Translations under genes and position numbers: made by a program
Assembly (NCBI GenBank): GCA_902523615.1
Contig: CABYZW010000003.1
Location: 14,336 to 78,335, forward strand
DNA: 64,000 nt
Direction of reading: 5' to 3'
Source of the DNA: an uncultured Pelagibacteraceae bacterium
Lineage (GTDB): Bacteria; Pseudomonadota; Alphaproteobacteria; Pelagibacterales; Pelagibacteraceae
The notes under the pieces: generated by a model
What the model was told of the DNA's origin: nothing
The model's input: the letters and a program-made list of their open reading frames with translations, nothing else
Database searches by the model: none
Shown here: piece after piece, positions 1 to 64,000 of the stretch
How positions within the stretch are numbered: the stretch's first letter is position 1
Layout of the letters: the number at the start of each line of letters is the position of its first letter

Positions 1-19
1 TAAAAATTATCACAAATTT

Positions 20-403
20 ATGGCCCGTATTGCAGGTATTAATATCCCACAAAATAAATTAGTCCAAATTGGTCTAACTTATATTTATGGAATAGGTGAT
101 AAATTTTCGAAGCAAATTTGTTCCTCTTTGCAAATTCCAAAAGAAAAGCGTGTAAACCAACTCACAGATGAAGAAATTTTAAAAATCAGAGAATTTATAG
201 ATCAAAATTTTAAAGTTGAGGGTGATTTGAGAAGAGATTATTCATTAAGTATTAAAAGATTGATTGATCTTGCTTGTTACAGGGGTTCAAGACATAGAAA
301 AAAGTTACCAGTTAGAGGCCAAAGAACAAGGTGTAATGCTAGAACAAGAAAAGGTAAAGCGATCGCTATTGCGGGCAAAAAATTAACACCACTTAAGAAA
401 TAG
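20..403 (+). CDS. rpsM: 30S ribosomal protein S13
   Basis: [11 protein letters not shown]-terminus, [15 protein letters not shown] motif; rpsM-rpsK-rpoA-rplQ order. Confidence 0.99.
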
Positions 404-405
404 AT

Positions 406-855
406 ATGCCAAAAGTTGATAAAGATGATAATAAAGAACAAAAGGTTGAAAAATCTTCAAAAAAAAATATCAAAAGTTCATATTCCAAAAAGAAAAAATC
501 CAAAAAGAATGTGTTGAACGGTATAGCTTATGTTCAGTCAACGTTTAATAATACTATAATTTCTATTGCAGATACAAATGGTAATGTAATTTCATGGGCT
601 TCAGCTGGTCAAAAAGGTTTTAAAGGCTCAAGGAAGTCAACACCATATGCTGCTCAAGTTGCTGCGGACTCAGCTGCAGCAAAAGCACTAGAGTATGGAA
701 TGAAAACTTTATCAGTCGAAGTAAAAGGTCCTGGTTCAGGAAGAGAAACAGCTTTACGAGCATTACAAGCTAGAGGTTTTAAAATTTTAACAATTAAAGA
801 TACAACACCAATGCCACATAATGGAACTAGACCACCAAAAAAAAGGAGAGTTTAA
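406..855 (+). CDS. rpsK: 30S ribosomal protein S11
   Basis: [41 protein letters not shown]; Lys-rich N-terminal extension. Confidence 0.99.
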
Positions 856-1883
856 TGGAAACAGAAAATGTTAATGTAAAAAATTGGAAATCATTAATTA
901 AACCATCAAAACTAGATGTAAAAATTAGTGATGATTTTACTAAAGCAACAATTGTAGCTGAACCACTTGAAAAAGGTTATGGTTTAACTTTAGGAAATTC
1001 TCTAAGAAGAATATTACTTTCTTCGATCCGAGGTACTGCAGTAACTTCTATCCAAATAGATGGTGTTCTCCATGAATTTACTTCAATTAAAGGTGTTAGA
1101 GAAGATGTAACTGACATAGTTTTAAATGTAAAATCTCTGGCTTTAAAATGCTCTGCTGAGGGAACAAAAAAATTAGTTTTAGACGCGAAAGGACCAGGTG
1201 AAATAAAGGCTTCTGATATAAATCCAGTTACAGATGTTGAAATTTTAAACCCAGATTTAGTAATTTGTAATCTCGATGAAAAAACAAACTTTCATATGGA
1301 GATGAATGTAAATACTGGAAAAGGATATGTTCCTGCAGAACTAAATAAACCAGAAGAACCTCCTTTAGGATTGATTGCTATAGACTCTTTATACAGTCCC
1401 GTTAAAAAGGTTTCATACTCTGTAAGCACTGCGAGAGAAGGTAAGGCCCTAGACTATGATAAACTTACAATGGAAGTTGAAACAGATGGTTCAATTTCAG
1501 CAGAGGATGCAGTTGCTTATTCTGCAAGAATTTTCCAAGATCAACTTAAAATGTTTATTAATTTTGATGAGCCAGTAGAGGCACCTATTAAAGAAGTCTC
1601 AACAGAACCAGAATTTAATAAAAATTTGTTAAGAAAAGTTGATGAATTGGAATTATCTGTACGATCAATGAATTGTTTGAAAAATGATAACATAATTTAT
1701 ATTGGTGATCTTGTGCAGAAGTCTGAGGGTGAGATGCTTAGAACACCAAATTTTGGAAGAAAATCACTCAATGAAATTAAAGAGGTTTTAACAGGAATGT
1801 CTTTATATTTAGGTATGGAGATACCGAATTGGCCTCCAGACAACATTGCTGAAATGTCAAAAAAACTCGAGGAAGCAATCTAA
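855..1883 (+). CDS. rpoA: RNA polymerase alpha subunit
   Basis: [22 protein letters not shown]; alpha-[24 protein letters not shown]. Confidence 0.99.
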
Positions 1884-2333
1884 ATGAGACACGGATTTGT
1901 CAATAAGAAGCTTAATAGAACATCTGAGCATAGAAAAGCATTATTAAAAAACATGCTTAATTCTCTGATAAAATATGAACAAATCAAAACAACATTACCA
2001 AAGGCAAAGTTTTTAAAGCCTCAAGCTGACAAAATTATTACACTAGGTAAGAGAGATACTCTTCATAACACAAAAGCATTAGTTTCACAGTTACAAGATA
2101 TTAAATCTACAAATAAAGTTAAAAAAACATTATCAAAAAGGTACGAGAAAAGATCAGGCGGATATACAAGAATAATCAAAGCTGGTTTCAGATATGGTGA
2201 TAACGCACCAATGGCAATTATTGAGTTTGTAGATAGAGATGTTGAGGCAAAAAAAGTAGATAAAAAGAAAAAATCAACTTTAAAAGAGCCTGAAAAAAAA
2301 GAAGATAAAAAAACACCACCAACATCAAAATAA
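1884..2333 (+). CDS. rplQ: 50S ribosomal protein L17
   Basis: [35 protein letters not shown]. Confidence 0.99.
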
Positions 2334-2340
2334 TATTTTT

Positions 2341-3258
2341 ATGTTAAAAAGTTACATCGTTGACTCAACGTGTAATAACATGCGTGTTGATAGATGGATA
2401 CGGAATAAAGTAGGAAGAATTCCTCAAGGACTAATTGAAAAATCTTTGAGATCAGGCAAAATCAAAGTTAATAAAAGAAAAATAAAAAGTTCCTATAAGA
2501 TAAAATTTAATGACAAAATTGATTTTTATGACTTTAAATTTGAAGAGAGAATTTTAAGAAAAAAAATAAGTTTTAATCCTTCTAATCAAATAATTAAAGC
2601 AAATGAAGATCTAATAATAGATAATAATGAAAATTTTATCGTTTTAAATAAAAGTGCCGGTATTTCTGTCCAGGGTGGCACAAAATCAAAAAAAAATTTA
2701 ATTGATATATTCAAAAAAAGTCAAATTTTTTCAGACTCAAAACCTTTTTCTGTTCACAGATTAGACAAAGATACATCTGGTGTTTTTTTAATGGCTAAAA
2801 ATAGAGAAACAGCACAATTATTAACATCATTGTTTAGGTTGAGAAAAGTCCATAAAACTTATCTAGCTATATGTCATGGTGAGCTTGAAAAAAATTTAGG
2901 AGAATGGAATGATAATCTAGTACGTTATGATAATGGAAAAAAAATTGTCGAAAAAGCAAAAACAATTTACAAAGTTATTGATAAAAATTCAAATTCTAGT
3001 CTTGTTGAAATGAAACCTATTACTGGAAGAAAACATCAATTAAGAAAACAACTCTTCAATATTGGTCACTCAATTTATGGAGATAACAAATATAAATCTT
3101 TTACTAAAACGATTGGTATTAATAAAGAATTAATGCTGCATGCATATGAAATAAGATTTATGATTAAGGATAAAAAATTTACGTATAAAGCTTTACTTCC
3201 TGATTATTTCAAAAAATTGTTAAAAACAAAAAGACTTACTTATTTAAATTTGAAATAA
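2341..3258 (+). CDS. rluC: RluA/RluC-family pseudouridine synthase with S4 domain
   Basis: RVDRW S4-like start, [10 protein letters not shown] catalytic motif, [12 protein letters not shown]. Confidence 0.88.
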
Positions 3259-3856
3259 GAATTTCTACTAATTTTTTTTCTAATTCTTTATAATTTTGAT
3301 CTTTTATTTGTTTTAGATTTGTTATTCCTTTGTCTTTAATGCCACATGGAATTATCGCTTTGTATTTATCTAAATTGTTATTAATATTAATTGAAAAACC
3401 ATGATAAGCTATCCATTTACTAATTCTTATTCCAATTGCAGCAACCTTTTTTATTTTTTTGTTATCTTTGTACCATATTCCAATATTTTCCCTATCTGAA
3501 AAAGTTTTTATATCAAAGAATTGTAACGTATCAATTATTGTCTTTTCTATAATTGAAATAAAATTTCTAATATCCTTTTTTCTTTTTTTTAGATCTATTA
3601 CAAAATAACAAATTAATTGACCTGGTCCATGATAAGTAATTTTACCACCTCTATTTGTCTCCAAAATCTTAATTGATTTATCTAAAACATCATTTTTATT
3701 ATAGCTTGTTCCCGCTGTATAAATATTTGGATGTTCTAAAGTCCAAATTAATTCATTTGATTTATTTAGATGTAGATTTAACAATCTTTCCTCCATAATT
3801 TTTTTAGCATCCTCATAAATTATAGGTTTTTCAGACTTTTTAATTTCTATACTCAT
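3236..3856 (-). CDS. lipB: lipoyl(octanoyl) transferase
   Basis: [38 protein letters not shown]. Confidence 0.97.
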
Positions 3857-3916
3857 TTAAAAATTGTAATCTTTTCATTATGTATTAAAAGATCGACCTT
3901 AATAATAGGAAAATTT

Positions 3917-5290
3917 ATGACTTTAATTAAAAAAATCAAAGATAAAAAAGTCAATTTTGAATTTAATAAAGAATACATAAAAGTAGTCACTGATAAAATT
4001 TCAAATAATGACGCAAATTTTATCACTAATTCTTTTAAAGAAATGCACCCTGCCGACGCAGCTGATATCATAGAGCACTTAGGTCAAAACGATAGGGAAA
4101 ATTTAATTAAACTTAACAATTTCAAAATAGATCCTGAGGTTTTTATTGAGCTAAATGAGTCAGTTCAAACTGAAATTACAAAATATCTTTCCTCAGATGC
4201 GATAGTAAGAATATTGAAAAACTTGGAGTCTGACGATGCTATAGCAATTCTTGAAAATGTAGATGAAAAAAATAAAAATTCTATTCTAAGCTTACTACCA
4301 CCTAAAGATCGTTTTGCTTTACTGGAAGGTCTTAGTTATCCTGAAGATAGTGCAGCTAGAATAATGCAGAGAGAATTTACTGCAATACCAAGTAACTGGT
4401 CTGTTGGTCAAACAATTGATTATTTAAGAGAAAATAAAGATTTACCAGAACAATTTTTAGAAATTTATATCGTAGATGAAAATTTTAAACCTATTGGTAC
4501 TGTACCATCATCAAAAGTTCTAAGAACACCAAGAGAAACAGAGATGTCATCAATAATGGATGATTCTATTTTTTTAGTGCCAGTAGACATGGATAGAGAA
4601 GAAGTTGGTAATTCATTTGAAAATTATAATTTAAATTCAGCGTGTGTAATTGATAAGAATAATAAATTAGTTGGAATGATTACCTCGGATGATGTTCTTA
4701 CAGTTTTAAAGGAAGAGGCAGAAGAAGATGCATTAAGATTAGCAGGTGTAGGAGATGAAGAAATTACAGATGGCGTAATAACAAAAACAAAAAGAAGATT
4801 TAATTGGTTGTTATTAAATCTTTTCACTGCATTTTTAGCTACATATTGTATTAGTTTATTTGGAGCAACGATTGAGCAAATGGTTGTTCTAGCTTTCTTG
4901 ATGCCAATAGTTGCATCAATGGGTGGTAATGCTGGAATGCAAACATTAGCTGTAACTGTTAGAACTCTTGCCACTAATGACTTAACAAAAAATAATTTTA
5001 ATCAAAATATTCTTAAAGAATTTAATATTGGTATTTTAAATGGGATTATTTTTGCAATTATAAGCTCTGTCATTGTCCAGTTATGGTTTCAGGATATTCA
5101 GCTCTCTTTAATAATTTCTATTTCAATGGTTTTGACAATGATCGTTGCAGGTTTGTTTGGGATATTAGTACCAGTCACACTAAAAAAAATGAATATAGAC
5201 CCAGCGATAGCATCAAGTGTTTTTGTTACAACTATAACTGATGTGATCGGTTTCGTCTCTTTTTTAGGTGTGGGAGCTTACTTTTTGTAA
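3917..5290 (+). CDS. mgtE: magnesium transporter MgtE
   Basis: HPADAAD N-domain, CBS pair, GGNAGMQT and DPAIAS..TTITD membrane motifs. Confidence 0.97.
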   Translation: MTLIKKIKDKKVNFEFNKEYIKVVTDKISNNDANFITNSFKEMHPADAADIIEHLGQNDRENLIKLNNFKIDPEVFIELNESVQTEITKYLSSDAIVRILKNLESDDAIAILENVDEKNKNSILSLLPPKDRFALLEGLSYPEDSAARIMQREFTAIPSNWSVGQTIDYLRENKDLPEQFLEIYIVDENFKPIGTVPSSKVLRTPRETEMSSIMDDSIFLVPVDMDREEVGNSFENYNLNSACVIDKNNKLVGMITSDDVLTVLKEEAEEDALRLAGVGDEEITDGVITKTKRRFNWLLLNLFTAFLATYCISLFGATIEQMVVLAFLMPIVASMGGNAGMQTLAVTVRTLATNDLTKNNFNQNILKEFNIGILNGIIFAIISSVIVQLWFQDIQLSLIISISMVLTMIVAGLFGILVPVTLKKMNIDPAIASSVFVTTITDVIGFVSFLGVGAYFL

Positions 5291-5293
5291 ATA

Positions 5294-6106
5294 TTAAAGG
5301 TTATCTATTAGCCTTACCTTATTAATATAATAAGCAATAAAAATTTTAGAATTTTTGATTTTATAAGTTGATTTAAGATTTTTTGTATTTCTCAATTCAA
5401 GATAATCTATCTTAATATTATATTTTTTTTTGAGCTCTTTTTTTTTCATAAAAATTAAATCTTTTAAATTTTTTTTATCTCGTAATTTTTTTTTAAAAAT
5501 AATAAGATTTTTTGCAATTTTTCCAGCTTTGCTTAAATCGTCTTTTTTTAAAAGAATATTCCTAGATGATAAAGCTAATTTATTTTTATCTCTTACTGTT
5601 TTGCAAAAAATAATTTTAGATTTGAAATTATTTTCAACATATCTTTTTACTAATAATAATTGTTGAAAATCTTTTTCACCCATGAATATTTTAGATGGAT
5701 TTACTATTTTTGTTAAACGAGTCATTACCTCAATCACCCCTTCAAAATGACCTTTTCTGTACTTTGCGCAAAGTATTTTATCTTGCTTGTTTAGTTTAAT
5801 TTTTATTTTGTTTTTAGTTTTATAGATATCTTTAATTTTAGGTAAATAAACAAAATCTACTTTTAGCTTTTTTAAAATTTTTAGATCTTTTTTTGTATTT
5901 CTAGGATATTTCTTGTAGTCTTCTTTATTATTAAATTGTTTAGGATTTATGAATATACTTACAATGGTTTTATCTGATAGTTTAAGAGATTTTTTGATTA
6001 ATGAGATATGACCATCATGAAGGCTGCCCATAGTCGGCACAAATCCAATATTTGAGTTGTCAAATAATGCCTCATTTAAATCAATATTGTTTAATAAAAT
6101 TTTCAT
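5294..6106 (-). CDS. panC: pantoate--beta-alanine ligase
   Basis: GFVPTMGSLHDGH, GEKDFQQ, SSRN, RLIDN; start moved to MKILL (6106), ORF track extends to 6136. Confidence 0.95.
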   Translation of the reverse strand: MKILLNNIDLNEALFDNSNIGFVPTMGSLHDGHISLIKKSLKLSDKTIVSIFINPKQFNNKEDYKKYPRNTKKDLKILKKLKVDFVYLPKIKDIYKTKNKIKIKLNKQDKILCAKYRKGHFEGVIEVMTRLTKIVNPSKIFMGEKDFQQLLLVKRYVENNFKSKIIFCKTVRDKNKLALSSRNILLKKDDLSKAGKIAKNLIIFKKKLRDKKNLKDLIFMKKKELKKKYNIKIDYLELRNTKNLKSTYKIKNSKIFIAYYINKVRLIDNL

Positions 6107-6140
6107 TTGTATAAACCATTTTAATAAGTAAAACATTTAA

Positions 6141-6956
6141 ATGATTAAACAAGCAATTATTCCGTTAGCTGGTCTAGGCACAAGGTTATTGCCTTTAACG
6201 AGTATATTTGCCAAAGAACTTCTTCCTATTAATGGAAAACCAGGAATTGAGTATATCTTAGATGAATGTGCAGATGCTGGTATTAAAAAGATAGTTTTTA
6301 TAATTTCAAAAAAAAAACAAATGATAAAAGATTATTTTTACAAGGATAGCTTTTATAAAAAAATAATAAAAAAAAAAAAAGATCCTAGGGTTATTAAAGA
6401 ATATAAAAAAATTTTAAAATATAAAAAGATGATTAAATTTGTTTACCAAAACAAACCTCTAGGGACAGGTGATGCAGTATTAAAAACAAAAAAATTTATC
6501 ACAGATGATTTTTTTCTGATGTTATTACCAGATGATCTTATAATTAAGAAAAATTGCTCTAAATCGATGATTAGTATACATAATCGCTATAAATCATGTG
6601 TAATGGCAAGTATTAATGTTCCAAAAAAAACTGTCTCAAGATGGGGAATTTATAAATTAGGAAAAAAATTAAATAAGAATAATTACGTTATCAAAGATGT
6701 TGTTGAAAAACCTTCAATCTCAACAGCACCTTCAAATAAAGCTGTAATAGGACGATATATTCTTCCAAAAAAGATATTTTTTAAATTATTAAAACAAAAA
6801 CCGGGTAAAGGTGGAGAAATTCATATCACTGACGCAATACAATCATTAATACAAAACAATGAAAAATTTATTGCTCATAATTTTACTGGGAAATATTTGG
6901 ATTGTGGAAGTATGAATGGCTATATCAAATCAACATTAGAAATAATAAAATCATGA
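6141..6956 (+). CDS. galU: UTP--glucose-1-phosphate uridylyltransferase
   Basis: AIIPLAGLGTRLLP..KELLP, VVEKP, GGEIHITDA; adjacent to ugd. Confidence 0.9.
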   Translation: MIKQAIIPLAGLGTRLLPLTSIFAKELLPINGKPGIEYILDECADAGIKKIVFIISKKKQMIKDYFYKDSFYKKIIKKKKDPRVIKEYKKILKYKKMIKFVYQNKPLGTGDAVLKTKKFITDDFFLMLLPDDLIIKKNCSKSMISIHNRYKSCVMASINVPKKTVSRWGIYKLGKKLNKNNYVIKDVVEKPSISTAPSNKAVIGRYILPKKIFFKLLKQKPGKGGEIHITDAIQSLIQNNEKFIAHNFTGKYLDCGSMNGYIKSTLEIIKS

Positions 6957-8254
6957 AACTTTGTATGATAGGAACAGGTTATGTAGGTTTAGTTAGCGGT
7001 GCATGCTTTGCTGATCTAGGCAATAATGTGATTTGTGTTGATAAAGACTTAAAGAAAATAGATTTACTTTCCAGTGGAAAAATTCCTATTTATGAACCTG
7101 GGCTTGCTGAATTAGTGAATAAAAATTATAAAAATAAAAGATTAAAATTTTCATCAGATTTAAGAAAATCAATAAAAGAATCTGATATAATTTTTATATG
7201 TGTTGGAACACCAACTAAAAAAGGAGGTAGCAGTGCAGATCTAAGCCAAATTTTTAGAGTAGCAAAACAGATAAGTTTATCAATTAATAAGTTTAAAATT
7301 ATAGTAACTAAGTCAACAGTTCCCGTAACAACAGGTGATGAAATTGAAAAAATTATATTAAAACAAAAGAGTAATAAGAATAAATTTTCTGTTGTATCAA
7401 ATCCAGAATTTTTAAGAGAAGGTGAAGCTATTCGAGATTTTATTTTTCCTGATAGGATAGTTGTTGGATCTAATGATAAAAAGTCTAACCGTTTAATGAA
7501 TAATTTATATGCACCTTTAATTTCTAAAGGAGCTCAATATACTCATACATCAAGAAGGGCTGCAGAATTAATCAAATATTCATCCAATGCCTTTTTGGCC
7601 ACTAAAATTACATTCATTAATGAAATCGCAAATTTATGTGAAAAAACAGGAATAAATGTCGAGGATATTTCAATAGGGATGGGTTTAGATAAAAGGATAG
7701 GGAGTCGTTTTTTAAGAGCAGGGCCTGGTTATGGTGGATCATGCTTTCCAAAAGATACTAAAGCTATAATTTCTACTGCTGATAAGTTTAAAATAAATCT
7801 TTCTGTAATAAAATCAGTAATAAAATCAAATGAAAACAGATCTGATTTTTTACTCAATAAAGTCTATAAAATTTTGAATAATAAAATAAAAAATAAAAAA
7901 ATAACTTTCTTAGGTGTCACATTTAAGGCTAATACAGACGATATGAGAGACTCCTCTAGTTTAAAAATGATACCTGTATTATCAAAGAAGGGTGCTAAAA
8001 TAAATTATTTTGATCCAACAGGTCTTAAAAAAGAGTTCTCAAAGTTAAAAAATGTTTTTTATATTGATAATATCAAGGAGTCTGTACAGGGCTCAGATCT
8101 TGTAATTATTCATACAGAATGGAATGATTTTAAATCAATCAATTTTAAAAATTTAGTAAGGGGTAAAAAATTTATTATTTATGATATGAGAAATATATAC
8201 TCTCCAATGAAAATTAAAAATCAAGGTTTCAAATATTATAGTATTGGGAGATAA
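6953..8254 (+). CDS. ugd: UDP-glucose 6-dehydrogenase
   Basis: GTGYVG Rossmann motif, NPEFLREG, GYGGSCFPKD; ATG at 6953 overlaps the galU stop (ATGA). Confidence 0.95.
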   Translation: MKLCMIGTGYVGLVSGACFADLGNNVICVDKDLKKIDLLSSGKIPIYEPGLAELVNKNYKNKRLKFSSDLRKSIKESDIIFICVGTPTKKGGSSADLSQIFRVAKQISLSINKFKIIVTKSTVPVTTGDEIEKIILKQKSNKNKFSVVSNPEFLREGEAIRDFIFPDRIVVGSNDKKSNRLMNNLYAPLISKGAQYTHTSRRAAELIKYSSNAFLATKITFINEIANLCEKTGINVEDISIGMGLDKRIGSRFLRAGPGYGGSCFPKDTKAIISTADKFKINLSVIKSVIKSNENRSDFLLNKVYKILNNKIKNKKITFLGVTFKANTDDMRDSSSLKMIPVLSKKGAKINYFDPTGLKKEFSKLKNVFYIDNIKESVQGSDLVIIHTEWNDFKSINFKNLVRGKKFIIYDMRNIYSPMKIKNQGFKYYSIGR

Positions 8255-8257
8255 ATT

Positions 8258-8719
8258 TTAATTAAGTTCAAATATAGCATCAACTTCTACAGCAACACCT
8301 AAGGGAAGGCTATTAACACTTACAGCTGCTCTTGTGTGTATTCCCGCATCTCCAAAAACAGAAGCAATTAAATCAGATGCACCATTTATTACTTTAGGTT
8401 GATCCTGAAAATTATCAGTAGAATTAACAAAACCTGTTAGTTTAATACAAGATTTAATCTTTGTAAGATCATTATCACATGCCTTCATTATTTGAGAAAT
8501 AATACTTAAAGCACATCTTTTTGCGGCATTATATCCAGTGTCGACATTTAAATCTTTTCCAACTTTCCCTTTAATTAATTCACCTTTTTCATTAATTGAA
8601 ATTTGTCCTGACACAAATAACATTTTACCTGTTATTTTAGTTGCAACATAATTTCCAACCGGAGCTTTAGCATCAGGAAGTTTTAACCCAAGTTTTTCTA
8701 AATTTTTTTGATAATTCAT
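8258..8719 (-). CDS. RidA/YjgF-family protein
   Basis: LFVSGQI, VINGASDL, HTRAAV..LPLGVAVEVD. Confidence 0.9.
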   Translation of the reverse strand: MNYQKNLEKLGLKLPDAKAPVGNYVATKITGKMLFVSGQISINEKGELIKGKVGKDLNVDTGYNAAKRCALSIISQIMKACDNDLTKIKSCIKLTGFVNSTDNFQDQPKVINGASDLIASVFGDAGIHTRAAVSVNSLPLGVAVEVDAIFELN

Positions 8720-11292
8720 TTCTTCTTATTCTTTTTGGTTTTATCGTATTCTTTTCTTTTCTCAATCAATATTAATGCTTCTTCCATTGTGAGTTCTGTT
8801 GGATCCTTTTCCTCAGGTATTGTCGCGTTTAGAGATTTATACTTGATATATGGACCGTATTGACCCTTCATAATTCTAACTGGTTTTTTATCCTCAGGGT
8901 GTTGACCTAAATCTTTAATCATTGATGAAGACATTCTTCCTGGTTTAGCTTCAGCAATTAATGTTATGGCTCTATTTAAACCAATAGAGAAAATTTCCTC
9001 AATATTTTCTATTCGAGCCGATTTATTTTCACACCTTAAGTAAGGACCAAATCTTCCGGTATTTAAAGTAATTTCTTTTTGATTATCGGGATTTATTCCT
9101 AAAGATTTTGGTAGTGAGCATAAAAATTGTGCTTTTTCTAGATCAATATTTTCCAACGCCAAACCTTTTGGAATAGATACATTTTTTAAAAGTTCATTTA
9201 CATCTGATTTAAGTTTTTTTATTTTTCTTTTTTTCTTTGGTGATTTTTCGATTTCTATATCCTCAGGAATTTTTTCATATTGAAGATAAGGACCGAATCT
9301 ACCGTTTTTGAGATAAATATCATTACCATTTTCGTGTTTTCCAATAAATTTTGGTTCAGCTAACTGAGCTTGGGCTGCTGCTTTAGCTTTAGATAAAGGT
9401 CTTGTAAATTTACATTCAGGGTAATTTGAACAACCAATAAATGCACCGCCCCTAAAGCTATTTTTTAAGCTAAGTGTTCCTGAATTACATAATTGACACT
9501 TTCTTACAATATTTCCTTTATCATCCTTATCGAAAACCAAATCTCCTAAACTATCATTTAAAAGATCTAAGACCTCTCTTGTTCTTTTTTCCTTTACTTC
9601 AGTCACATTGTTATTGAAGTCTCTCCAGAACAGCTCCAAAACTTTTATCCAGCTTTCTTTACCAGTTGTAATCTCGTCTAATTGATCCTCTAAACCAGCA
9701 GTAAAGTTATAATCCACATATTTTGAGAACAATTTTTCAAGAAAAGCTGAAATAAGTTTTCCTCTATCTGTAGGAAAAAATCTTTTATTCAATATCTCTG
9801 CGTAACCTCTATTTGCTATTGTAGAAATTATACTTGCGTAAGTAGATGGTCTTCCTATTCCTAATTCCTCTAGTTTTTTTACTAAGCTAGCCTCAGAATA
9901 TCTTGGAGGGGGTTGTGTAAAATGCTGTTCATCTATTAAGGACTCAATATTTACAAGTCCTTTAGACACTGAGGGTAGCATGTTTTCATCATCATCTTTA
10001 CCTTGATTATTATATATCTTTAAAAACCCATCAAATTTGAGAACTGATCCACTTGCTTTACATATTGTATCATTATTATTTGATGTAATTGTTATAGTAT
10101 TTCTATCAAATTTAGCAGATTGCATTTGAGAAGATAAAGCTCTACTCCATATTAAATCATAAAGTTTATTTTGATCTGTGCTTAAATACTTTTTTACACT
10201 TTGGGGAGTTCTGATTACATCCGTAGGTCTTATTGCTTCATGTGCCTCTTGTGCATTTTTCGCTTTTTTACCAGAATAGTTTAAAGCATTTTCAGGTAAA
10301 TATTCATTACCAATTTTTTTTTTGATGTAATCTCTAAAAGCCTCAACAGCATCTTTTGATAAGTTAGTACCATCTGTTCTCATATATGTTATCAAACCTA
10401 TAGTTTCTCCTTCGATTTCGATTCCTTGATAAAGTTTTTGAGCAATTTGCATAGTTCTTGATGCTCCAAAACCTAATCGACTAGAAGCTACTTGTTGAAG
10501 AGTTGATGTAGTAAATGGTCCTGATGGATTACGATTTACCACTTTACTTGATATATCAGAAATACTAAATTTTTTTTGATTGATACTGGATATGGCCTTA
10601 TTTATTTCATCTTTATTTCTAAAAGAGAATTTTTCAATTTTGATGTTATCTAATTGATTAATACTTGCGAAGATATTTTGATTTTTTTCATCTTTAAATT
10701 TTACACTTAAAGTCCAAAATTCTTCAGGTTTAAAGGACTCAATTTCGTGTTCTCTTTCAGTTATCAATTTTAAGGCTACTGACTGAACTCTTCCTGCAGA
10801 TTTAGAGCCCGGAAGTTTTGTCCATAATATTGGTGAAATATTAAAGCCAACCAAGTAATCTAAGGCTCTTCGAGCCATGTAAGCATCAACTAAAAGTGGT
10901 TCAATTTGTCTTGGATTTTCAATACCATGAATTACTGCTTTTTTTGTAATTTCGTTAAAAACAACTCTTTCTATTTCTTTATCTTTTAGAAGTTTTTTTT
11001 CATTTAGATACTCTTTTACATGCCAAGCTATTGCTTCTCCTTCTCGATCAGGATCGGTTGCTAATATAATTTTTGAAGAATCTTTAGCTGCGTCAGTAAT
11101 TTCTTTTAGATATTTTTTAGAAAAACTATCAATTTCCCATTCCATCTTAAAATCTTGATCTGGATTAACAGAACCATTCTTAGAAGGTAAATCTCTTATA
11201 TGCCCATAACTAGCTAATACTTTATAATTATCACCTAAATATCTATTGATGGTTTTGGCTTTAGCTGGACTTTCTACAATAACCAGGTTCAT
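8716..11292 (-). CDS. topA: DNA topoisomerase I
   Basis: LVIVESPAKAKTI TOPRIM, ATDPDREGE, ITYMRTD catalytic Tyr, one zinc ribbon, GRFGPY C-terminal repeats; first ATG at 11292. Confidence 0.98.
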   Translation of the reverse strand: MNLVIVESPAKAKTINRYLGDNYKVLASYGHIRDLPSKNGSVNPDQDFKMEWEIDSFSKKYLKEITDAAKDSSKIILATDPDREGEAIAWHVKEYLNEKKLLKDKEIERVVFNEITKKAVIHGIENPRQIEPLLVDAYMARRALDYLVGFNISPILWTKLPGSKSAGRVQSVALKLITEREHEIESFKPEEFWTLSVKFKDEKNQNIFASINQLDNIKIEKFSFRNKDEINKAISSINQKKFSISDISSKVVNRNPSGPFTTSTLQQVASSRLGFGASRTMQIAQKLYQGIEIEGETIGLITYMRTDGTNLSKDAVEAFRDYIKKKIGNEYLPENALNYSGKKAKNAQEAHEAIRPTDVIRTPQSVKKYLSTDQNKLYDLIWSRALSSQMQSAKFDRNTITITSNNNDTICKASGSVLKFDGFLKIYNNQGKDDDENMLPSVSKGLVNIESLIDEQHFTQPPPRYSEASLVKKLEELGIGRPSTYASIISTIANRGYAEILNKRFFPTDRGKLISAFLEKLFSKYVDYNFTAGLEDQLDEITTGKESWIKVLELFWRDFNNNVTEVKEKRTREVLDLLNDSLGDLVFDKDDKGNIVRKCQLCNSGTLSLKNSFRGGAFIGCSNYPECKFTRPLSKAKAAAQAQLAEPKFIGKHENGNDIYLKNGRFGPYLQYEKIPEDIEIEKSPKKKRKIKKLKSDVNELLKNVSIPKGLALENIDLEKAQFLCSLPKSLGINPDNQKEITLNTGRFGPYLRCENKSARIENIEEIFSIGLNRAITLIAEAKPGRMSSSMIKDLGQHPEDKKPVRIMKGQYGPYIKYKSLNATIPEEKDPTELTMEEALILIEKRKEYDKTKKNKKK

Positions 11293-11328
11293 AAATGACA
11301 AACTACCTAAAAGAGTTAGATAGTCAAA

Positions 11329-11907
11329 TTAATAAATTTTTGTCTTGGTTTCCTCTTTATTTTTCAATCTTTTAATATTTTCTCGATGAGTAAAAAATAT
11401 TAATACAAACATGATAATAAAAAAAAATATACCTTTAAATTGACCCGTAACCAGTAAATAAACAGGAACTGATATAGTAGCAATCAATGATGATAAAGAC
11501 GAAAATTTTGTAATAGCAAAAATTATAAACCAAGATAAAATAAAAATAATTCCAAAATAAATATTTATAGCAAATAGAATACCAACGTATGTTGCAACAC
11601 CTTTCCCTCCTTTAAATTTGAGCCATACAGGAAATACATGACCCATAAATGCAAATAATGATGCCAAATATAAAAAATCTGCGTAATAAATTTTAACAAA
11701 TATTACAGGGATAACAGCTTTTAAAATATCAAGAGACAATGTGATGTAACCCACTGCCTTGTTACCAGTTCTAAGTACATTTGTAGCTCCAATATTTCCA
11801 GACCCAATATCTCTTATATCTTTTTTCAAAAAAATTTTTGTTAGTATCAATCCAAATGGAATTGAACCCATCAAATATGAAATTATACCTATGATTAAAA
11901 CATCCAT
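11329..11907 (-). CDS. plsY: glycerol-3-phosphate acyltransferase PlsY
   Basis: GSIPFG, GSGNIGATNVLR, GHVFPVW..FKGGKGVAT, HRENIKRL. Confidence 0.97.
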   Translation of the reverse strand: MDVLIIGIISYLMGSIPFGLILTKIFLKKDIRDIGSGNIGATNVLRTGNKAVGYITLSLDILKAVIPVIFVKIYYADFLYLASLFAFMGHVFPVWLKFKGGKGVATYVGILFAINIYFGIIFILSWFIIFAITKFSSLSSLIATISVPVYLLVTGQFKGIFFFIIMFVLIFFTHRENIKRLKNKEETKTKIY

Positions 11908-11908
11908 G

Positions 11909-13195
11909 CTATAGCTTAAATAATTCTTTACCGTTTACAAATGTATTTGTGACTTTACCTTGAAGTTTTTTATTTTCGATAGATGTATTTTTTGATTTTG
12001 AGATAAGCTTATCTTTTTTCACTATCCAGGGTTTATCTATATCTACTATACAAAGATCTGCATCATTTCCAATAGATAGATTCCCTTTATTTATTTTTAA
12101 AATTTTAGCAGGGTTTGATGTTAATGCTTTAATTATTGTCTCTAATTTGAGTGAACCGTTATGATATAATTCTAAACTTAGAGACAGCAAAGTTTCAATA
12201 CCTGACGCACCAGTTGCTGCTTGAGCAAATGTTAATCTTTTTGATTCTTCATCTTCAGGTTTGTGATCTGAAACTATTACATCAATTAAATCATCCTTTA
12301 AACCTTGCACTAAAGCTATTCTATCTTCCTCTCTTCTCAATGGTGGAGATAATTTCAAAAATGTTTTGAAATCTCCTATGTCGTTCTCATTTAAAGATAA
12401 GTTATTTACTGAAACACCACATGTGAATTTCACTATTTCCTTTCTTGATTTAATTACTTCGACAGACTTTTGTGACGACAATTGAGAGATATGATATCTA
12501 CATTTAACCTTTTCCAGCAATGTTAAATCTCTTTCGATCAGAATACGCTCAGCGATTTCAGGTATACCAGATAGTCCTAATTTTGAAGCAATTATCCCAG
12601 AGTTAATCATACCATTTTTTGCTAGCTCGTAATCTTCAGCGTGCTGCATTATTAAACTACCTAAATCTCTTGCAGAGTTCATTATTCTAGACATCAATCT
12701 TGGATTTTGGATTGTTTTAACACCGTCGGTGAATGCAATTATTCCCTTATTTTGTAACAAACCAAATTCAGTCATATTTGTACCTTCAGTATTTTTTGTT
12801 AAGGAAGCACACGGAAAAATATTTATTTTTGATTTGTCTCTTCCTCTTCTTTTTAGAAAGTCGACTATAGAAACGTTATCAATTACTGGATCTGTATTAG
12901 GCATTGTTACAACTGAAGTGACACCACCTGAGAGTGCAGCGTTACTTAGAGTCCTAAAATTTTCTTTATACTCATAGCCTGGCTCACCAACAAAAACTCG
13001 CATATCGACTAATCCAGGGAAAACATACTTACCTTTTAAATCGATTGGTTTATCTCTACTCGGTAAATTATTAATATTTACTTTTTTTCCTATGGCTTCA
13101 ATTTTTCCATCTTCACTTATAATCAGACCGCCATTTTCATTAATGGAGTTATAAGGATCAATTATATTTGCGTTTATGAAATATTGTTTTTTCAT
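11909..13195 (-). CDS. pyrC: dihydroorotase-like protein, probably the inactive PyrC' subunit
   Basis: AALSGGVTSVVTMPNT, KLSPPLR, SDHKP; metal-binding HxH replaced (DMRVF); start at MKKQYF overlaps the pyrB stop. Confidence 0.88.
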   Translation of the reverse strand: MKKQYFINANIIDPYNSINENGGLIISEDGKIEAIGKKVNINNLPSRDKPIDLKGKYVFPGLVDMRVFVGEPGYEYKENFRTLSNAALSGGVTSVVTMPNTDPVIDNVSIVDFLKRRGRDKSKINIFPCASLTKNTEGTNMTEFGLLQNKGIIAFTDGVKTIQNPRLMSRIMNSARDLGSLIMQHAEDYELAKNGMINSGIIASKLGLSGIPEIAERILIERDLTLLEKVKCRYHISQLSSQKSVEVIKSRKEIVKFTCGVSVNNLSLNENDIGDFKTFLKLSPPLRREEDRIALVQGLKDDLIDVIVSDHKPEDEESKRLTFAQAATGASGIETLLSLSLELYHNGSLKLETIIKALTSNPAKILKINKGNLSIGNDADLCIVDIDKPWIVKKDKLISKSKNTSIENKKLQGKVTNTFVNGKELFKL

Positions 13196-14136
13196 TATGT
13201 ACAAAATATTTTTAGACAAGCCATCCTCACCGCGACACCCAATTCAACTTGTTCTTTAATCACACTTTTGTTGATATCATCTGCTAGTATTGTATCTATT
13301 TCTATACCCCTGTTCATTGGACCAGGATGCATAATTAAAGCATCAGACTTCGCATGTTCTAATTTATCAGGAGTTAATCCATAATATTCGTAATATTCTC
13401 TATTGGATGAAAGATATGAACTTGTCATTCTTTCATTTTGTAATCTCAACATCATAACAATATCACAATCTTTTAATCCTTTTTTCATATCTGTAAAAAT
13501 ATTGACACCAAATTTTTCAATTTCTTTTGGCATAAGATTTGTTGGAGCAATTATGTTCACTTCTGCTCCTAACATACTTAGTAAATAAATATTTGATCTA
13601 GCAACTCTTGAATGAAGTATATCTCCACAGATTGCTATTTTTAATCCTTGTATTTTTTTTTTACGAGTAATAATTGTTAATGCATCTAATAAAGCCTGAG
13701 TAGGGTGCTCTCTTCTTCCATCACCAGCATTAAGAACTGCACAGTTTACTTTTTGTGAAAGTAAATTACATGCTCCTGAATCTTGATGTCTAATTACAAT
13801 AATATCAGGATGCATTGCATTTAGTGTCATTGCTGTATCTATCAATGTTTCACCTTTTTTAATTGCCGAGTTGCTGATATTCATTGACATAACATCAGCT
13901 CCAAGTCTTTTACCAGCTAACTCAAAGGAGCTCTGAGTTCTAGTGGAAGGTTCAAAAAATAAATTAATTTGAGTTTTACCTTTTAAAACATCAACTTTCT
14001 TATTTTTACCTTGATTTACTTTTATAAATGAATTTGATTCATCAAGTATTAGGTTAACATCATTAATTGATAAATCTTGAATTCCTAACAGGTGTTTTTG
14101 AGAAATTTTAATAGCTTGATTTTTTTTAATTGCCAT
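13195..14136 (-). CDS. pyrB: aspartate carbamoyltransferase catalytic subunit
   Basis: [35 protein letters not shown]. Confidence 0.98.
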
Positions 14137-14178
14137 TAAAACCAACTCTATAACTATAAACCTCTATAATAGCAAGTA

Positions 14179-14634
14179 TTAATTATTCAAAAAATCTAAA
14201 GCTCCTTGTAATATAAAAGCAGCAGCGTTTTCATCTATCTTTTTTTCTCTTTTACTCACATTAATATCTAATTGGCTAGACAGATTAAAAGCACCAACAG
14301 TTGAGAGTCTCTCATCCCAGAGACAAATCGGAATATCTAAGTTTTTCTCAATATTTTCAGTTGTATTTTTTACTGATTGAGTTGATTTACCTGAGGATCC
14401 ATCCATATTTAAAGGATACCCAACAACGATTCCTTTTATATCATTCTCATTAATAATTAATCTGAGTTCATCAACAAGATCTTTAAGTGAATTCCTATTT
14501 ATTGTTTTTAACGGGGTAGCTATCAATTGTTTGTCATCACAGATTGACACACCAATTCTTTTAGATCCAAGGTCTAAACCTATCAATCTACACTTATCTG
14601 AGTGTTTTTTTTTAAATTCCTCTAAAGTGATCAT
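14179..14634 (-). CDS. ruvX: YqgF/RuvX pre-16S rRNA nuclease
   Basis: IGLDLGSKRIGVS, VVGYPLNMDG, WDERLST, D..AAAFILQ. Confidence 0.95.
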   Translation of the reverse strand: MITLEEFKKKHSDKCRLIGLDLGSKRIGVSICDDKQLIATPLKTINRNSLKDLVDELRLIINENDIKGIVVGYPLNMDGSSGKSTQSVKNTTENIEKNLDIPICLWDERLSTVGAFNLSSQLDINVSKREKKIDENAAAFILQGALDFLNN

Positions 14635-14684
14635 ATTGTATATTTTAAACTTAAGTGATACTTTGCCTCATATTTAAATAGCAT

Positions 14685-14972
14685 ATGAGTATAGATCTTA
14701 AAACAATAAAACATATATCAAAATTGGCAAGAATTTCAGTTGACGAGCAAAGAGCAAAAAAATTAGCTGATGATTTAAATTCTATTTTTGATTTTATTGA
14801 AAAACTTAATGAATTAAAAACTGAAAAAGTAGAACCGTTAACTTCTATTGCAGAAACAACCTTAAAATTAAGATCAGATGAAGTAAAAAGTAAAAATATC
14901 AGAGAACAAATTATTAAAAATTCTCCTCAGAATAACGAGGACTATTTTGTAGTGCCCAAGGTGATTGAATAA
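14685..14972 (+). CDS. gatC: Asp/Glu-tRNA amidotransferase subunit C
   Basis: HISKLARI, YFVVPKVIE; first gene of gatCAB. Confidence 0.97.
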   Translation: MSIDLKTIKHISKLARISVDEQRAKKLADDLNSIFDFIEKLNELKTEKVEPLTSIAETTLKLRSDEVKSKNIREQIIKNSPQNNEDYFVVPKVIE

Positions 14973-16429
14973 TGTCAGATATTACAAAGCAAACCCTTAC
15001 GGAACTTGTTGAAAATATAAAAAATAAAAAACTTTCTTCAACAGATGTGACCAAAGCATTTATTGATAGATCTGAAAAATCTGAGAAATTGAATGCTTAT
15101 ATTACAAATGACTTTACATCAGCTTTGGATAAAGCAAAAAAATTTGATCAAAATCCTAATTTTGATTTAAAATTGCCTGGTATTCCAGTGGCAGTTAAGG
15201 ATTTATTTTGCACGAAAAATATTAAAACAACTGCTGGTAGTAAGATTTTAAATAATTTTGTACCAACATATGAATCAACAGTAACTGAAAATATTTGGAA
15301 TGAAGGTGCAATACTTCTAGGTAAGCTAAACTGTGATGAGTTTGCAATGGGTTCATCAAATGAAACAAGTTTTTTTGGTAATGTTCAAAGTCCTATTGAT
15401 GAAAATTTAGTCCCAGGTGGATCATCTGGTGGTTCAGCTTCAGCTTTAGCTGCACAATTGACTCCTGTTACAATTGGAACTGATACTGGTGGATCAATTA
15501 GACAACCAGCTTCTTTCACTGGAATTGTTGGATTGAAACCTACATACGGAAGTTGTTCAAGATATGGAATAGTTGCTTTTGCTTCATCATTGGATCAAGC
15601 AGGACCGATGGCAAAAAATGTTAATGATTGTGCTTTACTGCATGAAGTGATCAGTTCCTATGATCCTAAAGATTCTACTTCAATAGATTTTAAAAGAAGT
15701 CATTACAGTAAAGAACTTACAAATAACATAAAAGGAAAAAAAATTGGAATACCAAAAGAATACAGAGTCGATGGTATGCCAAAAGAAATTGAAGATCTTT
15801 GGCAAAAAGGTATCCAATATATTAATGATTGTGGTGCTGAAATTATTAATATTTCTCTGCCAAATACAAGTTATGCTTTACCAACATATTATATAGTTGC
15901 TCCAGCAGAGGCATCATCAAACTTAGCAAGATATGATGGTGTTAAGTATGGATTTAGAGCTAAAGGTGAAAATTTAATTGATATGTATGAAAAAACTAGA
16001 TCAGAAGGTTTTGGAGCTGAAGTTCAAAGAAGAATTATGATTGGAACTTATGTTTTATCTTCCGGCTATTACGATGCATATTATCTTAAAGCTCAAAAAG
16101 TAAGGAGACTTATCAAAAATGATTTTGATGAGGCATATAAAAAAGTCGATGCAATTTTAACTCCATCAACACCTAGTTCAGCATTTAAAATAGGTGAAAA
16201 AACAAATGATCCAGTTTCAATGTATCTTAATGATATATTTACAGTTCCTGTTAACTTAGCTGGACTTCCAGGTATCTCAATACCTGCTGGACATGACTCA
16301 AAAGGTTATCCTTTAGGTTTACAAATTATTGGCAAAGCTTTTGATGAACAAAATATATTGAACATAGCTTATGCCATGGAAGAAAAGATCAATTTTAAAA
16401 ACAAAATTACTGATTGGTGGATAAAATGA
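14972..16429 (+). CDS. gatA: Asp/Glu-tRNA amidotransferase subunit A
   Basis: amidase signature [38 protein letters not shown]. Confidence 0.99.
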
Positions 16430-17901
16430 GTAAAAAAGATTCAGAATATTTGATCAATCGAAAAGATAATCAGTATGAGGTAGTAATTGGTTTAGAAGTT
16501 CATGCTCAAATTTTATCTGATTCGAAATTATTTTCTACTTCAGCAACTAAATTTGGAGCAGAACCTAATACGCAGGTTAGTTTAGTTGATGCTGCATTTC
16601 CAGGAATGTTACCAGTAATAAATGAATTTTGTGTTAAACAAGCAATTAAAACTGGTATTGGCCTTAACGCAAAAATTAATAAACGTTCAGTATTTGATAG
16701 AAAAAATTATTTTTATGCTGATTTACCTCAAGGATATCAAATATCACAATTTAAAGACCCAATAGTAGGTGAGGGCAAAGTTATTTTGGATATGCCTAAT
16801 GGTCGAAAAGAAATTGGCATAGAAAGATTACATCTAGAACAAGACGCTGGAAAAAGCATTCATGATCTTGACCCACAAAATACTTTTGTAGATTTAAACA
16901 GATCAGGAGTAGCTTTAATGGAAATAGTGAGCAAGCCTGATCTAAGATCTCCAGATGAGGTTAATGCTTATATCAAAAAATTAAGATCTATAATGAGATA
17001 CCTAGGAACTTGTGATGGAAATATGCAAGAAGGCTCTTTAAGAGCTGATGTTAATGTCTCTGTAAGATCAAAAGGCTCAAAAGAATTTGGCACTCGATGT
17101 GAAATTAAAAATGTTAATTCAATTAAGTTTATGCAAATGGCAATAGAATATGAGGCTAATAGGCAAGTTGATTTAATAGAAGAGGGCAAAACAATTGATC
17201 AAGAAACAAGACTTTTTGATACAAAGAAAAATGAAACAAGATCAATGAGATCAAAGGAAGATGCTCATGATTATAGATATTTTCCTGACCCTGATTTATT
17301 ACCTTTAGTGGTTTCGGAAAAATTTATTGAAGAACTTAAAAATGATATTCCAGAACTTCCAGATGATAAAAAGAAAAGATTTATTGAAGAGTTTAAATTG
17401 TCTCCTTATGAATCCAATATTTTGGTGTCTGATATTGATACTGCGAAATACTTTGAAGAAGTTGTAGCTAAAATGGGTAAAAACAAAGATATTAAGTTGG
17501 CAGTCAATTGGATTACAGGAGAACTATTTGCTGTTTTAAATAGCAAAGGTTTAGAAATTTCTCAAAGTCCAGTGAGTGCTAAGAATTTTGCCATATTGAT
17601 TAATCTAATTAAGAATGGAACTATTTCAGGAAAAATAGCAAAAACAGTTTTTGAATTAATGATTGATGGAGATAATGATCCCCAAAAAATTGTTGAAGAA
17701 AAAGGATTGAAGCAACAAAGTGATCCAAAGGCTTTAGAGGCTTTAATCGATAAAATAATTAATGATAACAGACAAAAAGCCATTGAATATAAACAAGGTA
17801 AAGAAAAATTATTTGGTTTTTTTGTTGGTCAAGCAATGAAAGCATCAGGTGGAAAAGCTAATCCGCAATTAATCAATGAGATCCTAAAGAAAAAATTATA
17901 A
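16426..17901 (+). CDS. gatB: Asp/Glu-tRNA amidotransferase subunit B
   Basis: [37 protein letters not shown]; ATG at 16426 overlaps the gatA stop. Confidence 0.99.
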
Positions 17902-17905
17902 TGTT

Positions 17906-18556
17906 ATGGGCTCAGACCTTAATATTACAAAAAATTTACAAGATTATATTTTAAAAAATGGTTTGAAATTACATCCAGTTCAAAAAGAAATAATAGATTA
18001 TAACTTATTACTTGGTGACACAAAAAGAATGCAAATATCTATTTCTCAATGTCAATTTCTACATCTAATTATTAAAGTTTCTAAGATTAAAAAAGTCTTA
18101 GAGATAGGAACTTTTACAGGCTTAAGCACGTTGTCTATGGCTCTAGCATTACCAGATGAAGGTAGTATACTCGCGCTAGATAAAAATGAGGGAACCAACA
18201 TTATTGCCCAAAAATTTTTTAAAAAAGCCAATCAAGATCATAAGATTAAAACTATTATAAGACCAGCATTGGAAACTTTGATGAGTATTAGGAATGAGAA
18301 ATTTGATTTAGTTTTTATTGATGCAGATAAAATGAATTACCAAAAATATTACGAGATTTCATTAGATCTATTGAATAAAGAGGGTTTGGTGATAATTGAT
18401 AATGTATTATGGCATGGAGAAGTTGTGAATAAAAATATAAATGATAAATTTACTAAAAGTATAAGAGATTTGAATGATTTTATTTCTAAAGATAAGAGAA
18501 TTGAAAAAGTCATGGTACCATTCGGTGATGGAATGACTGTATGTAGGAGGATTTAA
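17906..18556 (+). CDS. class I SAM-dependent O-methyltransferase (caffeoyl-CoA OMT/TrmR-like)
   Basis: VLEIGTFTGLS, FDLVFIDADK, DNVLWHG, GDGM. Confidence 0.9.
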   Translation: MGSDLNITKNLQDYILKNGLKLHPVQKEIIDYNLLLGDTKRMQISISQCQFLHLIIKVSKIKKVLEIGTFTGLSTLSMALALPDEGSILALDKNEGTNIIAQKFFKKANQDHKIKTIIRPALETLMSIRNEKFDLVFIDADKMNYQKYYEISLDLLNKEGLVIIDNVLWHGEVVNKNINDKFTKSIRDLNDFISKDKRIEKVMVPFGDGMTVCRRI

Positions 18557-19464
18557 TGTTCAGAATACTCGGTTTTTACAAATTTCAAAAAATAAATAAT
18601 TTAAAAAAAAATCAAGTAAAATTGAATAATATCCTTTTAGATAAAAACATAAATGGATCAATTATTATATCCAAAGAGGGTTTAAATGGATCAATATCTG
18701 GAATAAATAAGGATATTAAAACCGCAATTATTCAAATTAAAAAAAGTTTAAATATAAAAGAATTTGATAGTTTCAATAATTGTAAAAGTAAATTTCAACC
18801 TTTTTATAAACCGAAAGTAAAAATAAAAAAAGAAGTTGTACCGATGGACCTAAAAATGACAAATAGATTAAAAAAAAAGAATAGTCATATAGAGCCAACA
18901 GAATGGAATAAGTTAATAAAAAATAAAAAAACTCTTTTATTAGATACAAGAAAACCTTTTGAACATAAAGTTGGTTCTTTTAAAAAATCAGTAAACCCTA
19001 AAATAGGTAACTTTAGAGATTTTCCTAGGTATTTAAAAAAGTTAAAAAAAGAGCAATCTATAGCTTTGTTTTGTACTGGTGGAATAAGATGTGAAAAAGC
19101 GTCTGTATATTTAGAGAAAAAGGGTTTTAGGAATATTTATCAATTAAAAGGTGGAATTCTGAATTATTTAAAGAAAGTAAAACAAAAAAATAGTTTATGG
19201 AAAGGTGAATGTTTTGTATTTGATAACAGAGTAAGTTTAAAGCATGGTCTTGAACAAGGAACATATTCAATTTGTGGTGGATGCAGACAACCAATTTCAG
19301 TCAAGGATAAAAAATCTAAAAAATATGAAGAAGGGGTAACTTGCCCTAATTGTTTTAATAAACTCACAAAAATCCAAAAATCCCGTTTTAGAATGAGACA
19401 AAGTCAGATATACAAAGCAAAGTTATCAGGAAAAAAATATAATTTCCAAAAAGAATTTAATTAA
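18556..19464 (+). CDS. trhO: rhodanese-domain tRNA hydroxylase TrhO (YceA)
   Basis: FYKF, EGLNG, KIKKEVV, FCTGGIRCEKAS, WKGECFVFDNRV. Confidence 0.9.
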   Translation: MFRILGFYKFQKINNLKKNQVKLNNILLDKNINGSIIISKEGLNGSISGINKDIKTAIIQIKKSLNIKEFDSFNNCKSKFQPFYKPKVKIKKEVVPMDLKMTNRLKKKNSHIEPTEWNKLIKNKKTLLLDTRKPFEHKVGSFKKSVNPKIGNFRDFPRYLKKLKKEQSIALFCTGGIRCEKASVYLEKKGFRNIYQLKGGILNYLKKVKQKNSLWKGECFVFDNRVSLKHGLEQGTYSICGGCRQPISVKDKKSKKYEEGVTCPNCFNKLTKIQKSRFRMRQSQIYKAKLSGKKYNFQKEFN

Positions 19465-19472
19465 GGATTTAT

Positions 19473-20843
19473 TTGTCTCAATCTTTCAAATTAACTAAAG
19501 ATCCAATATGGCTTTTACTCAGAAAAGTTACTATCCCAGCAAGTGTTGGTTCATTATTTCAAACTTTTTATAATTTAGTAGATACTTGGTTTGCAGGAAG
19601 AGTATCTGCTGAAGCAATAGCAGCAATTGCAAAATCTTTTCCAATTTATTTTACTATTATTGCTATAGGAGTTGGACTAACTGCAGGGACTAATACTTTA
19701 ATTGGAAATAGTATAGGTGCTAAGGATAAGAGAAAGGCGTCATTATTTGTTGCACAGTCAATTTTATTTGCGATCTTTTTGTCGGTTCTAGTAACTTTTT
19801 TTGGTTTAAATGTTTCAGATTTTTTACTTTCATTAATGGGATCAGACCAGGAGGGAATTATTTTAACTAGAAAATATCTTGATATAATTTTTTATGGGAC
19901 AATAATAGTTTTGATCCAGATTTCATTAAATGGAACTTTAAATGCACAAGGAGATACAAAAAGCTATAGAAACGTTTTAATTTTTAGTTTTTTTTTAAAC
20001 ATTATTTTAAATCCATTATTTATATTTGGTTATGGTTTTGTACCAGCTTTTGGCATAGCAGGACTTGCCATTGCTACCGTTGTAGCACAGTTTATAGGTC
20101 TTCTATACTTAGCGTATAAAGTTTATTGTTGTGAATTAATGCGATATCTTAAGCCTGAGTGTTTTATACCAAAGTTTAACCTTCTAGGAGAACTCCTTTA
20201 TCAAACAATTCCTGTAATGTTTAGCATGTTATTGATTGGTGTTGGTATATTCAATATTCTCTATTTCATTGGTAAATTTGGAGATTTAGCCACTGCTGGT
20301 TACGGTGCTGCTTTGCGAATTGAGCAAGTTTTTTTACTTCCGGTAATTGGTTTAAATACTGCAGTTTTATCTATTGGAGGACAAAATTTTGGTGCAAAAA
20401 ATTTCGACAGATTAAGAGAACTATATAAAAAGGCTCTTTTTTTTGGATCATCTTTTATGATTTGTGCAGGAATAATAATTTTTTTGGGTGCAGAATTCTT
20501 AGTTTCATTATTTACTGATAATTCAGAGGCTATAAAGCATGGTGCAATATATTTAAAAATTGCTGCATTAATTGGTCCAATTTATCCTGTTTTTTTTATA
20601 ACTACTGCAGTATTCCAAGCAGTTAAAAGACCATTATATAGTCTTTACTTAAGTATTTTAAGACTAACAGCACTTCCATTTTTAAGTTTGTGGTATGTAA
20701 TTAATATTAAAGGGGGAGGTTATGAGGACATTTTTTACACAATATTAGTAACAAATTGGTTTATAGGAATTGCAGTTCTTATGTTTATTGGTTATTTTTT
20801 AAATAATGTTTTCAAACAAAATAAAAGTCTTTTTACTTATTAG
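19473..20843 (+). CDS. MATE-family efflux transporter
   Basis: YNLVDTWF, about 12 hydrophobic segments, NIILNPLFIFG, GQNFGAK; TTG start. Confidence 0.92.
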   Translation: MSQSFKLTKDPIWLLLRKVTIPASVGSLFQTFYNLVDTWFAGRVSAEAIAAIAKSFPIYFTIIAIGVGLTAGTNTLIGNSIGAKDKRKASLFVAQSILFAIFLSVLVTFFGLNVSDFLLSLMGSDQEGIILTRKYLDIIFYGTIIVLIQISLNGTLNAQGDTKSYRNVLIFSFFLNIILNPLFIFGYGFVPAFGIAGLAIATVVAQFIGLLYLAYKVYCCELMRYLKPECFIPKFNLLGELLYQTIPVMFSMLLIGVGIFNILYFIGKFGDLATAGYGAALRIEQVFLLPVIGLNTAVLSIGGQNFGAKNFDRLRELYKKALFFGSSFMICAGIIIFLGAEFLVSLFTDNSEAIKHGAIYLKIAALIGPIYPVFFITTAVFQAVKRPLYSLYLSILRLTALPFLSLWYVINIKGGGYEDIFYTILVTNWFIGIAVLMFIGYFLNNVFKQNKSLFTY

Positions 20844-21285
20844 CATTTGTCTAATATTTTTTTTAATCACCTCTTTTGATTTTAAATCTAACAAAGCAAA
20901 GGTTATTGATGGAGATACTATTCATTTAAATGGACAAAAAATTCGTTTTAGTGGCATTGATTCTCCTGAGATTAATCAAGTATGCAATAAGAATGATGAG
21001 GTAATTAAATGCGGGATACTGGCAAAAGAATTACTTGTTAAAATAATTGGTAGTAATAAAGTAAAATGTGTCAATGAGGGTGTAGATCGATATAAGAGAA
21101 TTTTGGCTGAATGTTTTGTAAATAATCAAAGTTTATCTAAGTCCCTTGTTAGGGAGGGATTTGCTTTTGCATACAGAAAATATTCGACAAAATTTATTGA
21201 AGATGAGGACTATGCGAAAAAAAATAAAAAAGGGATGTGGTCAATGAGGTTTGAGTATCCTTGGAATTACAGAAGAAAAAGTTAA
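20806..21285 (+). CDS. thermonuclease (SNase) family protein with N-terminal membrane anchor
   Basis: VIDGDTI, IRFSGIDSPE, DRYKRILA, LVREGFA. Confidence 0.93.
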   Translation: MFSNKIKVFLLISICLIFFLITSFDFKSNKAKVIDGDTIHLNGQKIRFSGIDSPEINQVCNKNDEVIKCGILAKELLVKIIGSNKVKCVNEGVDRYKRILAECFVNNQSLSKSLVREGFAFAYRKYSTKFIEDEDYAKKNKKGMWSMRFEYPWNYRRKS

Positions 21286-22013
21286 TCTTTTTGTAGTTTT
21301 TTTTCTAACTTTCTTACCAGATAAGAAACAACTAATATTAAGACTAAATATTCAAGAATTAGAAAAGTATATATTTCTAATGGTCTATAAGTTGTTACAA
21401 CTAATTCATTAGCTTTTCTAGTCAAATCACCAATCCCGATAATTGATACAAGGGATGACATTTTAAGCACGTAAACAAATTGATTCCCTATAGCTGGTAA
21501 AATATTCTTAATTGCCTGAGGTAATATAACAAATCTTAATTTTCTGAAAAAACCCAAACCTAAAGAACTTCCAGCTTCCCATTGCGCTTTTTTTATTGAG
21601 TTTATTCCGGCTCTAAAAATCTCAGCTTGGAATGCACTTTCGCTTATAGATAATGCTATAATACCTGAAACAAATGGGCTAAAGCTAATTCCTGTCATTA
21701 TCGGTAGTCCATAATAAATCCATAAAATTAAAACTAGTAAAGGAATTGCTCTTACAATTTCTACATAACCAATATTAAGATAAGTTAAGAATTTATTTTT
21801 TGAAAGTGACGGTATAGCAATTAAAAGACCAATCAATATTGATATAAAAATCGAAATTATCGAAATATATATAGTGGTAGTTAAACCACTTACAAGAAAT
21901 TTTAGATTTGTTAAACCCTCAACGTTCTGAGGAGATAATATCAACCAGTTTAATTCACTTTTACCACATGAGGTTAAAGGAAGGACTAAAAGTAAAAAAG
22001 CTAAATTTCTCAC
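21282..22013 (-). CDS. polar amino-acid ABC transporter permease
   Basis: YVEIVRAIPLLV, AEIFRAGI..Q.EAG..LG EAA loop, ILPQA. Confidence 0.93.
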   Translation of the reverse strand: MRNLAFLLLVLPLTSCGKSELNWLILSPQNVEGLTNLKFLVSGLTTTIYISIISIFISILIGLLIAIPSLSKNKFLTYLNIGYVEIVRAIPLLVLILWIYYGLPIMTGISFSPFVSGIIALSISESAFQAEIFRAGINSIKKAQWEAGSSLGLGFFRKLRFVILPQAIKNILPAIGNQFVYVLKMSSLVSIIGIGDLTRKANELVVTTYRPLEIYTFLILEYLVLILVVSYLVRKLEKKLQKD

Positions 22014-22053
22014 TCTTTATGTTATAAAGAATAAAAAATTAAATACTAATTTA

Positions 22054-22821
22054 TTATAAACTTTTTAGATTGTATTTAGATAACAATTTAGTAAAGAAGC
22101 CAGATGATTTTTTCTCCTTGATCCAGCTATTCACATACTCATTCCATTTATTATCACCTTTAGGAACCATCATTGCTAAAAATGCTGGATTTTTTCCACC
22201 ATCTGGAACGATTGCTAATTGAGGATATTTAATAACCAACTTATTTGCCTCTGTTGAACTAGTAATATTACCATCAGCTCTACCTGCTAAGACTTCTTGA
22301 AAGTCTCTTGCTGGAGCTTCAATTGAGTTTAATTTTGATTTTGGAAAAAATTCTTTCGCCTTTTCCTCTTGAGAGGTACCAAGTGTAGTTGCAATAGTCA
22401 CTTTTGAATTATTTAAAGAATCCCAAGTTGGAAATTTTTTTAAATTTTTTTTTAGTACAAGTGGTACAGTTGCATATTTGTAATATGTATCGGTGAAACC
22501 AGCCACCTCTGCTCTTTTTGGAGTTTTTGTAACACTGGTTGATATATCATATCTTGCTGATGTTATTCCGGATACAATCGTTTTCCACTCAGCTGGCACG
22601 AACTCAATTTTAACGCCCATGTCTTTGGCAAGTTCATTCATCACATCTATATCAAAACCTTTATACTTATTTGTTGCAGGATCTTTAACTGTCATTGGAT
22701 CCCAGTCACCTGTAGTTCCAACTTTTAATACTCCAGATGATAAAATTTTATCTAAATTAGAGTCTGCGTTTGATGAGAAGGGTAAAAAAGCAAATAATGC
22801 TAACAATAATATTTTTTTCAT
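22054..22821 (-). CDS. family-3 solute-binding protein, cyclohexadienyl dehydratase-like
   Basis: signal peptide, [17 protein letters not shown], two-lobe polar amino-acid SBP pattern. Confidence 0.88.
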
Positions 22822-22856
22822 AATTTTTATTTAACTTATTTGAGATCTAAATGAGA

Positions 22857-23420
22857 CTATAATCTTGACGCACTATCATTCATCCATGAGAATAAATGTT
22901 CAGAAAAAGAGCGTCTTACGAACAAATTGACCTCATTTTGATTTTGATTGTGAATAATAACATCGATTTTTGCAATAATTGTTTGAGTTACAGATCCAAT
23001 TTTGTTTCTAAATTCATTAAAATTAAAGGGTGATCCAGTTTGAAATAAATCGAAGATTTTATCTCCTTTTAATATAATTCTAACATATTGGTCAGTAACA
23101 TCTATGATAGCTCCTAAATTTAATTTGCAAATATTCTTGTTGAGAATTATTTCTGTATCGTATGTATTTGTATTTTCTTCAACGACACCATTTGAAAAAA
23201 TCATCCATTCATCGGGACTCAACCATAAGGCGGTCAACTTTTCACTTTGTGTCGAAGTATTTGATTTTGTAGGTAAAACCATATTTAAAGATTTACCAAT
23301 AGCTGATAAAAATTCTCTGCTTTTACCCCTTACGATCAATTTCATGACAGGTCTAATCTCATTCATTTGTAGACCTTGATACGATTTTTCTTTTTTTATT
23401 ACTTGATTATAATTTAGCAT
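22857..23420 (-). CDS. soxG: sarcosine oxidase subunit gamma
   Basis: LWLSPDEW, VRRSFSEH; last gene of soxBDAG. Confidence 0.9.
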   Translation of the reverse strand: MLNYNQVIKKEKSYQGLQMNEIRPVMKLIVRGKSREFLSAIGKSLNMVLPTKSNTSTQSEKLTALWLSPDEWMIFSNGVVEENTNTYDTEIILNKNICKLNLGAIIDVTDQYVRIILKGDKIFDLFQTGSPFNFNEFRNKIGSVTQTIIAKIDVIIHNQNQNEVNLFVRRSFSEHLFSWMNDSASRL

Positions 23421-26418
23421 TTAATCTTTCACCTTTCTTATCTAAAAAAACTGGATCGGCAACAGTTACATTTATATTTTTATTTTCCATTGGAATAATT
23501 AACTTCTGTCCAAGCATTTTTTTTCCACCTTTCACTACTCCAAGAGCAATAGATTTATTTAAATTTGGGCTATAATAACTTGAAGTAACATGGCCCAACA
23601 TTTCAATAGGTAATTTTTTGATATCAGCAACAATCTGTGCACCTTCTTCTAAAACTTCCTCTGGATTTTCAGTAAGTAAACCCACTAATTGTTTTCTGTT
23701 ATCTTTAATTGTGTCTGACCTATATAATGATCTTTTTCCAATGAAGTCATATTTTTTCTTACTCACTATCCAGTTCATCTGTAAATCAATTGGTGTCATG
23801 GTTGCATCTGTATCTTGCCCAACTATTATAAAACCTTTTTCAGCTCTTAATAAGTGCATTGTTTCTGTCCCATAAGGAGTAATATTAAAATCTTTACCTG
23901 CCTCCATGCACTTTTCCCAAACAGATTTTCCATAATTTGATTGAATATTAATTTCATAACTTTGTTCCCCAGTGAAACTAATTCTCATAACTCTACATTT
24001 TATTTGACCAATTTTTGTGTTTTTAAACGACATATGTGGAAATTTTTCATCAGAAAAATCTAAATCAGGGATAACTTTAGATACAATTTTTTTGCTATGT
24101 GGTCCGCAAACACTTATTGTAGCATAATGATCTGTTACAGATGATAAATAAACATCTAGTTCAGGCCACTCTGTTTGAAGATAATCTTCAAGTTTTCCTA
24201 ATACGTTTGCAGCCCCTCCAGTAGTAGTAGTCATTATATAATGATTTTCATCTAACCTGGTTGTTACACCATCATCATATACCATGCCATCTTCATTGAG
24301 CATTAAACCATAACGACATTTACCAATAGCGAGTTTTGACCAAGCATTTGTATAAACACGGTTAAGAAATTCTGAAGCATCAGTTCCTTGAATATCAATT
24401 TTTCCTAAAGTAGATGCATCTAGGATACCTGCACAGTCTCTGGCTGCTTTACTCTCTCTTTGTACTGCTTGATGCATATTTTCATTTTTATTAGGATAGT
24501 ACCAAGCTCTTTTCCACTGACCCACATTTTCAAACTTTGCATTGTTTGCAACATGCCAATCATGGATAGGCGTACGCCTAATTATATCAAAAAACTCTCC
24601 TACATTTCTTCCAACGATAGTTCCAAAGGTAAGTGGTGTATAAGGTGGTCTAAAAGTTGTTGTCCCGTGCTCACCCATTTTAGTCCCTGCAGTTTCTGAA
24701 ATAATCCCTAATGCATGCATATTACCGAGTTTACCTTGATCTGTGCCCATGCCAGTTGTGGTATATCTTTTTACATGCTCTATTGATCTAAAACCTTCTC
24801 TTAGAGCTAATTTTATATCTTTAGCAGTTGCATCATTTTGGTAATCAACAAAGGATTTGGTTTTTCCTAATATTTTATTTGATGGCAACAACCAGATATT
24901 TCTTTTTGATTTATTTATTGCAGTGACGATTTCAAAAGTTTTATAATCGGTATTATTGATATTAAGAAATTTTTTGACAGATAATACGGTATTTATTGTA
25001 ATTTCGTCTAAACCTAAATCTCCATTACAGGATCCAACACTTAATTGATCTGAAGGATATTTGTTTGGAATAAAAACTTGATCATCCTCTCTAAATTTTA
25101 ATTTTCCCCCTGATTGTGTAAATAAGTGAACTGCTGGTGTCCATCCACCGGACACACCCAAAGAATCACAACTTAATTTTATTTTTTTACCAATTACTTT
25201 TTGGCCATCCTTCGAAAGTTCCATAATTGTTAATCCATTGATTCTTTTATAACCATATGTATCAACAACAGTGTAACCTTTAAAAATTCTAATATTATTC
25301 TTTTCCACCTCATAAGAAAGCTTTGAATCTATTTGCTCTCTATTATCAATGATTGCATTAACTTTAATCCCTCGTTGAACTAAACTCATAGCAGTTTCGT
25401 ATGCAGTATCATTATTTGTAAAAAGAATATTATTTTCACCACAAGCTACGCCATATAAATCAATGTATTTTTTTATTGCAGAAGATAATAAAATTCCTGG
25501 ACGATCATTGTTATCAAATATTAGAGGTCTTTCCATTGCGCCAGTAGCACTAATTACTTTTTTTGCTCTAATCTTTAATAGTCTATGTCTAATTTTATTT
25601 TCTCTTTGATTAATTGGTAAATGATCAGTGAGATTTTCACGAGCTAACAAAAAATTGTATCCATGAAAAGCTGCTACACTAGTTCTTGTTTTAATTTCTA
25701 AATTTTCTAATTTAGATATTTCATTAATTTCTTTTTCTAACCAAGAACTTGTTATTTGGTTATTAATTTTTGAAAACTCTGAGTTATCATAAATCGTTGA
25801 TCCACCTAAAAATGATTTTTCATCCACTAAGAGAGTTTTTAAACCATTCTTAGCTGACATTTTAGCTGCCATTATTCCCGATATACCAGCCCCAATTATT
25901 AAAACATCGCAGTGAATATACTTATGCTCATAAATATCAGGATCAGCTTCTTTTGGAGACTTTCCTAAACCTGCAGATTTTCTTATAAAGTACTCATATT
26001 TTTCCCAAAAACTTTTAGGCCACATAAAAGTTTTATAATAAAAACCCGCTGGTAGAATAGGGGACAGAATATTATTAATTCCGCCAATATCAAAATTTAC
26101 ACTTGGCCAACAATTCTGACTTGATGCAACTAAACCTTCATAAATTTCAATTTCTGTAGCCCTAACATTTGGCTCGGTTCTCGAAGTATTATCATGTAAC
26201 TGAATAATTGCGTTAGGTTCCTCTGAACCAGCCGTCATAATTCCACGAGGTCTATGATATTTAAAACTTCTTCCTACAAGATGAACATCGTTAGCTAATA
26301 GAGCGGATGCTAAAGTATCACCTTTATAACCGTAATATGTTTTATTATTGAATTTAAATGAAATTCGATAAGTTTCATCTACTAGTTTACTTGATTTAAA
26401 TCTTAAATTTTTAGACAT
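23407..26418 (-). CDS. soxA: sarcosine oxidase subunit alpha
   Basis: GDTLASALLAN..GRSFKYHRPRG, EHVKRYTTTGMGTDQGK, GcvT-like C-terminus. Confidence 0.96.
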   Translation of the reverse strand: MSKNLRFKSSKLVDETYRISFKFNNKTYYGYKGDTLASALLANDVHLVGRSFKYHRPRGIMTAGSEEPNAIIQLHDNTSRTEPNVRATEIEIYEGLVASSQNCWPSVNFDIGGINNILSPILPAGFYYKTFMWPKSFWEKYEYFIRKSAGLGKSPKEADPDIYEHKYIHCDVLIIGAGISGIMAAKMSAKNGLKTLLVDEKSFLGGSTIYDNSEFSKINNQITSSWLEKEINEISKLENLEIKTRTSVAAFHGYNFLLARENLTDHLPINQRENKIRHRLLKIRAKKVISATGAMERPLIFDNNDRPGILLSSAIKKYIDLYGVACGENNILFTNNDTAYETAMSLVQRGIKVNAIIDNREQIDSKLSYEVEKNNIRIFKGYTVVDTYGYKRINGLTIMELSKDGQKVIGKKIKLSCDSLGVSGGWTPAVHLFTQSGGKLKFREDDQVFIPNKYPSDQLSVGSCNGDLGLDEITINTVLSVKKFLNINNTDYKTFEIVTAINKSKRNIWLLPSNKILGKTKSFVDYQNDATAKDIKLALREGFRSIEHVKRYTTTGMGTDQGKLGNMHALGIISETAGTKMGEHGTTTFRPPYTPLTFGTIVGRNVGEFFDIIRRTPIHDWHVANNAKFENVGQWKRAWYYPNKNENMHQAVQRESKAARDCAGILDASTLGKIDIQGTDASEFLNRVYTNAWSKLAIGKCRYGLMLNEDGMVYDDGVTTRLDENHYIMTTTTGGAANVLGKLEDYLQTEWPELDVYLSSVTDHYATISVCGPHSKKIVSKVIPDLDFSDEKFPHMSFKNTKIGQIKCRVMRISFTGEQSYEINIQSNYGKSVWEKCMEAGKDFNITPYGTETMHLLRAEKGFIIVGQDTDATMTPIDLQMNWIVSKKKYDFIGKRSLYRSDTIKDNRKQLVGLLTENPEEVLEEGAQIVADIKKLPIEMLGHVTSSYYSPNLNKSIALGVVKGGKKMLGQKLIIPMENKNINVTVADPVFLDKKGERLNAKL

Positions 26419-26421
26419 TGA

Positions 26422-26697
26422 TTATTTTACAGGTGGCTTTTCACCCATCTTATAAACTGCTTTGATTTGGTCATTTGAAGTATCTCGAGCAATATTGAAC
26501 CATTTTCTACAACCGTGAGCATGGTTCCATCTTTCGAATTGAACTCCTTTTATATTTTTTCTCATAAATAAAAACTCTGCCCATTCGTCATCACTTAATT
26601 CTGTTGGTTGTTTCGGTCTTTCTATATGAGCTTCACCCCCAGCTTTAAATTCGCTTTGCTCTCTTTCACCACAAAAAGGACAATTAATTAAAAACAT
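26422..26697 (-). CDS. soxD: sarcosine oxidase subunit delta
   Basis: CPFCGER, W.H.HGCRKWF zinc motif. Confidence 0.96.
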   Translation of the reverse strand: MFLINCPFCGEREQSEFKAGGEAHIERPKQPTELSDDEWAEFLFMRKNIKGVQFERWNHAHGCRKWFNIARDTSNDQIKAVYKMGEKPPVK

Positions 26698-27950
26698 TAG
26701 TGTGCAACTGCAGCAGCTCCATGTTCATCGACTAAATCACCACTTACAAATCTATTTAAATTAAATGCAGCATTAAGTTTATGAGGTTCGTCGTTAGCAA
26801 TTGTATGAGCGAATAAATCTCCTGAACCTGGTGTAGCTTTAAATCCTCCAGTGCCCCAACCACAATTAAAATACAAACCTTTTATTGATGTTTTGCTTAT
26901 TATTGGACTTGCATCAGGGCATATATCAACAATTCCACCCCACTGACGGAGCATTCTCATTCTACTAAAAATTGGATACAATTCTAGTATTGCATTTAAA
27001 GTACCTTCCACAATATCATGACTTCCTTTTTGGGAATAAGATATATAATCATCTGTTCCAGCTCCAATAACGAGTTCTCCTTTATCAGATTGACTTACGT
27101 AAGCATGAACTGCGTTTGACATTACAACGGTATCAATTATTGGTTTAACTGGTTCAGATACTAAAGCTTGAAGAGGTTTGCTTTCCAAAGGTAATTTTAA
27201 TCCTGCCATATTTGCTATAACACTAGAGTGACCAGCAGCTGCAACAGCTATTTTTTTAGCTTTGATAAATCCTTTATTTGTTTCTATACCTTCGACCTTA
27301 TCACCATTTCTTTTTATCCCTTTTACTTCACAATTTTGAATAATATCAACACCCATTTCATCAGCACCTCTTGCATATCCCCAAGCAACAGCGTCATGTC
27401 TTGCCGTACCTGCTCTTCGTTGAAGAGTCCCACCTAAAACTGGATATCGAATATCCTGTGAGGTATTTATAATTGGACAAAATTTTTTGACTCCCTCAGT
27501 ATTTAAATAAACTGCATCAATCCCATTTAATCTATTTGCATGAGTTCTTCTTTTTAAATCTCTTACATCTTGTAAATTATGAGCGAGATTTATAACACCT
27601 CTTTGACTAAACATAACATTATAATTTAACTCTTGAGATAAGCCCTCCCAAATTTTAAGAGCATGATCATAAAGACCAGCACTTGCATCCCATAAATAGT
27701 TTGATCTTATTATTGTAGTATTCCGACCGGTATTTCCACCTCCTATCCAACCTTTTTCAACAACTGCAATATTCTTCATGTTATGTTTTTTAGCTAAATA
27801 ATAGGCTGTTGCTAGACCGTGTCCTCCACCACCAACTATTATGGCTTCATACTCTTTTTTTGGCTCGGGATCTTTCCAAGCTTTCTCCCAATTTTCATGA
27901 TAAGAAAAAGCGTTTTTAATAAGTGAAAATATTGAATACTTATTTTTCAT
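26697..27950 (-). CDS. soxB: sarcosine oxidase subunit beta
   Basis: [17 protein letters not shown] motif, [31 protein letters not shown]. Confidence 0.97.
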
Positions 27951-28014
27951 AATTATTGAATAATTACTTTATAAATACTGATTATTCAATACAATCAAAA
28001 GTGACAAATTTAAT

Positions 28015-28106
28015 GGAAGAGTGGGTGAGAGGCTGAAACCAGTCGTTTGCTAAATGACCGTGCGAGGAAACTTGTACCGAGGGTTCGAATCCCTCCTCTT
28101 CCGCCA
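28015..28106 (+). tRNA. tRNA-Ser(GCT)
   Basis: acceptor stem GGAAGAG/CTCTTCC, anticodon arm GTCGT-TTGCTAA-ATGAC, long variable arm, GTTCGAATC T-loop, encoded CCA. Confidence 0.97.
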
Positions 28107-28109
28107 TTT

Positions 28110-30329
28110 TTAGTACAATGGATCATCCTTAAAGAAGTTTATCATTGTAACTGGCTTTTGAGCTAAAATATAACGATAGACGTTGTAGTTCTCCAGTACC
28201 CTTTGTACATAATTTCTTGTTTCTTTAAATTTGATTAATTCAATCCAGTTTACATAATCAATTTGGTTCTTTTGTGGATTTTTATTTATTTTTTTCCAAT
28301 ATCTGACTCTTTTAGGTCCGGCATTGTAAGCCGCTATTGCAAACGGATAAGCACCATCATATTCTAAAATTAGGCCAGCTATATAGTGAGAACCTAAATT
28401 GATATTATATTCTGCATCTCTTGTTAATCTAGATTTTGAATAAGGAAGTTTTGCTTGTTTAGCAACTACTTTTGCTGTGTAAGGCATGAGCTGCATTAAT
28501 CCTTTTGCTCCTGCGCGACTATTAGCTCTTAAATCAAATTCACTTTCTTGTCTTATTATTGACAGTATAAATGCAGTACCAGGAATTTTTCTACCATTTA
28601 TGTAATTTGGAGTACTTATAATTGGATAATTATATTTGTTATGAAATCTTTTTTCATATGATGCAATTTTTGCTATTTGAATAGCAAAATCAAATCTATC
28701 AATGCTTGTTGCTAATTCTGCTGCTAAAACTTCACTACCATTATTTATATCATCATTAGCCAAATGTCTTAAAATGAATTTTGTATATTTGTCTTCGTTC
28801 AGCTCATCAAGAAGATAAACTGTTTTGACTAATTCTTTTTTAAAAAAGTAGTCTCTATATTCTTTTGAAACTTCAATATCCTTAGATAGTTCAAAAGGTT
28901 GATTGGGATTTAACTCTATAAATGCTAACTGACCATAATATGTAGTAAGAAAATTAGATGCTTTACCAAGCCATTCATTAGCTAATTCATTTTTACCAAG
29001 TTTCTGATAAGTTTTAGCTAACCAATAAGCTCCTCTAGAAGTACTTATCGGATAACCAACGTTATTATAAAAATTTTCAAAATGATCCTTAGCTAATAAA
29101 GGATCATCTAAGAAACTTAATGCTATCCATCCGCTCATCCATTCCGCTGCTGCATACTCGGGTCCATCAGTCAAAGCATGATTACTTGCAATTTTATAGG
29201 CTAATGCAAATTTTTTTTTATAAATTAATGATCTTGAAATGATTTCTCTTTCAAACCACCACTTATCTGGTCTGACTAAATAATCTTTGGTATTTTTAAT
29301 TTTTACTAAAATTTCAACAGAACTATCAACCCTTCCTCTTTTTCTTCTCCATTTTAATCTATCGTAATTTAAACCTCCATCATTTTTAAATTTTGCTGGA
29401 ACTTTTGAAATAGCGTTATCTACACCATACGATTTACTCATTAACAATTGTCGTGCTGTATAAAGCAACTCATAATCTTTAGGTAAATATCTTAATAATC
29501 TTTTTAAATCCCAGTATTTATTATTCCAAGCCAAGTAATCTGCTCTTTTAATATAATCATCCGCATTGAGATATTTTTTAAATTTTTTTCTATAGAATCT
29601 TAATTCAGATTTGCTTAATTCAGCGGTAATCCATCCTTCTTTAATATAAGAAATACCTTTTTGTGTATTACCATTTAGAATTATGCTTTCTCCAAGTATC
29701 ATTTTTCCAAAACCACTTAGAGGTTCATCAATACCGAACCAATCGATAATTTTTTTTGGTGAAATAGTGTCTGTAGAAAGTTTATGCTCTGCTAAATATT
29801 TTACTCTTCCCAATCGTGGATAATCTTCATTTTTGTCTATAAAAGTTTTATAATCGTAATATGATGCTTTGTTTCCTTTAGTTAGCAGATGTCTCCATTG
29901 TATGAAATTATAGATTGATTTATCTCTGGCTCTTTTTGCTGTTTTTAATGCTGCAGGCCATTTTGCTTGTTTCATTTCTGAAATAGCCTTTTTCGCAATT
30001 TCGAAATCTTTCTTGTTATAATATTTGGATTTTTTCGCTGTATCAGTTTTTTTGATTCCAGCTATTAAAGGTTTCTTTTTTGGTAAAATAATACCTAAGT
30101 CTTTCTCAGCTTTTAACTTTATTTCACTCTCAGGCTTTTTTTTAATTTCCTCTACTATTTTTTTGGGAATTGGTTTTGGCAGAGGCTTTATTACATCGAT
30201 TAATAATTTCTGGTCCTTTTCCGCTTTAGTTTGGATTGGTTTTTTTATAGGTATTATTTCTGCAGAAAACAAAATAGTAATAGTAGAGAAGAAAAATAAA
30301 TTGATAAAAAATATGAATTTTTTTAGCAT
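28110..30329 (-). CDS. slt: soluble lytic murein transglycosylase (Slt70-like)
   Basis: IIRQESEF, GAKGLMQLMP, AAYNAGP, ETRNYVQRV; signal peptide. Confidence 0.94.
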   Translation of the reverse strand: MLKKFIFFINLFFFSTITILFSAEIIPIKKPIQTKAEKDQKLLIDVIKPLPKPIPKKIVEEIKKKPESEIKLKAEKDLGIILPKKKPLIAGIKKTDTAKKSKYYNKKDFEIAKKAISEMKQAKWPAALKTAKRARDKSIYNFIQWRHLLTKGNKASYYDYKTFIDKNEDYPRLGRVKYLAEHKLSTDTISPKKIIDWFGIDEPLSGFGKMILGESIILNGNTQKGISYIKEGWITAELSKSELRFYRKKFKKYLNADDYIKRADYLAWNNKYWDLKRLLRYLPKDYELLYTARQLLMSKSYGVDNAISKVPAKFKNDGGLNYDRLKWRRKRGRVDSSVEILVKIKNTKDYLVRPDKWWFEREIISRSLIYKKKFALAYKIASNHALTDGPEYAAAEWMSGWIALSFLDDPLLAKDHFENFYNNVGYPISTSRGAYWLAKTYQKLGKNELANEWLGKASNFLTTYYGQLAFIELNPNQPFELSKDIEVSKEYRDYFFKKELVKTVYLLDELNEDKYTKFILRHLANDDINNGSEVLAAELATSIDRFDFAIQIAKIASYEKRFHNKYNYPIISTPNYINGRKIPGTAFILSIIRQESEFDLRANSRAGAKGLMQLMPYTAKVVAKQAKLPYSKSRLTRDAEYNINLGSHYIAGLILEYDGAYPFAIAAYNAGPKRVRYWKKINKNPQKNQIDYVNWIELIKFKETRNYVQRVLENYNVYRYILAQKPVTMINFFKDDPLY

Positions 30330-30358
30330 AATCTTTTAGTATATGAATCCACAAACTA

Positions 30359-30367
30359 TGTTATAAG
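30359..30367 (+). promoter_or_regulatory. extended -10-like element for dapA (candidate leaderless mRNA)
   Basis: TG-T-TATAAG followed by a 5-nt gap to the ATG at 30373. Confidence 0.4.
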
Positions 30368-30372
30368 TATTT

Positions 30373-31254
30373 ATGTTCAAAGGATCAAATGTTGCTTTAG
30401 TCACTCCGTTTAAAAATGATAAACTAGATGATGAAACTTACATTAAGTTAATCCATTTTCATATTGAAAATGGGACAAATGGTTTAGTTCCTGCTGGAAC
30501 AACCGGTGAGTCTCCAACTTTAAGCCACAATGAGCATGAAAGAGTTATAGAGTTATGTGTAAGAGAAAGTGGGGGAAAATTACCAGTATTTGCTGGCACA
30601 GGCTCTAATTCTACTGAAGAAGCAATTTCTTTAACATCTCATGCTGAAAAAATTGGTGCCACTGGAGCTTTAATCGTAACTCCATATTACAATAAGCCAA
30701 CTCAAGAAGGTCTTTATCAACACTATAAATCTATAAATGATAAATGTGGTATTCCAATTATAATTTATAACATACCTGGTAGGTCAGTTATAGACATGAC
30801 AGTTGACACGATGGCCAGATTATATGAATTAAAAAATATTATTGGAGTGAAAGATGCTACTGGTGATTTAAATAGAGTGGACAAAACATTAAAGAAGATG
30901 GGTAAAGATTTTTTGCAATTGACTGGTAACGATGATAACGCATTAGAATTTAATAAAAGAGGAGGTGTTGGAGCAATAAGTGTTACTGCTAATATTGCAC
31001 CAAAACTTTGTTCAGAATTTCAAAAATTTTCAATCATAAATGATAAGAATTCTATATCTGAGGCAGAAAGACTTGATAAAATTTTGCAACCCTTGCATCA
31101 CTCTATGTTTGTTGAAAGTAATCCTAGCCCTGTAAAATACGCAGCTAAATTATTAAATCTCTGTGATGATGATGTGAGGCTTCCATTGGTTAAAACCACA
31201 GATCATACTAAAGAGATTGTAAAAAAAGCACTCCAGTCTGCAAAGCTACTTTAA
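30373..31254 (+). CDS. dapA: 4-hydroxy-tetrahydrodipicolinate synthase
   Basis: [40 protein letters not shown]. Confidence 0.98.
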
Positions 31255-31724
31255 TGAATAAAAAAACCAACTCTGGTTTAAAGATTGTCTGTATCAATCG
31301 TAAAGCGAGTTTTAACTATTTTTTTGAGGAATTATTAGAAGCAGGTATAGTTCTCAAAGGTTCTGAAATAAAATCAATCAGAGATGGCAAAGTAAATATT
31401 GCTGACTCGTATGCTATAGAAAAAAATGGAGAAATAATCTTGATAAATTCTCATATTGCATCTTATAAACAAGCTAGCTACTCAAACCATAAACCAACGG
31501 ACGAAAGAAAACTTTTATTAAATAAAAAAGAAATAAATAAACTTATTGGAAAAATGCAAAGAGATGGTTTGACTATTGTTCCAACAAAAATGTACTTTAA
31601 AAAAGGAAAAGCAAAATTAGAACTTGCTGTTGCTAAAGGAAAAAAACAATACGATAAAAGAGTTGTCAAAAAAAATAGAGATTGGAATCGTGATAGAGCA
31701 AGATATGTCAGAAAATCAAGCTAA
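31254..31724 (+). CDS. smpB: SsrA-binding protein
   Basis: [35 protein letters not shown]. Confidence 0.98.
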
Positions 31725-32202
31725 AGAAATTTATTTGGGAATTGGATCAAATTTAGGAGATAAAAAAAAAAATATTGAGAAAACTAAATTAATCTTAATT
31801 AAAAATAATATAAACATTTTAGAGACCTCAAGTTTTTACGAAAGTTTATCGTGGCCAGACCCTAAAAAACCCAAATTTTTAAATATAGTTGTTAAAATTC
31901 AAACTAATTTATCGCCATTAGAATTAATTAGAAAATGCAATAAAATTGAAGTAAAACTTGGTAGAAAAAAAAGGCTAAAAAATTCACCTCGAAAATGTGA
32001 CATTGATATAATTGATTATAAAAGTAAGAAGATAGATGGTGAACTAATTTTACCTCATCCCAGAATGCATGAAAGAAATTTTGTCCTTTTCCCACTTTTC
32101 GAGATCAATAAAGATTGGAAACATCCAATTTTAAAACTTAATATAAAACAACTAATATCCACATTATCAAATAGTGACATTAGAACTATTAATAAAATAT
32201 AA
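31705..32202 (+). CDS. folK: 6-hydroxymethyl-7,8-dihydropterin pyrophosphokinase
   Basis: [35 protein letters not shown]; ATG at 31705 preferred over the upstream TTG. Confidence 0.95.
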
Positions 32203-32207
32203 AAAAA

Positions 32208-32216
32208 TGATATAAT
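32208..32216 (+). promoter_or_regulatory. extended -10 promoter for spoT (candidate leaderless mRNA)
   Basis: perfect TG-A-TATAAT followed by a 5-nt gap to the ATG at 32222, no Shine-Dalgarno. Confidence 0.55.
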
Positions 32217-32221
32217 AAAGC

Positions 32222-33967
32222 ATGTTAAATTCAAATGAATTAATAAATAAAGTTAAAATCTATAATAAGTTTTTAAACCCAGAAAAACTAAATAAGGCTT
32301 ATGATTTTGCAGTCAAAGCTCATAGTAATCAAAAAAGAGCATCTGGTGATCCTTACTCTGTTCATCCTATCGAAGTTGCAAATATTCTTACTGATTTAAA
32401 ATTAGATAGTGCCACAATAACTACAGGACTTTTGCATGATACCATAGAAGACACTTATGCTACTTATGAAACAATAAAAGGTGAGTTTGGATCAGAGGTG
32501 GCAGACTTAGTTGATGGGGTAACAAAAATTTCAGTTTTAGAAAATACTGCTTCTCCAAATTCTAAAGCGGAAAATTTTAGAAAACTGATTTTAGCAACCT
32601 CAAAAGACATAAGGGTTTTATTAGTTAAAATTGCTGATCGTTTGCACAATATGAGAACAATTAAAGCTATTGGCAAAGAAGAAAAAAGAAAAAGAATTGC
32701 TCAAGAAACAATGGAAATTTATGCACCCTTAGCAGATAGAATGGGTATGCATAGAATAAGAGATGAACTGGAGGATTTATCATTTGAAATTTTAAATAAT
32801 GAGGCAAGATCCTTGATCCAAAAAAGACTTGAGGAAATTAAGTTAGATAAAAAAGATATTTTTAAAAGTTTATCCTCAGAATTTAATCAATTATTAATTG
32901 AAAATAATATTAAGTCAAAGATTTATGGTAGGGAAAAAACTCCTTTTTCTATTTGGAGAAAAGTTCAAAAAAAAAGAGTTTCTTTAGAGCAGATTACTGA
33001 CATTATAGGTTTCAGGTTTATAGTTAGTAATACAGACGATTGCTATAAAACTTTAGGCATAATTCATAAATATTATAATTGTATACCTGGTAAATTTAAA
33101 GATTATATTTCTTCTGCTAAAATAAATGGATATAAATCCATACACACTTCAGTAATTGGCTCTTACAAAAAACCTGTTGAAATTCAAATAAGGACTAATC
33201 AGATGCATGAGTTTGCTGAAAGAGGTATAGCATCTCATTGGCAATATAAATCTTCAGAAAAGTTTAATTCACTAACATGGAAAGAGTATGATTGGTTGAA
33301 AGATTTAGTTGAGATTATCGAAAAAAATGAAAATCCAGAACATTCTTATGAATATACTAAGCTCCAGATGTTTCAGGAAAACGTTTTTTGTTTTACTCCT
33401 AAGGGATCAGTAATTAAATTACCAAAAGACGCCACGGCAATTGATTTTGCTTATGCAGTTCATACAAAGATTGGTGATACTGCAACTGGATGTGAAATTA
33501 ATGGTAATAAGAAAGAATTACAATCTATATTGAGAAATGGAGATAGAATAAATATAATAACCTCAAAAAATCAATCTCCTTCATTACATTGGATACCAAC
33601 AACAAAAACTGGAAAGGCGAGGGCAGCTATTAGAAGATATTGGCATGATAGAGGAGAAAAAAAACAGGAGAGAATTAAAAAATATAACACTACATTGTGG
33701 ATATCGTTACCTGATAAACCTGGACAACTAGGAAATGTAAGTTCTTTGATAGGTGAACATAAGCTAAATATTTCAAATCTAGAAATGGCAGGTAAAAACC
33801 CTAATTATATTAATTTTAAGTTTCAATTAATAATAAGAGATCTCAAAAATTTTACTAATTTTATTGCAGAGCTTAAGCAAAAAGGTATAAAATTTAAGAT
33901 AATTAGACACGAAGATAAAAGAAATGCTTTCACCCAAAAAATCCTTAAATATTTTAAGAAAAACTAA
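32222..33967 (+). CDS. spoT: RelA/SpoT (Rel) ppGpp synthetase/hydrolase, shortened
   Basis: HPIEVA..LLHDTIED HD domain, KFKDYI..GYKSIHT..EIQIRT synthetase, TGS (DFAYAVHT), C-terminal ACT. Confidence 0.96.
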   Translation: MLNSNELINKVKIYNKFLNPEKLNKAYDFAVKAHSNQKRASGDPYSVHPIEVANILTDLKLDSATITTGLLHDTIEDTYATYETIKGEFGSEVADLVDGVTKISVLENTASPNSKAENFRKLILATSKDIRVLLVKIADRLHNMRTIKAIGKEEKRKRIAQETMEIYAPLADRMGMHRIRDELEDLSFEILNNEARSLIQKRLEEIKLDKKDIFKSLSSEFNQLLIENNIKSKIYGREKTPFSIWRKVQKKRVSLEQITDIIGFRFIVSNTDDCYKTLGIIHKYYNCIPGKFKDYISSAKINGYKSIHTSVIGSYKKPVEIQIRTNQMHEFAERGIASHWQYKSSEKFNSLTWKEYDWLKDLVEIIEKNENPEHSYEYTKLQMFQENVFCFTPKGSVIKLPKDATAIDFAYAVHTKIGDTATGCEINGNKKELQSILRNGDRINIITSKNQSPSLHWIPTTKTGKARAAIRRYWHDRGEKKQERIKKYNTTLWISLPDKPGQLGNVSSLIGEHKLNISNLEMAGKNPNYINFKFQLIIRDLKNFTNFIAELKQKGIKFKIIRHEDKRNAFTQKILKYFKKN

Positions 33968-34508
33968 TGCTTTGATAGAAGGTCATTTTGTTCTATCCTC
34001 GGGTCTTCATTCACCAAGATATATTCAATGTGCAAAATTATTAAGTCATCCTCATCAAGCTGAAAAGATATGCAAATCTTTGGCAGGTAAGATAAATAAG
34101 AATTTCAAAAAAATCGAATTAATTTTAGCCCCAGCAATTGGAGGTATAGTCATTGGTTATGAATTAGGTAGAATTTTGAAGAAGGAAACTATTTTTTGTG
34201 AGAGAGTAAAGGGTAAGTTCATGTTAAGAAGAGGTTTTAATATAAAAAAAGGGATGCGGGTCTTAGTTGTCGAAGATGTGATAACCACTGGTAAATCTTG
34301 CTTAGAATGTGTTAGACTAATAAAGAAATTCAAAGCTAAACTTTTAGGATTTGCCTCATTAATAGATAGATCCTCAAAAAAAACATTAAGATTAAAAAAA
34401 AAAATTATTTCTCAATTAAAAATAAGTGTTCCTACTTATAAAAAAAACAAATTGCCAAAAGATTTATTATCAATACCAGTTACAAAACCTGGAAGTAGAT
34501 TTATTTAG
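33924..34508 (+). CDS. pyrE: orotate phosphoribosyltransferase
   Basis: GHFVLSSGLHS, VVEDVITTGKS PRPP motif, KPGSR. Confidence 0.96.
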   Translation: MLSPKKSLNILRKTNALIEGHFVLSSGLHSPRYIQCAKLLSHPHQAEKICKSLAGKINKNFKKIELILAPAIGGIVIGYELGRILKKETIFCERVKGKFMLRRGFNIKKGMRVLVVEDVITTGKSCLECVRLIKKFKAKLLGFASLIDRSSKKTLRLKKKIISQLKISVPTYKKNKLPKDLLSIPVTKPGSRFI

Positions 34509-35230
34509 TGAAACGTTTAGGAGTAAATATTGATCATGTAGCTACAATTAGAAATGCACGAGGTGAATATCATCCAGACCCTTTTTTTGCAGCGAAATTT
34601 GCAAAAAAATCTGGTGCTAATTCCATTACAATACACCTAAGAGAGGATAGAAGACACATTAGTGATAATGATGCAAAACGTATATGCTCAATTAAAAATC
34701 TTCTAGTTAATTTAGAAATTTCAACTAATCCTAAAATGATCAATTCTGCACTCAAATTAAACCCAAACTTTATTTGTATAGTGCCAGAAAAAAGAAAAGA
34801 AATTACTACTGAAGGCGGATTGAACCTTAAAAAAAATAAAAGTAAATTAAAAAAAATAATTTTAAGATTTAAAAAAAAAGGTATTAGAACCAGTTTATTT
34901 ATAAATCCATCCTTTGAGGATATAAGGCTCTCGAAGAATTTGAAAGCTGAATGTGTAGAAATCCATACTGGAAAAATATCAAATTTAGTTAAATCAAAAA
35001 AAAATCACTCAAAAGAATTAAAAAAAATAAAGAAATGTTCGGTACTTGCTTTTAATTTGGGTTTAGAAGTTCATGCTGGTCATGGATTAGATTATAAAAC
35101 TACTAAACTTTTGGCTAAAATAAATGAAATTAGTGAATTCAATATCGGACATTACATTGTTGGAGAGTCCGTTTTTTATGGACTTTCCAAAGTAATTAAA
35201 AATTTTAGAAAAATTATTAAAAAAAAGTAA
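34508..35230 (+). CDS. pdxJ: pyridoxine 5'-phosphate synthase
   Basis: LGVNIDHVATIRNAR, HLREDRRHI, HAGHGL, EFNIGH; GTG start. Confidence 0.97.
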   Translation: MKRLGVNIDHVATIRNARGEYHPDPFFAAKFAKKSGANSITIHLREDRRHISDNDAKRICSIKNLLVNLEISTNPKMINSALKLNPNFICIVPEKRKEITTEGGLNLKKNKSKLKKIILRFKKKGIRTSLFINPSFEDIRLSKNLKAECVEIHTGKISNLVKSKKNHSKELKKIKKCSVLAFNLGLEVHAGHGLDYKTTKLLAKINEISEFNIGHYIVGESVFYGLSKVIKNFRKIIKKK

Positions 35231-35231
35231 G

Positions 35232-35618
35232 ATGCGTATATTAGGGATCGGCGTAGATATAATTCAAAATAGAAGAATTAAATCTTTAGTTAAAAGTAAA
35301 TTATTTATTTTAAGGACTTTTGGTAATAAAGAAATTGACCTATCTAAAAAATTAAGAAATAAGACTAATTATTTTGCAAAAAGATTCGCAGCAAAAGAAG
35401 CATTAACTAAATCAATTGGCACTGGTTTTAGAAATAATCTTAATTTTAAGGATATTCAAATATTAAATGATAATAATGGTAAACCTTATTATCAGAAATC
35501 CAAAAAATTAGATAAAATTATAAATAATAGATTTAAGATAAAAAAATATGAATTGTATCTTTCAATCTCAGATGAAAAAGATTATTCAATAGCATTTACA
35601 ATTTTACAATCAAAATGA
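35232..35618 (+). CDS. acpS: holo-ACP synthase
   Basis: GIGVDI, AKRFAAKEA..K, SISDE. Confidence 0.96.
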   Translation: MRILGIGVDIIQNRRIKSLVKSKLFILRTFGNKEIDLSKKLRNKTNYFAKRFAAKEALTKSIGTGFRNNLNFKDIQILNDNNGKPYYQKSKKLDKIINNRFKIKKYELYLSISDEKDYSIAFTILQSK

Positions 35619-36352
35619 TTTTAAATAAAAAATTTTTTGTAGATAATACTAAAACTTTGATTTATGCCCTAGCTATTGCTATAATTATAAGATCTCTGTT
35701 AATACAACCATTTTATATACCCTCCTCTTCAATGGAACCTAATTTATTGGTTGGTGATAGACTTTTTGTCACAAAATACTCTTATGGTTATAGTAAACAC
35801 TCATTTCCTTTTAGTCCTCCTATTTTTAAGAACAGAATTTTATTTCAAAAACCTAGTAGAGGTGATGTCGTGGTATTTAAAACTCCTGCAGATAATAGAA
35901 CAGACTATATTAAAAGATTAATTGGATTACCAGGTGATCAAATACAGTTTATAGATGCTAATTTATACATTAATAATAGTGAAGTATTTAAATCAAGAAT
36001 TTCAAAAAAAGATAAAATTTTTTGTGGAAATAATATTATTGATGTTTTTACTTTTGAGGAATTGTTACCTAACAAAAAAAAGCATGTTACTGTTTACTTA
36101 AAGGATTTTTCTTACGATAACTCTGATTTATTTATCGTTCCAGAGGATCATTATTTCTTTTTAGGAGATAATAGAGATTGCTCAAAAGATAGTAGATTTT
36201 TAACCAGTGTCGGTTATGTTCATAAAAACAATCTTGTTGGTAAAGCTCAATTCATTTTCTTTTCTTCAGATATATCTGAAGGTAGTATTTTTTCATTTTG
36301 GAATTGGAAAAAGATAGTTCGTTTTGATAGATTTTTTAAAAAAATTAATTAA
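35615..36352 (+). CDS. lepB: signal peptidase I
   Basis: IPSSSMEPNL..GD, YIKRLIGLPGD, GDNRDCSKDSR. Confidence 0.97.
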   Translation: MILNKKFFVDNTKTLIYALAIAIIIRSLLIQPFYIPSSSMEPNLLVGDRLFVTKYSYGYSKHSFPFSPPIFKNRILFQKPSRGDVVVFKTPADNRTDYIKRLIGLPGDQIQFIDANLYINNSEVFKSRISKKDKIFCGNNIIDVFTFEELLPNKKKHVTVYLKDFSYDNSDLFIVPEDHYFFLGDNRDCSKDSRFLTSVGYVHKNNLVGKAQFIFFSSDISEGSIFSFWNWKKIVRFDRFFKKIN

Positions 36353-37020
36353 TGAAAATAGATTATCAATTATTAGAAAAAAAAATAAAAGTAAATTTTA
36401 GAAATAAAAAACTATTGATCAAATCATTAACCCATAAAAGTATTAACAAAGAACAAAACAATGAAAAACTTGAATTTTTGGGTGATAGAGTTCTAGGTTT
36501 AGTAATTGCTAAAAAACTTTTAGAAATATATCCAGATGAGAAGGAGGGAATATTAGATAAAAAATTTGCATCTTTAGTTAATAAAAAAACCTGTTTGCAA
36601 ATTGCAAAAAAAATTGAGTTAAACAAATATATCTTAATTTTAGAAGTTAAGAACAGAAAAAATGTTATTGAAGATAAAGTATTGTCAGATTGCTGTGAAG
36701 CTTTAATTGGTTCAATTTATTTGGAGAAGGGATTTAGTATAGTTGAAAAGACTATACTATTTTTATGGGCAGAACATATCAAAAATAGCGTTGTTACTCA
36801 AATTGATGCAAAAACAAAATTGCAAGAATTTTCATTAAAAAAATTCAAATCTTTGCCAATTTATAAACTTATTTCAAACACGGGACCTAAACATCGGCCA
36901 CTTTTCAAAGTGGGAGTTAAACTTATTGATACAAAATTATTTATTTCACAAGGCAAATCGAAAAAAGATGCAGAACAAAATGCTGCAATTTTATGTTTAA
37001 AGAATATGAAAGTAACATGA
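36352..37020 (+). CDS. rnc: ribonuclease III
   Basis: NEKLEFLGDRVL signature, dsRBD (KTKLQE..SKKDAEQNAA). Confidence 0.98.
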   Translation: MKIDYQLLEKKIKVNFRNKKLLIKSLTHKSINKEQNNEKLEFLGDRVLGLVIAKKLLEIYPDEKEGILDKKFASLVNKKTCLQIAKKIELNKYILILEVKNRKNVIEDKVLSDCCEALIGSIYLEKGFSIVEKTILFLWAEHIKNSVVTQIDAKTKLQEFSLKKFKSLPIYKLISNTGPKHRPLFKVGVKLIDTKLFISQGKSKKDAEQNAAILCLKNMKVT

Positions 37021-37706
37021 TTTGGGACGATACTGGTTATTTAGTATATAAAAATAAATTTAATGAAAACTCATTGATTGCAGAGGTGTTCACTAAAAAT
37101 CATGGTAAGGTAACTGGAATTATTTTCGGTGGTACATCTAGAAAAATTAAAAATTATCTTCAAATTGGAAACAAAGTTTACGTAAATTATAGTTCAAAAT
37201 CTGAAAATAAAATTGGATACTTTAAAATAGAAATATTAAAAGCCCTTTCCCCACTTTATTTTGATAATCAAAAAAAACTATTTTGTATTTCTTCAGCTAT
37301 GCAATTGATTAAGCTACTCACTGCAGAGTCACAAACTAATAAAGATATTTACCTACTTATTAATAATTTTTACGATTTATTAAATAATGATAATTGGATA
37401 AAACATTATATTTTTTGGGAATTAGATTTATTTAGTTTAATTGGATATGATTTAGACTTTGAAAAACTAGTTGATAAAAAAATTCAAGATAATAATTTTC
37501 GATATGTATCTAAATCACAATCACAAAAAAAAATTATACCTAATTTTCTTATTGATAAAAATAATAATAGTGAAGAATTGGCAAATTTATTAAATGGCTT
37601 AAAAATACTTGGTGATTTTCTTGAAAAAACAATTTTAAGACCAAATAATCTTAGCCAACCTACTAATAGACTTCAGTTTATAAGTTCTTTAAAGTATTCA
37701 TTTTAA
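37017..37706 (+). CDS. recO: DNA repair protein RecO
   Basis: MIWDDTG..E..FTKNHG OB-fold start, WELDL..IGY; follows rnc with ATGA overlap. Confidence 0.88.
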   Translation: MIWDDTGYLVYKNKFNENSLIAEVFTKNHGKVTGIIFGGTSRKIKNYLQIGNKVYVNYSSKSENKIGYFKIEILKALSPLYFDNQKKLFCISSAMQLIKLLTAESQTNKDIYLLINNFYDLLNNDNWIKHYIFWELDLFSLIGYDLDFEKLVDKKIQDNNFRYVSKSQSQKKIIPNFLIDKNNNSEELANLLNGLKILGDFLEKTILRPNNLSQPTNRLQFISSLKYSF

Positions 37707-38687
37707 AATTTTATCTAATCTATCCGCGTAATAACTTACAATTGCATTGGCTCCAGCTCTTTTGAAAGCAATTAAACTTTCTACAACAGCCCCATTATCG
37801 ATAATACCTTTATTTATGGCATTTGCTAACAGGCTGTACTCTCCTGAAACTTGATAAGCCATTACAGGAATTTTAAAGTTTTCTTTAACTAGACTGATTA
37901 TATCTAAATAGGGTAGACCTGGTTTAACCATAACCATGTCGGCACCTTCTTTTATATCAAGAGCAACTTCTCTAAGAGCTTCGTTACTGTTTCTAAAGTC
38001 CATTTGATAATTCTTTTTGTTTCCTTTAAGTAACCTTTTTGATCCAACAGCATCTCTAAAAGGTCCATAAAAACTTGAGGCATATTTGATAGCATATGAA
38101 AGAATTTGAGTTAGTTTATATCCATTTTTATCAAGTGAAGTGCGTATTCTTCCAATTCTTCCATCCATCATATCGGATGGTGCTAAAACATCACAACCCA
38201 TTTCAGCTTGAAGCAAAGATTGATTAATTAAGACTTCAATTGTCTCATCATTTAAAACATAATTAGATTTTAAAATACCATCATGACCATGTAATGTATA
38301 TGGATCTAATGCTACATCACACATTAAACCAATTTGATTTTTATATCTATTCTTAATATATCTTAATGCCTGACAAACTAAATTATTTTCATTAAGAGCT
38401 TCAGTTCCTAAAGAATTTTTTTTTTTATTTTCAGTATATGGAAATAAAGCTACCATAGGGATTTTATTTTTTATGGCCCTATCAATAACCAAATCTAATT
38501 TATTAATAGTATATCTATAAACACCAGGCATTGATTTAATTGATTGTTTTTTATTTTTTCCTTCAATTAAAAAAATTGGTAAAATAAAATCATTTGGAGA
38601 TAGACTATTTTCCTCAATTAATCTTCTTGACCAATCATTTTTTCGGCTGCGTCTAAGTCTTAAGCTTGGAAATTTACCTGTAATCAT
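37698..38687 (-). CDS. hemB: porphobilinogen synthase
   Basis: DVALDPYT.HGHDG, APSDMMDGR, FYGPFRDA, MVKPG, AYQVSGEY. Confidence 0.98.
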   Translation of the reverse strand: MITGKFPSLRLRRSRKNDWSRRLIEENSLSPNDFILPIFLIEGKNKKQSIKSMPGVYRYTINKLDLVIDRAIKNKIPMVALFPYTENKKKNSLGTEALNENNLVCQALRYIKNRYKNQIGLMCDVALDPYTLHGHDGILKSNYVLNDETIEVLINQSLLQAEMGCDVLAPSDMMDGRIGRIRTSLDKNGYKLTQILSYAIKYASSFYGPFRDAVGSKRLLKGNKKNYQMDFRNSNEALREVALDIKEGADMVMVKPGLPYLDIISLVKENFKIPVMAYQVSGEYSLLANAINKGIIDNGAVVESLIAFKRAGANAIVSYYADRLDKILK

Positions 38688-38759
38688 CTTTAAATATATT
38701 TATAATATGCGACAAATGTTATATACAAATATAACTTAAAAAAGATATTAAACAATCTT

Positions 38760-39350
38760 ATGAAATTAAATTTTGACGATTTTCAGAAACAAGAAGTCAG
38801 TTTTGACATCAATGAACTTCAAAAAGCTTATAAAGAGATACTAAAAATAAAAGATTTTAGTGGAGTAGATGGTGTTTCAAATTTTGGAGCTATTTCTTTA
38901 ACTCAAATACCTGGAGATCCTGATTCTATTAAAGGAAACAAAGCTAGAGGTGTTTTTTGGACAAAACCAGATAAGTCAGGGAGAGAAGTTGTAAGAGATG
39001 AAATAATTGACGAAGCAGCTTATTCAGAATTTATTGAAGATTATAAAGAAACATATTTCAAAGAAGTTTTTGAAGTTTTGTCATCAAAATACAAATTAGG
39101 AAGAGTAAGAATATTATTAAAAGAGCCCAGATCAACTTTAAGCTGGCATAGAGATCCAGAGCCTCGACTTCACATACCTATAATTACTAACCCAGGTTCT
39201 ATAATGGTAATTGATAATGTTGCAAAACATTTACCAGCTGATGGGTCTGTTTGGATAACAAATAATACAAAGTACCATAATGCCTTCAATGGTGGTGAAG
39301 AAAATAGAATTCATTTGGTAGCATGCGTATTAGACCATAAATTTAATTAA
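38760..39350 (+). CDS. aspartyl/asparaginyl beta-hydroxylase-like 2OG-Fe(II) oxygenase
   Basis: HxD (WHRD), RLHIPI.TN, distal His (YHNAFN) and Arg (NRIHLV). Confidence 0.75.
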   Translation: MKLNFDDFQKQEVSFDINELQKAYKEILKIKDFSGVDGVSNFGAISLTQIPGDPDSIKGNKARGVFWTKPDKSGREVVRDEIIDEAAYSEFIEDYKETYFKEVFEVLSSKYKLGRVRILLKEPRSTLSWHRDPEPRLHIPIITNPGSIMVIDNVAKHLPADGSVWITNNTKYHNAFNGGEENRIHLVACVLDHKFN

Positions 39351-39351
39351 A

Positions 39352-39777
39352 TTGAAAAAAATATATATATCATCAGATCACGCTGGCTATAATTTAAAAG
39401 AACAGATTAAAAAGAAATTTTATAATAAGTTTTTATTTGAAGATTTGGGCACCAACAACTCTAAAACTTCTGTAAACTATCCCGATTACGCTCATAAATT
39501 ATCCAAAAAGGTATCTAATAATAGTAAAAATTTGGGAATTCTAGTTTGTGGTTCAGGCATGGGAATGTCTATGGCGGCAAATAAACACAAAAAAATAAGA
39601 GCTGCAGTGTGTTATTCGGTAAAAAACGCAAAATTATCTAGATTGCATAACAACGCAAATATTATTACATTAGGGTCTAGATTAACAAAAAAAAATATAG
39701 CCTTTAAATGTATTGAAGTTTTTGTTAATACTAAGTTTGAAGGTGGTAGACACAAAAAAAGAATAAAAAAAATATAA
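39352..39777 (+). CDS. rpiB: ribose-5-phosphate isomerase B
   Basis: [30 protein letters not shown]; TTG start. Confidence 0.95.
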
Positions 39778-39782
39778 TAAAT

Positions 39783-41096
39783 ATGTCAAGTGAAACTAAA
39801 TATTTAAATTCTGAGTATCAAGATTTTTTTGAAAGAAGTCTTTCTGACGCCGATCCTGATTTATTTAAAGCTATCAATGATGAATTAATAAGACAACAAA
39901 ACCATATTGAGCTTATTGCATCAGAGAACATCGTATCTCAGGCAGTGTTAGAGGCTCAAGGATCTGTTCTTACAAATAAATATGCTGAAGGTTATCCAGG
40001 AAAAAGATATTACAACGGTTGTGAACATGTTGATGTAGCAGAACAATTAGCATTAGAGAGAATAAAAAAATTATTTAATTGCAAATATGCTAATGTGCAA
40101 CCACACTCAGGAGCTCAAGCTAATGGTGCAGTTTTTTTAGCTTTGTTAAAACCTAATGATACATTTATGGGTATGAGCTTAAATTCAGGTGGTCACATAA
40201 CTCATGGTTTAAAAATTTCTATGTCTGGAAAATGGTTTAATGCAATAAACTATGATGTTGATAAAAAATCTGAGCTCATCGATTATGATAATGTTGAAAA
40301 ACTAGCTTTAGAACATAAACCAAAACTAATTATTGCTGGTGGTAGTGCTTATTCAAGAGTTATTGATTTTAAAAGATTTAGAGAAATAGCAGATAAAGTT
40401 GGAGCTTATTTCATGGTTGACATGGCACATTTTTCTGGATTAGTAGCAGGTAAAGGGTATCCAAATCCTTGTGATTATGCACATGTTGTAACTTCAACTA
40501 CACATAAAGTTTTTAGAAGTGCGAGAGGTGGAATAATTTTATCTAACGATGAAGAATTAGGGAAAAAATTTAACACTGCTGTTTTCCCTGGTTATCAAGG
40601 TGGACCATTGATGCATGTTATTGCAGCTAAAGCAGCTGGGTTTTTTGAGGCATTAAAACCAGAATTTCAAACATATATTAAAAATGTTTTAGCTAATGCT
40701 AAAATGTTGGCTGAAACATTAAAAAACAATGGTTTTAAAATTTACTCTGGAGGAACTGACACTCATTTAATGTTAGTGGATTTAAGACCTTTTAATGTAA
40801 AAGGAAATTTAGCATCTGAAAGCTTAAGTAGGGCAAACATAACTTGTAATAAAAACGGAATACCTTTTGACACAGAAAAACCTATGATTACATCAGGTAT
40901 CAGATTAGGCTCACAAGCAGCTACAACAAGAGGATTTGGATTAAAAGAATTTGAGAAAGTTGGTGAATTAATAACTAAAGTTATAAAAGGTTTATCTGAA
41001 AATCCTGAAGATAATAGTAAAGTGGAAAATGAAGTTAGAAATGAAGTTATAAATTTGTGCTCTAATTTTCCAATTTATAAAAACTTGAATAAATGA
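39783..41096 (+). CDS. glyA: serine hydroxymethyltransferase
   Basis: [29 protein letters not shown] lysine, QGGPLMH. Confidence 0.99.
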
Positions 41097-41551
41097 TCTG
41101 CTCCATATGCAAGAAAGGAGAAACTTCAGTTGTAGACTCTAGACCAACCGAAGATGGCACTGCTATTAGAAGAAGAAGATTATGTGTATGCGGTGCTAGG
41201 TTTACAACTTTTGAAAGAGTTCAATATAGAGAAATAATAGTAGTTAAAAAAAATGGAAGAAAATCTGCTTTTGATAGGGACAAATTAGCTAAATCAATTT
41301 TTATTGCTTTAAAAAAAAGGCCCATAGACACTGAAACAACAGAAAAATTCATTAGTCGTTTATCTAGATCATTGGAGGAATTAGGACAAAGTGAAATTTT
41401 AAGTAGTACTATTGGCACAATGGTTATGGAAGGTTTAAAAGAACTTGATCCAGTAGCATATGTCAGATTTGCGTCTGTTTACAGAAACTTCAGAGAAGAA
41501 AAAGATTTTGTACAATTTGTGGACAAAATAGATGTCTTCAAGAAAAGGTAA
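41093..41551 (+). CDS. nrdR: transcriptional repressor NrdR
   Basis: VVDSR..IRRRR.C..RFTTFE, ATP-cone, [10 protein letters not shown]. Confidence 0.97.
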
Positions 41552-42638
41552 ATTTTCATCGAAAGATAAGAATTACATGAAACTTGCTCTAAATCTGGCA
41601 AGAGCTCGAAATGGATTAACCGGAGACAATCCATCAGTTGGATGTTTAATTGTAAAAGAAGATAAAATTATTTCTATTGGCCAGACGGGTTTTAATGGAA
41701 GACCACATGCAGAACACAGCGCAATAAAAAATTCATTCGAAAAATTAAAAGGTTCAAAAATGTATGTAAGCCTTGAACCTTGCTGTCACTATGGAAAAAC
41801 CCCACCATGTACAAAAAGTATAATCAAAAGTGGTATTAGTGAATTAATTTATTCGATGGAGGATATTGATGATAGAGTTAAAGGAAAAAGTTTTAAGGTT
41901 TTATCAAATAAAAAAATTAAAGTCAGAACAGGTCTCTTGAAAGAAAGTGCAAAAAAAATTTATGAGTCTTATATAAAGAATAGAACCAAAAAATTACCTT
42001 ATATTACTGCTAAAATTGCAGTTTCAAAAAATAGTTTAATTTATAGTAAGGGATCTGAAAGAATAACTGATAAAAATTCAGACAAAATTACTCATTATTT
42101 ACGTTATAAAAATGACTCTATAATGATTTCAAGTAAAACTCTTAATATAGATAATCCAAAGTTAAATTGTAGATTAAAAGGATATGAAAAATTTTCTCCA
42201 AAAAGAATAATTCTAGATAAAGACTTAAAGATTGAATTTAAAAGCTATATTTTTAATTCAGTGAAAAAAAATAATACGATACTTTTTTATAATACACCAA
42301 ATTTTAAAAAAATTAAAGTTTTAAAAAAAAAAGGAATAACTTTGATTAAAACTAAATTAGATCATGAGCAACTGCTTGATTTAAAGATAATTTTAAAAAA
42401 ATTGTTTGTTTTAGGTGTCCGAAATTTACTAGTTGAAGGTGGTGATAAAATAACAAAAAATTTATTAAAAAAAAAATTGGTAGATAGATTTTATTTATTT
42501 CAAAGTCCTAAAATCTTAAAAAAAGGTAAAAAAAGTCAAGGTTTTACTTCCTTCAAAATTTTAAATAATAAATATATAAAAGTGTCAAGAATTACATCTA
42601 GTGTAGCAAAAGATAATATTACAATCTATAAAAGATAA
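41532..42638 (+). CDS. ribD: riboflavin biosynthesis deaminase/reductase
   Basis: [32 protein letters not shown]. Confidence 0.96.
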
Positions 42639-42639
42639 A

Positions 42640-43233
42640 ATGTTTAACGGAATTATATTTAATAAGGGCTATATCAAAAAAATTTCTAAAAGGTCAAAAG
42701 GTATCAATATTTTTGTGAAATCAGACTTCAAACTAAATTTTAAAGATATCGGAGTTTCTATTGCATGTGATGGAGTATGTTTAACATTGATAAATATTCA
42801 TAATAAAATTATGGAATTTTATCTTTCCAATGAAACAATAAAAAGATCAAAATTTAAGCATTTAAAAGTTAATGATATAATAAATTTAGAATTACCACTT
42901 AAATACGGTCAAAAAATTTCAGGTCATATATGTCAGGGCCATATAGACACAACAGGTAAAACTTTAAGTGTTAAAAAAGTTGACAAATCCTACATATTTG
43001 ACTTTGAAATTAATTCAAAGGAAAGAAAAAATATCATTGAAAAAGCATCAATATGTGTGAATGGAATTTCATTAACTGTTTCAAAAAAAACAAAAAAAGG
43101 TTTTCAAATTTGGGTGATCCCACATACTTACAAATTAACCAATCTATCAAATGTAAAAAAGGGTAACTTAGTAAATATAGAAATAGATATTCTCTCAAAA
43201 TACGTTAAAAACTTTTTTAATGAAAAAAAGTAA
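42640..43233 (+). CDS. ribE: riboflavin synthase (alpha)
   Basis: MFNGII, SIACDGVCLT, GHI.QGHID, VNIEIDILSKY. Confidence 0.95.
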   Translation: MFNGIIFNKGYIKKISKRSKGINIFVKSDFKLNFKDIGVSIACDGVCLTLINIHNKIMEFYLSNETIKRSKFKHLKVNDIINLELPLKYGQKISGHICQGHIDTTGKTLSVKKVDKSYIFDFEINSKERKNIIEKASICVNGISLTVSKKTKKGFQIWVIPHTYKLTNLSNVKKGNLVNIEIDILSKYVKNFFNEKK

Positions 43234-44320
43234 TTACTCAACAATTGAAACTATTATTAAAATTGCCAAAAAAGGTGGGATGTTCATTTTAGTTGATGAC
43301 GAAAAAAGAGAAAACGAAGGAGATTTGGTTATCTCAACTAGCGATACTAACTCAAAAAATATAAACTTTATGGCTAAATATGGAAGAGGATTAATTTGTC
43401 TAGCTTTAGATAGTTTACAAGCAAAGAGATTGAATTTATCGCTCATGTCTCCAATTAATGAATCTAGAAACAAAACTGCATTTACAATATCTATTGAAGC
43501 AAAAAAAGGAATTACTACAGGCATTTCTGCAAAAGATCGAGCCAGAACTATAAGGATCGCATCTAAAAAAAATGTAAATAAGAAAGATATTGTATCACCG
43601 GGTCATGTTTTTCCAATTATAGCCAGAGATGGTGGAGTGCTTGTTAGGGCAGGGCACACTGAAGCTTCTGTAGATATTTCTAAGTTAGCAAAAAAAAATA
43701 ACTCAGCAGTTATCTGTGAAATAATGAATGAAGATGGTACGATGGCAAAAGGTCAAGATTTATTTAGTTTTGCACAAAAACACAATTTAAAGATTGGAAA
43801 AATAGAAGATTTAATTTCTTATCGTTTAAAAAAAGAAAAATTAATTAAGCTTAAGAAATCTTCTGATATTAAGATTAAAAATCAAAACTATAAAATTAAG
43901 ATATATGAAAATTTACTTGATGGTTCAGAACATTTTGCTCTGATAAAAGGAAATGTAAAAAAAGGTACTATCCCAAGAGTAAGAGTTATCTCCTCAAATA
44001 TATTACATAATTATTTGATTAATCAACAATTGCCCAATTCATTTAACAAGACTTTAAATTATTTTAAAAAGTTCAATAATTGTATCTTGGTTTTTATTAA
44101 AGACACAAATCTTAAGTCAGTTACACAAACACTTAAAGATTATAAAAATAAAGAATCTTATAAAAAGCGAAGTGAAAAATTAATAAGAAATTATGGAATA
44201 GGTGCTCAAATAATTAAAGATTTAAAAGTAAAAAAAATGATATTAATTACAAAATCATTAAAAAAGGTTATTGGTTTAGAAGGTTATGATATAAAGATAA
44301 CTAAACAAGAATTAATTTAA
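43220..44320 (+). CDS. ribB: DHBP synthase fused to a degenerate GTP cyclohydrolase II domain (RibBX)
   Basis: VDDEKRENEGD, PGHVFP, RAGHTEA; C-terminal domain lacks the Cys zinc ligands. Confidence 0.92.
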   Translation: MKKSNYSTIETIIKIAKKGGMFILVDDEKRENEGDLVISTSDTNSKNINFMAKYGRGLICLALDSLQAKRLNLSLMSPINESRNKTAFTISIEAKKGITTGISAKDRARTIRIASKKNVNKKDIVSPGHVFPIIARDGGVLVRAGHTEASVDISKLAKKNNSAVICEIMNEDGTMAKGQDLFSFAQKHNLKIGKIEDLISYRLKKEKLIKLKKSSDIKIKNQNYKIKIYENLLDGSEHFALIKGNVKKGTIPRVRVISSNILHNYLINQQLPNSFNKTLNYFKKFNNCILVFIKDTNLKSVTQTLKDYKNKESYKKRSEKLIRNYGIGAQIIKDLKVKKMILITKSLKKVIGLEGYDIKITKQELI

Positions 44321-44706
44321 TGAAAAAAAATTTCTTAATAATCAATGCTAATTATTACAAGGAAATATCGAATGGTTTATTAAAAAGTGCAATAAAGTTA
44401 TTGCCTAGAAATTCAAAAATTAAGATAATAAATGTTCCTGGTGTATTTGAAATTCCAGTTACAATTTCTAAAAATTTAAAAAAATTTGATGCTTTTATCG
44501 CCCTTGGATGTGTAATAAAAGGTCAAACACCACATTTTGATTTCATTTCAAGAGCATCAACTTATGCCATTATGAAATTGTCAATAAATTCAAAAAAACC
44601 AATTGGTAACGGTATAATAACTTGCTTAAATATGAGGCAAGCAAGAGTTAGAAAAAAAAAGGGTGCTGAAGCTGCAAAAGCTGTTTTATCAGTTTTATCA
44701 CAATAA
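44320..44706 (+). CDS. ribH: lumazine synthase
   Basis: VPGVFEIP, ALGCVIKGQTPHFD, KGAEAA. Confidence 0.96.
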   Translation: MKKNFLIINANYYKEISNGLLKSAIKLLPRNSKIKIINVPGVFEIPVTISKNLKKFDAFIALGCVIKGQTPHFDFISRASTYAIMKLSINSKKPIGNGIITCLNMRQARVRKKKGAEAAKAVLSVLSQ

Positions 44707-45110
44707 TGAAAGTTTCGTTTAGCCCAAAAAATAATCCTAGAGTTATAATTATTCAAAAGTTATATGGCAAGTTTTTTAATGATGACGAAGAAATTACCTA
44801 TCCAAAACATAGATTTAAAAAATTTATCAAAGATATTGTTTCAGGTACCTTAGAACGTAACGATGTAATAATAGAAGAATTAGAAAAAAATTTGGGAGAT
44901 AAATTTTCTTTTAGTAATTTAGATAAATTATTTCAAGTCATCTTGAAGTCAGCTACTTATGAATTTTTGTATAAACCGAATTTATCTATAAAAATAATAA
45001 TTAAAGAATATCTTGATGCGTCAAATTTCTTTATAGATGATACTCAAACAAAATATCTAAATGCTTTATTAGATAATATCGCCAAGAAACTAAGACAGTC
45101 TAATGCATGA
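44706..45110 (+). CDS. nusB: transcription antitermination factor NusB
   Basis: ribH-nusB-thiL synteny; IL..ATYE, IIKEY, LNALLD. Confidence 0.88.
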   Translation: MKVSFSPKNNPRVIIIQKLYGKFFNDDEEITYPKHRFKKFIKDIVSGTLERNDVIIEELEKNLGDKFSFSNLDKLFQVILKSATYEFLYKPNLSIKIIIKEYLDASNFFIDDTQTKYLNALLDNIAKKLRQSNA

Positions 45111-46062
45111 GTTTGAGTTAATACATAAATATTTTTCTAAATTATCTAAAAATAATATAGGTTCGTTTAAACTTAATGATGATGTTTTTTTTGATAAATC
45201 AAAAAAATTAGTAGTTTCTGTAGATACTTATACTCAAGGTGTACATTTTATCGATTTTAAAAAACCTGATTTAGTAATAAAGAAGATCATAAGATCTTCG
45301 ATATCAGATTTAATATGTAAAGGTGTTAAACCCCAATATTATTTTATTTCTGGCTCAGGTAATAAAAAAAATTTTTCAGCTATCAATTTACATAAAATTT
45401 CTAAATCTTTAAATCAAGAGCAAAGAAAATATAAAATTTTTCTGTGTGGTGGAGACACAGTATTTTCCAATAAACTAAGCTTTTCTATTACTTCTATTGG
45501 ATTTTCAAAAAAAATAGTACTTAGAAACAATGCAAGATTAAACGATGATATATATGTTACAGGTAATTTAGGAGATAGTTATGCTGGATTAAAGATTCTA
45601 AAAAAAAATATTAATACAAATAAGAACTTAAAAAAGTATTTTATAAATAAATATTATTTACCAAATCTTCATCCAGAACTAATAAAAAATTTATTATCAT
45701 TTGCAAACACTTCTATAGATATTTCTGATGGATTAATCACAGATTTGCAGAAGCTTATAAATAAACAGAAATTATCATATAAATTGTTCTATGAAAAAAT
45801 CCCACTTTCTAAAAATCTAGTTAAACTGATTAAATTAAAAAATTTACATAAGAAAAGTTTTTTGTCAAAAGGAGACGATTATCAAATTCTATTTACAGCT
45901 AATTCATCTAAATCCAGAATCATTAATAAAATTAGCAAAACATTGAATATAAAAATTTCTAAAATAGGAAAAATTTGTTCAATCTCTCAAAAACCACAAA
46001 TTATTGATGAAAAAGGGATGAAAATTAGCCTTAAAGATGAAGGTTATTATCATCAATTCTAA
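45103..46062 (+). CDS. thiL: thiamine-monophosphate kinase
   Basis: EFELI..YF, GVHF, SISDL, GGDT, IDISDGL, GDDYQILF, GYYH.F. Confidence 0.94.
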   Translation: MHEFELIHKYFSKLSKNNIGSFKLNDDVFFDKSKKLVVSVDTYTQGVHFIDFKKPDLVIKKIIRSSISDLICKGVKPQYYFISGSGNKKNFSAINLHKISKSLNQEQRKYKIFLCGGDTVFSNKLSFSITSIGFSKKIVLRNNARLNDDIYVTGNLGDSYAGLKILKKNINTNKNLKKYFINKYYLPNLHPELIKNLLSFANTSIDISDGLITDLQKLINKQKLSYKLFYEKIPLSKNLVKLIKLKNLHKKSFLSKGDDYQILFTANSSKSRIINKISKTLNIKISKIGKICSISQKPQIIDEKGMKISLKDEGYYHQF

Positions 46063-46144
46063 AAGTTAATTATTGCCTTTTATATCCTTTTTTGTATTGT
46101 GCGGATTTTAATATTTAACAAGAAAGAACTTAATTAAGATTTAT

Positions 46145-48250
46145 ATGAACACAGCAGTTGAAACTATTCTATTATACACTATTGCAGCTGGTTTTTTTTC
46201 TATTATCTATGGATACTTTACTGGAAAAAATATTCTAAATTCTAGCGCAGGAAATTCTAAAATGCAGGAAATTGCCTCGGCAATTCAAATTGGTGCAAAA
46301 GCGTATTTAGCTAGACAGTATAAAACTATTTCCATAGTTGGTTTTGTTGTTCTTATAATAGTAAGTATTGCCTTTAGCCCTTTGGTTGGTTTGGGATATT
46401 TAATTGGAGCAACTTTATCAGGTATAGCTGGGTATGTTGGAATGTTAGTTTCAGTTGAAGCTAACGTAAGAACAGCGGAAGCATCAAGAAAAAGTTTAGC
46501 AAGTGGTCTCTCCATTGCTTTTAAATCCGGTGCAGTTACAGGAATGTTAGTTGCTGGTTTAGCATTATTGTCAATTGCTGTTTATTACTATTTACTATTA
46601 AAATTCAATGTCGAGGAAAGAGAAATTGTAAATGCTTTAGTTGCTTTAGGCTTTGGTGCTTCTTTAATTTCAATTTTTGCAAGATTAGGTGGAGGTATAT
46701 TTACTAAAGGAGCTGATGTTGGAGCTGATTTAGTTGGAAAAGTTGAAGCTGGTATACCTGAAGATGATCCAAGAAATCCAGCTGTTATTGCTGATAATGT
46801 AGGTGATAATGTTGGTGATTGTGCTGGTATGGCTGCGGATTTATTTGAGACATATGCCGTCACAATTGTTGCAACAATGGTCTTATCTTCGATTTTCTTC
46901 CCAGGTGATATGTCAATGATGATATACCCTCTTACTATAGGAGGTGCATGTATATTGACATCCATCATAGGAACATTTTTTGTAAAACTTGGAAAAAGTA
47001 AAAATGTTATGAATGCTTTATATAAAGGTTTTGTTGTTTCCGCAGTTACGTCTTTAGTAATTCTATATCCTGTAACAGATTATGTTTTGGGGTTAGAAAA
47101 TAAATATAATCTTGAAAATAAAAATTTTTCAGGAATGGATTTATACTATTGTGGAATTATTGGTTTAGTTATAACTGGTTTATTAATCTGGGTTACTGAA
47201 TACTATACTGGAACAAACTACAGACCAGTTAGAAGTGTAGCTAGCTCATCAACTACGGGTCATGGGACTAATGTTATACAAGGATTGGCAATTTCATTAG
47301 AAGCTACAGCAATCCCTGCTTTAATTATTGTTACTGGGATTTTGTTAACAAACCATATAGCAGGTCTTTATGGAATCGCCATTGCAGTTACAACTATGTT
47401 GGCTCTAGCTGGTATGGTTGTTGCACTTGATGCTTACGGTCCTGTTACTGACAATGCTGGTGGAATAGCAGAGATGTCTAAATTACCAAGTAATGTTAGA
47501 AAAACCACTGATGCATTAGATGCTGTTGGAAATACGACTAAAGCAGTAACCAAAGGATATGCAATAGGATCAGCTGGTTTAGGTGCTTTAGTTTTATTTG
47601 CAGCATACACAGAAGATATAAAGCATTTTTCTAAAGAAGCTGGATCTGCTTTAGAAGGTATAATTGTTACTTTTGATTTATCAAATCCATATGTTGTTGT
47701 TGGCTTATTAATTGGTGGAATGCTACCATATTTATTTGGATCTATGGGAATGCAAGCTGTTGGAAGAGCAGGTGGCGCTGTCGTTGTAGAGGTACGAAGA
47801 CAATTTAAAAAATATCCAGGTATTATGAAAAAAAAACAAAAACCGGATTACGCTAAACTTGTAGATTTGCTTACTGTAGCTGCCATTAAAGAGATGATTA
47901 TACCATCATTATTACCTGTATTATCTCCAATAGTTTTATATTTCATTATCTTTACAATAGGTGGTCAAGTGGCAGCATTAGCCTCAGTAGGTGCCATGTT
48001 GTTAGGCGTAATAATAACAGGTCTCTTTGTAGCAGTATCAATGACAGCTGGAGGTGGTGCCTGGGATAATGCAAAAAAATATATTGAGGATGGAAATTTT
48101 GGTGGAAAAGGATCTGAAGCTCACAAAGCAGCAGTTACAGGAGATACAGTTGGTGATCCTTACAAGGATACAGCTGGTCCTGCAGTTAATCCAATGATTA
48201 AAATTACAAATATTGTCGCTTTATTATTGCTAGCAGTTATTGCAGGTTAA
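46145..48250 (+). CDS. hppA: membrane-bound H+-translocating pyrophosphatase (K+-independent type)
   Basis: [36 protein letters not shown]. Confidence 0.97.
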
Positions 48251-48711
48251 TTCTTAATTCTTTTTTTACCTAAAGGATCATCAATTTTTTGTCTTAATGA
48301 AGACATGAAACTATATATAAATGATCTTTTTTCATAATTGTTAGATGTAATTTTTTTTTCAAATTTTAGATTTTTCATATCTTCTTTGTTAAAGAATTTT
48401 TTATCAAGTAATACTCCTCTGTTATCAATCTCTAGTATCAAAACATTATTTGCTAATAATTCTCTTTTTCCAAATTTAGTAATTTTTGAACTACTTTTTT
48501 TAGTTTCAATGTAAATAAATATATCATTATCAAAGGAACTTTTTGTAGATGGAGGGCCAATTAATCTAATGATATCGTTTTTGTTGGATTGATTAACCCT
48601 TAATTTTAATTGTTTTTTTTCTAAATTATGAACACCGTGGTGATATACTACTTTATTTAATGTACAATTTGAGATTAAACATAGTAAAATAACATATAAG
48701 ACTTTTCTCAT
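48247..48711 (-). CDS. bamE: outer membrane assembly lipoprotein BamE/SmpA
   Basis: [16 protein letters not shown] lipobox, K..II..IGPPS, YI; start at 48711. Confidence 0.8.
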
Positions 48712-49174
48712 GAAACCAGAATATATCAATATTTACAATAAATTAATAAAATTAACTACAAATAAAAATCTCTATAAAGGACTAAATAAGCAAGATGTTT
48801 TCTCTGATAGATTGATAATATTTCTTATTCATTTTGCCTTTTTTTTAAAAAACTTTAAAAATCAGACGAATAAAAAAATTTTACAAGAAATCTATGATTT
48901 TAATTTCAGACAAATTGAATTATCGGTTCGTGAGATAGGTTATGGTGATCAATCTATAAATAAAAAAATGAAAGATTATATAAATTTATTTCATTCAATA
49001 CTCTCAGAAATTCATTTTTGGGAAGACTACTCTATAATTGAAAAAAAAAAAAAGATTTCTTTTTTCTTAGAAAATATGGATAAAAATGAATATTTAGTGA
49101 AGTATTTTGATGATTTTAAAGAAGAATTATCAAAAAAAAATTTGAATTATTATATAAAAGGTGTATCTAATTAA
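48710..49174 (+). CDS. ubiquinol-cytochrome c chaperone (Cbp3/UQCC1 family)
   Basis: D.F..R..IF.IH, REIGYGD..I.KKMK; conserved alphaproteobacterial position opposite bamE. Confidence 0.82.
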
Positions 49175-49178
49175 TATT

Positions 49179-49361
49179 ATGGCTGTACCAAAACGTAAAC
49201 AAACACCTTCGAGAACAGGTATGAGAAGGTCTCAAAATATGAAATTTTCTTCAAAAAATATAATTGAAGATAAAAAATCTGGTGAATATAGACTATCCCA
49301 TCATTTAGATTTAAAAACTGGCATGTATAAGGGAAGACAAGTTTTAGACCCTAAAGAATAA
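49179..49361 (+). CDS. rpmF: 50S ribosomal protein L32
   Basis: [24 protein letters not shown]; ATG at 49179. Confidence 0.97.
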
Positions 49362-49373
49362 TTTTTTATAACA

Positions 49374-50378
49374 ATGCAAAGTTTAATTAAAATTGCAGTT
49401 GATGCAATGGGAGGCGATGGTTCTCCAAAAAAAATTATTGATGGTTTAATTTTAAACCATGCTTCAAATAAAGAAAATTTTTTCAAAATTTTCGGAAATG
49501 AAAGTCAAATTAAAGATTGTATAGCAGATAAAATTAATCAAAACTTTTACGAAATTGTTAATACTCAAAATGTAGTAAGAAGCACTGACTCTCCTTTGGA
49601 GGCAGCGAAAAGGGGTAAGGATACAAGTATGTGGTTAGCTATTGATAGTGTTAAAAAAAAAGAGAGTGATATTGTCATATCTGCTGGCAATACTGGTGCT
49701 TTGTTAGTGATAGCAAAATTAAATCTCAAAATGATAGAAAATATTGATAAGCCTGCCTTATCAGCACTTTGGCCAAATAAAAAAGGAATGAGTGTGGTTT
49801 TAGATCTTGGTGCCAATATTGAGTGCAGTTCAAAAAATCTTTTAGACTTTTCTATTATGGGAGCATCTTTATACAAATCTCTTTATCCTAAAGAAACCCC
49901 TAATGTTGCATTACTTAATATTGGCTCAGAAGAGTTAAAAGGAAATGAAATCATTAAAGAAACTTTTAAAACACTAAATGAAAAAAAATCTGATAATTTT
50001 ATTTTTTCAGGTTATATAGAAGGAAATGAGCTTATGCATGGCCAAGTCAATGTTATTATTTCTGATGGTTTTACAGGTAATGTTGCACTAAAAACGGCTG
50101 AAGGAACAGCTAATTTTATTACAAGCGAATTAAAACAAGCTTTATCAGGAACTATTTTGGGCAAAATATCCTCGTTTCTTAATTATGCTAATCTTAAAAA
50201 ATTTAAACAAAGATTAGATCCGAGATTGTATAATGGAGCTATTTTTATTGGACTAGATGCACCAGTGGTCAAAAGTCATGGTGGAACTGATTTTATAGGT
50301 TTTGCAAACTCTCTAGATGTATGTAACAGAATTGTTAAAGGTAATTTAATTAAAAAAATTAATGAGAATATGAAATAA
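49374..50378 (+). CDS. plsX: phosphate acyltransferase PlsX
   Basis: IAVDAMGGD, SAGNTGAL, LDLGAN, DGFTGNVALKTAEG, VVKSHG. Confidence 0.98.
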   Translation: MQSLIKIAVDAMGGDGSPKKIIDGLILNHASNKENFFKIFGNESQIKDCIADKINQNFYEIVNTQNVVRSTDSPLEAAKRGKDTSMWLAIDSVKKKESDIVISAGNTGALLVIAKLNLKMIENIDKPALSALWPNKKGMSVVLDLGANIECSSKNLLDFSIMGASLYKSLYPKETPNVALLNIGSEELKGNEIIKETFKTLNEKKSDNFIFSGYIEGNELMHGQVNVIISDGFTGNVALKTAEGTANFITSELKQALSGTILGKISSFLNYANLKKFKQRLDPRLYNGAIFIGLDAPVVKSHGGTDFIGFANSLDVCNRIVKGNLIKKINENMK

Positions 50379-50678
50379 ATGAGGATAAATTTAACTAAAA
50401 AAGACTTAATTAATGTTGTTTATATGCAAATTGGATTTTCTAAGCAAATATCGGAAAGTCTTATAGATGAATTTCTCTCTTTAATAATAAAAAATTTAAA
50501 AATGGAGGGTAAAATTAAAATTTCAAAATTTGGAACTTTTTCAGTTAGAAAAAAAAATCTAAGAATGGGAAGAAATCCTAAAACAAAAGAAAAAAAAATA
50601 ATATCTGAAAGAAATGTAGTTTTATTTAAACCTTCCAAAGAGTTCAAAGATTTTATAAACAACAATCAAAATGAATAA
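50379..50678 (+). CDS. ihfA: integration host factor alpha
   Basis: LTKKDL, KISKFGTF, RMGRNPKT, FKPS; plsX-ihfA-merR synteny. Confidence 0.9.
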   Translation: MRINLTKKDLINVVYMQIGFSKQISESLIDEFLSLIIKNLKMEGKIKISKFGTFSVRKKNLRMGRNPKTKEKKIISERNVVLFKPSKEFKDFINNNQNE

Positions 50679-51039
50679 ATCAGTTTCAGCTTATAAAACA
50701 ATTGGAGAGGTTGTAAAAATTTTAGATTTAAAAACTAAAAAAGGTAGTTCTTTATCCACACATACTATTCGTTACTGGGAAAAAGAATTTAAACAGTTAA
50801 AACCAAAAATCCTAAACGGAAGACGAAGATATTATGATGAAAAAAACATCAATACATTAAAAAAAATTCAATTTCTTCTAAAAGAAAAGGGCATGACTAT
50901 TAAAGGTGTAAAAAGAGTTTTAAATAATGAAAAATTTTTAAAACTTGACGAGACTTTAAATTCCTCTATAAGAACAGCTAATATTAAAAATAAACTAACT
51001 AAAATTTCAAATATTATTAAAGATTTAAAAGATATCTAG
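50671..51039 (+). CDS. MerR-family HTH regulator
   Basis: TIGEV..HTIRYWEKEF..L.P..GRRRYY..GMTIKGV. Confidence 0.92.
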   Translation: MNKSVSAYKTIGEVVKILDLKTKKGSSLSTHTIRYWEKEFKQLKPKILNGRRRYYDEKNINTLKKIQFLLKEKGMTIKGVKRVLNNEKFLKLDETLNSSIRTANIKNKLTKISNIIKDLKDI

Positions 51040-51042
51040 ATA

Positions 51043-51234
51043 ATGGCAAAAAAAACACATATCAAAGTTAGACTAGTTCCCGAAACAAAACCTGATAGTC
51101 CTTTTTTTTATTATGTTAAAAAACCAGCAGGTGGTGAAAAGGCAAAGATAAAACTAAAAGCTAAAAAATATAATCCTGCAACTAGAAAGCATGAAATTTT
51201 TGTAGAAAAAAAACTTCCCCCACACAGTAAATAA
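51043..51234 (+). CDS. rpmG: 50S ribosomal protein L33
   Basis: MAKK..IKVRLV..FYY..KL..KKYNP..RKHEIFVE.K. Confidence 0.93.
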   Translation: MAKKTHIKVRLVPETKPDSPFFYYVKKPAGGEKAKIKLKAKKYNPATRKHEIFVEKKLPPHSK

Positions 51235-51525
51235 TTATTTTTTTTTAAAATTTCTTCTTTCAAAGTCTATATAAGCGAAAATCATATTTTTCCATATTTT
51301 GTTTGTGATTTTAGGATCTATCTTATTTTTTATCGATTTTTGTCTAATATTTTTTAAGATAAATCTTATTCTTTTTTGATCTACTATTTCATTTTTTTTA
51401 CTCTTTAGTGCTAAAACTTTTCTTACTAAATTTGTTCTTTTTTTTATAATTTTGATTAGTGAATTATCTAACTTATCTAGATCGTATCTAATTTTACTTA
51501 ATTTCTTTCTTTTTAGCGGCGACAT
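51235..51525 (-). CDS. chorismate mutase (AroQ type II)
   Basis: L..IR..LD.LD..L..I.KR..LV..V..LK, IVDQKR. Confidence 0.85.
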   Translation of the reverse strand: MSPLKRKKLSKIRYDLDKLDNSLIKIIKKRTNLVRKVLALKSKKNEIVDQKRIRFILKNIRQKSIKNKIDPKITNKIWKNMIFAYIDFERRNFKKK

Positions 51526-51568
51526 TTATTTATTTGGATAATTAAAAAATTATTATATTTATTCAGTT

Positions 51569-52582
51569 ATGTATACATTAAATCAAAGAATTAATAATCA
51601 ATTATCAATCTGGTTAGTTGCTATGTTTTCAATTATATCGATTATGATAGTTGTAGGTGGTTTAACTAGACTAACTGACTCGGGTCTCTCAATTACAGAA
51701 TGGCAATTGTTTTCGGGTTTATTTCCACCTTTGAGTCAAAATGAATGGATTTACTATTTTAATCTCTATAAAAAAATTCCAGAATATCAACTCCAAAATT
51801 TTAATATGTCGTTAGAAGAATTTAAAATAATTTTTTGGTGGGAATGGGCACATCGTTTTCTAGGTAGATTAATTGGGATTAGTTTTCTAATTCCTCTAAT
51901 ATACTTTTCTTTTAAGATTAGTTTTTCTAAATTGATAAATTTTTATTTTATCTTTTTTCTTATTTGTTTTCAGGGTTTTATAGGATGGTATATGGTTAGC
52001 AGTGGTTTAATTGATAGAGTAGATGTTAGTCATTTTAGACTTTCGATTCATTTATTAGGAGCATTTATAATTTTATCCTTAATTTTGTGGTCCTATTTGA
52101 AAATAAATATAAATAAGAAAATTTTAAATAAAATAAATAATTTCATTCCATTATTGTTTTTGATACTAGTATTTACACAAATAATTATAGGTGCATTTGT
52201 ATCAGGTATGGATGCTGGTAAAATTTACAATTCTTGGCCACTAATGGGCAATAGTTATTTTCCTGATGACAATAATATTATAGATTTATTTAAGCTCTCT
52301 GCATTTAGTGATCCTTCATTGGTTCAATTTATACACAGAAATTTGGCATATTTTATTACATTTTTTTATTTGTTTATGATTTATAAGGTTTTTAAAAATA
52401 AAGTTTATGAATTATATAATTCAATAATTGTTTTAGGCTTATGTATAATCATACAAATAATTCTTGGAATTTATACTGTTTTACATGGTGCACATATATA
52501 TGTTGCAGCCATGCATCAATTTAGTTCGATTTTTTTAGTAACCTTTTCTATTTATTTTTTTTATTTGAACAAACAAAATTAA
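51569..52582 (+). CDS. ctaA: heme A synthase COX15/CtaA
   Basis: GGLTRLTDSGLSITEW, WEWAHRFLGR, GWYMVSSG, QFIHR, HQ. Confidence 0.96.
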   Translation: MYTLNQRINNQLSIWLVAMFSIISIMIVVGGLTRLTDSGLSITEWQLFSGLFPPLSQNEWIYYFNLYKKIPEYQLQNFNMSLEEFKIIFWWEWAHRFLGRLIGISFLIPLIYFSFKISFSKLINFYFIFFLICFQGFIGWYMVSSGLIDRVDVSHFRLSIHLLGAFIILSLILWSYLKININKKILNKINNFIPLLFLILVFTQIIIGAFVSGMDAGKIYNSWPLMGNSYFPDDNNIIDLFKLSAFSDPSLVQFIHRNLAYFITFFYLFMIYKVFKNKVYELYNSIIVLGLCIIIQIILGIYTVLHGAHIYVAAMHQFSSIFLVTFSIYFFYLNKQN

Positions 52583-53907
52583 CTTACAGCTTTTAATTTA
52601 CCTTTTGATGATTTATTTAAGGCTTGATTTAAATCTTCAATAATATCATCAATATGTTCAATACCTATGCAAAGTCTCACATAGCCTTGAGTAACGCCGC
52701 TCGCAGCTAGTTGTTCTTTATTTAATTGACTGTGTGTGGTGCTAGCAGGGTGAGTTGCTAAACTTCTTGCATCTCCAATATTAGCTACATGATAAAACAT
52801 TTTCAAAGACTCAATAAATCTTTTTCCAGCCTCAATTCCACCTTTGAGTTCAATTCCTACCATAGCACCATTTCCTCCACTCAGATATTGTTTTGCTCTA
52901 TCTGATATTTTTTTTTCATGTTTTGTTGAATAAATTACTTTTGAAACATCTTTATGATTTGATAAAAAATCAACAACTTTACTAGCGTTTTCACAGTGTT
53001 GTTTCATTCTTAAAGCACAAGTTTCTAAACCTTGTATGATTGAAAAAGCATTGTCAGGTGCTAATGATGATCCTAGATCTCTCAATAAGCAGACCCTAGC
53101 TCTAATTGCAAATGGAATATTGGCTCCAGTCAACTCTGGCACTGCTTTACCCCATATTACATCTCCATAACTTGGATCTGGTTCATTAAATAAAGGCTGC
53201 CTTTTTGGATCTGCAGTCCAGTCAAAATTTCCTCCATCTACTATACTGCCCGCTACTACTGTTCCATGACCACCAATATATTTTGTAAGAGAATGGATCG
53301 TGACAGCCGCTCCATGATCAATTGGTTTACAGATCACTGGCGCAGCAGTATTATCCATTATTAAGGGTATATTATACTTCTTACCTATATTTGACACTTC
53401 TTTAATAGGAAAAACTCTTAAATATGGATTTGGTAAAGTTTCTCCATAAAAAGCTCGAGTTTTATCATCAACAAGTTTTTCAAAATTTTTAGGGTCAATT
53501 GGATCAGCATATCTAATTTCAATACCTAATTTACTTAAAGTATTAGTAAAAAGAGATACAGTTCCCCCATACAAATCTGTTGAACTTATTATATTATCTC
53601 CTGCTTGAGCTACATTTAATACAGCAAATGTTGACGCTGTTTGACCTGATGAGACTGTAAGACACGCTAAACCACCCTCTAATTCAGCTAATCTTTTTTC
53701 TAAAACATCATTAGTGGGATTCATTATTCTAGTATAAATATTACCAAACTCTTCTAGTTTAAATAATTTTGCCGCGTGTTCCGTGTTATCAAACTGATAT
53801 GCAGTTGTTCTGTATATAGGAACTGTTACAGCGTTGGTGGCTGAATCTTTTCTATATTCTCCACCATGCAAACCTATAGTTTCAGGGTTATTTCTCTTTT
53901 TTTTCAT
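52579..53907 (-). CDS. metY: O-acetylhomoserine sulfhydrylase
   Basis: GNIYTRIMNPT, LYGGT, HSLTKYIGGHG PLP motif, HVANIGDARSL.HPASTTHSQL. Confidence 0.95.
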   Translation of the reverse strand: MKKKRNNPETIGLHGGEYRKDSATNAVTVPIYRTTAYQFDNTEHAAKLFKLEEFGNIYTRIMNPTNDVLEKRLAELEGGLACLTVSSGQTASTFAVLNVAQAGDNIISSTDLYGGTVSLFTNTLSKLGIEIRYADPIDPKNFEKLVDDKTRAFYGETLPNPYLRVFPIKEVSNIGKKYNIPLIMDNTAAPVICKPIDHGAAVTIHSLTKYIGGHGTVVAGSIVDGGNFDWTADPKRQPLFNEPDPSYGDVIWGKAVPELTGANIPFAIRARVCLLRDLGSSLAPDNAFSIIQGLETCALRMKQHCENASKVVDFLSNHKDVSKVIYSTKHEKKISDRAKQYLSGGNGAMVGIELKGGIEAGKRFIESLKMFYHVANIGDARSLATHPASTTHSQLNKEQLAASGVTQGYVRLCIGIEHIDDIIEDLNQALNKSSKGKLKAVS

Positions 53908-53912
53908 TTTAA

Positions 53913-53965
53913 TCCTTTTTAGTACTTTAGCTTATGCTAGGCGCACAATATAGTTCAAATGCCTA
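53913..53965 (-). ncRNA. SAM-V riboswitch aptamer in the metY 5' UTR
   Basis: minus strand reads UAGGCAUUUGAACUAUAUUGUGCGCCUAGCAUAAGCUAAAGUACUAAAAAGGA; P1 UAGGC/GCCUA; the 3' pseudoknot strand overlaps the AAGGA Shine-Dalgarno. Confidence 0.9.
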
Positions 53966-53983
53966 CCGAATTTGGGTGAAATT

Positions 53984-54022
53984 CCTGTTTAGCTGTTAAG
54001 CCCGCAATAGGATCAAATCGGC
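53984..54022 (-). ncRNA. SAM-II riboswitch aptamer upstream of the SAM-V
   Basis: minus strand GCCGAUUUGAUCCUAUUGCGGGCUUAACAGCUAAACAGG carries SAM-II hallmarks (GAUUU, UUGC, AGCUAAA, CCU/AGG pseudoknot); P1 is short. Confidence 0.7.
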
Positions 54023-54107
54023 AATTTACTTATACCAATATAAATATATAAAACAACAAAAATATCAATTTGACTTTAGTTTTATTAATAGTATTAATCC
54101 TGGCACC

Positions 54108-54566
54108 ATGACAAAATTTGTTAAAAAAGACCAATTATCATCTTCTTGGTATGAAATAGATGCAAAAAATGCAATAGTTGGAAGACTGGCTACAATTATT
54201 TCTAAAATAATAAGAGGAAAAAACAAGACAACTTTTACTCCACACATGGATGATGGCGATTTTGTTGTTGTTAAAAATATTGAACAAATAAAATTTACAG
54301 GAAAAAAATTTCAAAATAAAAAATATTATAAACACACTGGATACCCTGGAGGTTTGAAAGAAAGTACACCAGAATTTTTACAGAACAAAAAACCTGGTGA
54401 AATCCTAAAACTTGCAGTTAAAAGAATGTTACCAGGAGGAGTTCTGGGAAGAAAACAACTTACAAGATTGAAAATTTATTCAGGAAATGATCACCCTCAT
54501 TCTGCTCAAAATCCTCAGGCTATAAATCTAAATAAATTAAATAATAAAAACATAATTAGAAACTAA
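54108..54566 (+). CDS. rplM: 50S ribosomal protein L13
   Basis: W..IDA..VGRLA, FTPHMDDGD, HTGYPGG, AVKRMLP, HPH.AQ.P. Confidence 0.99.
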   Translation: MTKFVKKDQLSSSWYEIDAKNAIVGRLATIISKIIRGKNKTTFTPHMDDGDFVVVKNIEQIKFTGKKFQNKKYYKHTGYPGGLKESTPEFLQNKKPGEILKLAVKRMLPGGVLGRKQLTRLKIYSGNDHPHSAQNPQAINLNKLNNKNIIRN

Positions 54567-54567
54567 T

Positions 54568-55005
54568 ATGGAAAATAACCAATCTTCAGAAAAAATTCGT
54601 AAAATAAAATTAGATTTCAAAGATAGTAAGTATGCTACTGGAAGAAGAAAAACTTCGATTGCTAAAGTTTGGATTAAAAAAGGATCTGGTCAAATTTATG
54701 TAAACGGTAAAATCTACGATAAATATTTTCCAAATGATAATCATAAAATGCAAATTATAAGACCTTTTGAAATAATAAATCAGCCAACTCAATATGATGT
54801 TAAATGCAGTGTAAGAGGTGGCGGCCCAACTGGACAAGCTGGAGCAATGGTTCATGGAATTTCTAAAGCTTTAGTAATGTTCGATGACAGTTTTAAATCA
54901 ACTCTTAAAACCGAAAAATTAACAACAAGAGATTCTAGAGCAGTAGAACGTAAAAAGCCAGGTAGAAAAAAAGCCAGACGAAGTTTCCAATTTTCTAAAA
55001 GATAA
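54568..55005 (+). CDS. rpsI: 30S ribosomal protein S9
   Basis: ATGRRK, GGG..GQAGA, TRDSR.VERKK, QFSKR. Confidence 0.99.
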   Translation: MENNQSSEKIRKIKLDFKDSKYATGRRKTSIAKVWIKKGSGQIYVNGKIYDKYFPNDNHKMQIIRPFEIINQPTQYDVKCSVRGGGPTGQAGAMVHGISKALVMFDDSFKSTLKTEKLTTRDSRAVERKKPGRKKARRSFQFSKR

Positions 55006-55024
55006 TTTTTTTTAAACTAATAAT

Positions 55025-55033
55025 TGCTATAAT
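55025..55033 (+). promoter_or_regulatory. extended -10 promoter for argC (candidate leaderless mRNA)
   Basis: TG-C-TATAAT; the predicted +1 coincides with the A of the ATG at 55040. Confidence 0.55.
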
Positions 55034-55039
55034 AAAATA

Positions 55040-56059
55040 ATGCGCAAGTTAAATGTATTAATAGTTGGGTCAACTGGATATATAGGTATTCAGTTAATAA
55101 AATTATTAATTAAACATCAAAATGTAAATATAAAATATATTTGTGGCAGTACATCAGTAGGAAAAAAAATCTCATTTTTTGATAAATCAGTTAAAAAAAA
55201 ACTTCCTAAAATAACAAAGTTTAACAAAGAATATTTATCTAATGTGGATGTTATTTTTACTGCGCTACCAAATGGAGAAGCACAAAAAATTTCAAATTTT
55301 CTATTAAAAAAAAATACTTTAATAGATTTAGCTGCCGATTTTAGATTAAATAGCAGCACTATCTATTCCAAATGGTATAAAAAAAAACATAACTCAATTA
55401 AAAATATTAGTAAGAGTGTTTATGCACTACCTGAGCTTATTGGAAAAGAGGTTAAAAAATTTCAAATAATTGGATGTCCAGGATGTTATCCAACATCAAT
55501 ATTATTACCAATAGTGCCATTAATTAAAAAAAACATTATTGATACTAAAAATATTATTATTGACTCCAAATCAGGTTACTCTGGAGCGGGTCGTAATGTT
55601 CATAAAAAATATAAAGATGATAATCTTTATGAAACTATTAGTGCTTATGGCGTGGGGTATCACAGACATAATTCTGAAATAGCACAAGAACTTAATAATC
55701 ATACTAATAAAAAAGTAAATTTTTTATTTACACCTCATTTATCTCCAATGTTTAGAGGAATACTAACTACAATTTATCTTACTACTAAACCTGGTATTAA
55801 TGTTAAAAAAGTTTTTCAGGTTATGAAAAAATTTCATTCGAAGAACCCATTCATCAGTGTTCAAAAAGGAGGATCATTTTTGAGTACAAATGGGGTTATC
55901 AACACTAACAAATGTAATATTTTAATTTGTAAAACAACAAATAAAAACAAGGTTGTAATTTTATCTTGCTTAGATAATCTGATTAAAGGTGGAGCAGGTC
56001 AAGCAATTCAAAATATGAACTCTAAATTCGGTTTTCCAATTAAGAGGGGATTGACATGA
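55040..56059 (+). CDS. argC: N-acetyl-gamma-glutamyl-phosphate reductase
   Basis: GSTGYIG, IDLAADFRL, PGCYPT, SGYSGAG, DNLIKGGAGQAIQNMN. Confidence 0.97.
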   Translation: MRKLNVLIVGSTGYIGIQLIKLLIKHQNVNIKYICGSTSVGKKISFFDKSVKKKLPKITKFNKEYLSNVDVIFTALPNGEAQKISNFLLKKNTLIDLAADFRLNSSTIYSKWYKKKHNSIKNISKSVYALPELIGKEVKKFQIIGCPGCYPTSILLPIVPLIKKNIIDTKNIIIDSKSGYSGAGRNVHKKYKDDNLYETISAYGVGYHRHNSEIAQELNNHTNKKVNFLFTPHLSPMFRGILTTIYLTTKPGINVKKVFQVMKKFHSKNPFISVQKGGSFLSTNGVINTNKCNILICKTTNKNKVVILSCLDNLIKGGAGQAIQNMNSKFGFPIKRGLT

Positions 56060-56286
56060 AAATATTAATTTTAGTATTGTCAATCTTATTTTTATCCAAT
56101 TGTTCTTTTAATTCAAATTCAAAATATTGGACTGAAGATGTCATAAAGAAAAAGAAAATAAAAGATGATATTAAAAAAATTGTGAATAAGTCAAATGACA
56201 TTATATCTTTTTCAGAGAATGAATTCGAGATTTATTTGAATGATTATGTTAATAAAAGTAATTTTCCAACACTAAAAAATGAATAA
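56056..56286 (+). CDS. small predicted lipoprotein of unknown function
   Basis: MKILILVLSILFLSNC lipobox; overlaps both argC and hom. Confidence 0.72.
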   Translation: MKILILVLSILFLSNCSFNSNSKYWTEDVIKKKKIKDDIKKIVNKSNDIISFSENEFEIYLNDYVNKSNFPTLKNE

Positions 56287-57577
56287 AAATATAAACATTG
56301 CGATTATTGGTCTAGGTCAAATAGGTTGCTATTTATATAATGAACTTGTTAAAAAAAATAAAGAAATTGAAATCAAAACAGGTAAGAAAATTAAGATTGT
56401 TGGAATTTCTGCTAAAAATAAAAATAAAAAGAGAAAATTTAATATAAATAAAAAAATATTTAGCTCAAACCCATTTGATATTATTAATAATAGAAAAATT
56501 GATATTTTATTCGAATGTATTGGTTTGCCCGATGGGATCTCAAAAAAAATAGTTGAGAAAGCAATAGTTAATAAGATTCATGTGATAACACCTAATAAAT
56601 CATTAATTGCTAAACATGGTGATTATCTTGCTAAATTGGCAGAGGATAATAATGTTAATTTAGAGTTCGAAGCATCTGTTGCTGGAGGCGTTCCTATACT
56701 TAAAACAATCAAAGAGGGTCTAGTTACAAATAAAATTAAAAAAATTTATGGTATTTTAAATGGTACAACAAACTATATTTTGACTGAAATGGAAAATTCT
56801 AATGAATCATTTCAAATAGTTTTAAAAAAAGCTCAAGCCAGGGGTTATGCAGAGCCCAGTAATCCAAAGCTTGATTTAAATGGTTTTGATGCTTATTCAA
56901 AAGTCAAGATTTTATCAGCTTTAGCTTTTGATAATAAAATTTCAAAACATAACGCATTAATGGAAGGTATTGAAAATATTGAACTTAAAGATATTAAGAT
57001 TGCAAAACAGCTTAATCTCAGAATAAAACTATTGGGAATATCGGAAATTATAAATAATCGATTATTTGAAGCTGTTCATCCATGTTTAGTTGGAAATGAT
57101 ACATATATAGGAAATGTAAATGGAGTAATGAACGCAATAATAATAAACGGAAAACCAATCGGTGAGTCCATTTTACAAGGTGAAGGAGCTGGTCCAGGAC
57201 CAACCTCTTCAGCTTTATTGTCAGATTTAATTTCTATTGTTAGAAATGATGTTAAAAAACCTTTTGGAATTTCATATAAAAATAGAAAAAATATTAAATA
57301 TTTCGACAATAAAGATTATTCAAATTCTTTATATTTGAGGTTTGAAGTTAATGATAAGCCTGGGGTTCTCTCCTCTATAACTAACACGTTTGCTAAATAT
57401 AAAATTTCAATAAAGAGAATTATACAAACACCTGATAAAATTAATAATAAAGCTACAATTGTAATTATTACTCATAAAACAACTGAGATTAATATAAAAA
57501 AATGTTTATCAATTTTTAAAAAGAATAAAAATATTATTAAGAAACCAACATTGATAAGACTATATAATTATAATTAG
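56279..57577 (+). CDS. hom: homoserine dehydrogenase
   Basis: GLGQIG, FEASVAGGVP, ILNGTTNYIL, GEGAGPGPT, C-terminal ACT (DKPGVL). Confidence 0.97.
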   Translation: MNKNINIAIIGLGQIGCYLYNELVKKNKEIEIKTGKKIKIVGISAKNKNKKRKFNINKKIFSSNPFDIINNRKIDILFECIGLPDGISKKIVEKAIVNKIHVITPNKSLIAKHGDYLAKLAEDNNVNLEFEASVAGGVPILKTIKEGLVTNKIKKIYGILNGTTNYILTEMENSNESFQIVLKKAQARGYAEPSNPKLDLNGFDAYSKVKILSALAFDNKISKHNALMEGIENIELKDIKIAKQLNLRIKLLGISEIINNRLFEAVHPCLVGNDTYIGNVNGVMNAIIINGKPIGESILQGEGAGPGPTSSALLSDLISIVRNDVKKPFGISYKNRKNIKYFDNKDYSNSLYLRFEVNDKPGVLSSITNTFAKYKISIKRIIQTPDKINNKATIVIITHKTTEINIKKCLSIFKKNKNIIKKPTLIRLYNYN

Positions 57578-57662
57578 TATTTATTGATTAATAGATGAAA
57601 TTACAAGTGACCATATAAAGCTTGATTAATAACAATTTATACAATAAAAAAAAGCAATTTTT

Positions 57663-57737
57663 GGTCCCTTCGTCTATCGGTTAGGACACGTGGTTTTCAT
57701 CCTCGAAAGAGGGGTTCGATTCCCCTAGGGACCGCCA
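57663..57737 (+). tRNA. tRNA-Glu(TTC)
   Basis: acceptor GGTCCCT/AGGGACC, anticodon loop TTTTCAT, T-arm AGGGG-TTCGATT-CCCCT, encoded CCA. Confidence 0.96.
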
Positions 57738-57748
57738 TAATCCATAAT

Positions 57749-58036
57749 ATGACTTTTTATGTTTACATGCTTCAATCACTAAATAAGAAGATTCCAAAAA
57801 CATATGTTGGTTATACAAATGATTTATTCAATAGACTTAAAAAACATAATTCAAGCAAAGGTGCTAAATCTACAAGAGGCTATAAATGGTCTATAATTTA
57901 CAAAAAGAGATTTTTTTCAAAAAAAAGCGCAATGTCTTATGAATATAAACTTAAAAATGATAGAAAGAAACGATTATCTATAATAAAAAAAAAAAATGAT
58001 AAAAAAATCAAAAATAGCAACAATACTTCCCTATAA
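57749..58036 (+). CDS. stand-alone GIY-YIG nuclease (UPF0213/YhbQ-like)
   Basis: FYVYML..TYVGYT..RL..HN...GAK.TR..A...E..LK. Confidence 0.9.
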   Translation: MTFYVYMLQSLNKKIPKTYVGYTNDLFNRLKKHNSSKGAKSTRGYKWSIIYKKRFFSKKSAMSYEYKLKNDRKKRLSIIKKKNDKKIKNSNNTSL

Positions 58037-60113
58037 AGAAAATTATACATACAAAAAAGCTCTTGCCGCTGCAATATGGGTAAATGACTTCCATAAATTT
58101 TCTAATTATAGAAATAATAATTATATTTTTGGAAATACGGACTCAAAAGATTATCTTACAGGAAATTATATAAATGTTCCTTTAAAAAAAAAAAAATCAA
58201 AGTTTGCAAGTACAACTAATGAATACTGTGATAATTTTATAAAGATTAGTTACAAGTATAATTTTGATATAATTGAAATTCATAATAGACCTCTTGTTTT
58301 TATTTACCTCAAAAAAAATATAAATAAAAAATTTATCTTATATTTCCATAATGATCCCTTAACCATGAAAGGATCAAAAACAATTTCTGAGAGATTATAT
58401 CTAATAAATAATGTAGATAAAATTATTTTTGTAAGTAAATGGGTACAAAATAGATTTTTTATTGGAATAGATCAAAAATTAATTGATAAAACTAATGTAG
58501 TTTATCCAAGTATAAACAAAGAAAATAGGATTATTAAGAAAAATAAAAATATTATTTTTGTTGGAAAATTAAATGAGTCTAAAGGATATGATATTTATAA
58601 AGAGGCAATAATTAAAATTTTAAACGAATTTAAAGAATGGAAAGCCTATTCTATAGGTGATGAAGACAGAAAAAGACCATACATAAATCATCCTCATCAC
58701 AAAGAATTAGGTTTTATGAAACATAAAAAAGTTCTACAATATTTAAATAAATCTGAAATTGCTGTAGTTCCATCAAGATGGGAAGAACCATTTGGTAGGA
58801 CTGCCTTAGAATCTTCATCAAGAGCATGTGCAACTATAATTTCAAATAGAGGAGGCTTACCAGAAACAACAGATCATGCAATTATTCTAAAAAAACTCTC
58901 AAGTAATGAATTATATTTAGAGATAAAAAAACTTATCAAAAATGATATTTTAAGAAAAAAAATTCAACTTAACGGTTTTAAAAATGTTAAACATCAAACA
59001 ATTAACAACTCAAAAATAATTGATGATATCAGAGATAAATTAATACATAATTTTAATTTAAATTATATCAGAAACAAATTAAGAATTATAAATATCTACA
59101 ATGCTGGACAAAAACTCAATCATAGGCTGTATAATATATCAATTGGAAAAAAATTTACTAACGGACTTATAAGAAATGGTCATGATGTTTTAGAAATTAG
59201 TGACCGCGATTTTATTAAACAATCAAGGTCGCTTTCATTTAAAAATACTAACGAAAGATTTCAAGAATATTTAACTGAAACATTTAAAAACTATAATCCA
59301 GATTTATTTTTGTTTGGCCATACTAGAAATATCGAAATTGATACTATTAAAACAATTAAAAATTTTAATAAGAATATAATTATATCACAGTGGAATGAAG
59401 ACCCGGTTATGCCTAGTCTCGGCTATTCTAAAAAAAACATCAATAATATAGCTATTTATAGTGATATAGTTGATCATAACTTTATAACCACCGATCCAAG
59501 TATCATATCAAAACAAAATTTAAAAATCAAAAATTTACATTTCTTTTTTGTGCCAGTTGATAAAAATATTGAGTGCTATGACGTTTTCAAATTAAATCCA
59601 ACTATGGATCTTTTTTATGCAATGAGTCATGGAGTAAATAGAGCAACTCTTAAAAAAGGTAAAACTGATGAAAGAATTAATTTTTTAGACAAATTAATTA
59701 ATAAATTAGATAATATAAATTGCGATTTTTATGGTTTTAAAAATAAAGAGCCCATTTGGGGAAATCAATTCTATCAATCTTTAGTCAATTCAAAAATGGG
59801 TTTAAATTTAAGTAGGGGACTGCCAACAAAATATTATTCAAGTAACAGGATTGCATCCTTAATGGGTAACGGATTATTAACATTTATAGATAAAAAAACA
59901 CAAATAAATGATTTTTTTAATCAAAATGAAATTGTTTTGTACGAAAACATTAATGATTTGGCTCAAAAAGTAAAATTTTATAAAAAAAATATTAAACAAA
60001 GAAAGAAAATAGCCTGCCTAGGAAAAAAGAAATATTTTAAACTTTTTAATGAGTTACGAACTACTAAATATATTATTGATAAATCACTTGGTAAATCTGT
60101 TCAATTATATTGA
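57996..60113 (+). CDS. two-domain glycosyltransferase (GT4 plus CgeB/Glyco_trans_1_2-like)
   Basis: VVPSRWEEPFGRTALE..SNRGGLPE (GT4); second GT-B module with SKMGLNLSR..YSSNRI..MGNG. Confidence 0.85.
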   Translation: MIKKSKIATILPYKENYTYKKALAAAIWVNDFHKFSNYRNNNYIFGNTDSKDYLTGNYINVPLKKKKSKFASTTNEYCDNFIKISYKYNFDIIEIHNRPLVFIYLKKNINKKFILYFHNDPLTMKGSKTISERLYLINNVDKIIFVSKWVQNRFFIGIDQKLIDKTNVVYPSINKENRIIKKNKNIIFVGKLNESKGYDIYKEAIIKILNEFKEWKAYSIGDEDRKRPYINHPHHKELGFMKHKKVLQYLNKSEIAVVPSRWEEPFGRTALESSSRACATIISNRGGLPETTDHAIILKKLSSNELYLEIKKLIKNDILRKKIQLNGFKNVKHQTINNSKIIDDIRDKLIHNFNLNYIRNKLRIINIYNAGQKLNHRLYNISIGKKFTNGLIRNGHDVLEISDRDFIKQSRSLSFKNTNERFQEYLTETFKNYNPDLFLFGHTRNIEIDTIKTIKNFNKNIIISQWNEDPVMPSLGYSKKNINNIAIYSDIVDHNFITTDPSIISKQNLKIKNLHFFFVPVDKNIECYDVFKLNPTMDLFYAMSHGVNRATLKKGKTDERINFLDKLINKLDNINCDFYGFKNKEPIWGNQFYQSLVNSKMGLNLSRGLPTKYYSSNRIASLMGNGLLTFIDKKTQINDFFNQNEIVLYENINDLAQKVKFYKKNIKQRKKIACLGKKKYFKLFNELRTTKYIIDKSLGKSVQLY

Positions 60114-60964
60114 TGAATATATCTATCATAATACCTTCATATAATAATTTAGAGTATCTAAAATTCACACTAAATTCAATTTTAAAGAATTCATATTATC
60201 ATCATGAGATTATTGTACATTTAAACGATGGTAGTGATGGTTCATATGAGTATGTTAAAAAATGTGAAATTAATTTTACCCGTTCAAATGAGAATATTGG
60301 TTTATGTAAATCAGTTAATTTAGCTTCTAAAAAATCTTCTCATGATTACATTTTATATTCTCACGATGATATGTATTTTTGTAAAAATTGGGATGTTCAC
60401 CTTAGAAATGAAATCTTAAAATATCAAGATATTTTTTTTTACTTAACAGGAACTAATGTCTCTGTAAAAAACGGATTGATTAATTTTGATTGTGGATCCT
60501 CGCCTTCAAATTTTGATGAAGATAAATTTAATAATTTTTGTTTACTTGATAAATCGAAAGATTTGCAAGGATCTCATTGGGCACCACATATAATGCATAA
60601 AGATTTATGGAATAAAATTGGCGGTTTTAGTGAAGAATTTAACCCTGGAGATGGCTCAGATCCTGACTTATGTATGAAATTATGGTTAAATAATGTACGA
60701 ATATTTAAAACAATTTCTAAATTTAAAGTTTATCACTTTAGTTCGATTACTACCCGAAAAAGTAATATTAAGTTAAACAATGGCACTAAAACTTTTTTAC
60801 TTAAGTATGGTTTTAATCCAAGATTCTTTAGAAAATATTATCTTAAAGGAGAAGGTACTATTGAATATAATGGAATATTAAAATCACCTAAAATTTCATT
60901 AAATATGCTTTTTGATCTTTTTATAAATAAAATTAAATATCTTTATTTTAAAGTATTTACATGA
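60110..60964 (+). CDS. GT2-family glycosyltransferase
   Basis: ISIIIPSYN, NDGSDG, N.G...N, HDD, IGGFSEEF..D.DL. Confidence 0.9.
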   Translation: MMNISIIIPSYNNLEYLKFTLNSILKNSYYHHEIIVHLNDGSDGSYEYVKKCEINFTRSNENIGLCKSVNLASKKSSHDYILYSHDDMYFCKNWDVHLRNEILKYQDIFFYLTGTNVSVKNGLINFDCGSSPSNFDEDKFNNFCLLDKSKDLQGSHWAPHIMHKDLWNKIGGFSEEFNPGDGSDPDLCMKLWLNNVRIFKTISKFKVYHFSSITTRKSNIKLNNGTKTFLLKYGFNPRFFRKYYLKGEGTIEYNGILKSPKISLNMLFDLFINKIKYLYFKVFT

Positions 60965-61869
60965 ATAATCTTATAGTAAGAATAGCAGAGGGTTTAGGTA
61001 ACCAACTTTTTATGTACGCAAACGCTTTTGCTTTATCCCAAAAAATTAATTATAAATTATTTATCGATGACGAAAGTGCTTATTTTAAAAAAAAGAACAT
61101 AGAAAAATATCAACTACATAATTTTAATTTATCGTCAAATATATGTGAAGATAAATTTAAATTTAATAACTATATAAAGGACTTTAAAAGAAAGTTTTTA
61201 ATAAAATCAAATTTTTTAAAACGAAAAAAAAATTTTCTAATAGAAGAGAATGATAAATTTAAAAAAACAAAATATTCAAACCTTTCAAATAATTCTTTTT
61301 CTAAAGTTTTATTTGTTGAAGGCCATTATGAGTCAGAAAAATATTTTAAAAATTATAAAAATCAGCTTAAATTAGAGTTTACTCTAAAAAATTCAAATTT
61401 TTATGAGAAAAATAAATATATTGAATTAATAAGAAATAATCCAAATATTGTATCTATTTGCGTAAGACAAAATAGATTTTCGGAAAGAATGAATAATAAA
61501 TTTAATGAAAATAATATTATTGCCTCACAAAATTTTACCAAAAAAACAATCGAGTATATATTTCGAGCAGTTACTTATATTGACAATAAGTTTGATGATA
61601 TGAAATATTTAGTGTGGAGCAACGATTTTAAAGATTTAAGAAATTATTTACCTGAAAATAAATTTATTTTTATTGAAAATAAGGAAAATAAATCACTTAG
61701 CGATTTTTATTTACTACTTAATTGTAAAAATTTTATTGTTGGACCAACATCGTTTCATTGGTGGCCCGCATGGCTTAATTCTAACCAAAACTCTTTAATT
61801 TTAAGACCTAAAGATTTAAATGTCTCTAATAATCTTGATTTTTGGCCCAGTAATTGGATTTCAATTTAA
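60961..61869 (+). CDS. GT11 (alpha-1,2-fucosyltransferase-like) glycosyltransferase
   Basis: EGLGNQLFMYA, EGHYESEKYF, DF.LL..C.NFI..TSFHWWPAWL, P..WI.I. Confidence 0.85.
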   Translation: MNNLIVRIAEGLGNQLFMYANAFALSQKINYKLFIDDESAYFKKKNIEKYQLHNFNLSSNICEDKFKFNNYIKDFKRKFLIKSNFLKRKKNFLIEENDKFKKTKYSNLSNNSFSKVLFVEGHYESEKYFKNYKNQLKLEFTLKNSNFYEKNKYIELIRNNPNIVSICVRQNRFSERMNNKFNENNIIASQNFTKKTIEYIFRAVTYIDNKFDDMKYLVWSNDFKDLRNYLPENKFIFIENKENKSLSDFYLLLNCKNFIVGPTSFHWWPAWLNSNQNSLILRPKDLNVSNNLDFWPSNWISI

Positions 61870-62771
61870 AATTTGATCTTATTAAGAGCATTATTTTTAA
61901 ATAGATTTGCTTCATGTATATATCTTCTTACCATTTGAGTAGTTTTATGACCTGTCATTGCCATGATATTCCGTTCTGCCGCTCCAAACTCAGCAGCTGT
62001 AGTAGCAAAACCCGATCTCAAACTGTGTCCCGCATATCTTGATGAGTCTAAACCTGCTTTATTTGTATATTTTTTAATAATTAGAGCTACTGATTTATCT
62101 GAAATATTAAAAATTTTTCCTTTATTTGAGTTTGTTAATTTAGAATTCATATAATTTTTGATTGCCAATACAGGACAAAATTCCTGATTTTCAAAGTAGG
62201 GTATTGCTTTTACAATTCCTTCGCCCGCTTGATCAGTTTTTGATCTCTTAATTAAAATTTTTACACCTTCACCTACAAATTCAATATCATCATAACATAT
62301 ATTAACCAGTTCAGATCGTCTAAAACCTCCAGCAAAACCAATTAAAATTAAAGCTTTATCTCGAATTTTTTCTTTGTCTATTGCTTTAATAATTAATTTT
62401 AAATCATTGATTAATATAGGTTTTTTTGCTTTTTGTCTTGAACCCAAGCTCCTTTTAATCCCATGCAAATTTTCCATTATAATTGGATGTTTAGTATCAA
62501 GATAATGGCCTCTTAACTTATGAATCACGCTTATAGAGGCTATTCTTCGTTTTAAAGTACTAAATTTTGATGTTTTTGAGAGGTTAGTAATGTATAGAGC
62601 AATAATTTTTGGTTCTGTTGGTATTGAGGAAAAACCATTTTTTGCACAGAAACTTGAAAAATCTTTAAAATCTGATTGATAAGCTCTCAGTGTATTGCTA
62701 GCTTTGGAGTTCTTTAAATTTTTTAAAGTTTCAATTTCTAAGCTTTTAACATCTGTTATTAGTTCATTCAT
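61866..62771 (-). CDS. Cre/Xer-like tyrosine site-specific recombinase
   Basis: N-terminal core-binding domain (SNTLRAYQSDF..STLKRRIASI..HK); full catalytic set R (GFRRSEL), K (RSKTDQ), HxxR (HSLRSG), H (TGHKT), Y (VRRY). Confidence 0.94.
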   Translation of the reverse strand: MNELITDVKSLEIETLKNLKNSKASNTLRAYQSDFKDFSSFCAKNGFSSIPTEPKIIALYITNLSKTSKFSTLKRRIASISVIHKLRGHYLDTKHPIIMENLHGIKRSLGSRQKAKKPILINDLKLIIKAIDKEKIRDKALILIGFAGGFRRSELVNICYDDIEFVGEGVKILIKRSKTDQAGEGIVKAIPYFENQEFCPVLAIKNYMNSKLTNSNKGKIFNISDKSVALIIKKYTNKAGLDSSRYAGHSLRSGFATTAAEFGAAERNIMAMTGHKTTQMVRRYIHEANLFKNNALNKIKF

Positions 62772-62775
62772 ATTT

Positions 62776-62804
62776 ATTTCCGATAACCATTAATTATCGG
62801 AAAT
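62776..62804. repeat. perfect 11-7-11 inverted repeat, candidate lox/dif-like recombination site
   Basis: ATTTCCGATAA (62776-62786), CCATTAA spacer, TTATCGGAAAT (62794-62804); 4 bp upstream of the recombinase ATG. Confidence 0.8.
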
Positions 62805-62831
62805 TATATAATAGGTGATTTTTAATGTCAA
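62803..62831 (-). promoter_or_regulatory. consensus sigma70 promoter of the recombinase gene
   Basis: minus strand TTGACA (62831-62826), 17-bp spacer, TATAAT (62808-62803); predicted +1 near 62796 lies inside the palindrome. Confidence 0.8.
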
Positions 62832-62850
62832 TAGTTTAAATATAAAAATT

Positions 62851-63027
62851 ATGGGTTCAGTTGATGGAGAAATACCTGCAGTTTGGTTTTTAATAACCTC
62901 ATTTGGCTTTATAATTTTAAGTTATATACAATACAAAAATCATGGAAAAAGTATTGAAACAATTTTTTTATCAACTTTAGCGATTGTTTTTTTTATTAGT
63001 TATTTTATACTTGTGTTCAAAGCTTAA
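62851..63027 (+). CDS. small hypothetical membrane protein (two predicted TM helices)
   Basis: AVWFLITSFGFIILSYI and IFLSTLAIVFFISYFILVF hydrophobic segments; ATG at 62851, ORF track uses GTG at 62815. Confidence 0.55.
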   Translation: MGSVDGEIPAVWFLITSFGFIILSYIQYKNHGKSIETIFLSTLAIVFFISYFILVFKA

Positions 63028-63103
63028 TTTATCCCCACAATTCACAGCAATTTTCCTTTTTTTTAAAATCAATTAAAAAGTGATACTAATATAAATATAT
63101 ATT

Positions 63104-63112
63104 TGTTATGAT
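63104..63112 (+). promoter_or_regulatory. extended -10 promoter for the structured RNA
   Basis: TG-T-TATGAT ending 8 nt before the first hairpin. Confidence 0.45.
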
Positions 63113-63120
63113 AATATTAA

Positions 63121-63302
63121 TTAAGGGGCAACTCTTAACTGGCCGATTGGAGAAAAGCCGAGAGGTACAATTCCAAGGGGCAGAAAGCTCTACAAAGCAT
63201 CGCTGAACATGTAGAGCGGGTGACGTGGCGGTAGCTGATCAACGACGCGTCAAAACAACTGTTCTTTGCACCCATAAAAGTGCAAGGAAACAGTGGTTTT
63301 TT
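63121..63302 (+). ncRNA. ~180-nt structured non-coding RNA upstream of MGMT (candidate abundant SAR11 sRNA, IMES-2-like)
   Basis: GC-enriched patch with five stems, two GNRA tetraloops (GCAA, GAGA), a possible loop-loop pseudoknot and a terminal hairpin with U tract. Confidence 0.75.
63252..63302 (+). terminator. intrinsic terminator-like hairpin ending the RNA
   Basis: ACTGTT-CTTTGCAC / GTGCAAGG-A-AACAGT stem followed by GG-TTTTTT. Confidence 0.6.
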
Positions 63303-63584
63303 ATGCAAATGATGCTTAGAGGAACTAAATTTCAATTAAAAGTCTGGAAATACATTAAAACTATACCAAAAGGTAAGGTAAAAACATATAAGCAGGTAGC
63401 TATTGGCATAAAAAGCCCTAAATCAGCTCGTGCTGTTGCTAATGCTTGTGCAAAAAACCCGTATGCTCCAAAAATACCCTGTCATAGAGTGATTAGATCT
63501 GATGGAGATCTTGGAGGTTACTCTGGGAAAGGTGGAATTAATCAAAAGCTCAAATTACTTAGATCAGAAAAGGTAGTGATTTAG
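63303..63584 (+). CDS. ogt: methylated-DNA--protein-cysteine methyltransferase (MGMT/Ogt C-terminal domain only)
   Basis: GTKFQ.KVW..IPKG...TY..A..ARAVANA..N..IPCHRVI with catalytic Cys; start among the ATGs at 63303/63309/63312. Confidence 0.9.
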   Translation: MQMMLRGTKFQLKVWKYIKTIPKGKVKTYKQVAIGIKSPKSARAVANACAKNPYAPKIPCHRVIRSDGDLGGYSGKGGINQKLKLLRSEKVVI

Positions 63585-63868
63585 ATCAATTTTAGCTCTT
63601 TTTTGATTAAAAAATTCAGTAAGATCAACGTTTTTCAATTTTTTTACCTGATTTCTTAAAAAATAGTAAAGTTCTCCCTCAAGTTGTACCATTTATGAGG
63701 CTAAACTTAAAATTGACCCCTCTATGGCCTTTTAAATGGTATATTCAATTTGTGCATCTCTCTTCTAATCAACTATATCAGCACTTTTAAACAAACCTAT
63801 TTTTCAATTAATTTAATACTTGGTATGGTTAAAAAGCCAGATTTTATTGAATTTTTAATGATATTCAT
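63581..63868 (-). pseudogene. possible decayed methyltransferase remnant
   Basis: minus-strand fragments MNIIKNSIKSG.., GLFKSADIVD*KRDAQIEYTI*KAIEGSIL, then after a frameshift FSLINGTT; several stops; resemblance judged by eye only. Confidence 0.3.
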
Positions 63869-64000
63869 TATTCAACAAAAATCAAAAATTATTAAAGCAA
63901 ATATATTAATTCATTTTATAAAATAGTGTTAATTTTAATATATGTAATATTAAAAAATGCTATAAAAACAATGCTTTAATGTATATACTTAATATAATAC

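Follow-up and report, generated by a model that had tools for sequence, protein, structure and literature searches.

A single Cre-like tyrosine recombinase and its adjoining palindrome as the probable chromosome dimer resolution module of Pelagibacteraceae

Introduction

Whether a single recombinase acting at a single site has taken over the role of XerC, XerD and dif in SAR11 bacteria is the question raised by a locus of an uncultured Pelagibacteraceae bacterium, where a tyrosine recombinase gene is directly preceded by a perfect palindrome. Pelagibacter ubique is listed as lacking dif/Xer in a genome survey (PMC2731167), and the same survey reports no evidence that species lacking dif/Xer use loxP/Cre-like substitutes. 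The Legionellales were also once listed without dif/Xer and were later shown to have the single-enzyme XerL/dif system, the site of which is perfectly symmetric and is exploited by a mobile element (PMC9765430). Pelagibacter is not mentioned in the supplements of Kono 2011, and the literature searched (subscription papers and preprint supplements lying outside it) holds no description of a SAR11 recombinase/site system, nor of copies of such a site in pelagiphages. The stretch of DNA analysed here, referred to as the window, is 64,000 nucleotides long, and its features are given in window coordinates.

Results

The recombinase and its relatives

The recombinase gene (61866-62771, minus strand) is an open reading frame of 301 residues with a complete catalytic set (R151, K178, H249, R252, H275 and Y284). 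The protein matches Pfam Phage_integrase at E 1e-19 and has the R-K-H-R-H/W-Y residues and the lambda-integrase fold of the tyrosine recombinases in a confident predicted structure (pLDDT 96). Both the intact enzyme and the 11-7-11 palindrome 4 bp upstream of it are found as the preliminary description had claimed. When the predicted model is compared with known structures, the best match is Cre (1kbu; Z 23.5, rmsd 2.8 Å, 280 residues aligned), followed by XerA (Z 19.3) and XerH (Z 18.9); the top ranks of a Foldseek search with this model are all Cre, and the Cre fold is found over both domains.

By sequence, the enzyme misses the family cut-offs of XerC and XerD (73 of 330 and 64 of 335 bits) and of XerS (59 bits, cut-off 267), and the XerA cut-off also lies far above its score. 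Profile scores are 218-287 bits for TnpS, 122 for Cre and 60-73 for XerC/XerD, and the identity with the SAR11 recombinase is 26-30% for TnpS and 21% for Cre. The nearest sequences are uncharacterised plasmid recombinases (33-44% identity) and metagenomic proteins (up to 50%), and the closest relatives sit on plasmids and viral contigs. In a quick tree, the SAR11 genes form one clade (support 99) within a plasmid recombinase group, separate from XerC/XerD, including those of the sister family, and Cre is on a long branch, which leaves its own placement unsure. The enzyme, initially designated Cre/Xer-like, is Cre-like in its predicted fold, but it is not Xer-like by descent and is not a close relative of Cre. 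The sites of the plasmid-type relatives have the same core, with centres of 6-8 bp. The plasmid setting of the relatives, the position of the clade inside the plasmid group and the similarity of the sites together suggest that the SAR11 recombinase is likely to descend from a plasmid-type resolvase.

An origin as phage integrase or prophage remnant was also considered and rejected: IMG/VR gave seven loci, at 27-34% over short stretches, with no close relative, and 50,697 phage records gave just seven weak matches. A shortened, 189-residue member of the SAR11 recombinase clade is encoded on a Coxiella plasmid (L452:1720-2289); it is distinct from the 417-residue recombinase of the same plasmid, which was chosen by its size as a proxy for XerL and bears no resemblance in sequence to the SAR11 enzyme (E 0.86; 7 bits). 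Contigs assembled from RNA runs span the recombinase gene in two of four runs, and such contigs cannot show expression.

The palindromic site and its surroundings

The palindrome (62776-62804), ATTTCCGATAA-CCATTAA-TTATCGGAAAT, ends 4 bp ahead of the recombinase ATG and is the predicted recombination site, equivalent to dif, as well as a predicted operator. Its conserved parts are TTCCGATAA (62778-62786), the spacer (62787-62793) and TTATCGGAA (62794-62802). It had been described as present in one copy, and it is indeed the only occurrence of CCGATAA-N5-9-TTATCGG in the whole 796-kb assembly, which is 67% complete. Perfect repeats as such are not rare in AT-rich DNA, with 31 in this assembly when considering arms of at least 10 bp and spacers of 5-9 bp; the palindrome surpasses chance because of its placement at the gene, as shuffling the 100-bp upstream region 20,000 times yielded a perfect repeat of at least 11 bp only 14 times and the core recurs at nearly all orthologous loci, as described below. 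A sigma-70 promoter facing the gene (TTGACA-17-TATAAT, 62803-62831, minus strand) matches the consensus at 12 of 12 positions, and its -10 element shares 2 bp with the outer edge of the site, so that bound enzyme would cover the predicted transcription start.

The neighbours of the window recombinase are glycosyltransferases, an O6-methylguanine methyltransferase-like gene and transporters. The flanking genes vary among the loci of the family, and transposase, replication and conjugation genes are absent from the recurrent neighbours. An IMES-2 structured RNA (63114-63253, plus strand) lies 310 bp from the site and is very deep in one RNA run; it is not regarded as part of the module because it is near the module in only two of 60 related loci. 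The window also contains a SAM-V riboswitch (53909-53973, minus strand) upstream of an open reading frame of 442 residues (52579-53907), and two tRNA genes on the plus strand (28015-28103 and 57663-57734), the latter preceding a GIY-YIG nuclease reading frame and three glycosyltransferase genes that reach the recombinase.

Conservation in the family

The recombinase is found in 243 of 301 Pelagibacteraceae genomes and in 115 of the 123 that are at least 90% complete, and the named relatives of the orthologue set are Pelagibacteraceae. Further counts refer to a set of 118 genomes, being 117 of at least 95% completeness and the source assembly (G000). Exactly one PF00589 match is present in 80 of these, more than one in 32 and none in six; the sole match is this recombinase in 78 genomes and another gene in two. 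The catalytic residues do not vary in any of 85 intact orthologue sequences, a set in which four genomes are counted twice, and five pairs give a dN/dS of about 0.05-0.09 (dN 0.06-0.09, dS 0.9-1.2), as for a gene under purifying selection.

The site core GATAATTWANNGTTATC occurs in 108 of the 118 genomes, and two further genomes have variant spacers. The expectation that the palindrome is conserved beside the orthologue is borne out for its core, which is found at 168 of 170 orthologous loci, with 98 different sequences in all, and the other two loci are cut by contig ends; this count required an upstream TTGAC, itself found in 168 of the 170, and some of the loci come from the same genomes. 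GATAATT and TTATC are invariant in the site-bearing loci, and two spacers, TTAATGG (140 loci) and TTAATTG (18), account for 158 of the 168 loci. Such a near-fixed spacer is as expected if sister sites must match. Single-copy status also holds beyond the source assembly, the core being found once in 105 of the 108 core-bearing genomes. In G103 the apparent second copy comes from two contig ends that overlap by 3.9 kb at 98.9% identity, and the additional matches in G219 and G058 differ in their spacers and are away from the gene.

Counting against dimer resolution as the function of the module, the recombinase is frameshifted in two complete assemblies (G205 and G255) and multiply broken in seven poorer ones. 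Nine multi-contig genomes, 94-99% complete, have neither the recombinase nor, where tested, matches at the level of XerC/XerD. The distribution counts are not independent, because the genomes are kin; the tallies include two genomes flagged as unpublished (G223 and G068), and no conclusion rests on either.

Two arm types and a covarying residue

When 20 further genomes were fetched, a second arm type was found, TTACTAAYGATAA...TTATCAATAGTAA around the same core. This type B has imperfect 13-bp arms and is found in most relatives, and in type A, the type of the window, the conserved stretch is only 9 bp per arm. The exact arms of the window occur in only 24 of the 118 genomes. A single enzyme, argued for earlier from identical arms, is therefore supported by the single gene and not by perfect symmetry of the arms, which is not general.

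The arm type covaries with residue 226, which is lysine in 43 of 43 type A and glutamine in 42 of 42 type B sequences of the 85-sequence set. Type A proteins are without a loop of about 12 residues ahead of the recognition helix that bears residue 226. K226 of the window recombinase aligns with R259 of Cre, a specificity residue that reads bases (PMC7438526). Both alleles are present in five genera, and the covariation within SAR11 amounts to one or two splits rather than independent events. Outside SAR11, all six relatives that have TCCGATAA arms carry lysine or arginine at position 226, and glutamine is found in a Sporosarcina plasmid enzyme the arms of which are type B-like. This covariation supports direct recognition of the site by the enzyme, as judged from the aligned sequences. 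Four type B genes (L039, L042, L145 and L146) begin about 17 codons earlier, giving a 334-residue form with an N-terminal extension.

XerC, XerD and the dif of the sister family

The proposed replacement of XerCD agrees with the genome data: none of the 118 genomes has a match to XerD at E<=1e-25 or to XerC at E<=1e-30 with profile models that both detect their controls. Pelagibacteraceae do not show the pair of paralogues and the 11-6-11 site with its TTATG XerD arm that mark XerC/XerD-dif, but rather one conserved recombinase without XerC/XerD. In the sister family, which is the second family of the order, XerD- or XerC-like matches are present in 27 of 27 genomes (E 1e-72 to 1e-97), most of which have both an XerC-like and an XerD-like protein, with scores just below the curated cut-off. 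No orthologue of the SAR11 recombinase was found in these 27 genomes, and the site core is in none of five.

A dif-like site of the form [CT]ATAA-TATATA-TTATG, more fully ATTCGYATAA-TATATA-TTATGTAAAA, is present in 18 of the 27 sister-family genomes. This tight pattern was derived from two of five regions fetched, the other three being wrong picks; a looser dif pattern gave no more matches than the control in five genomes. In seven of seven cases checked, the dif-like site adjoins a relative of the window glycosyltransferase at 57996-60113 (plus strand), a landmark outside the module, and in two cases it is also near a metG-tmk cluster, which follows the module in the window. Of 60 Pelagibacteraceae loci, 37 have a glycosyltransferase of the window type no more than 3 kb from the module. 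The module thus occupies the place of dif when considering this shared neighbourhood, and these comparisons make it likely that XerC, XerD and dif gave way to it at this very position of the terminus.

For 15 Arctic genomes, the automatic annotation given in a preprint (10.64898/2026.10.07.757358) lists XerC and XerD. JGI labels orthologues of the SAR11 recombinase XerD, which may explain these counts. Separately, a conserved CATAATATATAATATG lies a few kb from ftsK near the origin region in three genomes (G120:C1:328054, G173:C1:1321525 and G146:C1:1264854); it is dif-like at first sight, but its TTATG arm is changed and it is far from the terminus.

Position at the terminus

With mnmG, which we take as the origin marker by convention, the site is at 0.45-0.50 of the circle in 43 of 44 single-contig genomes (median 0.48), two of the 44 positions being estimated from the recombinase gene; dnaA is 53-81 kb from mnmG. 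In the window, the cumulative GC skew has its maximum, and with it the predicted terminus, at 61742 (position 76,077 of the 98-kb contig C3), about 1 kb from the site. The peak-to-site distance is 1.0 kb in this assembly; for G120 and G037, where stretches of 400 kb were analysed, it is 2.8 and 2.4 kb, respectively. The anticipated location at the skew switch opposite the origin is thereby supported, with G087 as the one exception: its site is 0.10 from mnmG, and the skew flips from positive to negative at the site. GC skew is lopsided along the contig of this genome (G087:C1), which has its origin genes just 140-190 kb away from the site and carries other integrase genes at 550 and 565 kb; it may be rearranged or mis-scaffolded.

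Of 88 copies of the motif GGGNAGGG, which we take to be the E. coli KOPS pattern, in five genomes, 78 are oriented towards the site; the strand switch of the motif brackets the site to an interval of 5.4 kb in G037 and of 8.6 kb in G120. In three genomes 52 of 57 copies point towards the site, versus 87 of 150 for the control GGGNBGGG among the matches listed (of 261; Fisher p 2e-6). A screen of octamers around the site gave mostly A-rich words and no new polar motif. The site is therefore a single-copy, non-coding palindrome at the terminus on which KOPS-like motifs converge. FtsK is present in 44 of 44 genomes, and its gamma domain and recA each in four of four complete genomes; that both are missing from the source assembly is consistent with the incompleteness of the latter.

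Copies of the site in phages

The site core is held by 34 viral contigs, 21 of which have it beside terminase genes, and no relative of the recombinase is present in the DNA fetched for these 21. Because the other 13 are without a nearby terminase and about a dozen are without an arm extension, the remaining viral core matches are treated as chance. One of the site-linked terminases is 85% identical to that of pelagiphage HTVC106P. When the spacer is left free and full flanks are considered, a terminase link is seen for 40 of 80 type A loci among the matches listed and for 27 of the 31 type B loci, and on many phage contigs A and B arms are in tandem. A recombinase relative is within 2.5 kb of the site in none of the 40 terminase-linked type A loci (on partial contigs), a further 11 type A loci encode a recombinase themselves, and no locus among the matches listed has both. 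The centre is 7 bp in 55 of 67 terminase-linked loci, being TTAATGG in none and TTAATTG in five, and it is 7 bp in 98 of 120 viral-database matches to type A arms, among the matches listed.

Among 11 cultured pelagiphages (six whole, five partial), a clear site lies upstream of terL in seven and a weak one in two, with centres of 6-8 bp; the site was not found in HTVC010P or in the integrase-bearing HTVC028P, nor in a stretch of an OM43 phage. Most phage spacers differ from the host spacers, no integrated phage copy was seen, and no credible joint at the site was seen in metagenome contigs. IMEX-like mobile elements, which exploit a host resolver, likewise bring a copy of its site and no recombinase gene, but there the copy is that of the host. 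We infer that these phages may use the host enzyme on their own DNA rather than to integrate. It is also conceivable that the phage sites serve binding alone, as a decoy or regulator. Outside this group, TTCCGATAA-N7-TTATCGGAA is also found in many GC-rich and gut-type viral contigs (within L302-L421), some beside their own recombinase; these are a large uncharacterised family of lox-like pairs.

Discussion

The gene and its palindrome most probably constitute the chromosome dimer resolution system of Pelagibacteraceae, run by a domesticated plasmid-type resolvase. This reading of the genomes is based on the core status, single copy and terminal position of the module and the mutual exclusion with XerC/XerD, together with the neighbourhood shared with the dif-like site of the sister family, the Cre-like predicted fold and the covariation of arms and residue 226. 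In the proposed mechanism, RecA crossovers would produce chromosome dimers, and FtsK, guided by GGGNAGGG motifs, would carry both sister sites to the septum. Two recombinase monomers would bind each site, and the resulting tetramer would cut the strands and exchange them by way of a Holliday junction, with a central overlap of about 7 bp, generating two monomeric chromosomes. As for Cre at dif in E. coli, FtsK would provide direction and simple synapsis, and it may not need to activate the enzyme directly. The enzyme on its site would also repress its own promoter and so keep its own level low.

It is possible to regard the site as an operator only, where the protein represses its own gene, or acts on an unseen site, and the palindrome is not recombined. 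The overlap with a perfect promoter and the predicted transcription start agrees with this view, an operator role by itself accounts for the arms and for the position at the gene, and the phage copies retain the arms with spacers that vary in sequence and in length (6-8 bp), as for binding without exchange. However, the host spacers are nearly fixed, the catalytic residues do not vary among the 85 intact sequences, a second site copy is absent from most genomes, and an operator gives no reason for staying at the skew and KOPS switch or at the dif spot of the sister family; this explanation is therefore improbable. Somewhat less probable still is a resolvase captured from a mobile element at the old dif, as a selfish gene or at an integration hot spot, with dimers handled otherwise or tolerated. 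The plasmid and viral setting of the closest relatives, the varying flanking genes, the broken genes of some assemblies and the scatter of the two alleles over five genera, which suggests exchange, would fit such a capture, but not the near-universal single copy under purifying selection, the recurrent neighbours without transposase, replication or conjugation genes, and the loss of xerC and xerD with FtsK-gamma and polar KOPS-like motifs kept. Least probable of all is that the main task is to unlink catenated sister chromosomes or to anchor the terminus at the septum, dimer resolution being secondary: this fits the position, FtsK and KOPS equally well, and XerCD-dif with FtsK can decatenate in E. 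coli (PMC2680272), but such a task is not exclusive of dimer resolution, and with recA present dimers should form.

Dimer resolution by the SAR11 module can be compared with several known systems. Cre/loxP of phage P1 likewise has one enzyme and a near-symmetric site beside its gene, and a common SAR11 left arm, ATAACTTCCGATA, is identical to the loxP arm except at two positions. Cre has 343 residues versus 301-334 in the SAR11 enzyme, its W315 is a histidine there, and the SAR11 site has 7 bp between the inner arm ends and conserved arms of 9-13 bp, unlike the 13-8-13 arrangement of Cre-type sites; the SAR11 gene is a chromosomal core gene at the terminus, whereas Cre is a phage gene. Cre-loxP can stand in for XerCD-dif in E. 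coli and then needs FtsK translocation (PMC2680272). The nearest named protein is TnpS of Tn4651-type transposons (TnXax1 and a Pseudomonas plasmid copy), where the palindromes between tnpT and tnpS share GATAA-N6/7-TTATC with the SAR11 site; the two proteins are taken as TnpS from their place between a divergent partner and, for TnXax1, a transposase. The divergent tnpT helper and Tn3-family transposase of these elements are not beside the SAR11 gene, and TnpS resolves cointegrates, whereas the SAR11 enzyme would resolve chromosomes.

As the preliminary description had stated for streptococci, the site of the XerS/difSL system of streptococci and lactococci is also directly upstream of a single recombinase; it lies at the skew switch (PMC1914069), and the difSL left arm TTTCCGAAAA (PMC5357621) matches TTTCCGATAA at nine of ten positions; XerS differs in its 356 residues and its 11-bp central region. 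XerH, of XerH/difH, ranks below Cre as a structural match. In Legionella, the xerL gene and its site are more than 400 kb apart (PMC9765430), whereas the SAR11 site adjoins its gene. The statement that SloxP has the same core is accurate: SloxM1 has a TCCGATAA...TTATCGGA core (PMC3082901), with 6 bp between GATAA and TTATC versus 7 here. The SCre/SloxP and VCre/VloxP systems are plasmid-borne, and SCre and VCre are not named among the 60 matches listed of 1,143 plasmid matches to Cre.

A wider scenario may be put forward tentatively, at somewhat less than even chances. SAR11 would have swapped XerCD-dif in place for a domesticated Cre-type plasmid resolvase, a natural counterpart of the engineered dif::loxP strain, with two specificity alleles moving between genera. 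Abundant pelagiphages without integrase would have sites for the two alleles in tandem at the packaging region, and whichever host enzyme they encounter would circularise or monomerise phage DNA in a P1-like cycle, with spacers mostly changed against integration.

The module answers the open dif/Xer question with a testable gene-site pair in the most abundant marine bacteria. If true, it would mean that single-enzyme dimer resolution arose independently once more, from the Cre/TnpS side, with the site as an exact terminus marker for SAR11 genomes and the two alleles as a natural specificity switch. A small recombinase with a longer overlap could be a candidate orthogonal tool, and the phage copies point to a dependency on the host that has gone unrecognised in the so-called strictly lytic pelagiphages.

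What the first reader, a model, noticed from the sequence alone, without database searches (positions are those of the whole stretch)
63104..63302. Highly structured ~180-nt RNA between the recombinase locus and MGMT
Seen: a GC-enriched patch folding into (a) TTAAGGG-GCAA-CTCTTAA (63121-63138); (b) CTGGCC..TTGGA..GCC-GAGA-GGT..TCCAA..GGGCAG; (c) an 8-bp stem GCTCTACA/TGTAGAGC (63187-63217); (d) GACGTG/CGCGTC (63222-63251); (e) a long hairpin plus U6 ending at the MGMT start codon. The loop of (c), AGCATCGC, can pair with the loop of (d), GCGGT-A-GCT, as a kissing pseudoknot. An extended -10 lies just upstream. From memory, unverified: very abundant SAR11-associated sRNAs of unknown function were reported in ocean metatranscriptomes, one upstream of a Pelagibacter MGMT gene, and Rfam IMES-2 is a candidate family. 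Inference: either a stand-alone abundant ncRNA or an attenuator/riboswitch controlling MGMT readthrough. Its position about 320 bp from the recombination site may indicate a link.
Basis: partly seen in the sequence, partly recalled or inferred. Interest (0 to 1): 0.7.

Follow-up and report, generated by a model that had tools for sequence, protein, structure and literature searches.

The report
Known SAR11 small RNA IMES-2
This is a copy of IMES-2, an already catalogued folded RNA of the ocean bacterium SAR11 with no function found in the papers searched; it is likely a gene of its own rather than a switch for the DNA-repair gene behind it, and two of its loops are predicted to clip together.

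Summary
The RNA is real and already catalogued: a full-length Rfam IMES-2 match at 63114-63253 (138.7 bits against a cut-off of 54.7). Its pseudoknot register fails across the family (71% of cells paired), but the same two loops pair in a shifted register (98% paired, about nine independent compensatory changes). The window's copy is the one exception at one kissing pair and needs a bulge. The RNA is not a switch for ogt (MGMT): in 38 of 108 loci the next gene points the other way, and a promoter motif and a 3' hairpin travel with the RNA. It is not tied to the recombinase: the palindromic site is at 20 of 20 slots without the RNA and 0 of 33 RNA loci elsewhere. It was found only in the window's family, patchily (27 of 90 genomes). 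Best reading: a stand-alone structural RNA acting through its shape, with no partner identified. Three earlier notes of this scan found IMES-2 on other DNA. Low novelty.

The parts
63067..63086 (+). Conserved upstream promoter box (CA(A/C)..AAGTGATAC type), 20-21 nt upstream of the -10 hexamer, i.e. not at standard -35 spacing; possible factor-binding site (inferred)
   Evidence: Box plus extended -10 at 20-21 nt in 123 of 157 unique upstream sequences, shuffles mean 0.05, max 1. The profile scores 33.7 here, next best 14.2 in the 67%-complete own genome.
63104..63112 (+). Extended -10 element; predicted transcription start near 63119
   Evidence: Position; a TGnTWnnnT motif lies in the last 30 nt before P1 in 132 of 157 upstream sequences. 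The start site is inferred from spacing, not mapped.
63114..63253 (+). IMES-2 RNA core (Rfam RF02035), model positions 1-141
   Evidence: 138.7 bits, gathering 54.7, E 8.1e-36; single match in the own genome
63121..63138 (+). P1 hairpin with GCAA tetraloop
   Evidence: 100% of cells paired, 3 of 7 pairs with two-sided change (part of the set was selected on this stem, so the count is biased)
63139..63183 (+). P2: long irregular hairpin with an A-rich internal loop and a GAGA tetraloop (63160-63163)
   Evidence: 94.7% and 96.8% of cells paired; 11 of 14 pairs with two-sided change
63187..63217 (+). P3 hairpin; its loop carries the 5' kissing strand (63199-63204)
   Evidence: 8 of 8 pairs with two-sided change; coordinates
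63222..63251 (+). P4 hairpin with a G.A/A.G pair; its loop carries the 3' kissing strand (63233-63239)
   Evidence: 98.9% of cells paired; G.A swaps to A.G in 7 of 95 sequences
63199..63239 (+). L3-L4 loop-loop pairing (5 pairs in the family; in this copy 3 pairs plus a mismatch and a wobble, or 6 pairs around one bulged U)
63253..63302 (+). Predicted intrinsic terminator: long hairpin plus T6; not part of the Rfam model
   Evidence: A 3' hairpin of 8 or more pairs is in the MFE of 99 of 99 loci; hairpin plus T-rich tail in 150 of 156 (loose test); not called by the generic scan
63303..63584 (+). ogt/MGMT-type alkyltransferase gene (93 aa): neighbour, not part of the RNA
   Evidence: PF01035 E 7.5e-32; TIGR00589 above cut-off
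62777..62803 (.). Palindrome next to the tyrosine recombinase start: neighbour, independent of the RNA
   Evidence: 21 of 21 RNA-at-ogt loci, 20 of 20 slots without the RNA, 0 of 33 RNA loci elsewhere
61866..62771 (-). Tyrosine recombinase (301 aa): neighbour, independent of the RNA
   Evidence: PF00589 E 1.1e-19; below all Xer cut-offs in NCBIfam; in 87 of 90 family genomes

Best explanation
This is a gene for IMES-2, a roughly 180-nt non-coding RNA likely made from its own promoter to its own terminator, whose third and fourth hairpin loops are predicted from covariation to pair, and which likely acts through its folded shape, as a stable structural RNA that holds a partner, not as a switch for ogt. 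Shown: family membership, four covarying helices, the covarying loop-loop pairs, a promoter motif and a 3' hairpin that move with the RNA among three genomic addresses, and patchy presence in one family. Inferred: transcription from about 63119 to 63302; the kiss closes P3 against P4 within one molecule (they are joined by only 4-5 nt), and the two GNRA loops and the invariant A-rich strands dock on helices to give a compact, nuclease-resistant particle; that particle binds or sequesters a protein or RNA-protein complex that is not yet identified. ogt is likely expressed by leak through the terminator, a by-product of where the cassette sits.
For: Identity. Structure: 42 pairs, 95.7% of cells paired, 30 pairs with two-sided change, 0 of 500 shuffles as high, slid controls 33-42%. 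Kiss: with no structure assumed, columns 88:126 and 89:125 rank 6th and 11th of all column pairs by corrected mutual information (z 10.8 and 9.8). On a tree built without the loop columns, pair 89:125 changes 3 times with each column changing 3 times, and pair 88:126 changes 7 times with the columns changing 6 and 7 times. The L3:L4 duplex is -4 kcal/mol or stronger in 95 of 95, L3:L3 in 82, L4:L4 in 90. Stand-alone: 66 of 108 loci have ogt next on the same strand, 38 a convergent gene, 4 other. Promoter motif in 123 of 157, absent from all 20 RNA-less slots. No Hfq, ProQ, CsrA or Ro60 family match in 5 of 5 near-complete RNA-bearing genomes. No antisense match in the own genome better than E 6.7. 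In marine RNA runs, contigs begin to cover the locus at about 63111-63127 in 6 of 8 runs laid.
Against: No partner, ligand or phenotype was found; the functional step is inference by elimination. The window's own copy has the weakest L3:L4 duplex of the loop pairs listed (-4.9 kcal/mol) and is the only one of 95 to break pair 88:126. The fifth kissing pair fails in 10 of 95. One variant (L025) lacks the L4 partner altogether. Covariation cannot tell a kiss within one molecule from a kiss between molecules. All runs laid were assembled contigs, which show neither ends, strand nor level and sum over relatives; 2 of the 8 runs gave only low-depth contigs. The generic scan found no terminator. Two contigs run from the RNA into ogt (63199-63353 and 63200-63349), which may be read-through or DNA.
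Confidence: 0.55

Rival explanations
1. RNA-only oligomer: L3 of one molecule kisses L4 of the next, and GNRA loops dock between chains, giving rings or cages as in manA, ROOL and GOLLD.
For: Covarying kisses first read as internal proved to be between chains in ROOL and GOLLD (10.1101/2024.12.08.627333, passages). manA RNAs under 200 nt form cages by kissing loops and a GNRA contact (10.64898/2026.07.01.735769, parts 1-2 of 5 read). The L3 hexamer is palindromic in 67 of 95 rows, so self-kissing is also possible in most.
Against: Only one kissing pair was detected, against two in each manA pentamer described. P3 and P4 are adjacent and of conserved length, which fits a kiss within one chain. 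Selection keeps L3:L4 complementarity, not palindromy.
Confidence: 0.25
2. Riboswitch or attenuator controlling read-through into ogt.
For: The terminator's U-run ends at the ogt start codon; 66 of 108 loci have ogt next; two contigs bridge into ogt; an alternative fold that disrupts P4 and part of the terminator exists in this copy, 9.9 kcal/mol above the minimum.
Against: 38 of 108 loci have a convergent gene and one has a small ORF between the RNA and ogt. ogt is in 87 of 90 family genomes, the RNA in 27 of 90. Opening the 3' hairpin costs a median 19.5 kcal/mol over 99 loci (minimum 2.5).
Confidence: 0.04
3. Trans-acting base-pairing small RNA that regulates mRNAs.
For: Own promoter with an unusual upstream box, which suggests regulated expression.
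Against: The conserved loops covary with each other rather than staying fixed as a seed. No Hfq or ProQ match in 5 of 5 genomes. No significant antisense match in the own genome, which is only 67% complete.
Confidence: 0.07
4. Ribozyme or ligand-binding RNA acting in trans, or a compact store of phosphorus and nitrogen.
For: Invariant unpaired positions, two GNRA loops and a kiss point to a defined tertiary fold. Very high abundance in ocean samples is recalled from the 2009 description, not seen here.
Against: No second Rfam family matches the core even at E 10. No conserved substrate-pairing arm or associated gene was seen at the three addresses.
Confidence: 0.07
5. Part of the recombinase module or of a mobile element.
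For: At this address it lies in a variable slot beside the recombinase and its palindrome.
Against: The palindrome is in 0 of 33 RNA loci at other addresses and in 20 of 20 slots without the RNA. One match per genome. The viral pattern scan gave one hit, inside a long phage ORF and with no RNA match.
Confidence: 0.02

Closest known systems
IMES-2 RNA motif (Rfam RF02035). Described by Weinberg, Perreault, Meyer and Breaker 2009 (recalled; seen only as a reference-list entry in PMC5643018; paper not held)
   Same: Full-length match, all four helices, GCAA and GAGA loops, 138.7 bits against 54.7.
   Different: This copy has a changed L4 strand, so the kiss needs a bulge. The Rfam model as printed stops before the terminator and shows no pseudoknot, but cmscan does not print pseudoknots, so whether the kiss was already drawn in the 2009 paper or its supplement is unknown to me.
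SAR11_0636 element (Rfam RF01827; Meyer et al. 2009, PMC2704228, section 10 and passages read)
   Same: [quoted passage not shown]
   Different: A different element at other positions, found in 87 of 151 genomes including ones that also carry IMES-2; no match at this locus.
manA, ROOL and GOLLD RNAs (cryo-EM: 10.64898/2026.07.01.735769; 10.1101/2024.12.08.627333)
   Same: Orphan structured RNAs with covarying kissing loops and GNRA or A-minor contacts; ROOL is described as very abundant and non-essential.
   Different: No Rfam match to any of them. They have several kissing pairs and shown oligomers; IMES-2 has one detected kiss and no structure in the papers searched.
6S RNA (RF00013)
   Same: Abundant stand-alone bacterial RNA of similar length (own knowledge); no 6S match was found in 5 of 5 family genomes tested, so the role could be open.
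   Different: No long rod with a central bubble; IMES-2 was not found in 63 of 90 family genomes.

Membership tests
IMES-2 (RF02035) | Covariance-model score above the gathering cut-off over the full model | tested here: met
   138.7 bits vs 54.7, positions 1-141 of 141
IMES-2 (RF02035) | Four stem-loops P1-P4 with GNRA loops on P1 and P2 | tested here: met
IMES-2 (RF02035) | Occurs in marine SAR11-type alphaproteobacteria (recalled) | tested here: met
   Found only in the window's family: 27 of 90 there, 0 of 60 in the sister family, 0 of 149 genomes of other families of the class; named loci with the same neighbours are Pelagibacteraceae
IMES-2 (RF02035) | Very high abundance in marine RNA (recalled) | tested here: inconclusive
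   Contigs of 6 of 8 RNA runs cover the RNA at high nominal depth, but contig depth is no measure of expression
Riboswitch / attenuator | Consistently 5' of a same-strand gene of one functional class | tested here: not met
   38 of 108 loci have a convergent downstream gene
Riboswitch / attenuator | Conserved alternative fold that competes with the terminator | tested here: not met
   Median 19.5 kcal/mol to open the 3' hairpin over 99 loci; 9.9 kcal/mol for the best alternative in this copy
Riboswitch / attenuator | Ligand binding | not testable with these tools
   Needs in-line probing
6S RNA | Long rod with central bubble; match to RF00013 | tested here: not met
Hfq/ProQ sRNA, CsrA sponge, Y RNA | Partner protein encoded in the same genomes | tested here: not met
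   0 of 5 genomes for each of Hfq, TROVE, CsrA and ProQ, with controls positive
RNA-only oligomers (manA, ROOL, GOLLD type) | Covarying loop-loop pairing | tested here: met
RNA-only oligomers (manA, ROOL, GOLLD type) | Pairing is between chains and gives a defined oligomer | not testable with these tools
   Needs mass photometry or cryo-EM

The most novel reading that the evidence does not exclude
IMES-2 is an RNA-only self-assembling particle: the covarying L3-L4 kiss forms between chains and, with the two GNRA loops, builds rings or cages, made from a dedicated factor-controlled promoter, in the most numerous bacteria of the ocean.
Probability: 0.25. Interest if true: 0.7.

Novelty: already known. 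Interest (0 to 1): 0.22.

Why it matters
The RNA itself is not new: it is an Rfam family, and this scan has noted it three times before. Its function is open as far as the held library shows (no paper on it; most subscription journals and the 2009 paper are not held). Two things here make that question easier to test: a precise, covariation-backed register for the loop-loop pairing with natural compensatory variants to use as controls, and close relatives with and without the cassette. If the kiss is between chains, a very common ocean RNA would join the few natural RNA-only assemblies.

Tried and rejected
SAR11_0636 element as the same RNA or as a mutually exclusive replacement: rejected, it co-occurs at other positions. 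A diverged RNA hiding in the RNA-less slots: no profile hit in the 20 slots fetched and no promoter motif; the slots seen hold ORFs (middle of the output cut). Phage copies: one pattern scan of viral contigs gave a single hit inside a long phage ORF; one exact pattern is a weak test. A regulon sharing the promoter box: no second strong site in the 67%-complete own genome. 6S replacement, Hfq/ProQ sRNA, CsrA sponge, Y RNA. Small-peptide reading: only 37 of 95 rows have an ATG frame of 10 or more codons. Gain versus loss: presence at this slot needs 5 changes on an ogt tree of 41 loci (3-5 in bootstraps), but starred branches force only 1, so the history is unresolved. A family of L4-less variants: L025 is a singleton among 401 genomes. 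Transcript ends: both read-laying runs had only contigs, so no ends or strand; the run search shares were all under 0.15. A co-occurring protein partner was not searched for genome-wide. Literature: the 2009 IMES paper is not held, and the supplement of PMC5737381 could not be read (main text has no 'IMES'). Either may already show the pseudoknot or the promoter. PMC5069720, PMC13414033 and PMC6429828 (passages) gave nothing on IMES-2.

Full report
Observation. The five helices described are in the sequence at the stated places. The stretch is 49% GC in a 28% GC window and folds better than all 200 shuffles (z -4.38). A scan of the whole window against Rfam gives a full-length IMES-2 match at 63114-63253, 138.7 bits against a cut-off of 54.7. 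No other family matches the core even at E 10.

Surroundings. On the left lie glycosyltransferase genes, a tyrosine recombinase on the minus strand (61866-62771), a palindrome at 62777-62803 and a 58-codon ORF without Pfam match. On the right the ogt/MGMT gene starts at 63303, directly after the T6 run.

Distribution. The RNA was found only in the window's family: 27 of 90 genomes there and 0 of 60 in the sister family, 12 of 15 in a second genus, 14 of 24 same-genus relatives, and none of 149 genomes of other families in the class. There is one match per genome. Named loci with the same neighbours are Pelagibacteraceae. ogt and the recombinase are each in 87 of 90 family genomes, so the RNA is the accessory part. 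I fetched the recombinase-ogt slot from 20 genomes without the RNA there (17 with no match, 3 with the RNA elsewhere). None has a profile hit or the promoter motif. In those seen, other ORFs fill the slot and ogt follows directly (the middle of that output was cut). The tallies include one unpublished genome, G111; no claim depends on it alone.

Not a leader of ogt. Of 108 genome-derived loci (pooled; a genome may occur twice), 66 have ogt next on the same strand. In 27 the next gene is a convergent membrane-protein gene, behind an mnmA-like gene; in 11 it is a convergent SRAP-like gene; 4 are other or too short. The names mnmA and SRAP are recalled from the sequences, not from a family scan. 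Opening the 3' hairpin costs a median 19.5 kcal/mol over 99 loci; in this copy the best alternative fold lies 9.9 kcal/mol above the minimum. Two RNA contigs do run from the RNA into ogt. This fits terminator leak, which would be how ogt is expressed here, but DNA in the libraries is not excluded.

Not tied to the recombinase. The palindrome is in 21 of 21 RNA-at-ogt loci, at 134-818 bp from the RNA, in 20 of 20 slots without the RNA, and in 0 of 33 RNA loci at other addresses.

Own promoter and terminator. A GTGAT box 20-21 nt before an extended -10 is found in 123 of 157 unique upstream sequences (shuffles: mean 0.05, maximum 1). In the window the box ends at 63086 and the -10 is at 63104-63112, which predicts a start near 63119. 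The spacing is too long for a standard -35, and the profile has no second strong site in the 67%-complete own genome, so a dedicated factor is possible but not shown. A 3' hairpin of 8 or more pairs is in the predicted fold of 99 of 99 loci. Against this, the generic scan called no terminator and did not list this promoter. In marine RNA runs, contig cover begins at about 63111-63127 in 6 of 8 runs laid; the other two gave only low-depth contigs. Contigs show neither ends, strand nor level, and their depth sums over relatives, so this is only a weak hint of a discrete transcript.

Structure. Alignment A1 holds 95 of 96 unique full-length cores. Left out were the divergent L025, 48 partial hits and all loci, whose search pattern fixed the loops. 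The metagenome rows were selected on P1, so P1 counts are biased. Over 42 pairs, 95.7% of cells are standard pairs and 30 pairs show two-sided changes; 0 of 500 shuffles reach this, and slid controls give 33-42%.

The kiss. Without assuming any structure, two loop-loop column pairs rank 6th and 11th of all pairs by corrected mutual information. The register is L3 nnnCU with L4 AGnnn; the two central pairs read CG/CG in 70 rows, CA/UG in 11, UA/UA in 6, UG/CA in 5, CU/AG in 1, AA/UU in 1, and CG/CU in the window's copy. It is paired in 97.7% of cells with 34 two-sided cells. On a tree built without the loop columns, the changes on the two sides coincide: 3 and 3 for one pair, 6 and 7 for the other, the extra one being the window's copy (110 columns, many open forks). 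The window's copy is thus atypical: 3 pairs, a mismatch and a wobble in strict register, or 6 pairs around a bulged U, the weakest duplex listed. Whether the 2009 description already shows this pairing I could not check.

How it most likely works. The usual small-RNA chaperones and partners (Hfq, ProQ, CsrA, Ro60) were not found in 5 of 5 carrier genomes, and there is no antisense match or conserved reading frame. What remains is an RNA that acts through a compact tertiary shape. I commit to a kiss within one chain and binding of a partner not yet identified (about 0.55 overall; about 0.95 for identity and 0.9 for stand-alone). The main rival is pairing between chains to give an RNA-only oligomer (0.25). 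In ROOL and GOLLD, kisses first found by covariation proved to be between chains (10.1101/2024.12.08.627333, passages), and manA RNAs under 200 nt form cages this way (10.64898/2026.07.01.735769, parts 1-2 of 5).

What is known. IMES-2 was, from memory, described in 2009 as a very abundant marine RNA; that paper is not held. Searches for the name and related terms found no paper on it in the held library. The SAR11_0636 element of Meyer et al. (PMC2704228, section 10) is a different element that co-occurs at other positions. Three earlier notes of this scan reached the same identification on other DNA; my verdict rests on the calls above.

Verdict. A real, already catalogued RNA. The switch and recombinase ideas are not supported, the kiss is supported in a corrected register, and the function remains an inference. 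Novelty: already known. Interest 0.22.

Noticed in passing
window 61866-62803: A single tyrosine recombinase with a palindrome just before its start codon, in 87 of 90 family genomes and with the palindrome at all 41 slots examined; it lies near mid-contig in many closed genomes (start points not checked). Carnoy and Roten 2009 (PMC2731167, passages) state that Pelagibacter ubique has no dif/Xer system, while describing single-recombinase modules with an adjacent dif in streptococci and epsilon-proteobacteria. Candidate overlooked chromosome-dimer resolution module. The outer arms of the palindrome come in two types, and the window's type seems to go with the recombinases closest to the window's.
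   Followed up: partly
window 62803-63110; L059-L078: The slot between the palindrome and ogt holds different small ORFs in different genomes, behind a shared promoter-like site: a variable gene slot.
   Followed up: partly
L025:1415-1628 (-): IMES-2 variant at a fourth address whose P4 ends in a GCAA loop and lacks the kissing partner, while the palindromic L3 is kept; P2-P4 are predicted to be rearranged (z -8.3). Singleton among 401 genomes.
   Followed up: partly
L029:1420-1660: The SAR11_0636 'RNA' region carries a GTTC-N7-GTTC repeat and a TGTGGATAA motif, which I recall as the alphaproteobacterial LexA box and a DnaA box; its neighbour is described as an SOS repressor. It may be partly a DNA element.
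   Followed up: no
window 53909-53973 (-): SAM-V riboswitch, 77.1 bits; also tRNA-Ser at 28015 and tRNA-Glu at 57663.
   Followed up: no
G000, G069, G001, G007, G011: No Rfam 6S RNA match in 5 of 5 family genomes, 4 of them near-complete, with controls positive.
   Followed up: no
L200-L315: Many metagenome contigs end within or next to IMES-2 (48 of 128 hits partial), as expected for a conserved element in variable surroundings.
   Followed up: no
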